Source: Podarcis muralis
Taxonomy: Eukaryota
Length of the DNA: 64,000 nucleotides
Reading direction: 5' to 3'
NCBI RefSeq assembly: GCF_964188315.1
Contig: NC_135657.1
Location: 51,770,001 to 51,834,000 of the forward strand
Below, piece by piece: positions 1 to 64,000 of this stretch. The first letter of the stretch is position 1. Each line of letters starts with the position of its first letter. Under the pieces are notes generated by a model. The model saw nothing but the letters and a program-made list of their open reading frames with translations, had not been told where the DNA came from and did not search any database. Made by a program: the position numbers and the translations under genes.

Positions 1-1095
1 AATAATTGTTGGCATCTCTGTTTCAGAAGACAATGGAGAAGTGCACCTTTAGGGTGAAGTCAAACTGTTAGAAAGTTGCAGCACCTGCTGTCACTGTAGA
101 GACTAGTGTAGAGGAAGAGACATGCTTTGTTGCAGCTGGGGCAGATGAAGGCATCTGGTTGTGCTGCTGCAGATATACCATGGTGTTTCTTCTCCCTTCA
201 CTCCTCCCAGCGGTCATTTCTCCTCTGGTCACTGCTATGGATACACATCTTGACAGCCTGTCTCCAGGCACTGCAGTCATCTGCATGGGATTCCCACATA
301 GCACGGTTGATGTCGCCAGCCTTCGTGTCCCGTTTGCAGACATCTTTGCAACACAGAGTTGGTCTGCCCACAGTCCTAGTCCCTGAAGCCAGCTCCTCAT
401 AAAGCATGTCCTTGGGGTCCCCGCATCTTCCATTCTATGGGCTTGACTGAGCCAGTGTAGCTATTGCCGAGACAGGAGTGCGAACATGTTGGGAATGTGG
501 GCTTGTGAGAGTGTTAGCAGTGAGTTTAATTCTCTGACACAGCTTTGGCCAGTAGTCAATGGCAAATTGTCTAGCAATCCATTGGCTCTCCACTGGGCCT
601 TGCCTTTCTCAGTGTAGCAAATGCTTTTTCACAGGGTGCACACTTGTAGTTCACAGGAGCCTCACACTTTGCAGCAATAACAAGCTCCATGTCCTTTATG
701 CCAGCCTCAAAGCAGTTGGGGATCTGTTGCTCTCTTTTGCCAAAGTAGGACATAGCTGTGTTGTAGATTGCCTCTTTGATGTTGTCCTACCTTGCTTCAA
801 CACCTATCTCTGAAGCGGATCAATACAGCATGTTCAACAAAACCAGAGCAGCATTCACAAATTTGAAGTATGGATGTTCTGACAGTGTTGATTCAAGACC
901 ACACTTTATGCGTTGTACTATGGGCCCTCTTTGGCTGGAGATGGATCTTGCTCGCCACCAAGGAGTTATCCATGTCTCAGTCGGCACTGCGGTAGCTCTG
1001 TGTGACACGAGCACAGTTCAGTGCTGATAGCCTGGTGACAATCAAGTCCAACTGGTGTTGGTGACAGCAAAGTTAAACTTATCTACAAACCAGTT
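1..1095 (-). mobile_element. Decayed, internally deleted RTE-clade LINE (endonuclease end + linker joined to post-RT C-terminus and 3' UTR)
   Basis: Minus-strand translations give QLDLIVTR..TQSYRSAD*DMDNSLVASKIHLQPKR (EN C-terminus), DNIKEAIYNTAMSYFGKREQQIPNCFEAGI..LRKAR (linker), then AHIPNMFALLSRQ*LHWL..HRMED and MLYEELASGTRTVGRPTL..KDVCKRD..WESHADD.SAWRQAVK (C-terminus). Many stops and frameshifts. Confidence 0.8.
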
Positions 1096-1911
1096 TATCA
1101 CACTATGCTTACTAAGTCCCACATATCAATACTTCACTATTTGAGAAAATATTAATCTTCCTTGACAAAAGTAATCTAGAATCTGGCTGATAAATTGTGG
1201 CCTTTGTCCTATTTTATTTTATTTTGAAAAATTTGGTTTACTCTGTAGAATAACCTTAAATAACTATATAAAATCTTACCTGCATTTTAGCTGCCTTAGT
1301 GAAGCAATTTTATAGCATGGATCATTTGCTAATAGTTTTAAGCAGTCATACCTTGGGGGAGGACAGTATACCAGCAAACTTGAAATTTTCTTCTACTACA
1401 AAATACCATCTAAGTCTGAACTTTCACTCCTTCATCATCTAACATCTAATTATTTCAGTCTTGGAAAGTCACCAAAAAAGCTGAGGGAATGCCATCTTCA
1501 GCACCACATAATTTCATTGCTGACATTCTGAATTCTTCACAGTAGGGCTTGAGACATGGGTCCCCTTACTAGAGCTGGCACTGAGAAAAACGGCTTATTT
1601 TGTTAGACCAATGCTAGCATTTAATGCCAAAGACCATGATGTATGCTAACTTCCATCATTTCTTCCTCAGACATCTGACAGAAAGCCAAACCAATTCCAG
1701 TGAGAATATTCATTCATTTCAGGCTACTCTGAGAACTGAGGTGGACAAATATGCCTCGAGAGTATGCAACAGTAGGGTTCCACAAATTCAATTATACCCT
1801 TCAGTTATGCACTTAAGCTACTGTGAAGCACTATGATATACAATGGACTTCCAAACTAATTCTGTGCCACTAATATTACACTGTACATGCTACATATGAA
1901 CAACATTGCTG

Positions 1912-2047
1912 CCAAACTCCAAGCATCTCTATTTCCCAGGGATGTCCCTGATTTAGAGAAGCCATCCAGGTTTCTGATTTGATCCCAGAATGTTTCACCT
2001 TTCCTTAGGATATCCCTATTTTCTCTGGAGAAATGTTGGAGGGTATG
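1912..2047. mobile_element. hAT-like MITE joined to an L2-type 3' tail (tail runs to about 2440)
   Basis: Ends in ..aatgttggagggtatg with a degenerate matching left end. It is followed by ..catctgaaggca..ggttttttaatg..gctgcctagagtggctggggcaacccag..ataaatag, which resembles an L2 tail. Confidence 0.5.
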
Positions 2048-2087
2048 GAGTTATTCGAACCACAAGCCATCTGAAGGCATTCCTGTA

Positions 2088-2332
2088 CAGTGGACACTAG
2101 AGTTGCGAATGTGATCCGTGTAGGATGCACATTCGCAACCCGCAGCGGTGCATCTGCGCACATGCACGTTGCAATTCGGTGCTTCTGCACATGCGCAAAG
2201 TGCGATTTAGCGCTTCTGCACATGCACGACCCCCGAAACCCGGAAGTAACCCGTTCCGATACTTCCGGGTTTCAGCGGGCCCGTAACCTGAAAAAACGCA
2301 GCCTGAAGCGTCTGTAACCCGAGGTATGACTG
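2088..2332. mobile_element. Tc1/mariner (Tigger-like) MITE nested in the L2-type tail
   Basis: TA|cagtggacact...gaggtatgactg|TA; same terminal motif family as the other Tigger MITEs. Confidence 0.75.
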
Positions 2333-2675
2333 TATATGAAAGGTTTTTAATGTTCAATGTTTTATTATGTTTTTCTATATGTTGGAAGCTGCCTAGAGTG
2401 GCTGGGGCAACCCAGTATAGGGTGTAAATAGTAAAATTATCATTATGGAATGGGTCCCTATTTTAATCAGAGAAAAGTTGGTGAAATGTTCATTGCCCAA
2501 ATAGAATTGTGCTACACCTCAGCTCTTAGACTGGGCCTTTAGTAAAAAACACCAAATGTATGTGTAGCAACCCATTGCTGTGTAAGTAATCTAGTTGATC
2601 GAGGCCGAGAATAGTTCTTTTCGACATCTGTATTATGGCCCACACCAACTGAAGAATTGAATGAACACTGAAATG

Positions 2676-2875
2676 NNNNNNNNNNNNNNNNNNNNNNNNN
2701 NNNNNNNNNNNNNNNNNNNNNNNNNNNNNNNNNNNNNNNNNNNNNNNNNNNNNNNNNNNNNNNNNNNNNNNNNNNNNNNNNNNNNNNNNNNNNNNNNNNN
2801 NNNNNNNNNNNNNNNNNNNNNNNNNNNNNNNNNNNNNNNNNNNNNNNNNNNNNNNNNNNNNNNNNNNNNNNNNNN
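2676..2875. other. Assembly gap (200 N)
   Basis: Run of exactly 200 N; ORFs spanning it are artefacts. Confidence 0.99.
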
Positions 2876-5800
2876 AAAACCGAGGGGCCAACATTAAGTA
2901 CAAGACATGTCTTGCCCCCTAGTCTTGCTGGTGTCAAGATGTAAGTGCACAGCCAGTCAAGGCTGGTCCATTAGGACCAATGGAACACTGCTCCATCGAA
3001 CTCAGCCTGCCCTCAGTCAGTGCCCACCTGCCTGTCTACTTGCAATCAGCTCAGGATGTGGGGGGGAGGACGGGGATGGACAACGACGACTACCTGTCAG
3101 CTCCCTCCTTCTTAGTCTTAATGTTGTCCTTGTAGAACTCAGCAGGGAAGAGGGTAGGGACAAAAGAACAACTAGTTGGCTCTACCTGTCATTGGCTCTA
3201 GCATCACCTACCACTGCTGGTCTCACTACATCCTGCCCTACCAGCTCCAATGAGCACCAGCCACCACTGCTGTCAGCAGATCCTTGATCTGGATGGAGAG
3301 GCAGGAGTTCAGCTAGCACACCATCGCTTTGCTGAATCTCCTTCCCTACCTGCTCAGCAGGAGTCTTATTCTGCTGCACATCAAACCGGGGAGGAGGGTA
3401 GTGAGAACTGAGGATGAACAAGTTAACCTTTAAATGTGCATTTTAAAGTTGTAGGTACTAAAAATTTTATGGCAAAAACTTGGATTGGATGTTTTATTTA
3501 CTGCATGGGCATTGGAAAAACCAACTACTTACACACACATGCTTCACCCTTCAGAAATGTTTGCTATCGCATTTTAAAACTTATCACTCCAGCATGAGGG
3601 CTAAAAATATATTGTTAAGCTACAACTTGATATTCCCTGAATTTTTACCGTTAATCCTAATTCTTGCCAAGCTAGGAGTGGTAGACGCACAAGTGGGCCC
3701 ATACAAGGGATACAGCCTCTAATCTCCCCAGCTGCTCAGACCTGTGATATGGTCTCTTTAGAGGTTGTGGAAGGTCAACTTTGGCTTCAGCTCACAGTGC
3801 CTCCATGCCACAGCCCAAATAGTTGTAAATGTGGTCTGGTCAGAACTGGCTCAGCGTGGTGGCGGCTGGTTACCTGATACCCTCCCTCCACTGTTGTATA
3901 AAGAGCAGAGGTAGCCAAGGGAAAGGGAGGCAGAGAGTGGCTAATAGTCTACATGAACGAGGTCAGTCCACAGTGGAAGGATGTGGACCACTGGGGCACT
4001 ATCTGTTGCAGAAGGACCATATTTCATCCCAATGTTGAAACTAGCAAAACAACTAGCAGCAAGGGCTGCAAATTCCAGGAAAAGGACACCCATTGAGAGT
4101 CAGAAACTGAGAAGGGAGAAATAATGTATTGTGGAAGCTTTAAGCACCAAACTGGTTTGCTTTACGTAAAGTCAGTTGAAACTGTTACATAATTAAAAGA
4201 CGGTGTCTGCAATGAACTGGGCTTCTTGACTGAGGAAAAACATACATCCTCTATGTTATGTGATGAAAGATTTGACTGAAGGACTTCTTTTCTATGAAGG
4301 AGCAGTATCTCACAAAGGGGTATACCACTTGACCTGCTCTATTTTTTCATAACTGGTCTAGCAGGTTTTCCTGTAATTTAATGTGTTACCTGTATCTGAG
4401 GTAACCTAAAGCTTCTTACCAAGCACACAAGCGCTCTTTTCTATAATGCAAGGCACCTGCAAGTGGTATCTTTAAGGCTCTTAGCAAGTTGTTCACCTGC
4501 TATCTCCTTGCTGGTGGCAATTGACGGAATTTAGTAAAATCAGTACATTTCTGCTTTGTGTTTATGAATGTGCATGCCCACACACTGCAATAAGATTACA
4601 ATATTAAAACTATGTCCATTTTTTAAACTGGAATTCTGAAACCTACATCACTATAGGAGAGATATTTGATTCTTTGTTGTCTTCTGATTTCTTACAACTA
4701 CTTGGCATCAATGTATCGATTTAAAAGGCCAGAAACTATGTATTGTACTGTGTTCATTGCTTTAGACCAAAATAGTTAGCAGATGCAGGGTTTAAGTAGG
4801 CAATTTAAGCAGCATCCCTTCAGCATACTGAGCACCTAAATGGACCCTTTTGAGAAAATACTTTGTTTGGCATGTATTTTATCTATTAAAAATGCAGTTA
4901 TTAGTGAACAGTAAATTATTAAGCAAAAACAATGTAACCATCCTCTCAAACATAAAAACTTACAGCAAACTGCTTGCATCAATGTTAAATTTGTCCAAGG
5001 ATTCTACTATTACTAGAAGAAACTATTAATTGTCTCACAACATTTAGCCTCTACAGTATTTTTCTCAAGGAATATACAGCAGGTTGTTTTTTTCTAATGC
5101 AAAGAACACTATTGGTTACTGAACAATATCTTTAGTTTTCTGGCATTACAGTCAATCTCACGTTATTATAATAATTATATAATTCATTACACTCAGAGTA
5201 CACATTAAAACATTATGAAGTCACACTGCTGGCAGAGGAGCAAGGTGGGCGAATGTACTATTACAACAATGGGGTAAGAGACGCTATCGCCCATAATAAC
5301 TTGCTGTCCCAGAGCTGTTAAAAACAGGCAGTGCAGGCTTGGGGAATCTCAGTATTTGGAAACTATTATAAGATTCCTTCAAGGCCCCTTTCAATTCTGA
5401 AAACTTCCCTCCAAGGACTTGGTTTTTGAAATATTTCCAGCTCTGCTCTGAAGCTTCTCTTTGGCTAAGGCATCAAATCATCAACCCATTTGTAACAGGA
5501 GTCCTATTAAAGTCAAAGAGACTGCTATAAAATTGATAGATGGCAAACTGATACTTATAGCTGCAAATCACATACTTCAAAAATAGTCTCATTGACTTCA
5601 GTGATACTACTTCTGAGGAAGTGGCTGAAGGGGTGCAACCTACACATAACTCTGCACACAGCAGCCTTTACTCAATAATGTCCTGCCATCAAGAGCATTG
5701 TCCTATGCTTTTGCTTATGATGCCATGCCTTCAGCAGCTACAATGTTTCTCTTCCAAATAGAGTAGGCATAAAAATTAGTTTCACACCTCACATAGAGTG

Positions 5801-6959
5801 TCTCAACCAGAGGCCCTTGATTTTTATATGGAATACACATACATGAATTCTCAAATGTCTTTGCAATACAGGGGCAGGATCCTATTCAAAGAAGTGACTC
5901 ATACAGGGTAAGGTGTGATGGGTGGGGTTTGCTGGAGATGAGAGATGAACAAAGATGACAGGACAGGCTGTTTCTGAATTGCATACTACACTGCAAACCT
6001 GCACAGATTTATCTGGGGGAAAGTCACACTGAATTTAGTAGGGCTTGTTTCATACAGAAACGTCCTGTAAGTGCTACAGAAAATATTATTTTTATTTTTA
6101 AAGATTTTTATCCCATCCTTCTTCCCAAAGGAGCCCAGGTTAACAGAAGAGATGGTGATGTACTACACGTGGGCTAGAGAGTGAGTCTCACTGAAATTTT
6201 AGGACTTACTTTTGAGAAAAGAGTAGGCTCAAACAATAATTTAGCCAATCCTATGCAGGTCTACTCAGAAGTAAATATTCTGCAATGGAATTTACGCCTA
6301 GGTAAATATTACAAGCTTGCAGCCTAAGGCCTGTAAACACGCTACAGTGTAAGCCCCATTGACCATAGTATAGCGGGACTTCTTTCTGAGTAAACTAGCA
6401 TCCGCTTGCACAGTAATTCTCTACACTTTGTTCAAAATATTAGAATGTTTGAATGATCACGTCTACATCAATGAATCTTCCTAAATGCAAGCAGTAGTTT
6501 GCCAAACTTTGTGAAAGTGTAGTTTAAGCCTAAAAAATTGATAATCCTAAAAGCAACCTGAATAGCAATCCTTGTGAAAAACAGAATTCTGTGGGCTCAA
6601 TGAAAGATTTAAAAACAATGTTGGTGGTAACACACAGGGGAAGTACCGATTTACAAGTTTTGTCTCGATATCTACAGGTCTATAAGGTGGCATACAAATT
6701 TAATAAATAATAATAATAGAAGTTAAACAAGGCCCACAGCTCCAGCCTGTATAAAAATAAGCAGTGAGATTTGAAAATAGAAATGATTCTAATTAAAACC
6801 AGAGAAAGAAAAGAGGCTTTGGCCATAGAGCTAAATTATTATAGCTGTTGCAGGTGAGGTGATTTCCCAAATGTTTGCCGTCACCTGACTTTATAGCAAC
6901 AGTTGAAACAGTATGGTGTGGTGGGATATATTGTGATGACAGGAGATTGTGTATATATA

Positions 6960-7279
6960 CAGGGCCAGATTTAGGTTTGATGAGGCTCTAAGCTACTGAA
7001 GGTAATGCGGCCCTTTATAAGTCCAGCTGTCCTTTGGCAACAACAAATTGTCACTGTTTTTGTTGTTGTTGTATATATGCTATATGGTAACTTATGGACC
7101 TAATAGGTATCTAAAGCCATTTGCCACTGTTGCTGTATGTATGTTTTATTTTATTTGTTTTTTTATCTTATATTTTGGAAATGTACATCCAGTGCTTTTT
7201 TCCTTTAAATTTTTGGGGGCCCCCAAGAGAGTGGGGCCCTAAGCTATAGCTTGTTTAGCTTGTACGTAAATCCTGTGCG
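6960..7279. mobile_element. hAT-like non-autonomous element
   Basis: Starts cagggccagattta and ends ..gggccctaagctatagcttgtttagcttgtacgtaaatcc (degenerate inverted terminus). Confidence 0.55.
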
Positions 7280-7537
7280 CGCACACACACACCCACATAT
7301 ATACAGTGTAGACTGATTAAAGTGTGGCTTAAATGGCATTGCCCACCGTAGTGGGTGACGTTCCTTTGGAGGAAGGTGTGTGTAAATGATGCCCAGGCGC
7401 ACTTTGCCCAGGCTGGCCCTTCCCCACCTCTCGCGAACGAGTTTGCAGCCCCTTCCTTCCCGGTGTGGCTCCAGAGGGGGGGAGAGGGGGGAACCAAACG
7501 ACCCGAAAGCCAGCTGCAACTGGCTGGTCACACATAC

Positions 7538-7675
7538 CACGGTGTTTTTCATCATGGCTTTGACGGTGAATCCATCGCTGACCTGCTTCTTGCTTCTTCT
7601 GGCATGCCTCAGCGGCTCCTGCAGTTGTGGGGGTCTGTCTTTCTGGGGGCTGGGGCCCTCTTTCTCCGCCACCAT
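7538..7675 (-). CDS. PACRG: Parkin co-regulated gene protein, first coding exon (46 codons)
   Basis: MVAEKEGPSPQKDRPPQLQEPLRHARRSKKQVSDGFTVKAMMKNTV matches the recalled human N-terminus (MVAEKE...VSEGFTVKAMMKNSV). A phase-0 donor GTG|gtatgt at 7537 falls at the equivalent position, and the gene is divergent from PRKN exon 1. Confidence 0.95.
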
Positions 7676-7699
7676 CACCTCAGGCGGCTGCTTGGGAAA

Positions 7700-8290
7700 T
7701 TAAAGAACTTGAGGACGGAAATTCACAAAAACAAAAAACCCGATAACGACCTTTTTTTTTTTTTTTAAGCACTCCTCCCCTTCCTAAATTCCGTCCCCCT
7801 GCATCAGCTCTTCCTCAGCCCCCGCGCAGGCTTCTGTGCAGATTCGGGATGAAGGAAGGGGGAGGGGGGGAAAGATTGGCCTGTTTCTAACACCAACTCG
7901 CTTCTAGGGACTCCGTTGCTAGGCGACGCGTCAACAACGAGCATGTGCAGCTCGAGAACGCTGCCCGTGTCGGGAGCCTCGGCACCACCGCGAAGCTGGG
8001 CTCGATGCGCACGCGCGGTAGCAGCAGCTGAAGTCCTTCGCCTTCTTGTCTTGCCCTCAGTTGAGGCGAGGTTTTTCTTGCCTCTGGCTGAGAACCTACG
8101 AGTGACTCGAACCCGGAAGGAGCTGAAAGGCGTGCAAAGATCTGCCGGGAGCCGAAGCGGGGCCCGGCACCGCTCCTGCGGGACTGGGGCAGGTTAAAGA
8201 GGACAAAGTATCCGGCGAGAACAGAGCATGCTCGATAATTCATATTGAGGTCGCTGCGCCTTCCTTACCTGCTGTTGAACGCCCCAACGT
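7700..8290 (-). promoter_or_regulatory. PACRG-proximal CpG-rich promoter module
   Basis: High CpG density. CCAAT at 7875-7879 (minus strand), RFX X-box GTCGCCTAGCAAC at 7915-7927 (minus strand), perfect NRF1 consensus TGCGCACGCGCG at 8006-8017, and a minus-strand donor CAG|GTAAGG at 8269/8268. Confidence 0.75.
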
Positions 8291-8479
8291 TTATGCCAGT
8301 TGAAGAAGATAGTGAAAATTAGGTTGTCCTATTATAATGAGAGATCGTGTCTGATCCTGGTCCCGGAGAGGGAAGGTTAATAGGATTGTGCTCTGAGAAG
8401 CACCGTAGAAAGGAAAAAATACAGGCAGAGATACCACCTCTCATGGAAATAGAACCACACAGAGCTGTAGAGTTGGGAG

Positions 8480-8569
8480 CATAGCTGTCAACGTTTCCCT
8501 TTTATTAAGGGAAATTCCCTTATTCCGAATAGGACTCCTCGCAAGAAAAGGGAAAAGTTGACAGCTATG
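8480..8569. mobile_element. 90-bp hAT MITE
   Basis: 13-bp perfect TIR catagctgtcaac / gttgacagctatg; 8-bp TSD gttgggag / gttgagag. Confidence 0.9.
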
Positions 8570-9037
8570 GTTGAGAGGGAACCGACGGTCATCTAGTCCA
8601 ACCCCCTACAATACAGGAATCTCAACTTGCGATCCCCGATCCACTTTGAAACTAGAGTAGACCCCCTTTAGCTTTGCAAATGTGCTAGAAGTTTATTGCA
8701 ATGTGCTAGCAGTTTTATTGCTGCACCGCTAGGAGGGTGCCTCTCCATCATCCCCGCCCCGCCTCCACTATTACCTCTTGTGAATTATTTTTCTTTTCCT
8801 TTATTTCCAAAACATTGTTTCGTATAGAACTGCTGATAATACAGACAGTGCAGAAATCCTGTGCGTGCTCCGCTGAAATAAACAGGACTCGTTTCCAAGG
8901 ATCTTAATTGATCACTCTCCACTCCTGCAAAAGCAACTCATGGGACAGAATATATATCTATTGCTGACTTCTGTCTTATCTTGGGAGACAAAACAAAAAA
9001 TTCCTTCCAGTAGCACCTTAAAGACCAACTAAGTTAG

Positions 9038-9087
9038 TTCTTGGTATGAGCTTTCGTGTGCATGCACACTTCTTCAGATACCAAGAA
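9038..9087 (-). ncRNA. Minimal type I hammerhead ribozyme (PLE-type)
   Basis: Minus strand reads UUCUUGGUAU-CUGAAGA-A-GUGUGCAUGCACAC-GAAA-GCUC-AUACCAAGAA: 10-bp helix I, CUGANGA and GAAA core, palindromic helix II and a minimal palindromic helix III (AGCU). Confidence 0.75.
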
Positions 9088-9125
9088 GTATCTGACGAAG
9101 TGTGCATGCACACGAAAGCTCATAC
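9088..9125 (+). ncRNA. Minimal type I hammerhead ribozyme (PLE-type), second copy
   Basis: GUAU-CUGACGA-A-GUGUGCAUGCACAC-GAAA-GCUC-AUAC; helix I is only 4 bp. Confidence 0.65.
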
Positions 9126-10539
9126 CAAGAACTAACTTAGTTGGTCTTTAAGGTGCTACTGGAAGGAATTTTGTTTTGTTTTGACTATGGCAGACCAACA
9201 CGGCTACCTATCTGTACTTGGGAGACAAGTGCACCTTCAGGGGTGAAGTCAACAGAAGACTGTAGGAGAGTTACAGTGTCTGCTGTGGCTGTAGAGGCTG
9301 ATATGGGAGAGACATGTTTTGTTGCAACTGAAAAGTTGAAGGCTTCCGGTTGTGCTGATACAGATGCATCACAGCATTTCTTCTCTCTGCGCTCCTCCCA
9401 GATACCATTCCTCCTCTGATCACTGCTGTGGATAAACCACTTGACTGTCTGTCGCCCGGCACTGTGATTGTCTGTAAGCATGGTGGGGGTGATGTTGCCA
9501 GCATTCATGTCTTATTTGTAGACATCTTTGTAAGAGTTGATTCACCAATGAGCCTGGTGCCTGAGGAGCATGTCGTTGGGGAACCTGCCATCTTCCATTC
9601 TGTGGAATATGTGTGTGTATATACACAGACACACAGACACACACTCCTACACATTATGCTTGTTTTACTGCTTTTGTTTGACTGGCATATCGTATTATAT
9701 TTTAGTACAATGATGTTAAATTTTTTATAAAGTTCCCATAATTTTTGGTAACTTGTGCTTTGAACACACTTGATAAAACTAAACATTATTTCATTTGGTA
9801 ACTTGGCTGCCATATTATTCAGAAGTGTCATTTAATTTCATAGGTCTTCTTCCCAGAGAAATGGGGTTGACTGCAGCCTTAGGTTATGTACATTTATTTA
9901 GTTATTTATTTACATTTCTATACTGTACTGTCTTTCATCCAAGGATGACAGGGCGGTTTGAATATAAAAACAATACATACCATTCTAATAAACAAAAACA
10001 ATACCACCCCATACAGTTTAAAAGGCCATAGATTGTTTAGTTAGCCAAAGGCTACCTGGGAGTGAGCATCACAGAATTCATTGATGCTTACTTCTGAGTA
10101 GATATGTAGCAGGTTTGTGCTGCATTTGCTATAGGACTAACCAAGGCATATCTTTGCTGTTTTTGTGTTTTTAACTGATTTTAATTATCCAATATGTAAA
10201 TCTCCTTGAGACTGTGGTTTAGAAGGTGGATAATAAATCAACAATAGTAATAAATACACACGTCTATTCAGAATTCAACGGGGCTTACTTCCAGGTATAG
10301 GATTGCAGCTTAAATATCCTGGGAAGTGTTTTAAACTCACACTTCCTTATTGCTACTTTTCCAACAATTCAGTTGACACTTGATTCACCTTTGACACATT
10401 TCTTGGGAGTGGTGGAACCCAGCGGGACTTACACCTGCGTAAAAATTGCTATATGAATGTGCTGCACCTGCTCCAAATACGCATCCTCTCTCTCCACCTC
10501 CTAAAGCTAGTGAAAGCGTGGTAAGCAAAGGCAAAAAGG

Positions 10540-11110
10540 TCATAGGATATGCCTGTGGAACGAAGCAGTAGAGGAATGCCGTGCTCAGCGCGCCCACTCG
10601 CCTCACAAAGGTTGAGGGCAAATTATCCCACCCGCCCTTTAGGTTGAGGTCCTGAACGCTTGTAGCGGGACTCAGGCGTCGCTTTTATTCCTGTCTCCTG
10701 GTACTGAACACAACAAGGCGGCAGCGGGAGGGAAGATACCAATATTTGCGTGTGCTGTGTATTATTGCTGTAGCGACGTCCTGTTATGCGCTATTTATAG
10801 ACATTAGCAGGGCGAAGCCGGAGAAGTGAGCAAGCAAGGAGACTACGTTTCCCAGAGTGCACTGCCGCAAGAAGCGCCTCACCTCGCCTGCGCAGTATTC
10901 GGGTTGCAGCTCCGGCGGCCTGCAGGGAGCGTTGTATCCTGAAGGTTGACATTGCTGTGAATGTGGACAGGGCAGGCTATGTGAGCGCGCCCCCTCCTCC
11001 TCCTCCTCCGCAGGCTATGATAGGTGAGTGGGACCCGGATGCAACGTCCCCCTTTGATCCCCTCCCGGCACAACGGGGAAATGGCGGGCGGGTGAAGGGT
11101 GTTCGTGGTT
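10540..11110. promoter_or_regulatory. PRKN promoter CpG island (probable shared bidirectional promoter)
   Basis: CpG-rich. Extended ZNF143/THAP11 motif ACTACGTTTCCCAGAGTGCACTGC at 10842-10865, NRF1-like GCCTGCGCAG at 10886-10895, near X-box at 10764-10777. Confidence 0.8.
11017..11023 (+). CDS. PRKN: E3 ubiquitin ligase parkin, first coding exon (7 nt: M-I-first base of V)
   Basis: ATG ATA G|gtgagt inside a CpG island, head-to-head with PACRG. This matches the known 7-nt coding exon 1 of parkin. Exon 2 was not found in the remaining 53 kb, consistent with the gene's very large intron 1. Confidence 0.88.
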
Positions 11111-12724
11111 TTTCAGGATCAGTGCAGTTTTGCTGAATATCCTAATTCCTATGTATGAACACAGAAATACACCCACGTGACACCGCAGCCTGTGAGCTCC
11201 AGTTTATATAAATTCTATGTAGCTCGTACACTGCCAAAATACCCGCTGAACAATTTACTTTCTCCATATACATACATATATATTCCACCTTTTTTTTTTG
11301 CATTCCATCCCACTTAACAAATAAAAACGAACGTATCTCTCATTATAGTCAACCAAGCTTTTAGGTACTTGACAGGCTTCTGATCCAAACAGTAATGCTG
11401 TTCATATCACAGAAATGCCTTGGTTAGTGATTGGGGCGGGGGGGGGGGGGAGAGAGACACCTTTCTCCTACAAAGAGCAGCCTACTCTTGTGTAACACCA
11501 AAAGCTCACTCCCTCCTCCATCTGGATGCTACTTTGCACACTCAGCCCTCCCCAGTGTGAGAGCCAAAACACCAGGTTAGGTTAAGCACCCCTTAGGGAG
11601 AAAAAGTTTTCACTGTGACACTTATTTTTGAAAGCATCAGCAGCCAAACTAGCAGCTATTGCTGGCGAGGAGAGGTAATCAGCCAGTAAACAGCTATTTC
11701 TTCCTCCTGGACCTTTTTATTTTTAGTTTACCTTATTTCTTCCTCCTGTTGCCCTGTAGCAGAAAATGGGCACTGCCGCCCTGTCTTGCTGCCCTGCTGC
11801 TGTGGTTCTTGAGCTCAGGCAAGCTAGAGAAAGTGCTGTCTGCTTCTCTACCTTCGTTCTCCAGCTCATCCCCTCTAGGCATAGGCAGAAGAAAGCCAGA
11901 GCCTCTACCCATTCACTTGTAACCTTAGTGGTACAACATACATTACGGAGCATCCACCTCATCCTCTCACTCCCCTGTGGCTTGCGGCCCTGTGAACTCA
12001 GTCCTTCCCATCATACTGTCAAAAGAAAGGTGATGAATAAGGAGGCAGAGGTAACTACTCTTCAAAGAGCAGCCACTGCCTGCTTTTGCTGCCTATGGAT
12101 GGCTCCTAGTCTTTACTGCTGTGCCACTCTAGAAAGGGGATGCCCAGGAGCAGGCAGAGTCTTCCAGAGGGGTCTGGCATGTGACCTGTGGCATGCAAAG
12201 CAAGTGTATGAAATGGTCAGGCCACCCCCATTGCTGCCATGCAATCCCTGGAGGGATGGCTGGGGTGAATGTGGCCCTAGATCCAATAAATGAATAAACA
12301 GTTTCATAGAGAGAACTCAGGTGAGATCGCCAACCCTTTGTGGTATACTGCTCAGAGAGAAAGGGAAAAAGCAGAGAGTAGGCAGAAGCAGGTGTCCATT
12401 CTTTCTCTCTAGGCAACACTATGGGTGTAACCCTTCCCACTGTGTTGCCCTCAGAAGATGAACAAGAGAGAGGAGACAGTAGAAGCACAGTAGAGACACA
12501 CCCTCCCTCTTTTAAAGTGAGAGAGTTCAAAAGAGAAGGTGCTGGACTGGAGGTTACAGAAGTTTGGCGGGGGTACCTCTCCCCTTCCAGCTTCTCCCCA
12601 ATCTCTGTTGCAGGTCTTAAATAAGATCATTCCTGTTGGTGGAGGTCATTGGGCAAACCTAAACAAAACAACTATTCTGAAACATCTGTTTTGATGAATT
12701 AAGATTTCCCATTAAGTAAAGGGG

Positions 12725-12880
12725 ACTCTTTTTTTTATTTAATATTATTTATTTAAAGCATTTGCACCCCACTCTTCAGCCAAAAAAGAGTGCCTTACAT
12801 ACAATCAAATTAAGACAAATCCCTATCCGTAGGCTTACAATCTTAACAAAACACAACACACAAGGGACAAGGAACAGGGA
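12725..12880 (-). mobile_element. Old L2-type 3' end fragment
   Basis: tttattt..ccccactcttcagccaaaaa..aggcttacaatct resembles squamate L2 tails. Confidence 0.4.
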
Positions 12881-15854
12881 AGGAAGAGCAAAAGCATAAG
12901 CAGGCAGCAGTTTCTAAACAGTTTTTTTCTATGATGACATAGTGTTCTCCACATCCTTCATTGGTAAGAAGTCCATTAGCAATGCCGGACTGGAGGGTTT
13001 AGTTTGCTTTGGATGAGATAGCACTAAGGCACATTTTATTTACAAATATAAACAATGGAAGCAACTAGGCTTTAGAAACAGCTAGCCGAGCTATTGGTTC
13101 CTAAAGAACCATTGTTTTAGCTACCTGGATGGGACTGCCCACAGCACAATTAAGCTACCTCTAGCGAAATATATTCAAACTGCTTCTTCCCAGCTTACAA
13201 CTGCAAAATCAGGCTCAGACCATTTTTTCTTCTCTTCCCCTTAGCTTCCCAACTCTGATGTGTATTGCATTTCAGAAGCTGGAGAGAGAGCCCGTTATCA
13301 GAAATGTTCTTCTTCTTTTGGTCACACCCCTGTCCACTTGGGCCTGCTCATATTAATCAAAATAGCTGGACTCACAATAGAAGTTTCTGCCAACATGTGA
13401 TCTGTCACAAATCATTCCTGCTATGATTCATAGCTATTGGGCCTGAGTTGCCAATTCACTAGGAAGCAAGGCTTAAACAAATTTTCCACCACCCAACAGA
13501 GAGTTGCAGCACAATCCAGTACATGATTACTTGGAAATTAACCCCAGTCGTGTTGAGTGAGGTTTATTCCTAGAAAAGCGTGCATGGGGTTGCAGCCTTA
13601 GGCATGGCTAAACCAACGAAAAAAACCAGATTAAACACAATATAGTCTGCGGTTATATTGTGGCCCAGACGACACCAGTGGTGTAACCATGTTGTATTGG
13701 AAGGAAGAAGGAGATCATTCCCATAAGCCTCTTATTTTATTTATCCCAAGGATCTATATGCACCTCAACATAGTAATTTTTACAGGTTCCAGTTCAGTTA
13801 TTTGTGACTTTATATAATTAGTAATTTATGGTAATTTATAACCTAAAAAACAACAACAGATGCATATTTATGGTTTTTTCAGCTATATTTTTAAAAAATG
13901 CTTTCTGATACATTTTAATCTGTATATTTTGCGATACATTTTGTGGTTGGTTGATTCATGGATTTAGGTGTTCACAAGTGGACTGGAATGTCTGTGAAGT
14001 GTTCAGAAAAGCTGTGATGGTTGCGTAGTGATACTCGTTTACTTCTGAATGATGTGTTTTTTTATATCCCCAAGAGATTGTGCGTCCTTGGTCTGAATAT
14101 CCAAAAAGCTTTTAAAAGTTAAGTTTGGTGGTTTAGTCTGTGTGGGTTTTTTCCCCTTTTCTTTTTTTCTTTTCAGTCACTGAAAACACTAAGTGAAGTA
14201 TTTGTAATAGCTCCCTTCATTTTAGTTCTTGCTACTGTCTTGCATTCCAGAGGGAATTTGTGGAAAGTCTGGCTTTCAGTAAAAAGCTGTGTGTGTGTGT
14301 TTCTGTTCTTCAGTAAATAATGTGGAATACTGAGGAAAATTCTACACTCCTTGATAAAGCATACATTTGTTGAAATATTGTGTGCCAGTCTGCTGCATCT
14401 TGTTTTGCTGACAGTTATTGTTATCCAGGGTAGAAGCACTACTTCCTTTCTGGACAGCAGTGGAGAAATACTACCTGCAAAGAATATTTTATCAGGCCTC
14501 TAACTCTATCAGTAGCTGTTATGTGCGGGGCGGATTGATCTAAATAGTCAATTTAAATCAAATTTCCAAGGTTCTAATGCATATATTTCCTGAACAATCA
14601 TGCATACTAATTGGTTGCTATGAAAATTAAGTGGCACATGTTCACAACTGAATACTGTATAGCTTTTATACTACCCAGGAGAATAATCCAAAACCTCTCT
14701 TCATGGATACTACTTGGCTTTTGCACTACAGAAAGTAGACTATACACACTTAAGGATACTAAGGAATATCAGTTATTTGAAGACTGAACCCTGCAATCTT
14801 ATACACACATAACCAAGAGCAAGTCTCCCTGGGTGTCAAGAGACCTAGATGTTTACTCAGAAGAATAGGATTACATGGTAAGTGCCCAGAACTTTGCAGA
14901 CACAAGCGCTGGTAGAAAAATATCATCCCATGATATGGAAACTCTACCAAATTAAACTCAAATGAGCTCACAGTAGACAAAACTATGACTAATAAAAGCA
15001 ATACATATAGTTTTGCTGAATTGATTCCATTGTGAACCATAAGCACAGGCTAGCTGATAAAATGTATCATGTTAAAACTCCACTTGCACAGCTGATAAAA
15101 TTAATCAAGTTAAACTACATATGCAATGTAGCAGGGTGGTTGATACCAGTTTAGAATAGATAACACACAGGCTTTGTTTCTGGCTTAAATATGGGAAAGC
15201 AACAACAAAAAGCATCACCACTGTCAAAAACAATACCATATCATGAAAATTGTGGTGTGTAAACCATGCCACTGAGAAGAGCCCCTTTAACTGGTGTATT
15301 TTAAGGGACAAAAAATCATAAACATCACCAGTGCCTTGTGATGAAAATCATGTGCCCTGGGTTGGGGCCCTTTTAACCTATTCAGTAATCCAGCCCTGGT
15401 AAAAATGGCCACAATTTCTGTCATCATCAGAAGGTGCAGCACCAAGTATATATATTGACTGTTCTGTGACCTTTCCATAGACCACCAGAATGGATCTCAC
15501 AGACCACAGTTTGAGAACTACTTAGTTTGCCTAGAAGACTGACACTGAAGCACAGCCATGCCCCATGTGATAAACCTCTGCCTTACACATTTTTGTGTGT
15601 GGAGAGTCCTTTGATGATTAAATGCAAAGCATTTTGTGTGCCGTTGCATGGAAGAAAGTGATTCAGCCTAATTGATCCGTTGCTTGCATTCTGAAAATGC
15701 TATGGCAAGTACAGTGTGTACTAAACTGCAGAATCTTATATGCTGCTTTTCAGTCAGAAGGAGAGAGAGGCTGAGGAGGTTGTATCAGTCTTGTTCGTCT
15801 GAAACAGATGCAGCGCACTACCAAGACTGACTTTTGCAGGGCATTAAGTGTTAA

Positions 15855-16212
15855 GGGACGCGGGTGGCGCTGTGGGTAAAAGCCTCAGCGCCTAGGGCTT
15901 GCCGATCGAAAGGTCGGCGGTTCGAATCCCCGCGGCGGGGTGCGCTCCCGTTGCTCGGTCCCAGCGCCTGCCAACCTAGCAGTTCGAAAGCACCCCCGGG
16001 TGCAAGTAGATAAATAGGGACCGCTTACTAGCGGGAAGGTAAACAGTGTTTCCGTGTGCGGCTCTAGCTCGCCAGAGCAGCTTTGTCACGCTGGCCACGT
16101 GACCCGGAAGTGTCTCCGGATAGCGCTGGCCCCCAGCCTCTTGAGTGAGATGGGCGCACAACCCTAGAGTCTGTCAAGACTGGCCCGTACGGGCAGGGGT
16201 ACCTTTACCTTT
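15855..16212 (+). mobile_element. Sauria SINE, full length
   Basis: gggacgcgggtggcgctgtgggt.. tRNA head (B box ggttcgaatccc) and (accttt)n tail; TSD ttaagtgtt. Confidence 0.92.
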
Positions 16213-16234
16213 TTAAGTGTTCCAAACCAGCAAG

Positions 16235-16370
16235 CAGTGCTATTTTTCTATTAAAAAAGATTCCAGAACTCATCACAAATGCCTCCCTTGTTCTCTTTTA
16301 ATGGCAATGGTGTCCACCTGAGAGGTGCCGAAACGAAATTCCTGTGAGTTCCGGCTGAAAAAAAGCCCTG
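16235..16370. mobile_element. hAT MITE
   Basis: cagtgctattttt..aaaaaagccctg; TSD ccagcaag / ccagtaag. A second copy is at 59989-60123. Confidence 0.85.
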
Positions 16371-16650
16371 CCAGTAAGGAACATAATGCATGCATGCATG
16401 CAGGCCTCAGCTTTGGGACTGTGCGCACCAAATCTAGTGAAGAGTCTCATGTGTGGACACCTTATTTTCTGTGTTTGCATAAGAGGAAAAGTTACGAGTT
16501 TGGAAGCAAGCTACAGGCTTGCATGGGCCTTCTCCCAACCCCTCCATCTCCCTCTATAGGGTAGAGAGAGATGACCTGGGCATCCAGGATTTGAATCTCC
16601 AGTCAGCCATGAAGCTCTCTGGGTGACCTTGGAGCAGTCAGTACCTCTCA

Positions 16651-16883
16651 GCCAGTGTGGTGTAGTGGTTAAGAGCGATAGACTCATAATCTGGGGAACC
16701 GGGTTCGTGTCTCCGCTCCTCCACATGCAGCTGCTGGGTGACCTTGGGCCAGTCACACTTCTTTGAAGTCTCTCAGCCCCACTCACCTCACAGAGTGTTT
16801 GTTGTGGGGGAGGAAGGGAAAGGAGAATGTTAGCTGCTTTGAGACTCCCTAGGGTAGTGATAAAGCAGGATATCAAATCCAAA

Positions 16884-16915
<32 letters not shown>

Positions 16916-16976
16916 CTTCTTCTTCTTCTTCTTCTTCTTCTTCTTCTTCTTCTTCTTCTTCTTCTTCTTCTTCTTC
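16651..16976 (+). mobile_element. Squam1-like SINE with a microsatellite tail
   Basis: gccagtgtggtgtagtggttaagagcg A box, ggttcgtgtctcc B box, ..gatatcaaatccaaac followed by a repeat tail; short tcagcc duplication. Confidence 0.75.
16885..16976 (+). repeat. Compound microsatellite (GCT)10(TCT)20
   Basis: Direct read. Confidence 0.95.
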
Positions 16977-19139
16977 AGCCTAACCCTACCTCACGGGGTT
17001 GTTGTGAGGATTTAATGGGAAGGGGAGAACCACATACACCACCCTGACTTCTGTGGAGGAAAAGATGGTACATAAATGCAATAAATAACTAAAAGTGTGG
17101 TTTCTCTGCTGCCCATAACCATGGTTCAGACGTACATGGACACTGGCCTCTCTCCAGGATTCCTTCTGACTGCAGAAGCTGGTTAAGATATTTGGGGACT
17201 GTGTGTTTATATCCTACATGCTGCTCCTGATCATCAGCTTTATGTTTGTACTGCCCGGCTGGGTTCCTTTTTCAGTCTTAATTTTCTAATAAACTGAAAT
17301 AATTTTGGGCACACATAAGGTTTGCGTTTCTTGCCTTTGCTGATCTGGTATCCTCTGTGGAATACATTCAGTAGAAACATCTGTTCGAGACTTCAGAATA
17401 ATTACAATATCACTAAAAGCTTCGTAACCAGATTACTGAAACTTAATGTTAAAAATCTGATTTTCATTGATCTAATCCTTTCAGGTTGTTTCTTTCTTTC
17501 TTTTTTTTCTCCCCTCAATGAAAAAAGAAATGACAGCAGGACAAAACTGATTAGTATTTACATAATGTGAATTTTAGTAGGCTTTCCCCCCCCTGCTTCT
17601 TTCTCTTTTGCCTGTTCAAGTATACTTCTTTATCAAGCTCTCTTAAGGCCTTTTCACCTATGTTGACCCTCTTCAGTTATGTGCTATTAATTCATCCTTT
17701 TACCATTCTGTCATACTGATAATCAGCATTTAATGTTAGAATCTTCTGGGGAGGTTTTCCCACCACTTTTTAAGATGAGACTGGCATATATACATTTGCG
17801 TTGTTGCCTTGGTTCTGGAACTCTGCTCAGTGCCTTTCCTTTTGTCATCCCCCCCCCCCGTCTGATCCCCAGAGTGAGGTTTTTTTAAGCGATGTTGCTG
17901 GTTTCACTAAGTTGTTGTTTGTTTTTTGAAGCAGCACAGTAAGTCCCACAGTGGTCAGTGGGGTTTTTCTCCAATTACACGTGCATAGGATTGCAGAATG
18001 GTGCTGAGGTTGAGATCTGGTGCCTTGCCCTTGCCTAAGGCTAACTAGTGAGTTGGTGACTAACTAGAGATTTGCACTACTTTCAACCAGCTGCTCATGC
18101 TCTTCAACTAGCTCTCAACTTGATCCTCTCCTTGCTGTTCATTCTGGAATTTTTGATATGCTATTCTAACTAAAGCCTTGTGACATGAACATCAGATCAA
18201 CTGATGTTGTTTGTGTTAACCTAGCATTAAAGAACAGAACTGTTCGGTCATTATGAAATATTTACTCTGGATGTTTCATTATCAGATGAGCTGAATTCCA
18301 AATAAGTGCTATTATTTATATTTAGAATTCCAGTCTTCTACACAGGCGCAAAATGTAGTCAAAAAGTCCAAGTTTCCCCCTGTGCAGACATAATCCCAGT
18401 CTCTCTCTTTTTATATTAAATCATGACATATCAGTTTTCCTGAACCAAAAATGGGTTAGAATAAAAAAAGAAAAAGAAATCCAGACCCAGTACTTAAAAC
18501 ACATAGAATATAAAAATACAATAATAATTCCATTTGAACCACAACACACACAACTCCACAGTTGGCAAATGAAAACTATATCGCACGGTTATCATATCCA
18601 GCTCCCCAGGGTTAGATGGAATAGATGAGTTTTGTAGCTCCTCCAGAATGCCATCAAGGACAAACAATATTTGATCACACTCTGAGGTCATTCAGGATCC
18701 TCAGAGCGATTGTAAAAACTCTTCCCTTAGTTGTTGATGATTTCATGTAGTGAGGTAATATGGAACAGAGTTGATTTGATGAGTGCAACTGGTGTGAGGG
18801 GTTTGTAAAGTGAAAGACAGGCCATAAAGCATGTTGTCTCAAGACCGCGGAGCTTTAAAGGTTAACAGTAGCACCTTGAATAGGGCACAGATGTGAGATA
18901 GATTTGTCACAGAACAGGTTGTAGACATTCTTGTCTCTCTGTGTTCTTCAGGAGATGAGCTGCTGCTAGGAATGGAATTTTCTGAAAATCCTGATTTGGA
19001 GCTTATTCACATGACTGTTTTTTTACTGTCCTTCTCCTTGATGTTGACAATTTTTTACCAGTTTCTCTAAAAAGATGAACAATTATTGCATGATTATATC
19101 CATCTACACACGTGTGGGCATTTGTTTGTTCATGGGTCA

Positions 19140-19202
19140 CTTTTATTGTTGTTAGCCGCCCTGAGCCCGGCTTCGGCTGGGGAGGGCGGGATATAAATAA
19201 AA

Positions 19203-19255
<53 letters not shown>

Positions 19256-19258
19256 CAT
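19140..19258 (+). mobile_element. L2 3' end with (ATT)n tail
   Basis: gttgttagccgccctgagcccggcttcggctggggagggcgggatataaataaa is nearly identical to the 3' end of the young L2 at 57454-58954. Confidence 0.85.
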
Positions 19259-19695
19259 CACACATGAGCACTCTCAATTTTATGTCTTTGCAATCGTATC
19301 CCAGTGTTTCTCATCTACACTAGTGGGCAGTGCTTGATGGGATATCTTTGGGCTGTGTGTTGTTGCTCCCTCCCCTTGAGCAATTAATATTCCCCACCAA
19401 CCTTAAGTTAGGGAAACCTGAGGTCCATTGTAGGCATGTGCACAGGTACTTTTTAGATCCTGCGTTAGGGAGGTAATTGGGCATTTAATGGCCATTGCAC
19501 AACACACAATTGTAAGATTTGGGATATGGCTCGAGCTTAATTGAGCTGTTGGTACAGAACGGTAAGGTATATCACATTGTTGAGAAATGTTAACATTTAA
19601 ATTAAAAGTACTCAAAGGTCATTGTAGAACAGATAATTTTATTTTGATTTTATGACCTATGTCTATATCCAATAGGATCCCTGAAGATTACTGTA

Positions 19696-19914
19696 CAGTG
19701 GTACCTCGGGTTAAGACCTTAATTCATTCTGGAGGTCCATTCTTAACTTGAAACTGTTCTTAACCTGAGGTACGACTAATGGGGCCTCCCGCCACACGAT
19801 TTCTGTTATCATCCTGAGGTAAAGTTCTTAACCTGAGGTACTATTTCTGGGTTAGCGGAGTCTGTAACCTGAAGCGTCTGTAACATGAAGCGTCTGTAAC
19901 CCGAGGTACCACTA
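19696..19914. mobile_element. Tigger-like MITE
   Basis: TA|cagtggtacctcgggtta..taacccgaggtaccacta|TA. Confidence 0.9.
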
Positions 19915-20175
19915 TATATATTTTTATACTTGCTCAGTGTTTGTTTGTTCCCACACTCCTTTTTATTATTTTATCTTTTACTTCATTTTGTCAATTATTA
20001 TTATGCAATTGATTTTGTGTTTAGGATTTCTCAAACAAACACATGACAAACAAACATGCATGTACATTTCAGCATACATGTAAGTTTTGTGTCATTTCAA
20101 AAAAAATAAATTTTAATTTTGTTTTTATTTTGCATTAAATATTGGAAGGCAGGATAACTTTTCAGTGCTTTAGGG

Positions 20176-20311
20176 CAGGCATAGGCAAACTCGGCCCTCC
20201 AGGTGTTTTGGGACTACAATTCCCATCATCCCTGACCACTGGTCCTGTTAGCTAGGGATGATGGGAGTTCTGGTCCCAAAACATCTGAAGGGCCGGGTTT
20301 GCCAATGCCTG
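20176..20311. mobile_element. hAT MITE
   Basis: caggcataggcaaac..gtttgccaatgcctg TIRs; TSD ctttaggg / atttaggg. Confidence 0.88.
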
Positions 20312-21311
20312 ATTTAGGGCCTCTATTAGTCTTGATTTGTCCCTGTGTGAAAACCTGTGGACCTCCTTATGTAGATTCAGGTACCGAGCAAAATGCAGGA
20401 GCTGCATTTATTTCAGCTAGAGTTTACAATGCTGGCAGCAAGCACTTCAAATGTTTGTTTTCCATTAGAATATTTCTGTTTCGGCAAAATTGTTTTTATT
20501 TGGCTCTTCTATCTCTCTTTTGCTACCCCCTCCCCCCCTGCTTTAATCTCCTGAAATAGCAGATTAAGCTAAAAACTTTTCCCCAGTACTTCTAACAGTT
20601 TTCTCCAGAATTATCTTGTTGGAAGAAAATATTCCATCTGCTTCATTCCTTAACATAGCAAACCTCCTAAGTGAGCCTTGTGATAGAGACTGGCTGAATT
20701 CCACACAATGTGGTTGTTGGCCCCAAGCAAGATGAACACAATCTGTTTTCTCTAGTTCTATTAAAGGAAGAGTCGAGCGCCTTCATTTGCCTCTTGATTT
20801 TGTGATGCTTATGTTTTATGCCCTCCTTTCTTATAATAGCAGACTCCCTGCTGCTCACTCATGTTTGTATCCATACAGGTAAGCATCACACACAAATTTA
20901 AAGACCTAGTGCGGCAGTGCTTTAGCATTTAAAGCCAAATCTTCATAGGCCTTTGGCTGCTTGACTTCAATTAAGCATTTGAAGTTTGCAGAGGCGTTTA
21001 AGAACTTTGCATTATTCTTTCCAAGAGCATACCTATTCTGTGAAAGTTTACCTGCGTAAGAAAGGTGCAGATTGTCAACCGAGCATTCTTCTGGTGGATT
21101 TTGCCCATATTGTGCACATTGTGCACAAAGGTGTGGTAGAATTTTCTTTTGCCTTCCAAATGTGTCACTATTTTTTTTCCTTTATGCCATAGGTTTTTAA
21201 TTTTCTGTTTGATAAATCTAATACTAAAAATGCAATAACTGAAATTGGGATAAAGCATCTGTTTCATTGAGTTTAGCATTTGGTTTGTTAAAATCCACCA
21301 AGACTTTTAGG

Positions 21312-21501
21312 TATAGGAGCCAACTCCTAGGGCCAAGGGGTCTTTGCCCCCCCCCCAATAAAATATTTAAGGGAGCCAGCCCCCCCCCCCAAGTTGATGG
21401 GCATTGCCATTCAAATGGTGTCTGTGCACCACATCATGTGATTGATTATGAAGGTTAGGGCTCACTTGCCCCCCAATATATTATTCAAGCTTGCACCCCT
21501 G
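21312..21501. mobile_element. hAT MITE
   Basis: tataggagccaac..gcttgcacccctg; degenerate 8-bp TSD cttttagg / ttcttagg. Confidence 0.6.
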
Positions 21502-21689
21502 TTCTTAGGGGTGCTATCTCAAAGAGACCCCATTCTGCAGAAGTAAAGAATTCCTCACCCTTGACCGACTCTTCTGGAATTTTCACAAGGCACTGTGTTT
21601 TATGGAGCTTTGATTTGATTTGTACCTGCCACTGTTTCAAGATGGCTGCTGTATCTGCCGGGGAATGCTGCTGGGAAGGTAAAAACATA

Positions 21690-22189
21690 CAGTGGTACCT
21701 TGGTTCTCAAACTTAATCCATTCTGGAAGTCTGTTCCAAAACCAAGGCGCACATTCCCATAGAAAGTCATGCAAAATGGATTAATCTGTTCCAGACTTTT
21801 AAAAACAAGCCCTAAAACAGCAATTTAACATGAATTTTACTATCTAATGAGACCACTGATCCATAAAATGAAAGCAGTAAACAGTGTACTGCAGTCACAC
21901 AATCAATCAATCAATCAATCAATCAGTAGCTGAACAGGGTTCCACACAGTCACAAAAACAAAACGAAAAGAGCCACAAAAGCAAAAACGCAAAATAAATA
22001 ACAATAACAGACCTCAGTGTAACACTCAAAGCAGAAGTGTGACACTCAAGTCGGTAGCAGAACACTCAAAATGGAGCACATTCGGCTTCCGAAAAAAGTT
22101 CGCAAACCGGAACACTTACTCCCGGGTTTGCAGTGTTTGGGTTCCAAGTTGTTTGAGGACCAAGGCATTTGAGAACCAAGGTACCACTG
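21690..22189. mobile_element. 500-bp Tigger-like non-autonomous element
   Basis: TA|cagtggtaccttggttctcaaa..tttgagaaccaaggtaccactg|TA, a 22-bp perfect TIR. Confidence 0.92.
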
Positions 22190-25100
22190 TATATGCAAGT
22201 AGACCAGTTTAGATGAGTGAAAAAAAATCGTCCCCAGCCCTTTTGAGGAGTTGGCAAGGTTCACAGTGATACTGTTCTCTTGAACGAAGCACTGCGAAAA
22301 TAAAAGATTATGTGGGAAGGGGAAAGCTTCTTAAATAATATCGGGCAGAGCCAGCACGCCTGAATTACCCCTTCTCTCTGCCGTCCAGATACCCATGAAA
22401 AACCCTTCTCTAATCAGCTGTTGTCATTTCACCCATTTCTGCTGGGAGGCAAGAGCAAGGGAACCTGGAGTGGATGGACCTCCTCCAGGTCTACATTCTC
22501 CTTCCTTAACTGTACCATCTGTAGGTATACATAGGTATCTTCTATGGCCCTCCCTCAATATATGTCGGTATCAGCCTTCACTTCTTTTCTTCTCTTCTTG
22601 TTGGCTATCAGGGGGATCTGTTCCCCTCCCCACCGCGATGCCATATCTGTGCATTGCTATTCTTAATAAAAGTGAAGTGCTGCACGGGACTTAGATAGCC
22701 ATGGTTATTTGCATTGTCAGTCATTGAAATGGTTCTTGACAACTTGTGTCAGCATTTGTCAACATTTATATTAAGGTTGCATTGTTAGATCTTACTTCAT
22801 TCTGCAAATGCAGGGTTTTTTTGGAGCTGTTTATTTCATCAGCTCACCTGAACTAGGCTAAGAACTGGTTATAAACCAGTGCAATATGAGATTGTGTGGC
22901 ACAGATTAGAAAGCTGATTTAACATGAATACAGTTTTTTAAATCTTAAATTTCTGAAAAGCAATATAATGATCAACCTTTGGAAGATAAAGCACATTCTA
23001 AACAGAGAGGCTTAATTTACTCTGTCATTTGCACAGATGAAACAGAAGTGGGGAAAGACAAGAGCTAGCAATATTGGCTGTCTTTGTTTCACTTTGAGTG
23101 AAACTTACACATATTGCATTGCTATATATCATTACTGTAAAATTAAGGTACTTTGAGCTTTGTTGCAATTATATCAAGTACCTATGGGTTTGGGGGGGGG
23201 GTGTTCTTGGTGGTTTTTGAAGCAGTGGGATTTTTTCCCGCAACATCGATTTTCTTAAGCTAAGTGCGCCTATTATAATAAATGTGCTCATTAAATAGCA
23301 CTGCCTGGTTTCCATCTCCTCCAAAACATGCTGGTTGATGCTTTTACTTGCAAGTAAAACTGCAGAGTGTGTAGGATACTCCTTTTGTTATTATTTTACC
23401 TGAATAGCACCTTTCATTTTTTAAGGCAGAACTCTGGCCAAACGGGGCTCCCAAGCAGACTAGCTGGGAATGTTGGTTGTTCTCCCATTAAGAGTAAAAC
23501 GCACACATGAACTAATGTGCCAGTTTGACGTTTTACTTTGTAAATCGAATCAGAGAATTCTCAGCAACTGTATAATAGGATGCTGAACATAACTAGTAAC
23601 AAAGTGTGAGGACGACGTAAACCCCTCTGACCTTTCCTTAAAAAAGCCTGGGAAAAGCTTCAGTTATTATGGTGAAGAAACACAGGAATGTAGAGCTGGA
23701 AGTTCAGCTAATCTAGCCACCTGATGTCAACAATCCTACAATTTCTATGCCATTTTGTAGTCTTTCGAAACATGCACACAAATGAATCTGTACTGTCAAG
23801 ATTAAAGATGCCAAGTTCTGTATTCTCAAGGGACACTGCCAGAAAGTCGTCTGGAAGGTACAAATGTTGTGCAAACTGACATCCTCACAATTACACCCCC
23901 CTCCTACCAACCAGCAGTAGTCATTAGCCATGATGGCTAAATGGAGCCACCATAAGAATCAGTATGTGTCAATATCAGACACCAGGAACAAACAACGGAG
24001 GACTATTGTCCTGTGAACTTCCCAGAGACATCTGCACATGATTGGGAAACCCAGCCAGATGGGCGGGGTATAAATAATTTTTTATTTTATTTTATTATTT
24101 GCTTGTTTGTTTGAAATGGGGACTTGGATTGGAGGGACTTTAGTCTTAGTTACCCAGGCTCCTTCTATAACTAAACTAAGATTTAAATGTAATAAGGATG
24201 TAAATAAGCTGTAAGTGTAATCTGTGTACTGTTTTTCAAGGGAGTGACTTGTATCTCCATATATGGAGATTAATCCTGTGTTGTTACTTGGAACTTCTAA
24301 AATGCATTTTAGTTTTATTTTATTTATTTTTTAAATCCACTTATCCTGGGACTCGAAGCAGGATACAACTGTGAAATAACATTCTTTGTAAAAATAGACA
24401 ATCCCCTGCAAAATGTTTCAGTCGGGTTTCTGCACATGTTTCAGCCTAGAAGAGGAGAGCAGCCCAAATTCACACCCAGAATGTTTTGCGCACTGCCTGG
24501 GGGTGACAGGCAGGCATGACAGTTGTCAGCAGGGATTCAACCTTGGATTTTCTCTGCCAGAACTACAACTCTCAGAAACGTAAGACTGTCTATAATCAGT
24601 GGAGCGAGTCTTTGAAACCGGGCCCGATCACATCTTGCACAGCTAGTGAATGGCAGGAAGACATCTGATAATAGAAGCCATGGCAGTTTGATCCTCAAAG
24701 CACCCACTCTCTCAGCCCATTAAAACGAATGCCTGAGCTGTAACGATGGCACCTTGAGAGACAGCGCCGTAATATATTTCTAAGGTGGTCAGAGGAGAAC
24801 AATGCAATAAATAAAAAAGACAATATATGTGTAAAGCCACCTTTTTTGAATGTTGCTGCTGTGGTGCTTTTATTTTAATCTCTGAAGCTTCAGGTAAAGA
24901 GTGTCAAGTACAGTTGTACTGAAAACTAGCAACCACTTGAGCATGACAGATTTACAGAACTTAAATGTTTCCACTGTGGCTTTTTGTTGAATGCCCAGTT
25001 GCTTGTCTGCTTAGAGAACCACTTGTTCAAACAATAGCAGATGAAAATGCCCATACAGTATTGTAAACCAGAAATCATTATTTTTCATCCTATGGCTTTG

Positions 25101-25483
25101 CTCCGACAGTCATTGCAAAAAGGTTGCCATTTTATTTTTATTTCCATTCAAGTGCCCTGTATTAATGTGGTTTTATGCACTTTTTAATCCTTAAAAAGTT
25201 TAACACCTATGAAACCTATGCCCAAATGACCTACCTCTTCAGATTATGCATCCTACTTGTGGGCCGAGAGACTGAGGAAAACCTTTCATTGAACTTCTCC
25301 AAGGCAAAGTGAGCTCTTCCGTTGGATTCTCTGGGGTGGGACTCACTGTTAGCTGTGAGAGTAGCACAACTTCTTTCCCTAACCGTTTTCTTGTGTTGCT
25401 GCTGGTGCAAGTGGCAGGAACAGCCGTGTTGGCAGACTATCCACAATTTTGCACTTGCCACACTGCCTAGTGTAGTCCTGAGG

Positions 25484-25486
<3 letters not shown>

Positions 25487-25524
<38 letters not shown>
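25487..25524 (+). repeat. (GT)n microsatellite
   Basis: Direct read. Confidence 0.95.
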
Positions 25525-25526
<2 letters not shown>

Positions 25527-26093
25527 GGGAGGGCCAGAAGTGGCAGTTACTATAAAAAATGGTGGTGAACTTGTAGAGATAATCCTTTTTCTACGGGGAC
25601 AGGGAGGGTGAGTAAAACAAAAATTACCATTTTTTTTTCCCTTCAGAAAAACGTCTTCTGAAAAATTTCAGCTGAGCTCGAGTAAATACCATACTTTAAC
25701 GGGCTCTGATAATAGGCTGCACTTGGGAAATGACATTGATTTTAGATGCTTTTTTTATTCCCATAAGCTGAACAGCTATAAAGTATTTTCAATTCCTTCT
25801 CATTCCTTTATATAGATTATACTGCCTTGCATTGCAGATGGCAGATGTGGACAAGATCAGCTAGTATTGACAGTTGTCAGTGTTTGACTTGAAAGCACTG
25901 GAGATGGGCTTTGTACCAAAACAGTCAGATCGAATCCCAATCAAGGCCGCTGGTGTTAGCATGGCTTTTGTTGTTGCTGCTGTAAATATGATACCAGATG
26001 TACTAAATCCCATTGTAGGGATGTCCCTTTCTTCTTTCCTTGGGTCACATTTTAATTTTAATCAGCTTAGGTGCATTTCTTTTCTGTGGAATA

Positions 26094-26258
26094 CAGTGGT
26101 ACCTTGGGTTACTGACACTTCAGGTTACAGACGCTTCAGGTTACAGACTCCGCTAACCCAGAAATAGTACCTCAGTTTAAGAACTTTGCTTCAGGGTGAG
26201 AACAGAAATTGTGAGGTGGCAGCATGGCGGCAGCGGGAGGCCCCATTAGCTAAAGTGG
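26094..26258. mobile_element. Left part of a Tigger-like MITE broken by a rearrangement
   Basis: TA|cagtggtaccttgggtta..ccccattagctaaagtgg, followed by an abrupt switch to unrelated sequence. Confidence 0.85.
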
Positions 26259-26440
26259 GCTTACTATGGCAGTGGCTGGGTATTTCTTTTTTTAGAAGCT
26301 TTGGGGGAGGGGGTTGCGTGTGTGTGTTTGAAAAAGAGAGACACACCATGGCAAATCTCCCTCCACCAAAATCATTTTTTAAATTTCCAGTTTCTATGCT
26401 GTTTTAGTAATTGTATTCAGAGGGACATTTTGTATTCCTT
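26257..26440 (-). repeat. 184-bp inverted duplication, arm 1
   Basis: Exact reverse complement of 27327-27510 in manual comparison. Confidence 0.92.
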
Positions 26441-26804
26441 TATATGCTATTGATTGTGTGGGGGTTTTTTTGGGGGAAGGAACCCTTGTTTTGAAAAGTG
26501 GCATAAAAGTGGCATAAAAGTTTTTAAAAGTGTGTGTGTGGAGGGCTTCAAACTGCAGCCCCTAAAACCAGGCAGCAATATGGCCTCCTCCAATTTGCTA
26601 CCACCAAACCAGGGGTGACATATTGATTGGGGAAACCCAGCCAGATGGGCGGGGTATAAATAATGAATTATTATTATTATTGGGGGTGACCATTTTGGCT
26701 TTACAAATAATACAAATAATGAAAGGGACACACAACTCATATGCTTACTCATAAGTAAATTCCACTGTGTTCAGTAAGATTTATTCATGGGTAAACATGC
26801 TCAA

Positions 26805-27168
26805 GGGACGCGGGTGGCGCTGTGGGTAAAAGCCTCAGCGCCTAGGGCTTGCCGATCGAAAGGTCGGCGGTTCGAATCCCCGCGGCAGGGTGCGCTCCCG
26901 TTGCTCGGTCCCAGCGCCTGCCAACCTAGCAGTTCGAAAGCACCCCCGGGTGCAAGTAGATAAATAGGGACCGCTTTCTAGCGGGAAGGTAAACGGCGTT
27001 TCCGTGTGCTGCGCTGGCTCGCCAGATGCAGCTTGTCACACTGGCCACGTGACCCGGAAGTGTCTTCGGACAGCGCTGGCCCCCGGCCTCTTGAGTGAGA
27101 TGGGCGCACAACCCTAGAGTCTGTCAAGACTGGCCCGTACGGGCAGGGGTACCTTTACCTTTACCTTT
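26805..27168 (+). mobile_element. Sauria SINE, full length
   Basis: Same family as 15855; 13-bp TSD taaacatgctcaa (26792-26804, 27169-27181). Confidence 0.92.
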
Positions 27169-27309
27169 TAAACATGCTCAAGATTTCACCAACAATATCC
27201 AGAATAGTCCGATTTTTTGAGTTGCCTTTGCATCCACCTTGGAAATAAACTGAAACTGCTCCTCTGCAGCAGTAGTGCTGTGACAAGCCACTAATTTCAC
27301 AAACAATTA

Positions 27310-27329
27310 CAGTGGTACCTCGGGTTAAG
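27310..27329. mobile_element. Inverted right terminus of the broken Tigger MITE
   Basis: TA|cagtggtacctcgggttaag is the reverse complement of the MITE's terminal 20 nt. Confidence 0.75.
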
Positions 27330-27510
27330 GAATACAAAATGTCCCTCTGAATACAATTACTAAAACAGCATAGAAACTGGAAATTTAAAAAATGATTTTG
27401 GTGGAGGGAGATTTGCCATGGTGTGTCTCTCTTTTTCAAACACACACACGCAACCCCCTCCCCCAAAGCTTCTAAAAAAAGAAATACCCAGCCACTGCCA
27501 TAGTAAGCCC
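27327..27510 (+). repeat. 184-bp inverted duplication, arm 2
   Basis: Exact reverse complement of 26257-26440. Confidence 0.92.
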
Positions 27511-29589
27511 CCAGTGTATATGACTTTGCATTGCTCATGTAGAGGCTACTTTAGCCCTTTGGGGGCTTTGCTTCAGATGGTCCCCCTTGAAATGAGGAAG
27601 CTGCTCTCTGCATGATTGCTTTGGAGCAAGCCCAATTGAGCTTGCTGGGAGGTACTGCTTAATCAACATGTATGGGATTCGGCTCTTAAAGTGTTTAGAA
27701 ATGGGCTGTAAGCACTATAGAACTCTCTCTCCTTAGATTTGGTATTGGGACACGAACATAAGGAGAATGGTTTCAATCATTGCTCAATATGCTGCTTCTC
27801 TAGTGAATATTAATACTGTTAACACGTCATTCATAATATGTGGAACATCCATGTCGGTAAAATCATATGATCGTTGTTACAGACAGAATTAGCTTTATCT
27901 TTGCTGTATGGGCAGTCAGAAGAGCTGAATTCCTAATCCAATTAATTTGGCATTTTTGTCATATGCTGAGTAACATTTGCTTTAGGAGTAAATAGAATTT
28001 GGTATCTGAATACTGACAGAATCCATTAGAAGGGCATGAAACACCCAATTTTTGACATTTCAGCTTGAGATTGGTAAAACTGAATAGTCTGTTCAGTAAA
28101 CTCCAATGAAAATCCTTGATATTAAATATTTTATATGGCTGTTTCTTTGTATATATTTTAAATTTTTTATATATGGATGTTTTATGATGACCTATACTTT
28201 TAATGCCTAATAACGGTTTGGCGAAGAAGAGTCTGTTCAGTTTGTTTAAGACTGGTGCAGTGTTCAGGCACTACCATAACATTCCCAAAGCATCCTCTTC
28301 CCATAACTTCCCCAGCTGCCTTTTACCCTGTAGGTGAGTTGACCGTCTGAACAGAAAAGGTGGACTGGGTCATTGGCTGCCTGTTAGTTACCATCTACTG
28401 AGAGTGACCAAGCCATGCCAAAGCTAAAAGAGAAACTTTTGAGCAATAGACTGGCAACTGATCCTCTTAAACCTTGTCATGGGTGCAAGTGGGTTTCAAA
28501 CTTTCTTTTGTGGAGCCCCAGAGTTCCTCAGTGAAAAAGAAAAGAGGATGTCGTTGACGAGCAGGAGAATGTTGTGCTGAGGGATGGTGAGACACAACAG
28601 GCATGGCTTGCGCATTGTAGAACATCTCCTGGATCATCTTCAGTGTGCAGGGTTTCTTGGCGGAGAAGTCAGTGTGGAGAGGGTTACTTGACAGTTTGGA
28701 AAATTACTCGTATGAATGCTGTTTTCCTTTCTTTCCTTACAAAGTTTTTTCTTCAGTACAAATAGTACACACAGAGAGAGATGTTCCTGTCGTGAACCAA
28801 GGAAGTTGCCATTAAAAATTAATAACTAGCCTGGTTTCATGTGGCCTTGTAGTCTCCTGAAGGAGTGAAAATGGTACACTCTGTAAAAACCATCCTGTTC
28901 GTCAGGTCTTGACAAATCGGAAGCATTAGACAAACCAACAAACCCCCAAACACTCCATACACAACAGCTGCTTGTTAACAAGGGAAGAAAGGTGACTTGG
29001 ATGCATCAATACTTGAATGTCTCCAAAGGACTGGCAAATCATGTATCAGAAATAGTAGAGATGAGTATCTTTCAGCCTGAAAGTGTTACGCCAATAGCGA
29101 ACTCCCCTATTAAGCTTCACTACTCTATTTTTTTAAAACTGAAAAACAAAACCCCATGCCATTGTGTTGATATTTATAGTAACTGGTACAAGAGGAGAAC
29201 AACCTGTAACTGTTAGTCTGTCAGCAATCATCCCAGCAATTGGGCATTTATGTTCAAGTGTTGATAGAAACACTACAGCGTAAAGTATGGCCTATGACAA
29301 TCTGGAAGGGATATTGATCATCCTTTGTGTTTACCACAAGAGTGCTTAAGATGAAATAGTTACTAGAAGACAAAATTAAAGTGCATGCTTACCGTTACTT
29401 TTTATATATCAATGCCATTGCACACTTTTTACTTTAAGAATTGCAGAGTAAATTTGCATTTTTCCTCTTCCTTAGCATCCCGTTTCCCCTTTTGTGCATT
29501 CTTTTAAGTAGCAAGCCTGAGGGCAGAGACTGCTGTTATCATTGATTAGTAAGCCATTCTAAGAACCCTTTGGGCCAAATAGAAAGGAA

Positions 29590-30184
29590 ATGTTTTGGAT
29601 TTTTTAAGACATTAGAGGCCATAAAGCACTTAAAATATTTTAGTGCCCCCTTATATATCTAATTCAAAATATAAACAATTATGACCCAGAAAATAAAATT
29701 TTATTTCTGGAAGTGAATCAAAACCTACAGTAAGATGGAAAATAATGTTTATTTTTGTATACATCCACTTTATATTTGAAATTTTTTCTTACTTCTTCTA
29801 ATTGCAAAGTCTTTGATCAGATCCTGAAAACTAATCTTACGTAGCATATCTGCTTCTATACTTGGTAGAGATAAGGCATCCAGCCTGCCTTGTTGCATAG
29901 TTGTTCTGTTGGGATTTTTAATATGCTTCAGCTGAGAAAATGAACACTCAGCTAAGTCATTTGTGATCATTAATGTTAAAAATATACAAAAGCAAATGTC
30001 TGCATTTGGAAAGGCACACTCAATATTGTATTTTACCATTATTTTATAAAGTTTAGCATGACTGAATCTCGTTTTTACATTTTTTATTGATGCACTAAAC
30101 AGGCAATGGGAAAATTCTGTGGTGCCCCCTCCCCTTGATGCCCTAAGCACATGCTTATTTTGCTTAATGGTTAATCCAGCTCTG
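29590..30184 (-). mobile_element. Internally deleted hAT transposon retaining the transposase C-terminal dimerisation domain
   Basis: ORF 29770-30150 encodes FPNADICFCIFLTLMITNDLAECSFSQLKHIKNPNRTTMQQGRLDALSLPSIEADMLRKISFQDLIKDFAIRRSKKK, a hATC-like motif. It starts right after the terminus cagagctggattaaccattaagcaa. The other end is approximate. Confidence 0.8.
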
Positions 30185-32427
30185 GTTTACATGTTTTGTT
30201 TTAGTATTGTTCCACAAATACTAAATTGACTCTGACCCCCATAACATGGATGGTATTAATTTTCACACAGTTACAGACTTTGGTACATACTAATGATTGG
30301 TTAGTTGTGGAACTATTTCGAGCCTGAATTAAGCTACCCTCCCCCCCCCTCAATTCCAGGCACAATTGGATTGAGTTCTGAATAGCAAAATACAACACGC
30401 TGAAATTGGAGGAGCTGGCATACATCATCAAACATAATCTGTCTTTTGTAGTGTTTACAACATGTTACTAAAGGGTAGTCGGCTTATTTGAAATGAAGGC
30501 AGTCTATTAATTTAAAATTGATTGGAACATCATCAAGAAATGATGAGGGTAAATCAAGAAAATTAAATAACATTGTCTAAAGGGAAATGCGTAGTAAGTA
30601 ATGGAACGCGAGCTGCGTAAGATCTTACAGTAGATGAAGTTTTCACATCTGTATTATTCAGATGAAGTTCTATATTGTTTGATGTGCTTGTTTTAGTCAC
30701 CAAAAGAAAAACCCAATAGTTTTTTTTTGGGGGGGGGGGAAGGAACTATACACAAAAGGGAGTCACCAGTTAATGGCTGTGTTCACATCTGAATGTGTGG
30801 ATACAATTGTTGGATACAATTACGTAATATGTCTGATCTGTAGAATAAGCTGTGACTCCTTATTTGGGGTTTTCATTTGGCCTTGATTCCTCCTTTATTA
30901 ACTCGGGTTCCCTTTTCACAAACAGGAGCTCACAGATGTCAAGTCATTCAGGTTTCTCCTTTGTTTTTCATTACAGTAAGAAGTGAAGTTGTGAAAGGAG
31001 GTGTAGAATTTAGATATCTTCAGTCTCACCAGTTATAGGAAGTTCTGCAACTTGTAAGCCGCCTTGACCTTGTTTCCTTTTTCTGAGCATAAGGCAGAAA
31101 CTAATGGCTAGGCACCTGAACTGGCCATTGCTTTCTGATTTTTTTTAACTACTTTTTCAACATAGAAAATCCCTTGATCATGTGTGTTGAGCCACAACAT
31201 ATAAATGGCTTGCTGCCTGGAAGCGGCTGCCATGGGGAGCAATTTAAAGTGGTCTCTAATGCAGTGGCTGTTTGATATGCAACCTTCTGATGTGCCTGAT
31301 AGTTCCTACCTGATGTGCCCAGTAGATACGCTTGCATGATTTTTATTATACGATTATGCCTACAATAGCTAATTTTATGATGCTCTCCCAGGCTTTTTAT
31401 CTGAAGCAAGTTTTCTCTTCTCCTGTCTGTGATTTCAGCGTGCATTACTTTTTACAACATTTTATTTACTGTTTCATTAGATAATGAAATAAACAATCCT
31501 TCATATAGTTCTAGAAGTTTCATAAATGTCTGCCGTATATTCTGGTGTTACTACGTCCCGGTCTTTAAAAGGAAAACTGCATTAAATCAGGTATCCATGG
31601 TGCCTCTTTGGTTGGATGGGTATTAAAGAGGGTGTATTAACTTTAATTGGCTGTCAGATTTTTTATTTTCATGGTGATCATTATTATTTGGGGGAAGGTA
31701 CAAAGGAGATATTGTGTGATTGGTGGCAGCAATAGATGGTTGTGACATTTGTACACTGGGTTTGAGATCTAGGGAGTAAGTAGGAAAAAACACAAACACA
31801 ACCATGGAAGAAAAATCCCAAGAACAACAAAAAAAGGACAGCTGCCAAAATAGATATGGGGTTGTATTCAACAGAGCACTAAGGCTAAGAGGTGTATCCC
31901 CTTCTCCTTCAGCCCTCAAAAGCCCCCTCAATCTGTTCTGGGGTTCTCTCAACCCTCCAAATCACGTTTGGGGATGGCATGGGGTGTGCCTGGGGAAAGG
32001 GGGGGGGGAATTTCCATTGCGCTTATGTTCCAATATAAGGAACAGATTATAGATTATATCTTATTCTGGGCACTGAGGTTTGTTAAGGGTTGCTGGGAAT
32101 TGTTATTCTATGAGGGGTACACTATGGTGCCCAGACTTCTTTGAGGGAAAGGATGTGCTTTAAAGGGACACAGCCTCAGAGTAGACCCACTGAATGACTG
32201 GTGGTAGACCTATTGAAATTGATGGCCATGAGCATGACTTTTTCAGATATCACCTATTATTCCTATTTCCATAATGTTATTGCTTATATGTTATAAGCTC
32301 CCAAAATGCCTTTTGTCTGAATTTCTCTCTCCTTTTGCACCCTTTGCCCCCCCCACTGCCTGTCAAAGGAAAACCCTGCCTTAAATGTAAATGATTCTTG
32401 TGGAGCTGTAAGTCCCTAAGCTCTCTA

Positions 32428-32668
32428 CAGTGGTACCTCGGGTTACATACACTTCAGGTTACATACGCTTCAGGTTACACACTCCACTAAGCCAGAAATA
32501 GTGCTTCAGGTTAAGAACTTTGCTTCAGGATAAGAACAGAAATCGGGCTCTGGCAGCGCGGCGGCAGCAGGAGGCCCCATTAGCTAAAGTGGTCTTCAGG
32601 TTAAGAACAGTTTTAGGTTAAGTACGGACCTCCGGAACGAATTAAGTACTTAACCCGAGGTACCACTG
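32428..32668. mobile_element. Tigger-like MITE
   Basis: TA|cagtggtacctcgggtta..taacccgaggtaccactg|TA. Confidence 0.92.
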
Positions 32669-33369
32669 TACTTATTTCTTTAAAACTTGTGTGAAAAGCA
32701 CAAATGTTACCAATGGAGTTTCTTATGAACTTTTCAACCAGTAGCATATCCAGATTTGTCACGGGCCGAGCAAAGAACTATAGCCAGGCTCAGAGTTTTG
32801 ACAAGAGTACCTGCACGAATACCACAAAACAGGTGTAGCCCTAGAAAAATAAATGTAATGTGTTGACCCGGTCCATTGCGTGTAGTCAAGAGAATCTTTC
32901 TTGCATACTTTTTCATCATGATGGCAACATGGAGAATCTCTGATTTAGAAGAACAACCAGTGACCATTCAGAAAGGGAAGTATAATATAGAGTGGCATGT
33001 GATAGAAATCAATAGGTCGTAAAATGTCTTATGTGCTTACCCATGATGCGATTTTTTTCCTTCACTCTTCTGCGACCTATAACTTACACTGCAGGGAGTA
33101 GGGAGCAAATGACAGTGAACATTCTGCTAGTACCCTGTACTATAATACACTTCCTGAAACGGCATCGTGGACTGTTGAATGCAAGGTGCATGGCCTGTGC
33201 TTATGTTTTGTGTGAACACTTTCAGAACAACTTGGGGTAATGTTATTTCCCCACCCCCCAACCTACAAAGACAAATCCTTCTACCTTAAATTGCCAAGAA
33301 AGGCTTGGTTAATCCAAAATTTGCTTTAAAAATGTATTCTAAATCTGCGGAATAAGATTTCTGAGGATT

Positions 33370-33490
33370 GGATCAAGAGTCCATGTAGCCCATTCTCCTC
33401 CTTCCAGTGGTAACTAGCCAGGCTTGTTTCCCCCATCGACTGGTATTCACAGGTACACTGCCTCTGATTGAGGAGGTTCTGTTATCAGGA
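33370..33490 (-). mobile_element. Old CR1 3' fragment
   Basis: ..actggtattcacaggtacactgcctctga.. resembles the CR1 tail seen at 45980-46080. Confidence 0.45.
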
Positions 33491-35520
33491 CTAAGAGCCT
33501 CGTCTCCTTTTAAAGTCAGATGGAAAGAGTATCCTGATGGGGGGATTGTCGGGTGGGTGTAAAAGCAACCGCTTCCATGGGCCACTACACACCAACAGTG
33601 CTGCTGGACGCAGTACCCTTCCACAGAGCCATCATTGGAGGGAATTTCCTCCAAAACTTCCTAAGACCACGTCAACAGACACGTCTGTTTACAGAAAGGC
33701 AAAAGGGAAATGAAGGAGACTGCTGCCAGTGGTTGCTCACCTACCCAAACTGTAATGCTTTTTCTCATGACACACACAAGGCCCCAAATACTTCCAAAAA
33801 AGCTTCAGCATAGCTCATCCAGTGCCCAATCCCAGCTGAGGAACACTGAAATAATGCATACAAAGCAGGCAAAATCTAAAATGGCCAGTAAAATTTCCAT
33901 GGAAGTCCTCTGCAGCGCTTCCTTTGACCAGCCATTCCTTTAACATAGGCTGGCGATCCTTTTGGAATGAGGGCTTTATTTACTTACTTACTTACTTGGT
34001 GGTGTGCCAAGCCCATGATGGATGGTGTTCAACAAATAACAGTTCAGCCGCTGACCTTTTTGAAGGACAAGGTTTTAAAGGTGAGTGGAGGCTTCCAAAT
34101 AGGCATCATATATTCTCACTCAAAGAGGCAAGCTCTTTTAAAAAAACTATTGAGGAGGTTATACATGTATTCTATTTCTGTCCTAACAAAATCAACATAG
34201 GTGAAATGAGAGGGGCCAAATGTTGCTCTTAATTTAGCCTCAAGCTCCTTTTTTTTTTTTTTTTGGTATAAGAACCTGAGCCCTTTGTGTTAGTTTACTG
34301 AAGTATTTGTCCCTTATGAAAACCAATACAATCAGCAGAGCCAGCATAGATAAAGAACCATATAGGGTTGTATTATAGTGGCAAGACTGTTTTGTGACCA
34401 TGTTCTGCAGGCAGACTGGAGGTGACAGTATTATTTACTTTGGTTGCTTGGGGTCCAAAGAGAGAATAAATTGCTATTGATTTTTGGAACATTATAGTGA
34501 AGTGTCTGAATGCCTACAGAATAGCTGGGTGGCAGGACAGCTGCAGAGATTGTATAGAGACTGCCTTTTAAAATGAAAATTTGTTTTCTGGTTAAACTGT
34601 TTCTCACCCCCCCCCACCCCCCAAATTTTAAGAGCAAGTAACAAGAAATCTTAACTATGGCTACTGTTTCTATTATTATTAGGAATGCCTCCATTGTAGA
34701 ATCTTGAAAAAAATCCAATATGATATTGATTAATACTTCTGTACTCTGTTTGTGATAGTATAGTGCATCACAAAAAGTATTTTTAGTGTTTGTGTCTTAT
34801 TAACTACTACCTTAGAGCCATTTCCCCTATAGATGTAATAGTTGTAATAGTTTTAAGAAAGACAATAGAATGCTAATATTATGCATCTGGTGTAATATGT
34901 GCATTTCTCTAATAAGCTGATTTCTGTTGTTGGTATAATGCTGAATTCTCATGTTTGTCCTTGTAGGAAAAATACTCGTTTTCCTTTCTGAATTTTGTTG
35001 TCATTTTTTCTTTCTTTCTCCCATTCTCACACACACATTTCTCATTTCCCCCTCTTTATAATTGCACCCTTTACTTTTGGATCTATAATCCATTGTAGTG
35101 ACACCTGCTGGGGGAGGTATAAATGGAAGACCTACAATTAGCCATGGCTGCTTCCTGTCAGCTCTCCCCCTTGAGTCAACAGTGTGCACCCTGTTTGGCA
35201 GCCTGGAATGAGTCATGCTTCTGAACTTCCCTTGAGGCCATCTGCTGTCATCTCTTTCTGAAGAAGCCGACTTCAGTGCCAAACTTACTGAGACTCACTG
35301 CCTCGCCAGAATGCCGTCGTAAATGTTGACTCCTGTAGCTAACACTCGGGCTTCCTGCGCCAGAGAAATCGAGATCCCTGCTGGAGAACAGTTTGGTTGT
35401 GTGCACAACAATAGGTCTCCAAGTTATAACATTTAAGACATCAGATCTAAAAACCAAAACTTTGTAGAGTCCATTCCTTTGGGAGAGTGGTGTTAACAGC
35501 AAACACACAAAATAGAGTAC

Positions 35521-35597
35521 CGTGGCACTTTTAGAGGCTAGCAGATTTACTGTGTCGTAAGCTTTTGTGGACTAGGGCCCACTGCAGCAAGCGCATT
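35521..35597 (-). mobile_element. Decayed Penelope pseudo-LTR remnant
   Basis: gcacttttagaggctagcagatttactgtgtcgtaagcttttgtggactagggcccac resembles PLE termini; the hammerhead core is mutated. Confidence 0.5.
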
Positions 35598-36121
35598 GAA
35601 TTTTATCTTTAGTTGACAGCTATACATGGCTAGAGAGGCAAAAAAATGCAAATAGTGGAGTCAAAGGCTATGAAATGCAAGAGGCGCAAAAGCAGGATCA
35701 TGGACTCACAAAGCGTGGGGGGGCGGGGGGAGTGAAATGTCAGGTAAAGTAAAACAAAAATTGTCTTATTATAGGGGTGGTTGTTGGGGTGGGTTTTTAA
35801 AAGAGAAATGTGAAAGTGTGGATTGGGTTAGATGACAGCCAACCTGATCCACACCGTTAAATTTTCAGTCTTGGCCTGAGAAGACCATCTTTGAAAGCAT
35901 GGGTCGGACCTGCTAGGCAGCCTTCAAAGGTGAAAGTGTCATTCAGGCTGGCTGGATCTGTGCCTTCAAAGCTCCTGGGCCTTCTTAATGTGTACCTTCA
36001 AAGGTGAAAGAGTGGAGTGGATTGCGTTCGCTATCAGTTGGGCTTGCAGATTTGTACCTTCGTAGCTCTTCTCTTCAGCTGGGCCACCTGCTGGCTGAGT
36101 AGACCTTTGAAAATACCCCAC

Positions 36122-36215
36122 AGAAGAAGAAGAACAAGAAGAGTTTGGATTTGATATCCCACTTTATCACTACCCGAAGGAGTCTCAAAGCGGCTAACAT
36201 TCCCTTTCCCTTCCT
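36122..36215 (-). mobile_element. 5'-truncated Squam1-like SINE
   Basis: Reverse complement of the 3' part of 16651-16976 (gtttggatttgatatcc..ggagtctcaaagcggctaaca). Confidence 0.8.
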
Positions 36216-37204
36216 CTGTCAGCCAGTTTGATTAATACTCTCAACATGGGCGGGATGAAATTAAGCACCAGACCATAGTCTTGAATAAGCCCTAATTCAA
36301 TGGAATCAAACTTGCTGATAATAATCATGCTCCTTTTGTTTGTTTTCTTATATTGCTTTCACTTCTAGATAAGCTAAGAGTTAATTGCTTAGTTTGCCTT
36401 TTGTTCTCACTTCTGAGTAATGGAATAAGTTGGCATATTGAAAGGAATAAGAATGGTATTGGAAGTTTCTTGATCCATGAAGGAGGTTTCTTGTTTTGTG
36501 ATTGGATAGGGCAGTATTCTTTAAAACATACTTTATGGAAATCAAATGAGCTAATGTGGTTGGTTGGCAAGATAGCGATTTTTATGATAAGAAAGTAAAA
36601 TTACTTTGAAAAGAAGTGCTTTAATTGAAATCCCATTTAAATAGTAAAATTATGTTATTGATTATGATCACAATGTCCCTGATGCTGATGAATTAATCAA
36701 TCCCCATATTAGTCATGTTATAAATCTTTTGGTGGTAGTGGTAATGGAATGTGAATGAGATGAATCTTTTAAAATTATAGTGGCACATTACTTTTTATGT
36801 GTAACTTCTTTTGCTCTCCACATTGTATTTGAATGGAAAGAGCTTTTAAGAGCCACAATAGAATAGCTCACAGTGAAATCTAACCTGTATTATAAATCAA
36901 GTTGAAATCAAACTGGTTTATGCCAATAACAAGTATGTTTAAAAATCATGACAAAGTGCTTTGTGCTTTTCTGAAAAATGACTTTGGTAGTGATTCTGCT
37001 GAGGAACAAGGCTTTTAGTAAATAAATACTTACATGTATCTAGTGCAAAAAGAAAATGAAGAATTCAGTTAATATTTATGAAGCAAATGTTCAGTTGTGC
37101 TTCTAATGTGTACAAGAGCTTTTTAATACAGCAAATGCTATATAATATACATAGTATATTTAATATACATCCTTATAACAATGTCTAAATGAATAGTCCA
37201 AATA

Positions 37205-37478
37205 CAGTGGTACCTCGGGTTACATACGCTTCAGGTTACATACGCTTCAGGTTACATACGCTTCAGGTTACATACGCTTCAGGTTACAGACTCCGCTAAC
37301 CCAGAAATAGTACCTCGGGTTAAGAACTTTACTTCAGGATGAGAACAGAAATCGTGCTCCGGCAATGCGGCGGCAGCGGGAGGCCTCATTAGCTAAAGTG
37401 GTGCTTCAGGTTAAGAACAGTTTCAGGTTAAGAATGGACCTCCAGAACGAATTAAGTACTTAACCCGAGGTACCATTG
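37205..37478. mobile_element. Tigger-like MITE with four copies of a 16-bp internal unit
   Basis: TA-flanked TIRs; (ggttacatacgcttca)4 at 37218-37281. Confidence 0.92.
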
Positions 37479-40400
37479 TACACTATGGATTAATATGTAG
37501 TTGGTCACTGCATGGGTTAAAGGGAACTCTGGAAATGTAGTGTTTATTTTGTTTTTTCTTGGTTACATCTTAATAATATTCATTCCATTTATTTATTGGA
37601 ATTTATTTTATTTTGTGGTAAAGGTTGATGATTTCTTATTCATGCAATAGTTATAAATGTCACTAAAAAGTTGTTGCCAGGGCCCTGGGCTCTGCCATGC
37701 CTGAAAACATGCTTGGTCCTCTGTAGTCCTATGAGCTCTTGTCACTTAAGCAAGTCTGAGAAATCTCTTGAGGAGTGCTGGGCTGCAGAAGCAGATCCTT
37801 TCCACTGACTTTGCAGCATTCAGGACTAGAAACTTGTTTTGAAAACAAAAGCCCTGAAATTGTTAAGATGATGAAGTCTGCACCCAATTCTGAATATGGC
37901 TCTTGCACAATATTCTCGCATGAAAGACACAATTGTGAGGATAAGCCAGCAGTAAATGTGCATATAAGCATCCCAAAAGGAGACGAAACAACAACAGAAA
38001 TGTGCTTTTTGCAGTAAAACCAGCCCTGCACCAAATGCAGGTGAATAAACCTGCAGTGTACATGCTGGTGGAATCTGTATGAAACAAATATATAGTAGAA
38101 AAAAGAATCTGTAATGCACTTTCAAACTACAACCAGGGAATTCAATTTTAAGTCATCTAATTCTTTGAGATGATTTACCGCACACTAAAAGAATTTATTT
38201 CTGTAACACTTTCTGTAATCCAGGAACTAATGAAGTTTTTTGCTTCCTCTGGGAAGGTGAATATATTGGAATGTCCTCCAAAACATAGCCTACGTCTTTC
38301 TGAATAAAACAATGTCTCAGCGGATGAATTTTAATTATTTGCTTCTCTGAATGTTAGCATATTGTATTTTCCCCTGATTTAACTGAGACAAGAAATTAAA
38401 GGTGCCAAATTCCTTCTGCCTAATGCCTGTGCGATAGCTGCAAGCCTACAAAACTCTGTGAGAGCAGGTGTAGTTGAATTTAGTCCAGGCTCTCATTGTG
38501 TCCTTGGATTTTGCTTTAACCTTAGCTTTTTACAGCAGCCCAACATAATGCCACTTTTCAAGATACCCACCGCCCACACATACTTTTCAGACTCTGAGCC
38601 ATATAGATTAAATGAGCAAACTACTCCCAAAGAGCTCTGTGAATGATAGAATGTATGGCAAAATGGTCACATGTATAAGATTCAAGATTAAGCCCAGCAC
38701 AGACAAAAGTAAAGGTTGTTTCATAGTCCAGCGAGGACTATGACATTGCAGTAGCTGTGCAAAGCTGTTCCTGGAGGTTGTGATGACGAGCTGTTTGGGA
38801 GCACACAGTTAGCATGGATGATGGGATGTGGGTTGTTCTTCCTTTGGATAAAGTGCAACAATACTACCAGAGCTAGAAGATTCACAAGTCATTGCTCAGG
38901 GTCTTCCGGGCAAAGTCTGAGGCTGTGCTACAATAAGTGGTGTTGTAGCAAAGCTTAACATTAGTCTTTTTTACTAACACAACAGTAATGACTTTCAGTC
39001 ATTATTGACTCGGGCTGTGTTTGTAGTGGCTGACCTAAAGGTGAAAGGCCCCACATCTCATTTCCAGTCCCTTGAGAGATCTACTCCTCCACAATTTAAT
39101 TTGATGGAATGCAATTATCGGCCAATTGATTTTCATTGATTGTGCTATGGGCCATAAACATGATAACGCTCCTGTAGCTGCCAGCCATTAATTCCTCTGG
39201 GAGATTCTTCAGGCAGCGTCCTGGGCAACAGAACAACCATTTAAACGTGAGGGCTCAATCCAGGCAGCAGAGACAAAGCCTACAATCTGTCTAGCTGTAT
39301 AAGAGCTTAAGGTTAGCACAGACAAGAAAAGGACGGAAGTTGGAGACAAAGACAGATGAGACATCAGAGTGCACTAAGAATGTTTGTGTTTATATGAAGG
39401 GCCTTTTGAATAAAAAACAATTTTCTCCCATCTTGGTATTATAGTTTTACTGACATTTTGGGTGCGTTCTGTTTGGAGGGTTCATGTGTTGTAAGTTTGG
39501 AGACTTAGACAGGGAAGGTGAATGGGGCAAGAAAGACGGCAAATGTTGTTTAATAATCAGTGGCAACACTACCAGGCACAGCTTCTGCTTGGTGGATAAC
39601 TTCCTAATGGTCAAGGGAGGCTTTTGAATAGCTAGGAAATATCTACAGGGTCCTAAAAGATGGTGAGAGGGAGAGCGCAAAAGAGAGAGAAAGAAGGGGG
39701 GAACCAAAGGAAACAGCTTGCAGTTTTAGAGTGGGGGGAACTGATGTTTGGGGGCTATGTAAACTAACAGCATGCGGGGATGCAGGAATGTCGCTCTCTG
39801 AAGATCTGATGGGTAGTGGATTTGGCTGTTCACTGAAGTGTTTAAGCCTCCACCTACCCTCAGTCAGTATACAGTATTTGTAAATCAATTATTATTATAA
39901 TATTGATTATTATTTTATTTTTATTTTTAAAAGCTCCAAGTGACCACCTTTTAAGGCAATCAGATTTGGGTAAGTGCTGCACCGCTGTAACTTCTGACCA
40001 TATGGGGAAGTTGGAGCAAGTGTAATTAGTTTTAAGCTCCTGAATCAGAACCTGATTCAGAACCTGAATCTGCTGTGGAAGGAAGTGTGTCCTTCCAATC
40101 GCAGAAGGCTTTTGATCCAGAAAAAGATTCTGTGAACAGAAACGGGATGAAGGTATAATTTCCCAAATGGTTTGATTTGCAGCCCTTTGAAAACGGGCCC
40201 TCCTGGAAAATCCCTCCAGACTTTGGGCAACCCTTTGGAACAGCATGGGGAAAGGGAAAAGTTGCCAAAAATAAAATAAAAATAACCCACCCCCTTCTGT
40301 TCACAGAAGCCTCTGCTGGGTCAAAAACCTTTCCATGATAGGATTATAACATAAGATTGTTATGTTAATGGTGGTGGTGATTTTAACTTATGGAATCACA

Positions 40401-40958
40401 TTTTATTCCTGATGTAATTTGCCTCTTCTCCTTTTTCCTCTCACACTGGCACTGTGAAAACTGTCATGCCCACATACGTCTTACACGTTTCTGAAGATGT
40501 TAAATGCAAATTTCACCTTAAATGTTTGGATGCAACTATACTTTTCCCACAAATATTTTGATAAAAATTTGGCACATTGACTATGTGTTCTGAAACAGAA
40601 ACTTGACACTATTCTTTTTTAGATATATACATGCCATTTCACTTTGTGAATATGTGTGTAGCTTTATTTTTGATTCAGCATACCCAGTATGTAACAGATG
40701 GCAGCAAAATCTTGTGATTTTCAGAATGGGTTTTTTAATGTGGATACAAAGAAAAAATATTTTACATTTAAGAATTTACCACAAGTATTTCTGCGGATAT
40801 ACACAGTGCTGTAGGAGATTTCCATAGGTGTACAAGGCCTAGGGTGTGGCTTTGCACAACACAACAAGTTGTGCAACAATTTGAGATTGTTTAAGGGACT
40901 TTATTGAGAAATATTTTCCATATAATTAATTTACATTGTGTGTGTTTGTATGTAAGTC

Positions 40959-40964
<6 letters not shown>

Positions 40965-40997
<33 letters not shown>
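40965..40997 (+). repeat. (TG)n microsatellite
   Basis: Direct read. Confidence 0.95.
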
Positions 40998-40999
<2 letters not shown>

Positions 41000-43900
41000 A
41001 TACATATAATAAAGCACCTCCTAAGTTTTGTCATTTATTTGTAGAAAAACGAATGTTGATGACAGATACTTAAGAAACCTAAATAGAAAAGAAATGGACG
41101 AGACACATCTGGGCGAGGGGGAAATTTGTATTCTCAAACTGTTTCTGAATGTGTTCAAAATACATTCTCAATCTTTTCTCTGACATTGTAATTACAATGT
41201 TTCTAAACAGTTACATAATTTTATAGAAGAAAGATTTGAACCTGTAACAACAAAATCCCTTTGACAAAAAACCTGTCATTCTGAAATTATGTACTTCTCA
41301 GTAAATGTGCCATCTAGTAAGAAAATGCTCTACAAGTGCTCTCTATTAATTATGCGTTATCTTTCCTTTGTTACAGTGGAGTACAGGAATTGACCAGTAT
41401 GGTCTCTGTCTTCAGCTGGGCATAAATTACTGTTTTAAGGACTGTGGCAAAGGATACAGTGTTTAGACCACTTAAGATATTTTCTTTTGAAGCTTTAGTT
41501 GAAAGTGTGGTACTTAAAAAGGGACTTCTTCAAATAAGCCATTTGGATACAGTGGTTTCGAGTTTTGTAAAAAGGGTCTGCTGGAATCTTCCCCAGCAAA
41601 GCACAGCTTCCTTTTTTAAAATTTGTGTCTCTGTGTGTGGTGTTAATTGCAGCATCACAATGGCACTCAATTATTTTGATTTGTTTATCCAGTACAGTTC
41701 CTAATTAGTGAAGCTGCAAATCCTAAAAGCACTTACCAGCCCCACTGAACACAATGGAACTTACTTCCAATTAAACACGCGTAGATTGGACTGTCTGATA
41801 TCTGCCCTGCATAAAATGGAGAACTTACGATCATTTGAACAGGGGGCTGGGGTTGGTATGTGGAAGGTCCTGCTTTGTGGTGCAGTACAAAATAGCCATT
41901 CCTTTATGAACTATGGTTTGCAAAAGTATCGGAGTGTGTTCTCTGCATTGTCATTAGTTTTGTCACAGGGTCTTAGTGTCAATGCAGAAAGGGTGGAATC
42001 TTTCCTCCCACCTTAATAAAAAATGTGACTTCATCCTCAGAATGGATCTTTTTCCTTAGATAAGGTGCAGTTCCCCCAGCCTCTTCTGCCTTTATTGATA
42101 TTCTTGGCAAAAAGCATAAAGGAGGTAATTGAGACTGCTGCTGCTGCTGCTGCTGTTGTGGTGTGGTTAACTGTCCACTAGGATCCCTTGTTCATGTCGG
42201 CACACAAGCAATACTGTCACACTGTTCTTAAGACTCAGATTGATGACCAAGTCCCTGGGGAACCTGGTGCTAACAATATTTGACACAGTGACCTATTAAG
42301 TGTTTGCTTTGGGCACTTTTCTGTTTCTCCAAAGATAGCTACATGCAGCATGGGACAGGTTGTTAAGGGTAATTAGAGGTTTTAGACGGAATCTACTAGT
42401 ACTGACAAAGTTGTCATTCTTGAAGGCTGACAAAACATTTTGGTTCTGCCTTCACAAGCCTTAGCAGTACAGGAACTTCTTCAGTTAAATTGCAGTTGAC
42501 TGTTTTAAGTACCACATAACGGGTCTAGTGATAGCACTGCAGTCCATATTCACTATATGGCTTTGCAGCGTTGCAGTGGGGAAACTGTTGCACAAAGCAA
42601 GGGTAAAACAGCTTCATTGCATCTATTTATTTATTTAATAAACCTAAAGTTTATTAAGTAAGACATTTTAAGAAGGCAGCGGACAGAATTTATGCCTCAA
42701 GCAAGCATATAGCAAAAATGTAAGGATTCATAACCTAAAATCATAATGCAATAATAATACAAATAAATATCTACCACTGTGACTAACGTAGATAATATGT
42801 GGGCTAGCTGGCATACATCAGTTTACTAATCCACACAATTTTTGTGAACTAGCAGTGCAGCCCTAGCCATGTCTACTCAGAAGCAAGAAAATATTGTCTT
42901 CAATAGCGCTTCCTCCCAGATAGGTAGGGTGAGGATTACAGTCTGTATTCTCAGCCCTTGTTGGCAGATTCCAGGAAAACCTCTTAAGTCTTACAAATCA
43001 AGACCATTAGTTACTGCATCTAACCTCCAGGCTGGAGCCAACATTTTCCATTTTTATGGCAGCTGAAAGAGATCTATTCAAAAAGCGTTTAGACCCCATT
43101 TTATCAGCAATGACTTCTGCAATGTTGTTGATAAAACATTTTTTTTTGTAAAAGATTGTAATCATGAAAGTGTCTTTGTATATGGTCCAACCCCCGCTCA
43201 AAAATCTTGAGATCACGAAGAATTTGAGGCCCTTGATGCACATGTAGACAAACCTGGTCCTGTAGCAAGAGTTAACATTTGCCTTTCAGTATTTTCATTT
43301 CCAAATAGGATTTCATGTTTTATCGTCAGAATACTCTTTACTAGAGTTTCACGCTGGGTTTTGTTCCATTATTCCTGGAAGCTGAAATGAAATCTAGCTG
43401 GATGAGAAATGTGCGGCACTAATTTTTTACATCTTAAACAATGCCAAATAAAATATATATCCCCATATATATACTTGTGTTGGATGAAAACAACTATATT
43501 GCCCCCAGTGCACCAAGCATTAGTCTCTTTTCCTGTACCAACCTTCCACCACCTGGACCCTTCTGGAAGTTTTGGAGTGTGGTCCCCATCAGCCACAGCC
43601 AGCTCAATTGTCTGGATGTCCCTGGGATGGGAGGTTTGGCCTGTGCCTCTGAGAGCAACGGAGCACTTGTTACTCAACTCCACCTCAATAGTTCAAGCTG
43701 TAAACGAGCTGTGTAGGGAACTAGTGCTTTTTTGTTGTCCTCAAATATTTCTTTCTTTCTCTTTAAGAAACATTTCAGTGTGGGATAAACCGCTGCTGGC
43801 CTTGGTAGATTTGTGGTGCACATTTGATCAGTAATCTTAATACTTGCGTTGTTCTTCTCTATATTATGTGATTGATGGTATGTCTTACAGGTGCAGTCTA

Positions 43901-44706
43901 AAAGTAGCCTAAGAATAAATAGCAAACTGATAGATTGTCTGCCTTCAGTGGGCTTTTGTTTGCAGAGGTAAATTAATTTTAAGAATAAAACTGAAAATGC
44001 TTAATAGCTGCTGTTTTGGTCCTTGATACTGAGAGGTGTGTTTAACTATATGGTTTTGAGATTTATATCTGAGAGAAGAAAGCCACTTCCTTGCCAAGCA
44101 GCTAAAATAATGGACTGTTCAGTGAGTTTCTTTTCTGGGTAGATTCTGTGTGCCCTGGCAAATTTATAATTCTGCTACACCTAAGCTACTGGCTGATCCC
44201 TCTTGGAGCTACATTCCTATTTTTCCCTTCCTCTCATACCCAGAAACCGCTTTTCTTCCTTGTTTTGCCCAAGCCTCTTTACTTCTGATGCAGTTGCATC
44301 TATTCCCATCCACTCCTTTTTCTCCTCCTGCTTCCTTCAGCTTTCTTGCTATTTTGTTTACTGTATTTATCACCTATTCTATCAAGTCTACACTTGCTAT
44401 TGCAGACCTTAATAATCAGTGCTTTTTATAGAACAGTGGAAGGACCAGATTCAAACTCTCCCCAGTCCTGTCAGCTTTCTCCCTTCTATGGGGCTATTCA
44501 CCATATAGCATGCTTTTCCCTCTTCCTGTGTATCTGGTGACAATACAGGACAAATATCCCTGTAACTGAAGATGGCAGAACCAGAGAATTCACGCCAGAG
44601 GGTTGAAACAAAAAAGAATTGGGGGGGGGGGTAAAAATGGCAAGAGTAATTCCATGTAAATAAGTGTAAAGTAATGCATGGGGGGGATTCTTCATTTCAT
44701 ATGGTC

Positions 44707-45390
44707 TGAAGCTCAACATAAAAAAACCCCGAAGATCATGGCTACTGGTCCCATCACCTCCTGGCAAATAGAAGGGGAAGAAATGGAGGCAGTGAGAGAT
44801 TTTACTTTCTTGGGCTCCATGATCACTGCAGATGGTGAGAGCAGCCACGAAATTAAAACACACTTGCTTCTTGGGAGAAAAGCAATGACAAACCTAGACA
44901 GCATCTTAAAAAGCAGAGACATCACCTTGCCAACAAAGGTCCGTATAGTAAAAGCTATGGTTTTCCCAGTAGTGATGTATGGAAGTGAGAGCTGGACCAT
45001 AAAGAAGGCCGATCACTGAAGAATTGATGCTTTTGAATTATAGTGCTGGAGGAGACTCTTGAGAGTCCCATGGACTGCAAGAAGATCAAACCTATCCATT
45101 CTTAAGGAAATCAGCCCTGAGTACTCACTGGAAGGACAGATCGTGAAGCTGAGGCTCCAATACTTTGGCCACCTCACGAGAAGAGAAGACTCCCTGGAAA
45201 AGACCCTGATGTTGGGAAAGATGGAGGGCACAAGGAGAAGGGGACGACAGAGGACAAGATGGTTGGATAGTGTTCTCGAAGCTACCAGCATGAGTTTGAC
45301 CAAACTGCGGGAGGCAGTGGAAGACAGAAGTGCCTGGCGTGCTCTGGTCCATGGGGTCACGAAGGGTCGGACATGACTAAACAACAACAA
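44707..45390 (+). mobile_element. RTE-BovB LINE, 5'-truncated
   Basis: KIMATGPITSWQIEGEEMEAVRDFTFLGS..KSRDITLPTKVRIVKAMVFPVVMYGSESWTIKKA..LQYFGHL..EDSLEKTLMLGK..VHGVTK and a (CAA)n tail. TSD attcttcatttca(t/c)atgg at 44687-44704 and 45391-45408. Confidence 0.95.
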
Positions 45391-45554
45391 ATTCTTCATT
45401 TCACATGGAGTCTGAGCTGGCAGTGACTGACCAGCAGCAAGACTGTGAGACCATAATGCATAGCTCACAGTAGATGTTGACCGAGTGTGTAATGGCTGTG
45501 GGGGAAAAAGCCAAACTGAAGTGCTGATATAATGCTGTAATACCAATCTCTGGT

Positions 45555-46080
45555 GTGACCACATTTGGAATATTGTGTAAAGTTCTGGTTACATCCCAAT
45601 GAAAAGGAGCTGGAAAAGGTTCAGAAAGGGGTAATCGAAATAATGAAGGGGATGGAAGAACTCCCCTATGAAGAAAGGTTACATCATTTGGGGTCTTATA
45701 GTTTAGAGAAAATCTGAGTAAGAGAAGACATGATAGAAGTGTATGAAATTATGCCTGGCATGGAGAATGTCGATAGAGAGAAGATTTTCTCCCTCTCTTA
45801 TAGCGCCAGAACTTGTGGCCATTCAGTGATGCTGAATGTTGGAAGATTCAGGACAGAGAAAATGAAGTATTTCTTTACCAGTGCATAATTAAACTGTATA
45901 ACTTGCTCTCCTGGGGAGGCAGTAATGGCCACCCACTTGGAGGGGTTTAAAAGAGTCAAAGTCATGGAGGATAAGGCTATCAATGGCAACTGGCTATAAC
46001 GGCTGTACTCTGTCTCCACAGTCAGAGGCCGTATGTTTCTGAATACCAGTAGTTGGAAACTGCAGGAGGGGAAGAGTGCT
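45555..46080 (+). mobile_element. CR1 LINE 3' fragment (degraded)
   Basis: ccacatttggaatattgtgt..ctggaaaaggttcagaaa..tatgaagaaaggtt..gacatgatagaagtgtat..ggaggataaggctatcaatggc. Confidence 0.85.
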
Positions 46081-46699
46081 GGTATCCCACAATATGTTTT
46101 TACAGGATAAGGTAGTCCCATCATTAGTTCTTTCCCTGCTGCTTGTTTTAGTTGCTCTGCTTCTAAAATTCCTTTTTTTATTAAATGTTTGGATTGATTT
46201 TTTGTGTGTGTGAAATGAAGATAAATAAGGTTGAAATGAAGCTAAAATAATAGAAAATAGACGGTATTAGTCATTTGGACTACTCGTCTGTCAATAAATT
46301 GCTTGATTTGGCTCATTAGTTAAGAAAATGGGAATTTATACTGCAATAAATTTTAGGAATAGCAGATCTACAAATATACGGCGTGTGAGGGTTAGATAAT
46401 GACATTCTTGTTTCTTGCAGTAGTTTAATGTATGTAAGGAAAACGGAAACATGCCAGTGATAGCAGTTTATGGCTGTTAGGGTTTGTCAGATTGTAAAGG
46501 CAACATTAATGCATCATCCGCAGAAGGAAAATTTCAGTGATGGTAAATTAGTGGGAGGAGTCATAACGTAATGATGGAGCACAAGCTTTGCATGTACAAG
46601 GTTCCAGGTTCTATCCCTATCACCTCCAGATAATTTAAAGCTCCATTTTAGCGGTGGTTTCAGTATAAGCCATTTTGTGGTCTTGTGCTAAAGGCCTTA

Positions 46700-46924
46700 C
46701 AGTGGTACCTCGGGTTAAGAACTTAATTCGTTCCGGAGGTCCGTTCTTAAACTGAAACTGTTCTTAACCTGAAGCACCACTTTAGCTAATGGGGCCTCCC
46801 GCTGCCACCGTACGCTGCTGCACGATTTCTGTTCTCATCCTGAAGCAAAATTCTTAACCTGAGGTACTGTTTCTGTGTTAGCGGAGTCTGTAACCTGAAG
46901 TGTCTGTAACTCGAGGTACCACTG
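46700..46924. mobile_element. Tigger-like MITE
   Basis: TA|cagtggtacctcgggttaag..cgaggtaccactg|TA. Confidence 0.92.
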
Positions 46925-48739
46925 TATTTGTACATCTAAGTATCCCCAAGGAAGAGGTAGCACCACATGAGCAGTTCCTAATGTGGTTGAGCTGCAGTTT
47001 TTCAACCATGGCAGCCCAACACCCCCCTCCACAAAGTGGTTATGTCAGGGTAAAAATACCCAAGCCATGTAAGTAGACATCTGTTCAAATGGCTTCCTGT
47101 GTGGAATTGCCACCATGTAGCTTCTAGTGGCAGGTTGTGTATGAATTAGAATATAAGAAAAGTGGAACAAAGAAAGATTGTTTCCTAGTTTGGGTTGGTG
47201 GTTATTGTTACCTTCTTCTGTTCCATGTGCTTTGAGATCATCTTCAAAATAGGTTAGGGTAAATATTAAGGTTTCCTTGAGAGGGGAAACTCTTTTTTTC
47301 GTTGACTCCAGCTGACACTAAGGCTTTAACTAGAATCATGTCCAGCCTGGTCTTTCCTACTTGTGAGCAAGCAATTCTAAACAGCAACAATTTAGGCTTG
47401 AAAAGTGGATCTGCTGGCTTGTAATATAAAGAATGCCGGATCTGAACTAGCTGTCTAAAAATATTCAAGCTCGTACATCATGCATGTGTTTCTGCAGAAG
47501 GAGCTGGTATATTTGCTGCTAATTTTACTTGTGCTTAAGCACTTCTCCAATTGAAACAGAAGCTGGATGCATTTTACAGGGCGATATGTGTACCAATATT
47601 TTGGCATTCTAGAATGATGTGTATGCCAAGCCAAGTTTTTTTAAAAGTATATGGTTCAGAACTCGCTGCAGGCCTACACTCAATACAGTTTTTTAATGCT
47701 GGTTCTTGTGCTTTTCACTACTGATCATCATAGCCTCAGAATGACCAGACGTATCAGGAGACATCTAATCAATCAAAGCACTTCATACATTTATTCTTCC
47801 TGTAAATTCATCCTATTTTATCTGCTAAGTCTACTGGCAGGAGAGAGGAATGTGGTAATACTTTAACAGGGACAGGGCCTTTGTTCAGTGCACTAAAAGC
47901 ATGACTGGGAAGAATGACAGATGAAGAACTCTTGTTGGATGAAGTCCTTTAGATGGCTGACTGGCAGATCAATGCCAAGATCGGTAAAGAGTTGCTGGAG
48001 TAGTGCAGTTGGAGTGTGAAATCCAGCTGAAATTCCTTCCTGTAGGAAGGAAATCAACTTGTTAATGGACAAGTCACTAACTGTTAATAGATTTGTTAAT
48101 TAGCCAGAGGGATAACCTCTTAATGATTTAGACAGTTTGATGTATTAATTATTTCACACTACTCCAATATACTCTGCTATACTGCCTTCCCTTACCCTTT
48201 AAAAAAAGTCACTACAAAACCATAAAGATACACTGGGAAAACTCACTTTTCTTGGTCGCTTATTACACCCAGGGCTCCTTTGGGAGGAAAGATGGGATAT
48301 AACTTTAAGGAAATAAAACTTGGGGGATGATTGTCTTAACTTGAGGAGAACTTTCAGCAACAAAAGCTCGTACAGAAATAAGAGAATCCGCCTACGTCAA
48401 CAGTAAGAGGAATCAATTTTGACATAATTTATAGAATCTAATTTTAAAAATTATAATATTTATACAGCATGCCTGTGTGTATATTGTTATATATGTCCTC
48501 TGTTTCCAAAGTTCATGGGTGAGTGCCGTTGTGTAGGTGCTCCAATACTACAGCAGCCCTGATAGTTGCTTACAAACTTACCATGAGAAATTCCTCAATC
48601 TTCCAAGGCAGTCTGTTAAAGAATGTGTACATACCATCAGGAACCTCTTAGTAGAAACTTTATAATTTTACACTGCTTGGTTTGGGGCCTACCCACTAGA
48701 ACAAAAGAAAACACATTTGGTCCAGCATCTATGAGAGTA

Positions 48740-48880
48740 TTTGAAGATTTCCTCTCACTTGTCTTTTTGCTAAGCTAATAATATCCAATCCCTTCAACCA
48801 TTTCTCCAAGACATGGTCTTCTAACCTTCTTTGTTCTTCTCTTGGCATGCTGCAGTTTGTTGATATCAATGTTGTTTTCA
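48740..48880 (-). mobile_element. Old CR1 fragment
   Basis: Minus-strand translation LEDHVLEKWLKGLDIISLAKRQVRGNL resembles the CR1 C-terminal [21 protein letters not shown]. Confidence 0.55.
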
Positions 48881-49477
48881 TATGAGTGTTGACAAATATT
48901 TTAAGAGGTGTTTCTTGAGCAGCCAGGAAAGTAGAACTACCAATCAGTATACATTGGAATACATGAACTGAAATATCCAGCTGATCCAAACAGAGATGCA
49001 CAACAGTTTATATGCTATAACAAAATGCATCTCCCCCGTCAGGTTATTTCCTGAGATATTAAAGTAAGCATAACTAAATTAAAATTAATTTTCATTATTA
49101 TTCCTTCTCTTTATTTGCCTTATAATACTGTAATACTGGCTGGGAGGGTGTACAAGTAGACATATTAAAGCAGCTCCAATTACTCTGAAAGGTCACTTTT
49201 GTACTTTGAACACCAGGCAAATAATGGTAACATTTATGTGACTAAAAATTGCTTCCCCCGCCCCCAACTAATGCATATTGAAATGATGCTCTAGGTTTTG
49301 TACTGTCATCACACTTCTTCATTGGTTTTCAGCTCATGGTACATCTGAATGAACTTCAGCCGAAGAAATGGCATAAATGCCATGTGGGATTTCAATTAAA
49401 TGCCCCCCTCCCCACCACCAAGTTTGGTTCATCATTACCAGTCATTCTTTCTTGTGCTTCCAGAGTCTGTCAAAGTA

Positions 49478-49512
<35 letters not shown>

Positions 49513-52050
49513 GTTGAAATTGGGCATTCTCTTCCAATTCTGTTTTCTTTTATCAAAGATTTTACTACCCTGGGAGATATGTATGAATAAATTTGCCTAT
49601 AATCAAATTAAATATTAATGGCTTCAAAATGGGCACAATAGAGATCTTGTTGTACAAGACTAATCAGGACTAATTAGTACATTGGCCCTTTGAAAAGCAT
49701 AGAAATAGAAAAGGGGGGGGCGGGTAACCCCCATGTTGAGCTGCCTTATTGCTATTTCCCAGTAGGCAGTTGAAAAGAAAGCTATTACAAATCCAGTCTT
49801 TTGTTTATCAGCTACCATAATTTATACTATCCGGGCTGGATTCAACTAGCATGTTTCTGCTATTGGAAGCCGGCACAAGTGCAACAGGGCTGCCCCTTCT
49901 CCCAGCATTCCTACATCTCCCCTGAATCCACTCTGAAGAGTCAGGACAATTCCCATAATACTAAATTCCCAAATATTAAATTGATGTAGTATTTATTTAG
50001 AGAATAAATTCTGGATTTGTATTATACCCATTGTATGGTCACCTTGTAAATATTTAAATATTAAGTTGTAACTTCAGCTCTGGGCTGTAAATTTTCCACT
50101 TGTATCTTAGGGGCTTAATAAGTAGTGTACATGTATATAAACGCTTACAGCTTGAGCAGCAATGGTCATGTTTGAAAGTTCATATTTTGGGTTAATACTA
50201 TGAATTAGACTTTTGCCTGCTTATACAGCCCATTTGCTCCACACTTCATGGTTTAGGATTCTATATTTCTGGCTTGTTCCAAAGCTGGTAACCATAGTTT
50301 CCTATTTTGGCTACAGGAAACAGAGAGTTCCTTGCTTGTTTAACAAGCCAGAAATATAGAATCCTAAACCATGATTTCAAATTAATGATCCCATCTTACT
50401 CTGATGCTGTAGTTTCTCAGTATGGAGTGAGAAACTATGGTTATTTAGTTGCTTCCTGGGTTAACTGTAGTTCGTCACAAAGGGGCTCTTTGTGTGGACA
50501 AAAGATCTATGCAGATCTTGGCTTGTGAAATGATATCATTATATGAACCATTCAGATTTGTCCTCAAAGTGTTATGGAAACATTTTAGGCCAACTACCTA
50601 ATTTCACTGAGGTGGACTGCCAGGCTTCTTCTGTTTAGGTATGGGTGTGTGTGCGAAATCACTATCAATGAAGTTACAATGAACACAGGACTAAGAATAT
50701 GCTGCTAGTTGTAATCTTCTGAAAGAGAGGTTAAGCATAACACTTAAACACACAAAGTAATGTTTAGGAATTTATGGCTCTGTAAATTTAGACCAGCTTA
50801 GCTACCAGGACAAAAACTCTCATCTACATTAGCATAAAGTCTGCTTTCATGAACATCTCTACTCCCTGCAAGATTCATTATCAGCTCTCTCTACCTCAGA
50901 TCAACACAGAAAATATAAAGCATGGTAAAGATTTTCCCTTCAGTTTCTAACTATTTGCAGCTATCTCCAGTGTGAACTTGTGAAGAAGCCAAAAATAAGG
51001 TATCTGTTACGCATAAGTTTGCAAATGTTTGTTCTACATATTGATCCTTTATCTTTCCCCTTAGTTTCTCCCTGTAATTTATGCCTACCCACAATCTAAG
51101 CATTGGCACCACTTCATGAAAGCTAATAAGTTGGCGGTTTGTTTTTCCAAACCTCTGCTTCGTGCACTAGACGGTTTGGGGTTTTATGAATATGCATCCC
51201 CTTTTGCTTTTAGAAATACTTTGAAGACAAAAGGTGTTCCTGACACATCTTTGAACCTTTGCTGTGTTGTTCTGCAATTCATATTTTACATTTGAATGAT
51301 TTACCTTTATTACAGTTAATTGGTTCCCACGTGTACAGCAACTGAATATATCATTACATAGCAAGTAATTTCCCCTCATATTATACTGTTGCCTGTGAAT
51401 AGAGTTATATATATATTCATTCATTCAAAGGCATTGTGTCTTCCACCACAGAAAAGCAAAATTATTTCCTATGACAGTCAATTTTATCATGTTACCAAAA
51501 CCAACAACCACAAGATCAAGCCATCTCTTTTCTTGTTAGCCTTGTGGCTCCCTAAAGTACATATTCATCTAAATGTGGCATAACTATGCTATTTCGCCGC
51601 CCCATCCCAAAAAACCACACCAAACGTGGTGGTTTGGATTTTATCAGGAATTTCCTTTGATAATAAGAACTGTTTCCAAGTGATAGCTTGTTCATAAAAT
51701 GTGCCTTGGTCTCATTTGTGCAGAAGGTGACAATTTTGTATTCTTGAACTTGCTATTTGAAAGTGACCATTTTGGCTGATTATTTGAAACAGTATGTGGA
51801 ATTGTAGCATTCACCTCTACTCATCCATTTCGACAAACATTTCATGCATACTGTTCTCCCTAGGCTCTCTCTCTCTGTTTTTTCTCTTTCTGTTTTGAGC
51901 TCCCCAGACTTCTGGAGTGTCCTTCTTCTCCCTTGGCTGATCTGAATAGTGCCAGCAGCCATATGAAAAAAAGTTCATAAATAGTTCAGTTGTTTTGATC
52001 GTTTCAAGAGCAGAAAATCTATAGAACATAGCACAGCTGAACTCAGGGTT

Positions 52051-52098
52051 TAATAATAATAAATAATAATAATAATAATAATAACAATAACAACAACA
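52051..52098 (+). repeat. (AAT)n/(AAC)n microsatellite
   Basis: Direct read; probably the tail of a minus-strand L2-type element. Confidence 0.9.
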
Positions 52099-52749
52099 GC
52101 AATACTTCATTTCTATACCACTTTATATTTTTAAGAAAAAAATATCAAAGCTGTTTACAACCTACATTAAAACTTCAACTAAAATAACCCAGAAAGAAAT
52201 ATTGCAGAAGAAAGTCAAATATAAAGTATCTATTCAAAGCAACATAAGCAACAGAAAACTAAAATATTATCTTAAAGATTTCAAAATAAAATATTACAAA
52301 GGTCAACTAAACATTAGCAGAACATTGCCTTAAATATTTCAAAGGAAAATATTACTAAAGAAAGTCAGACATAAAATGCACATTTAAAACAGCATAATTA
52401 ACGAGAATAAAATATCATCATAAGCATAGAAGATATCTGCTACTGTTGCTGCCAGTGGTGGTTTATGGTGGTCAGTGGCTGTGGAAGCTAAGGTTTGGTG
52501 ACTTGGGTCTGCACTAAGAGGCAGCCAAGATCATCTCTGCCCTCTTCATCCGCCTCAGCTTTTGTAGCTGGAGTCAGTCAGGACCCTGCCCTCCCAGGCC
52601 AGGTGGAAAGAGGCTAGCAAGGCAGGGAGCAGGTCTTCCAGGTCTCACAGCCAAGATGGGTGTGATGACTCAGTGGCACCTCAATGAATGAATGTTCTCC
52701 TCCACAGTTTTAAAATGACATCCTGAATTGGCCCTTGGTTGTTCTAGAC

Positions 52750-52997
52750 CAGGGGTCAGCAAATTTTTTCAGCAGGGGGCCGGTCCACTGTCCCTCAGAC
52801 CTTGTGGGCCAGACTATATTTTGGGGAAAAAATATGAACAGATTCCAATGCCCCACAAATAACCCAGAGATGCATTTTAAATAAAAGGACACATTCTACT
52901 CATATAAAAACACACTGATTCCTGGACCGTCCGCGGGCCAGATTTAGAAGGCGATTGGGCCAGATCCAGCCTCCGGGCCTTAGTTTGCCTGCCCATG
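52750..52997. mobile_element. hAT (Charlie-like) MITE
   Basis: caggggtcagcaaa..tttgcctgcccatg; perfect 8-bp TSD ttctagac. Confidence 0.9.
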
Positions 52998-53354
52998 TTC
53001 TAGACTTTCATTCATAGCCCGTTTGGGTCTTTTTCTCATCAAAAAACCAGATGAGGAAAAACTTTGTCTAGAAAGTATTGCTTCCGACTCAGGCTGCTGG
53101 TGCAGCTCACACAGAAGAACACACACATGTTCACCCCAATATGGAAAACTAGCATTTCTGGGAGAAAGGAACCTCCCCCTAGACCTGGGTTTATGCCAGT
53201 CTTCTTTTATCTCAGGAATTGCAATGCTTTGAATTCTGATTCTTATGTATTCGTCCCATCTACTGCAGATACCTTTAACAAGGTGGGGGGGGGGGAGAAT
53301 CACTTCATTTCAACTATGTTTTTTCTCCAATTTCTCCCAACAATTTGAGACAAC

Positions 53355-53980
53355 AAAGGAAGTGCCCTCCTGCTGAATCAGATCAAAGGCCTGCCTCGTC
53401 CAGCATCTTGTTTCCTGCAGAAGCCAACTGCATGCCTGTGAGAAACCCCCAGGCAGGATATGAGCGCAGAAGGCTTCTCATGCTCACGTTCCCCAGCGGC
53501 TGGTATTCTTGAGGCATGCTGTCTCTGATTCTGGAGGCAGCAAATAGCCATTATGTTTCTTAGCATTATTCTCCATGAATCTGCCTAACCCCTTTCACCA
53601 AGCCATCTAAGAAGGCGGTTGTCATCCCATCTCGTCATAGTGGACTCCATAGTTTTGACTATGCTCAGTGTGAAGACCTACTTTCTTTTCCCTGTCCTGA
53701 GATTCTCTCCCCATTCCGTTTTATTAGACGACCCTGCATTTTAGTATTATGACAGAGGAAGAAAAACTCTCTTTCCTCTTTCTCTACACAGTGCAGACTT
53801 TTATAAGGTTACTTATCTTTTATAAGCTTCCTCATCCTTTTTCTAACCCTCCCCCCATGTTAAACTTTCTTTGTATGGGAGTAGCTATAGACCCTGAACA
53901 TTTTGGTTGCCATTCTATGCACCTTTTTCAAGCGGCATCCTTTTTTGAGACACTGCGAAGAGGCTTCAATGCAACATATG
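53355..53980 (-). mobile_element. CR1 LINE 3' fragment (degraded)
   Basis: Reverse complement resembles 45555-46080 (ctccatgaat..tactttctttt..ctgtcctga). Confidence 0.75.
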
Positions 53981-55226
53981 ATTAATGGAAAAATGCAAGA
54001 ATACAATTTGGGGGGCCCTGCACTGCATTTCAGAACCTCTATAGTTCATTGTCAAATTTAAAGGTGAAATGCAAAGTGCCAGATATAATAACAACGTCCC
54101 ACTCTGTCCTTCAGGATAATGTTGGCTAGCTGGCAGTGAATGTTGCACAGTGTTGCATTCTGAGTTTTCCCATGAGAAATAATCATGGTCTTAAGCCTTG
54201 ATATGTCATTTGATATGTTCCTTCACTGCTCAAGCTGATTTGCTGGGAACAAAGAATCTCATTTGTTATAATGTGAGGAATCCTTGCAGCAAGGCAGAAA
54301 TATTTTCTTAATATATGCTGCCAATTAAGAAGCCCATTAGTCACAGGACAGTACAGAACACCACTGTAAACATGATTTGGTCCACACATTTTCCCTTTAG
54401 TTGCGTTCACAATTTCATTAAAGAACACACAGACAACGAAAGAACTAACATGACAGCACATGGCAAACTGAGAAAGACAAGAGCAGTAAGTTCTGTATGA
54501 TGAAAACTTGACAGTTGTCATCTTATAGGCTGCACATGAAAGAGTCTGTTGCTGTTATTTATTTTGTATTTGAAATCCCCAACCAAAAGATAACACTGTG
54601 GTGAAAGCAGCAAGGCTCTGATAATAAAAAATGGAATTATTTTGTGCTGTTGACGGCCTATACCATGTTTCCCATGTCATCACTGTTCGCTTCAGAAGAC
54701 AAAGGGGGTCTAATATGATGAATCTTGATGGGATTCTAACTGCCTTGGGAGACTTTCTTGGCTTAGCCTTTGGCAAGGCACTTGTCACCTTCCCTAGTGA
54801 GAAGTTCAGGATGTTTCTTGGCATCCTTCCCAACATCAGAATGCAAGCCCCAACGAAGGAATCCTTTATGGGCAGCCATCCCCTACCATGTTATCATTTC
54901 AACCCGATTCACTTTCATAGTGTTATGAAAAAGAAATACATTCTTCGGTGGCCCCTATGGTGAAGAACCAGCTTCAGCTGGTTCATCAACCGTGACTTTT
55001 CCTGGACAAGGATCATTTGGTCATTGCAACATATGTGTTGGGGACCTCTTATTTAGAATATTGTCATGCACATGCTTTGGGGCTTTCCCTATGGTTGGTC
55101 CAGAGGCTGCAGTTAGTATAGAATGCCATGGCCCAGGCAGTGAGTGGTACTCTTTATCGGATGCACATCACACCAGCACTAAGAAATCTGCACTGACAAC
55201 CTATTAACTACCAAGCCAGTTTTAAG

Positions 55227-55229
<3 letters not shown>

Positions 55230-55276
<47 letters not shown>

Positions 55277-55278
55277 TG
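55230..55278 (+). repeat. (CT)n(GT)n compound microsatellite
   Basis: Direct read. Confidence 0.95.
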
Positions 55279-55409
55279 ATGTTTTTGCACATGTTTTCCA
55301 AACATAACATCCCATCTTATACAATATAACAAACCTTTGGCTATCACAGCCTAGGACTTCTGTCAACCTTGACTAATGGTTTTCTAACTTAAGATCCTGT
55401 TACTTTCAT

Positions 55410-55670
55410 ACAAAGTCCTCAACAACCTGGGAGCAGGTCACCTGAAAGGCCATCTTCCCCTCCACTGCCTAGTAAGGGCATTAAGATCAACAGACAGAAC
55501 TTGCTTAGTTTTGTCACAACCTAATAATTATCAGCTTGTAGTAACATGGAGACGGGCTTTTCCACCAGTATTGTGGAATGCTCTCCCTGCTGAAATTTGG
55601 GAAATCCCATCAGTTTTAGGATCCCACCATCTCTTGAGGACATACTTGCTTAGACAAGCATTTCCATGAT
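55410..55670 (+). mobile_element. Old L2 3' fragment
   Basis: ..gacgggcttttcc..tgtggaatgctctccct..tttagacaagcatttcc resembles the L2 RAFSVVAP.LWN.LP..ALF.QAF end. Confidence 0.5.
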
Positions 55671-57453
55671 CTTCTCACTTGAATCTCCTGCTTTGGTGGT
55701 TATTTTAACTGGTTTTAACTGTTAGTCTATTTTTAATGGGCTTGTTTATTATATATTTTAATTATGAATGTTTTAATGAAGCTGTTTTAGTATGGATTTT
55801 AATTATGGGCAGCTGTAGCTTTATACATAATTGGCTTTATTTTCGTTATTCTGCTGTGAGCTTTTATTTGTTTGTGAACCACCTTGGTATTTCTTCTTGA
55901 AATGAAAGGCAGTATATAAATTATTCTAATAGTAATGTAGTAGACAGGATTGTGTGTGGCTTGGTAAGACAGAGGCATAGTACATTAAATTCAGTGTGAA
56001 AAGCTGCAAGTTTGACTTGGAACCAGATCTTTCTTAAGGGTTGTGTTCTGATCAGCCCTGGGCCCACCAAGCTCATTCCTTCTCTCTGTATATGGTTGGG
56101 AAAGAAGAACTCTGGATGTACTGACAGGTAGTTTCAGCACAAATTCTGCTGCTGGAGATTGCACAAGATATGAGGTGAGATTAAAAGCTTCAGAGCTTTT
56201 AATAGGAGCTGTGGGAGAAGAGGAATCGTGGGAGTAGAGAAATACATTTCCACTGACCCCTCAAACTGCTTTTGCAACACAGAAAGGTTTACAAAGACAT
56301 GAAGCAAGAGAGGAGGAGGGCAATATGGGTATAGCTTTGTTTTAAGAAGAAATTGGGTACCTGTGCACACTAGTTTGTGCATGGATGCTCCCTTGGATTG
56401 ACTCGAATGCAGTGGTTCATAACAATTGGCAATGATCTAGTTTTTGAGTGCCCTGGCCCAAAGGGCTACAGGGTTTCATTTGTTTATTTGCTTTTGTTTT
56501 TGGTTAAAGAAACGACTGTGATCTGCTTTTGACACAAGGAACCTTTTTTAAAATTAAAAATGAACACATTTGTTACAATGTTAATTAAAATCTCATTCCT
56601 GTTTGTTCTTCAGTACTGCTTTATCAATTTAGTTTTGTTTTGTAATGATAAAATGGGATCTCTGCAGACTAATTGAAAGTGGCAACAAATTCTCTATCAA
56701 ATATATTAGTTCATTCAGCTCCATTAGTTCCATTAGTGGATTTCCATTTCCCAGTGGAGCTCCCAGAACCTCTGGAGATGTCGCTGAATTATAATTCGTG
56801 TGTGCTATTTAATAATGCTCTCTCTCAAAAATTACACTGAGTTTAGTTATTGCATTATAAATAATAAGGCCTACATCAATGTGTTTCTGAGCTCTTTGAG
56901 TTAAATCATTTTCAAGCTTAATTGGTGGTTATGTTCCCTTAAAGCGACAGAAACATGGCATCCTTTACAAACAGGAGGACTGCTTGTACTCCAGGCCTTA
57001 GATAGCAAAAACTGACGTCCCGGGCCCAAGTGCATTTGGGCAAGGTCCAAACATCTTCTCAGGCTCACACTATGGGCTTCCATCAGTCCTGTATAGGTTT
57101 TATTCTCTCCCTTATTTCAGTTGCTTGACCACACCCCACCCTTTATGATATATCTCAAACTGCTGTCAGAATCAGAATTAACTTCAGTTTCAAGAGCAGA
57201 TTGCTGTTCATTCATTTTTCTTTCAATAATTTATACTCTGCTTTTCAAGTCCAAAAATAAATGCAAAGTGGCTTACATATCGGGGTCAGTAAAACATAAC
57301 TACACATTGCATTGTTGTAAGGCTAGGGGGGAAGGGTGCTGTTTGTTTGGGGCCTAGCTTGTGACATGGAATCCAGGTTAAGGAATGAACACATGAGCCA
57401 GGGGCAGGAACATGGACATGAAGGTGCTGGTGATCAGGTTATGGATCATACAA

Positions 57454-57507
<54 letters not shown>

Positions 57508-58954
57508 TTTTATTTATATCCCGCCCTCCCCAGTCGAAGCCGGGCTCAGGGCGGCTAACAACACTAAAACAATGCAACATTATAAAAACATTATAAAAAT
57601 TAATTAAAATACAAATTGATGGCAACCATAAACTAAAGTTTTGTAAAGATTGCCAAAGGAGGGAGTCAGGCTGCACCCTGACCAAAGGCCTGGTGGAACA
57701 GCTCTGTCTTGCAGGCCCTGCGGAAAGATGTCAAGTCCTGCAGGGCCCTTGTCTCTTGCGACAGAGCGTTCCACCAGGTTGGAGCCACAACCGAAAAAGC
57801 TCTGGCTCTAGTTGAGGCCAGCCTAACCTCTCTGTGGCCTGGGACCTTCAAGATGTTTTTATTTGAAGACCGTAAGTTCCTCTGTGGGGCATACCAGGAG
57901 AGGCGGTCCCGTAGGTACGAGGGTCCTAGGCCGTATAGGGCTTTGAAGGTTAAAACCAGCACCTTAAACCTGATCCTGTACTCCACCGGGAGCCAGTGCA
58001 GCTGGTATAGCACCGGATGAATGTGATCTCGCAGTGAAGACCCCGTAAGGAGTCTCGCTGCGGCATTCTGCACCCGCTGGTGTTTCTGGGTCAGTCTCAA
58101 GGGCAGCCCCACGTAGAGCGAGTTACAATAATCCAGTCTGGAGGTGACCGTCGCGTGGATCACAGTGGCTAGGTCAGGGCGAGAGAGGTAAGGAGCCAAC
58201 TGCTTAGCTTGGCGGAGATGAAAAAATGCCGCCTTTGTTATAGCTGCAATCTGCGCCTCCATGGAGAGGGAGGTATCGAAGATTACACCCAAACTCTTAA
58301 CGGACGGTGCTGGCACTAATTGCACCCCCGCAAGAGATGGGAGTTGCCCCCTCAATCTCATATCGTCCCGTCCCAGCCAGAGGACCTCTGTCTTCGAGGG
58401 ATTTAACTTCAACCGGCTCCCACGTAACCATCCAGCCACAGCTTCCAAGCATCTGATCAGTGTGTCTGGGGCCGAGTCAGGATGGCCATCCATCAACAGA
58501 TAGAGTTGGGTGTCATCAGCATACTGATGGCAGCCCAGCCCAAAACTCCGGACAAGCTGGGCAAGGGGGCACATAAAGATGTTAAAAAGCATTGGGGAGA
58601 GTATCGCACCCTGGGGCACTCCACACACCAAGGAGTGGCGGGATGACAATTCCCCCCCAAGCACCACCCTCTGTCCCCGACCAGAGAGAAACGAGCGCAG
58701 CCATTGAAGGACTGTGCCCTGGATCCCCACGTCGGCAAGGCGGTGGTCCAGGAGTTCGTGATCGACCATGTCGAAGGCTGCTGACAGGTCTAGAAGAATC
58801 AGCAGCCCCGACCCGCCTCGATCCAGCTGCCTGTGGAGATCATCTGTTAGGGCGACCAGAGCCGTCTCAGTCCCATGACCAGCGCGGAAGCTGGACTGGA
58901 ATGGATCCAGAGCCGATGTTTCATCCAGAAACCTACCAAGCTGTTCCGCAACCG
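57454..58954 (-). mobile_element. Young 5'-truncated L2 LINE with (TTA)n tail
   Basis: Stop-free RT frame, 3' UTR ending gggcgggatataaataaa, and an (AAT)n run on the plus strand. Confidence 0.92.
57666..58952 (-). CDS. L2 ORF2 reverse transcriptase + C-terminus (partial, 428 uninterrupted codons)
   Basis: PFQSSFRAGHGTETAL..LLILLDLSAAFDMVDH..GVPQGAILSPMLFNIFM..HQYADDTQLY..LKLNPSKTE..SRLDYCNSLY..QNAAARLL..LHWLPV. I extended the frame by hand 61 codons upstream of the listed ORF and found no stop. Confidence 0.9.
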   Translation of the reverse strand, partial: VAEQLGRFLDETSALDPFQSSFRAGHGTETALVALTDDLHRQLDRGGSGLLILLDLSAAFDMVDHELLDHRLADVGIQGTVLQWLRSFLSGRGQRVVLGGELSSRHSLVCGVPQGAILSPMLFNIFMCPLAQLVRSFGLGCHQYADDTQLYLLMDGHPDSAPDTLIRCLEAVAGWLRGSRLKLNPSKTEVLWLGRDDMRLRGQLPSLAGVQLVPAPSVKSLGVIFDTSLSMEAQIAAITKAAFFHLRQAKQLAPYLSRPDLATVIHATVTSRLDYCNSLYVGLPLRLTQKHQRVQNAAARLLTGSSLRDHIHPVLYQLHWLPVEYRIRFKVLVLTFKALYGLGPSYLRDRLSWYAPQRNLRSSNKNILKVPGHREVRLASTRARAFSVVAPTWWNALSQETRALQDLTSFRRACKTELFHQAFGQGAA

Positions 58955-59988
58955 GAGGGATCGGAGGGCAAGAGGCAGGAGACAGAGACAGAGGTTAACT
59001 TCTGGATTAGTTGTATGACATGAGGAAACAGGGAAGGGCAAGGCAGGGGTCAAGAGAGGGTGTTTGGTATTACTCAGAATAACCTAGAAGAAAGAGTTTT
59101 ACAGATAGGATGGCCACTTACCTTTACAAAGAAGAAGAAATGCATCACCTAAAATTTCCACAATTTATTAGCATAGACGCAAATCCTGAAAGTTGTGTCA
59201 AGTGAATGCAGAAAACCATGTGTTTTATTTTGTGCCTGTGCCTCTGGAGCCTCCAGGAGTTTAGCAGGCTTCTCTTTGCATCCTCCAATGTCTAGAAGGT
59301 GGCAAGACTGGGCATGGAAACACAGTGCCCATTTGCTTTCACATGATACTACTCACATGGGAGAATGAACACCTGAACAGGGCTTCTTTCTTTAATTTTT
59401 GTTAGGTACAGCTGAATGCAGAGAAGTTGAATTTTGAAAGATAATGCTAGCTGACAATTATATTGCGCAATACATTCTTCTAAATTAAGAATGCTGACAG
59501 TATTCTGGATCCAAAGTGCTCTCAGATCATTGATAAATTGCCTGCCTGTTCTTGATTAAAGTTTGCTCACGAGTTTTCTTTTGACTGCTTTCTCTACTGA
59601 TGAAAATCATAAACAATAAATCATGAACGTCCTGTAGAAACTTCCCACAATCTGTAGCGGAAAATTTGGAATCCATATTGCTAAATTAGGAACTATAGAT
59701 AAGAAAAATGCCCATTTGCCCTCTTAGAACAGAATCTTTATCTGCCCCCCCCCCCGCCTCAAAATATTACCCCAGCCTTTCATATTTAATTGTGTACAAT
59801 TTTTGTGTTTGGAAGCAGGCTGCAACATATTTATTTGCTTTTCAGCATAGAAACAATGTGACCAAAATGATACATAAAATTAAACGTTGATTTGGAAAAC
59901 TTGAAAAATTATCTTAAGGCACAGTTTAAATTTTTAAATTTTGGAAATTGAACAAATAGAAACATGTGGTGTTTTTATTTTTAAAATG

Positions 59989-60123
59989 CAGGGCTTTTTT
60001 CAGGGAGAACTCACAGGAACTCAGTTCCTGCACCTCTCAGGTGGGTGCCATTGCCATTCTAAGAGAACAAGGGAGGTGTTCATGGTGAGTTCCGGCACCC
60101 CTGTTTCTAGAAAAATATCACTG
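59989..60123. mobile_element. hAT MITE (same family as 16235-16370, opposite orientation)
   Basis: cagggctttttt..aaaaatatcactg. Confidence 0.82.
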
Positions 60124-61225
60124 AAAAAACGTATACCACACTATCCCTCTCCCATCAAAAAGAGTTGCTGCAAGCAGCTTACAAGTAGAAAGGTTTTTTT
60201 TAAAAAAAGCACCCAGCCACTGAAATGTGAATTACCTAACCAAAAATGATAGCAAAATGCTCAGAGAGAGCAGCACTCAAATTCAATTCCTGAAGCAGCA
60301 ATGAAAGCAAAAGCTTCTTTACAAAGAAATGTTTTCAGTTACTGAATTACAAAACATTTTCTGTAAAGAAGTGTCAATGTCTGAATTCCAGTGTATCTGG
60401 CTAGGAGAGACTAAGCCTTGATTCCAGCATGATGCAAGGGATGTGGATGAAACTTACCCATATGGCATTCCAAACACCAGGTGCCCTATTTCAATTGGGT
60501 GCATCATTTGCTCGTGCAGCAGCAGCATGGTAGGAAGCTGTGGCCTGAGGGTCAGTTCACACTGAAGGCAGGCGCATGGATGCTGTGCTACAGGGATGGG
60601 GAAACTTTTTCAGCCCAAGGGTTCCATTCTCTCCTGGGCAGCCATCTGGGGACCACATGCAGGTGGTTGGTGGAGCAGTGAACATGAATTTTACTTTGGT
60701 ACCATAGACTAATTTCTATACCCTTCTCTGATCCATGCAAATCATGTCCATGATCAGATTTCAAGGACACATTCTAACCCACCAAAACCACTCAAGGGCG
60801 AGGGAGGGAGATACATTGCAGGACCAGTGAGGGGGTGTGGTATGGGAAGAGTTGAGAGGGCAATGTTTGGTTTCTGGGCTTGAGGTTTCCATTCTCTGAC
60901 ATACAGGCAAGCACACAAAAAGTGTTATTTAAATGGGGCATAAGAATAGTTCAGTGCTTTAACTCTGCATTGGTTTCTGGTACAGCTGGGCCATGCATGC
61001 TAACAGTTCATTTGTTCTTTATTGGCTGTGTGAAATGACATCATCAAATTCACTAACTTCTTGGTTTGGAGTATGAACTGTGGCACTTTGTATTCCAAGT
61101 GACACACTGCAGCTCTAGGTTCTTACCCTGATTGGATTACAAAACAAAGAAGAATTCCTCCCCACCTTTCTTTTCTACTGCCTTTCCACTTACGTTGTCT
61201 AGTGTCAGCAGAAGTAGGATAGAGG

Positions 61226-61371
61226 CATGGGCGTACAAGGGAGGGGGCAGGTGCCCCCCTAGTCAAGTAAAACAATAGAAATACTTAACATACTTAACCA
61301 ACCAATCATGTCAGTTCTGCCCCCCAACAAAAGTCCCCCCCCCCCAAAAAAAAAATCTGGCTATGCCCATG
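61226..61371. mobile_element. hAT MITE
   Basis: catgggcgta..tatgcccatg TIR; perfect TSD gatagagg. Confidence 0.9.
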
Positions 61372-61815
61372 GATAGAGGTCTTATGGGAATCTCTCTGGT
61401 GCTTTGAATTCTGCTATGGTGGTATACCAGGAGCTAGGGATCCTGTGTTTATGAATACATCTGAATGGCTCTTGTGTGTATTCACTGCTCACTGGATCTC
61501 TCAAACACCCACCTCCCAGAGTCTTATCACAACTTGAGTGTTCCTGTGCATAGACCGAACTTATGTTTTCTCTGCTCAGGTTATTTTTGAACTTCATACA
61601 GTTCAAAACATCTTCCCCTGTAGTGAGATGTGTGTCTCCAGATACATTAGCATTCACACTTCCCTAGAGAGAAATGCATGTTCCTTCCGAAGTGATTCAC
61701 ACATAGCAAGGAAGCATGAAAAGAGGAAATACAAGTTACTCACACATCTTCTGCTGGACTTTGTTTAAATATACAGAGGTAGCCTAAGATCAGAATGATT
61801 CTTACCATCTGAGAA

Positions 61816-62004
61816 GGGGCATAGCTCAGTGGCAAAGCATCTGCTTTGTATGCAAAGATTCAAGGTTCAACACTCAGCATCTCCAGGTGGGGCAAGGAGA
61901 GATCCTTCTCAGAAATCCTGAAGAGCTGCTGCTGCTATTCAGTTCAGACAATACTGACCGAGATGGACCAGTGGTCTGACTCAGTATCAAGGCATCTTCC
62001 AATG
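61816..62004 (+). mobile_element. tRNA-derived SINE (Squam3-like)
   Basis: ggggcatagctcagtggcaaagcatctgctttgtatgcaaag..ggttcaac head; ..gatggaccagtggtctgactcagtatcaaggca CR1-type tail. Confidence 0.75.
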
Positions 62005-62739
62005 AAAGGTAGAATGCAGGGGTGGGAGGTGGGGAGGAACTTCAGTTGGTAAAGATTACTAGTGAGGTTGAGCCTGTATCTGAAAGTATAGACATCACAG
62101 ACCCTAAAAAAAATGAAACCATCAAGCACCCAAATTCATGAGCTCCAGACACTGGTTAAATTTCCCCATGAATCAACAGTCCTTCAAAGAAAAGTTTCAC
62201 ATTCCAGATATACTGCATATTGTAGCCGTATCTTTATGTCCAAATGTAAAAGTACGCTTTTGGGGTTGTAGAGAAATGTGTGATTTGACACTGACATTTC
62301 AAGAAGACTCTGCCAAAGCATACAACCTGACTGTATGGAAGCAGTTTATATACAGTGAACCTCCATTCCTAAGCATATTAGTTTTCTTATGTCAAATGTT
62401 GGAAGCGGAGAACATGCTGCTTTCCATTTGAAATGGAAGCCCCTTGCCATAAGCCTTTTAAAAAATTGCAACTTGGCAGGAACTATATTAGCAAGTTGAA
62501 ATTCATTCTTCTGGTCTGGAACGGTGTTCATCAAGAGCGCAAAACACTGTCATGCTGGCACATTCCAAGGTTCATCTAGTCTGGTGTTCTGTGGCCACCC
62601 AGACTGGAGATGCATAGGCAGATCTTAAAGGTTTCCTGCGGCCATTTGTCCCAGACACCCAGTACTTGTAATAGTTCAGTATCCTCTGAAGATGCAGTCT
62701 GCCAGGCTCTGAGACAGTGCAGAATCATGTAGTAACTGT

Positions 62740-62824
62740 AAAGGTAAAGGTACCCCTTCCCGTACGGGCCAGTCGTGTCCGACTCTAGGGTTGTGCGCCC
62801 ATCTCACTTAAGAGGCCGGGGGCC
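62740..62824 (-). mobile_element. Sauria SINE 3' fragment (distal end of the composite insertion)
   Basis: aaaggtaaaggtacccc..agaggccgggggcc. Confidence 0.85.
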
Positions 62825-62948
62825 ATGGATAGTATCCATAGTATCCATGGATACTAGCCATTATAATTTTGTTCTGCATTCACTGTCAGAGGCAGTATAC
62901 CTCTGAATACCAGTTACTGGGAATTACAAGAAGGTAGGGTGCTCCTGT

Positions 62949-63310
62949 AAAGGTAAAGGTACCCCTGCCCGTTCGGGCCAGTCGTGTCCGACTCTAGGGT
63001 TGTGCGCTCATTTCGCTCAAGAGGCCGGGAGCCGGCGCCGTCCGAAGACACTCCCGGGTCACGTGGCCAGCGTGATGAAGCTGCTCTGGCGAGCCAGCAT
63101 CAGCGCAGCACACGGAACGCCGTTTACCTTCCTGCTGGTAAGCAGTCCCTATTTATCTACTTGCACTTAGGGGTGCTTTCGAACTGCTAGGTGGGCAGGA
63201 GCTGGGACCGAACGACGGGAGCTCACCCCGCCGCGGGGATTCGAACTGCCGACCATGCGATCAGCAAGTCCTAGGCACTGAGGTTTTACCCACAGCGCCA
63301 CCCGCGTCCC
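62949..63310 (-). mobile_element. Sauria SINE, full length
   Basis: Reverse complement of the 15855-type element, ending ..cccacagcgccacccgcgtccc. Confidence 0.92.
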
Positions 63311-64000
63311 GCGTAGTAACTGTAGCCTTATGTAATTCCACATTCTGCCACAAGGACGAGCAACTTCGATTTAATGGAAATAGTTTGTTGAATTTCTATT
63401 TTATTTCAGGGCACAAGTACTGATATGAAGGAAGTAATGAATTCAGAAAACTAATATGAGGTTTTTCTTTTTCTTTTTTAAGTACAATTAGTGGAATGTA
63501 TAGCTGCTGCCTGTGTGGGTGGAAGAGAACATCTGTCTTTAATTAAAGAAAGCTTGCAGTGTTAACTGGTCCTGTGGAATACAGAATTGCTAGGGGGGGA
63601 ATGATACTCTAGAGTGGCATGTGTTCCTGTAAGCAAACACGCTGAGCAAACACTACACGGAAGGCTCCAAGGATATATACGGATGCTGCATTAAATTTGT
63701 CATTTTTATCAAGTGAATATTTTCTTCTAGAGGGAAAGGCTTTAATTTGCACTGGGCTGAGCAGGAAGCAATTAATGAAATGCAAGGATGAAGCACATAT
63801 TGATGGCAAGTGTGACCAAACAGAATTTGTTCAAAGGGCTGTTGTTAGGCCTAGATCTCACTGAGGCAGTAAACGAATCACCGGACTATATTGCTTCAGG
63901 CTGCATGTGCACAAATGCTCCTCCCTCCGTACAATAAGATAACATTCTCCCACTCTGAAGCTTCCTTCTGACATCTAATTCACCCTGTGGAGGAAACGGT

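What the first reader, a model, noticed from the sequence alone, without database searches (positions are those of the whole stretch)
8980..9228. Back-to-back hammerhead ribozyme pair in a fold-back Penelope insert between the PACRG and PRKN promoters
Seen: a 225-bp insert inside a 12-bp TSD forms about 90-bp near-perfect inverted arms. Each strand carries a complete hammerhead core (CUGANGA, an extra A, palindromic helix II GUGUGCAUGCACAC, GAAA, GCUC). The minus-strand copy, which is PACRG sense, has a perfect 10-bp helix I (UUCUUGGUAU/AUACCAAGAA); predicted cleavage is between 9048 and 9047. The plus copy would cleave between 9121 and 9122. Established: PLE pseudo-LTRs carry minimal type I hammerheads whose helix III is a tiny palindrome, and these work best as dimers; an extra nucleotide after A9 is tolerated in some natural hammerheads. 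Inference: any PACRG transcript starting at the distal PRKN-shared promoter must cross this unit. It could be cleaved there (possibly via trans dimers with other PLE transcripts) or fold into a long dsRNA hairpin (ADAR or Dicer substrate), biasing output of the bidirectional promoter. Caveat: there is only one core per strand, and the long hairpin would compete with ribozyme folding.
Basis: partly seen in the sequence, partly recalled or inferred. Interest (0 to 1): 0.7.

Follow-up and report, generated by a model that had tools for sequence, protein, structure and literature searches.

The report
Twin-primed Penelope stub with trapped ribozymes
This mirror-image insert is one of roughly 850 near-identical stubs of a Penelope jumping gene in this genome; its two ribozyme motifs are predicted to be locked inside a long hairpin, so it likely does not regulate PACRG or PRKN, but the stubs' ends likely record how these elements copy themselves from both sides of a DNA cut.

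Summary
The anatomy is real: a 225-bp insert, 12-bp target duplication, 90-nt arms 97% complementary, and one minimal hammerhead core per strand. It is not special to this locus. The genome holds 5,737 exact core matches and about 850-870 tight head-to-head junctions, from a Penelope-like element with RT and GIY-YIG domains. The native helix I has 4 bp; the 10-bp helix is a junction by-product (42 exact copies against 2,289 native). On either strand the antisense arm is transcribed first, and the hairpin beats the ribozyme fold by about 58-61 kcal/mol. Sparse RNA reads place PACRG transcripts at their own CpG island about 1 kb from the insert, and none cross unique DNA beside it. The regulatory reading is not supported. 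The family does carry a mechanistic signature: the tail is on one arm only (50 of 52), arms end 4-6 nt before the core, often with an extra G, and 11 of 13 hybrid joins need two cDNAs. That fits twin priming and run-off at a capped 5' end. The scan noted twin priming before on other DNA; my literature searches did not find it in print.

The parts
8980..8991 (+). left target-site duplication, 12 bp
8992..9081 (-). inverted arm without tail: element sense on minus, from 4 nt before the core to the U tract; inferred product of the cDNA primed at the left target end
   Evidence: no difference from reference L061 over 79 nt
9048..9077 (-). minimal hammerhead core (minus copy); predicted cut between 9048 and 9047
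9082..9087 (.). 6-nt junction, not native to the element; supplies 6 of the 10 bp of the minus helix I; 9082 is the candidate cap-templated base
   Evidence: native upstream sequence differs
9088..9182 (+). direct arm: element sense on plus, starting 4 nt before the core
   Evidence: 97.7% to L061
9092..9121 (+). minimal hammerhead core (plus copy), one substitution at variable N7 (9096); helix I only 4 bp; predicted cut between 9121 and 9122
9183..9216 (+). one-sided Penelope 'tail', about 34 nt
   Evidence: definition in PMC8557442
9217..9228 (+). right target-site duplication
9229..9605 (.). older interspersed repeat into which the insert landed (69.5% to window 36-440); LINE-like by recall only
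   Evidence: no meaningful Pfam match
7538..7675 (-). PACRG first coding exon (context)
   Evidence: RNA reads
7801..8400 (.). CpG island proximal to PACRG, with an RFX X-box-like motif at 7915 (motif name recalled); likely PACRG promoter (context)
10401..11200 (.). CpG island at PRKN exon 1 (ATG at 11017), with a ZNF143/Staf-like motif at 10842 (motif name recalled) (context)

Best explanation
The insert is a short head-to-head stub of a Penelope-like retrotransposon (Neptune type by its linker motif) whose two hammerhead motifs are likely inert passengers, and it was likely built when both ends of one staggered DNA cut primed reverse transcription on the element's 5' leader RNA. Shown: a protein-coding parent with RT and GIY-YIG; thousands of copies; a 12-13 bp target duplication; a tail on one arm only; arm ends piled 4-6 nt before the core; junctions that differ from copy to copy. 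Inferred: (1) the pLTR promoter (TATA box 30-33 nt upstream) starts a capped RNA 4-6 nt before the core; (2) one target end primes at the far end of the tail and the other at the U tract, matching the two internal start sites shown in vitro for an anole element; (3) both cDNAs run off the 5' end, often adding a cap-templated C; (4) the two 3' ends are joined through short templated additions and microhomology. Here one cDNA end annealed to the helix I sequence and copied five or six more bases, which created the 10-bp helix I by accident. In any transcript the antisense arm comes first and would zip the core into a 90-bp duplex. I put about 0.9 on the passenger status and about 0.65 on twin priming.
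For: Copy number: 5,737 exact 42-nt core matches; 854 forward and 868 reverse tight junction matches. Parent: L061, 833 aa, RVT_1 E 4e-12 and GIY-YIG E 3e-05, with the same pLTR, an inverted truncated copy and a one-sided tail. Tail on exactly one arm in 50 of 52 tight loci, on neither in 2, on both in 0; 46 distinct junctions in 52; longest flank duplication 12-13 nt in 26 of 52 and 9-17 nt in 43 of 52. Of 109 cores from an architecture-blind sample, 71 lack the native promoter region and 57 of these end 3-8 nt before the core. Base preceding a -4 end, genome-wide: G 1,409, A 506, C 244; 41 G-class matches share no upstream sequence. Hybrid class with the core as loop: the tail is on the core-less arm in 11 of 13, which one folded-back cDNA cannot give. 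Mirrored variants in both arms: 2 shared among 10 left and 9 right variants in 44 young loci, plus L035, L069, L071 and L258 by eye. Energies. PMC11167929: the anole protein cuts and extends both strands, starts at two internal sites bounding the tail, is predicted to be a dimer, and its ribozyme needs protein and is dispensable for insertion in vitro.
Against: No start-site data: the transcription start is inferred from a TATA-like box and from arm ends, and the same spot reads as a splice acceptor. In the small young-copy sample the base before -4 ends was A 7, G 6, C 1, weaker than the genome-wide G excess; many G-class hits belong to older subfamilies. The equally large -6 class (1,383 matches; T precedes 21 of 24) is not explained by the cap alone. 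The tight set was chosen by a pattern that limits junctions to 30 nt and comes from one chromosome. In the window copy the single substitution is not mirrored and the U tracts differ. One RNA-labelled contig (a guess, depth 2) covers 10441-10709, a weak hint of divergent transcription from the PRKN island. RNA depth was low (6-12% of each run read), and 95-99% of laid reads ran on into other loci. The in vitro work is on a Poseidon-clade element, not this one.
Confidence: 0.75

Rival explanations
1. One reading: PACRG transcripts from the PRKN-side promoter cross the insert and are cleaved by the minus hammerhead (in cis or as trans dimers), or form a dsRNA substrate for ADAR or Dicer, biasing the promoter's output.
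For: The core is intact and the isolated 50-mer forms helices I and II within 1.6 kcal/mol of its ensemble. The hairpin is a near-perfect 90-bp duplex. A depth-2 contig at 10441-10709. The left junction sequence (8708-9017, 26 nt into the insert) is present unchanged in two other DNA runs of the same species label.
Against: The ribozyme fold costs 58-61 kcal/mol in context and the antisense arm is made first. There is no monomer helix III and no second same-sense core in cis. Related minimal motifs are inactive as monomers and weak as dimers (PMC4209133). PACRG has its own island; reads stop near 8034; no distal joint; no read-end pile-up at either cut site. No donor-like or acceptor-like site for a distal exon by a simple regex. 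The insert sits inside an older repeat and is one of about 850.
Confidence: 0.07
2. The inverted arm arises by self-priming (fold-back of one cDNA, or on an antisense template), the published hypothesis for head-to-head Penelope structures.
For: Proposed in PMC3846280. Many junctions are small palindromes or snap-back copies, and mirrored variants fit a single template.
Against: 11 of 13 core-as-loop hybrids carry the tail on the arm that lacks the core, which needs a second antisense strand. Both arms end near the same 5' position, with extra bases between them. The target duplication is retained.
Confidence: 0.2
3. The arms end at a 3' splice site of a pLTR intron rather than at a transcription start.
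For: The native upstream sequence reads as a pyrimidine tract plus CAG five bases before the core; in D. virilis the intron end maps to the 5' end of helix I (PMC4209133).
Against: A spliced template should carry a shared upstream exon; none is seen in 41 G-class matches or among the short arms. Ends peak at -4 and -6, not -5.
Confidence: 0.12
4. The whole palindrome is a self-replicating non-autonomous element (MITE-like, or a SINE-like master).
For: All 40 scored candidates cover nearly the whole 225 bp at 95-100% identity; one junction string recurs in 7 of the 30 best hits.
Against: 46 distinct junctions in 52 loci, and the recurring junction also appears in an older subfamily; arm lengths range up to kilobases.
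Confidence: 0.04

Closest known systems
EN+ Penelope-like element insertion with inverted 5'-truncated pLTR, one-sided 30-40 bp tail and TSD (PMC8557442, PMC3846280, PMC2377424; passages read)
   Same: Inverted copy adjacent at the 5' end, tail on one end, target duplication, TATA/Inr-like motifs in the pLTR, parent ORF with RT then GIY-YIG.
   Different: Reduced to the shortest form (leader only, no ORF or promoter). The published explanation is self-priming on an antisense template; the hybrids here favour two separately primed cDNAs.
Minimal type I hammerheads of metazoan PLEs (PMC4209133; results and discussion read)
   Same: Core boxes, extra nucleotide after A9, G10.1-C11.1, long helix II, native 4-bp helix I, palindromic positions 15.2-16.2. 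That paper also notes pairs 100-700 bp apart on opposite strands, and such motifs in turtles and snakes.
   Different: Here the pair is only 6 nt apart and mutually sequestered, and helix I of one copy is lengthened to 10 bp by the junction.
Anolis Poseidon element PAc (PMC11167929; main text read, supplements not opened)
   Same: Two internal reverse-transcription start sites bounding the tail; both target strands cut and extended; ribozyme near the RNA 5' end.
   Different: Different clade; the text read does not derive inverted insertions or cap run-off from these properties.
L1 twin priming (recalled; not read)
   Same: Both target ends prime, giving an inverted 5' segment inside one target duplication.
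   Different: L1 segments are non-overlapping parts of one RNA; here both cDNAs copy the same roughly 90 nt and meet at the RNA's 5' end.
Animal non-LTR retrozymes (bioRxiv 10.64898/2026.07.22.740005; part 1 of 5 and passages read)
   Same: Non-coding, hammerhead-bearing, derived from the PLE pLTR.
   Different: Retrozymes are head-to-tail tandem arrays with same-sense ribozymes; this insert is head-to-head.

Membership tests
EN+ Penelope-like element | parent ORF with RT followed by GIY-YIG endonuclease | tested here: met
   L061, 833 aa, PF00078 and PF01541 over cut-off; insert arms 97-98% identical to its pLTR
EN+ Penelope-like element | inverted 5'-truncated copy, one-sided 30-40 bp tail, target duplication | tested here: met
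Neptune clade | CX2-5CxxC linker between RT and endonuclease | tested here: met
   CX4CxxC read by eye in the L061 translation; definition from PMC8557442
Neptune clade | placement in an RT phylogeny | not tested
   no reference proteins fetched, no tree built
Minimal type I hammerhead of PLEs | core boxes, extra nucleotide after A9, G10.1-C11.1, short helix I, palindromic 15.2-16.2 | tested here: met
   definition
Minimal type I hammerhead of PLEs | self-cleavage as a dimer | not testable with these tools
   needs an in vitro assay; 0 of 123 arm ends lie at the predicted cut
Active hammerhead in this genomic context | core free to fold, with a same-sense partner | tested here: not met
   58-61 kcal/mol penalty, one core per strand
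Rfam hammerhead families | match to a curated model | tested here: not met
Non-LTR retrozyme | two or more head-to-tail units, each with a hammerhead | tested here: not met
   arms are head-to-head
MITE or palindromic master element | fixed internal junction inherited by copies | tested here: not met
   46 distinct junctions in 52 loci
microRNA precursor | match at a family's gathering score; processed small RNAs | tested here: inconclusive
   only generic hairpin matches below gathering; no small-RNA data

The most novel reading that the evidence does not exclude
These stubs are in vivo records of the Penelope transposition cycle: a dimeric RT-endonuclease primes from both ends of a 12-13 bp staggered cut, one end at each internal start site, copies an uncleaved capped leader to its 5' end, and the two cDNAs are joined head to head, sometimes guided by the ribozyme's own helix I complementarity. 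The self-complementary 14-nt helix II could pair two template RNAs (a leader dimer folds at -32.2 kcal/mol against -7.6 per monomer), so the hammerhead may act as a dimerisation signal as well as, or instead of, a nuclease. This would replace the antisense self-priming hypothesis for inverted pLTRs.
Probability: 0.5. Interest if true: 0.6.

Novelty: new member of a known kind. Interest (0 to 1): 0.32.

Why it matters
For PACRG and PRKN it probably does not matter: it is a young transposon stub inside an older repeat between two separate CpG islands. It matters as a warning that back-to-back hammerheads and long helix I stems in reptile genomes can be insertion by-products. The family as a whole bears on an open question, how Penelope elements make inverted repeats and one-sided tails, and gives three testable predictions: twin priming, run-off at a capped start, and an uncleaved ribozyme in the template.

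Tried and rejected
Rfam scans found no hammerhead family; the microRNA hits are generic hairpin matches below gathering. Sequencing-run search: no RNA holder listed, no evidence either way. The RNA-labelled contig runs left most unique bins uncovered, which is not used as evidence. A-to-G differences over the insert cannot be called editing, because 95-99% of reads come from other copies. Presence/absence: no empty-site joint among the rows shown (138 joints not shown), and the two junction contigs reach only 26 nt into the insert, short of the tool's 31-nt bridging rule; other lizard genomes could not be searched. Insert ends at the ribozyme cut, reported by a scan note for another genome: 0 of 123 arms here. 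The first end count had duplicate rows and was redone. The host repeat could not be named by Pfam. A motif scan for PRKN exon 2 inside the window found only one spurious hit. The sequence and place look-ups of earlier findings gave nothing relevant. Lunse et al. (RNA Biol) is not held; I saw it only as summarised in PMC6765202. Searches for a published twin-priming model of PLEs (listings only, open-access library) showed none; subscription papers and supplements (notably Fig. S2 of PMC11167929) were not seen and may bear on this.

Full report
Observation. The insert spans 8992-9216 between 12-bp duplications. Its arms (8992-9081, 9088-9177) are 90 nt, 97% complementary and 6 nt apart, and the RNA fold has z = -25.6. 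Each strand has a complete minimal hammerhead core with the stated cut sites. The minus copy has a 10-bp helix I; the plus copy has 4 bp. The PACRG exon and the PRKN assignment hold. No Rfam hammerhead model matches.

What it is. The core occurs 5,737 times exactly in the 1.52-Gb genome, against 0 for the reversed control. Tight head-to-head junctions match 854 times forward and 868 times reverse, so about 850-870 loci. Locus L061 holds an 833-aa ORF with RT and GIY-YIG domains and a CX4CxxC linker, flanked by the same pLTR, with an inverted truncated copy and a one-sided tail. This is the architecture described for EN+ Penelope-like elements (PMC8557442; PMC3846280; PMC2377424; passages read). 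Opposite-strand minimal hammerhead pairs were already noted in PMC4209133. The insert landed in an older repeat that is 69.5% identical to window 36-440.

The 10-bp helix I is an accident. In the native element the sequence 5' of the core gives only 4 bp; that native form occurs 2,289 times. The 10-bp form occurs 42 times. Of the 30 fetched, 16 are two-core head-to-head joins, 11 are core-as-loop hybrids and 3 were classed as other (one of them a hybrid of an older subfamily by eye); none has the native upstream sequence. The extra bases are a copy of the element's own antisense helix I strand, placed at the junction.

Can it cleave here? Unlikely. The motif has no monomer helix III and needs a same-sense partner; such motifs are inactive as monomers and weak as dimers (PMC4209133; PMC6765202), and the anole ribozyme needed protein (PMC11167929). 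Head-to-head order puts the antisense arm first on both strands. The ribozyme-compatible fold costs 60.8 (minus) and 57.9 (plus) kcal/mol in context, and 47.0 and 42.3 at the moment helix I is completed.

Is it transcribed with PACRG? In mouse the Pacrg start codon lies in exon 1, and the two genes' starts are about 200 bp apart (PMC5951884, passages). Here there are two CpG-rich stretches, about 7800-8400 and 10400-11200. In four raw RNA runs (6-12% of each read), three cover 7527-8034 or part of it and two cover 10829-11082 thinly; none covers 8035-8161, 8797-8923, 9432-9939 or 10067-10828; one has depth 1.9 at 8162-8288; no joint links a distal exon to PACRG; no ends pile up at the cut sites. 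Against this reading, one RNA-labelled contig of depth 2 covers 10441-10709. So PACRG likely starts near 8030 and runs away from the insert, but rare read-through is not excluded.

How it was made. In 52 tight loci (from the first 100 rows, all on C1; 66 loci given, both-strand duplicates merged) the tail is on one arm in 50, on neither in 2 and on both in 0; junctions are distinct in 46; the flank duplication is 12-13 nt in 26, 9-17 nt in 43, and not found in 9. In an architecture-blind sample (loci around the first 100 rows), 57 of the 71 cores lacking the promoter region end 3-8 nt before the core, with peaks at -6 (21) and -4 (14) among 123 arms and none at the ribozyme cut. A TATA-like box lies 30-33 nt upstream of these ends. 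Ends at -4 are preceded by G 1,409 times, A 506 and C 244, with no shared upstream sequence in 41 G-class matches. This suggests a cap-templated base, although the small young sample gave A 7, G 6, C 1 and the -6 class is mostly preceded by T. In 13 exact core-as-loop hybrids the tail is on the core-less arm in 11, on the core arm in 1 and absent in 1; the majority form needs a second antisense strand as template. With the in vitro finding that a lizard PLE protein cuts and extends both strands and starts at two sites bounding the tail (PMC11167929), the simplest model is twin priming, run-off at the RNA 5' end, and microhomology joining. Mirrored variants say both cDNAs often come from one RNA or one source locus; they do not tell which. 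The published alternative is self-priming on an antisense template (PMC3846280).

Novelty. The insert is a new member of a known kind, and its location looks incidental. I wrote down the twin-priming reading before seeing that the scan had reached it in eight other windows; those notes are not independent support. One of them reports ends at the ribozyme cut, which this family does not show. Five literature searches showed no published twin-priming model for these elements in the open library. Interest 0.32: low for the regulatory claim, moderate for the mechanistic signature.

Noticed in passing
L256-L261, L263-L267 (e.g. G000:C2:49672015): Core-as-loop hybrids: a single hammerhead core closed by a helix I extended to about 45 bp, with the core not sequestered. 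These are better candidates for cleavage from host transcripts than the window copy.
   Followed up: partly
window 7800-8400 and 10400-11200: The PACRG/PRKN promoter, about 200 bp in mammals, appears here as two CpG islands about 2 kb apart, separated by repeats; an X-box-like motif at 7915 and a Staf-like motif at 10842 (names recalled) suggest separate control.
   Followed up: partly
window 8480-8569: A 90-bp element with 27-nt terminal inverted repeats (93%), very high copy in DNA and RNA lays; MITE-like, unnamed.
   Followed up: no
L061 1103-4670: Near-complete parent element: 833-aa open frame on the minus strand joined head to head with an inverted 3' fragment, inside a 12-bp duplication.
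   Followed up: partly
L036, L054, L067, L069, L192, L221: Junctions with several short tandem re-copies of the leader's first bases, suggesting repeated slippage or template jumps at the RNA 5' end.
   Followed up: no
L031 and L032: The same insertion with identical flanks at C1:26 kb and C1:320 kb, likely a segmental duplication.
   Followed up: no
window 10346-10822: One other DNA run (X19) differs at 16 places in a 1,047-nt contig over the PRKN island, while 8708-9017 is identical: high allelic diversity at the promoter.
   Followed up: no
window 2675-2875: Assembly gap (run of N).
   Followed up: no
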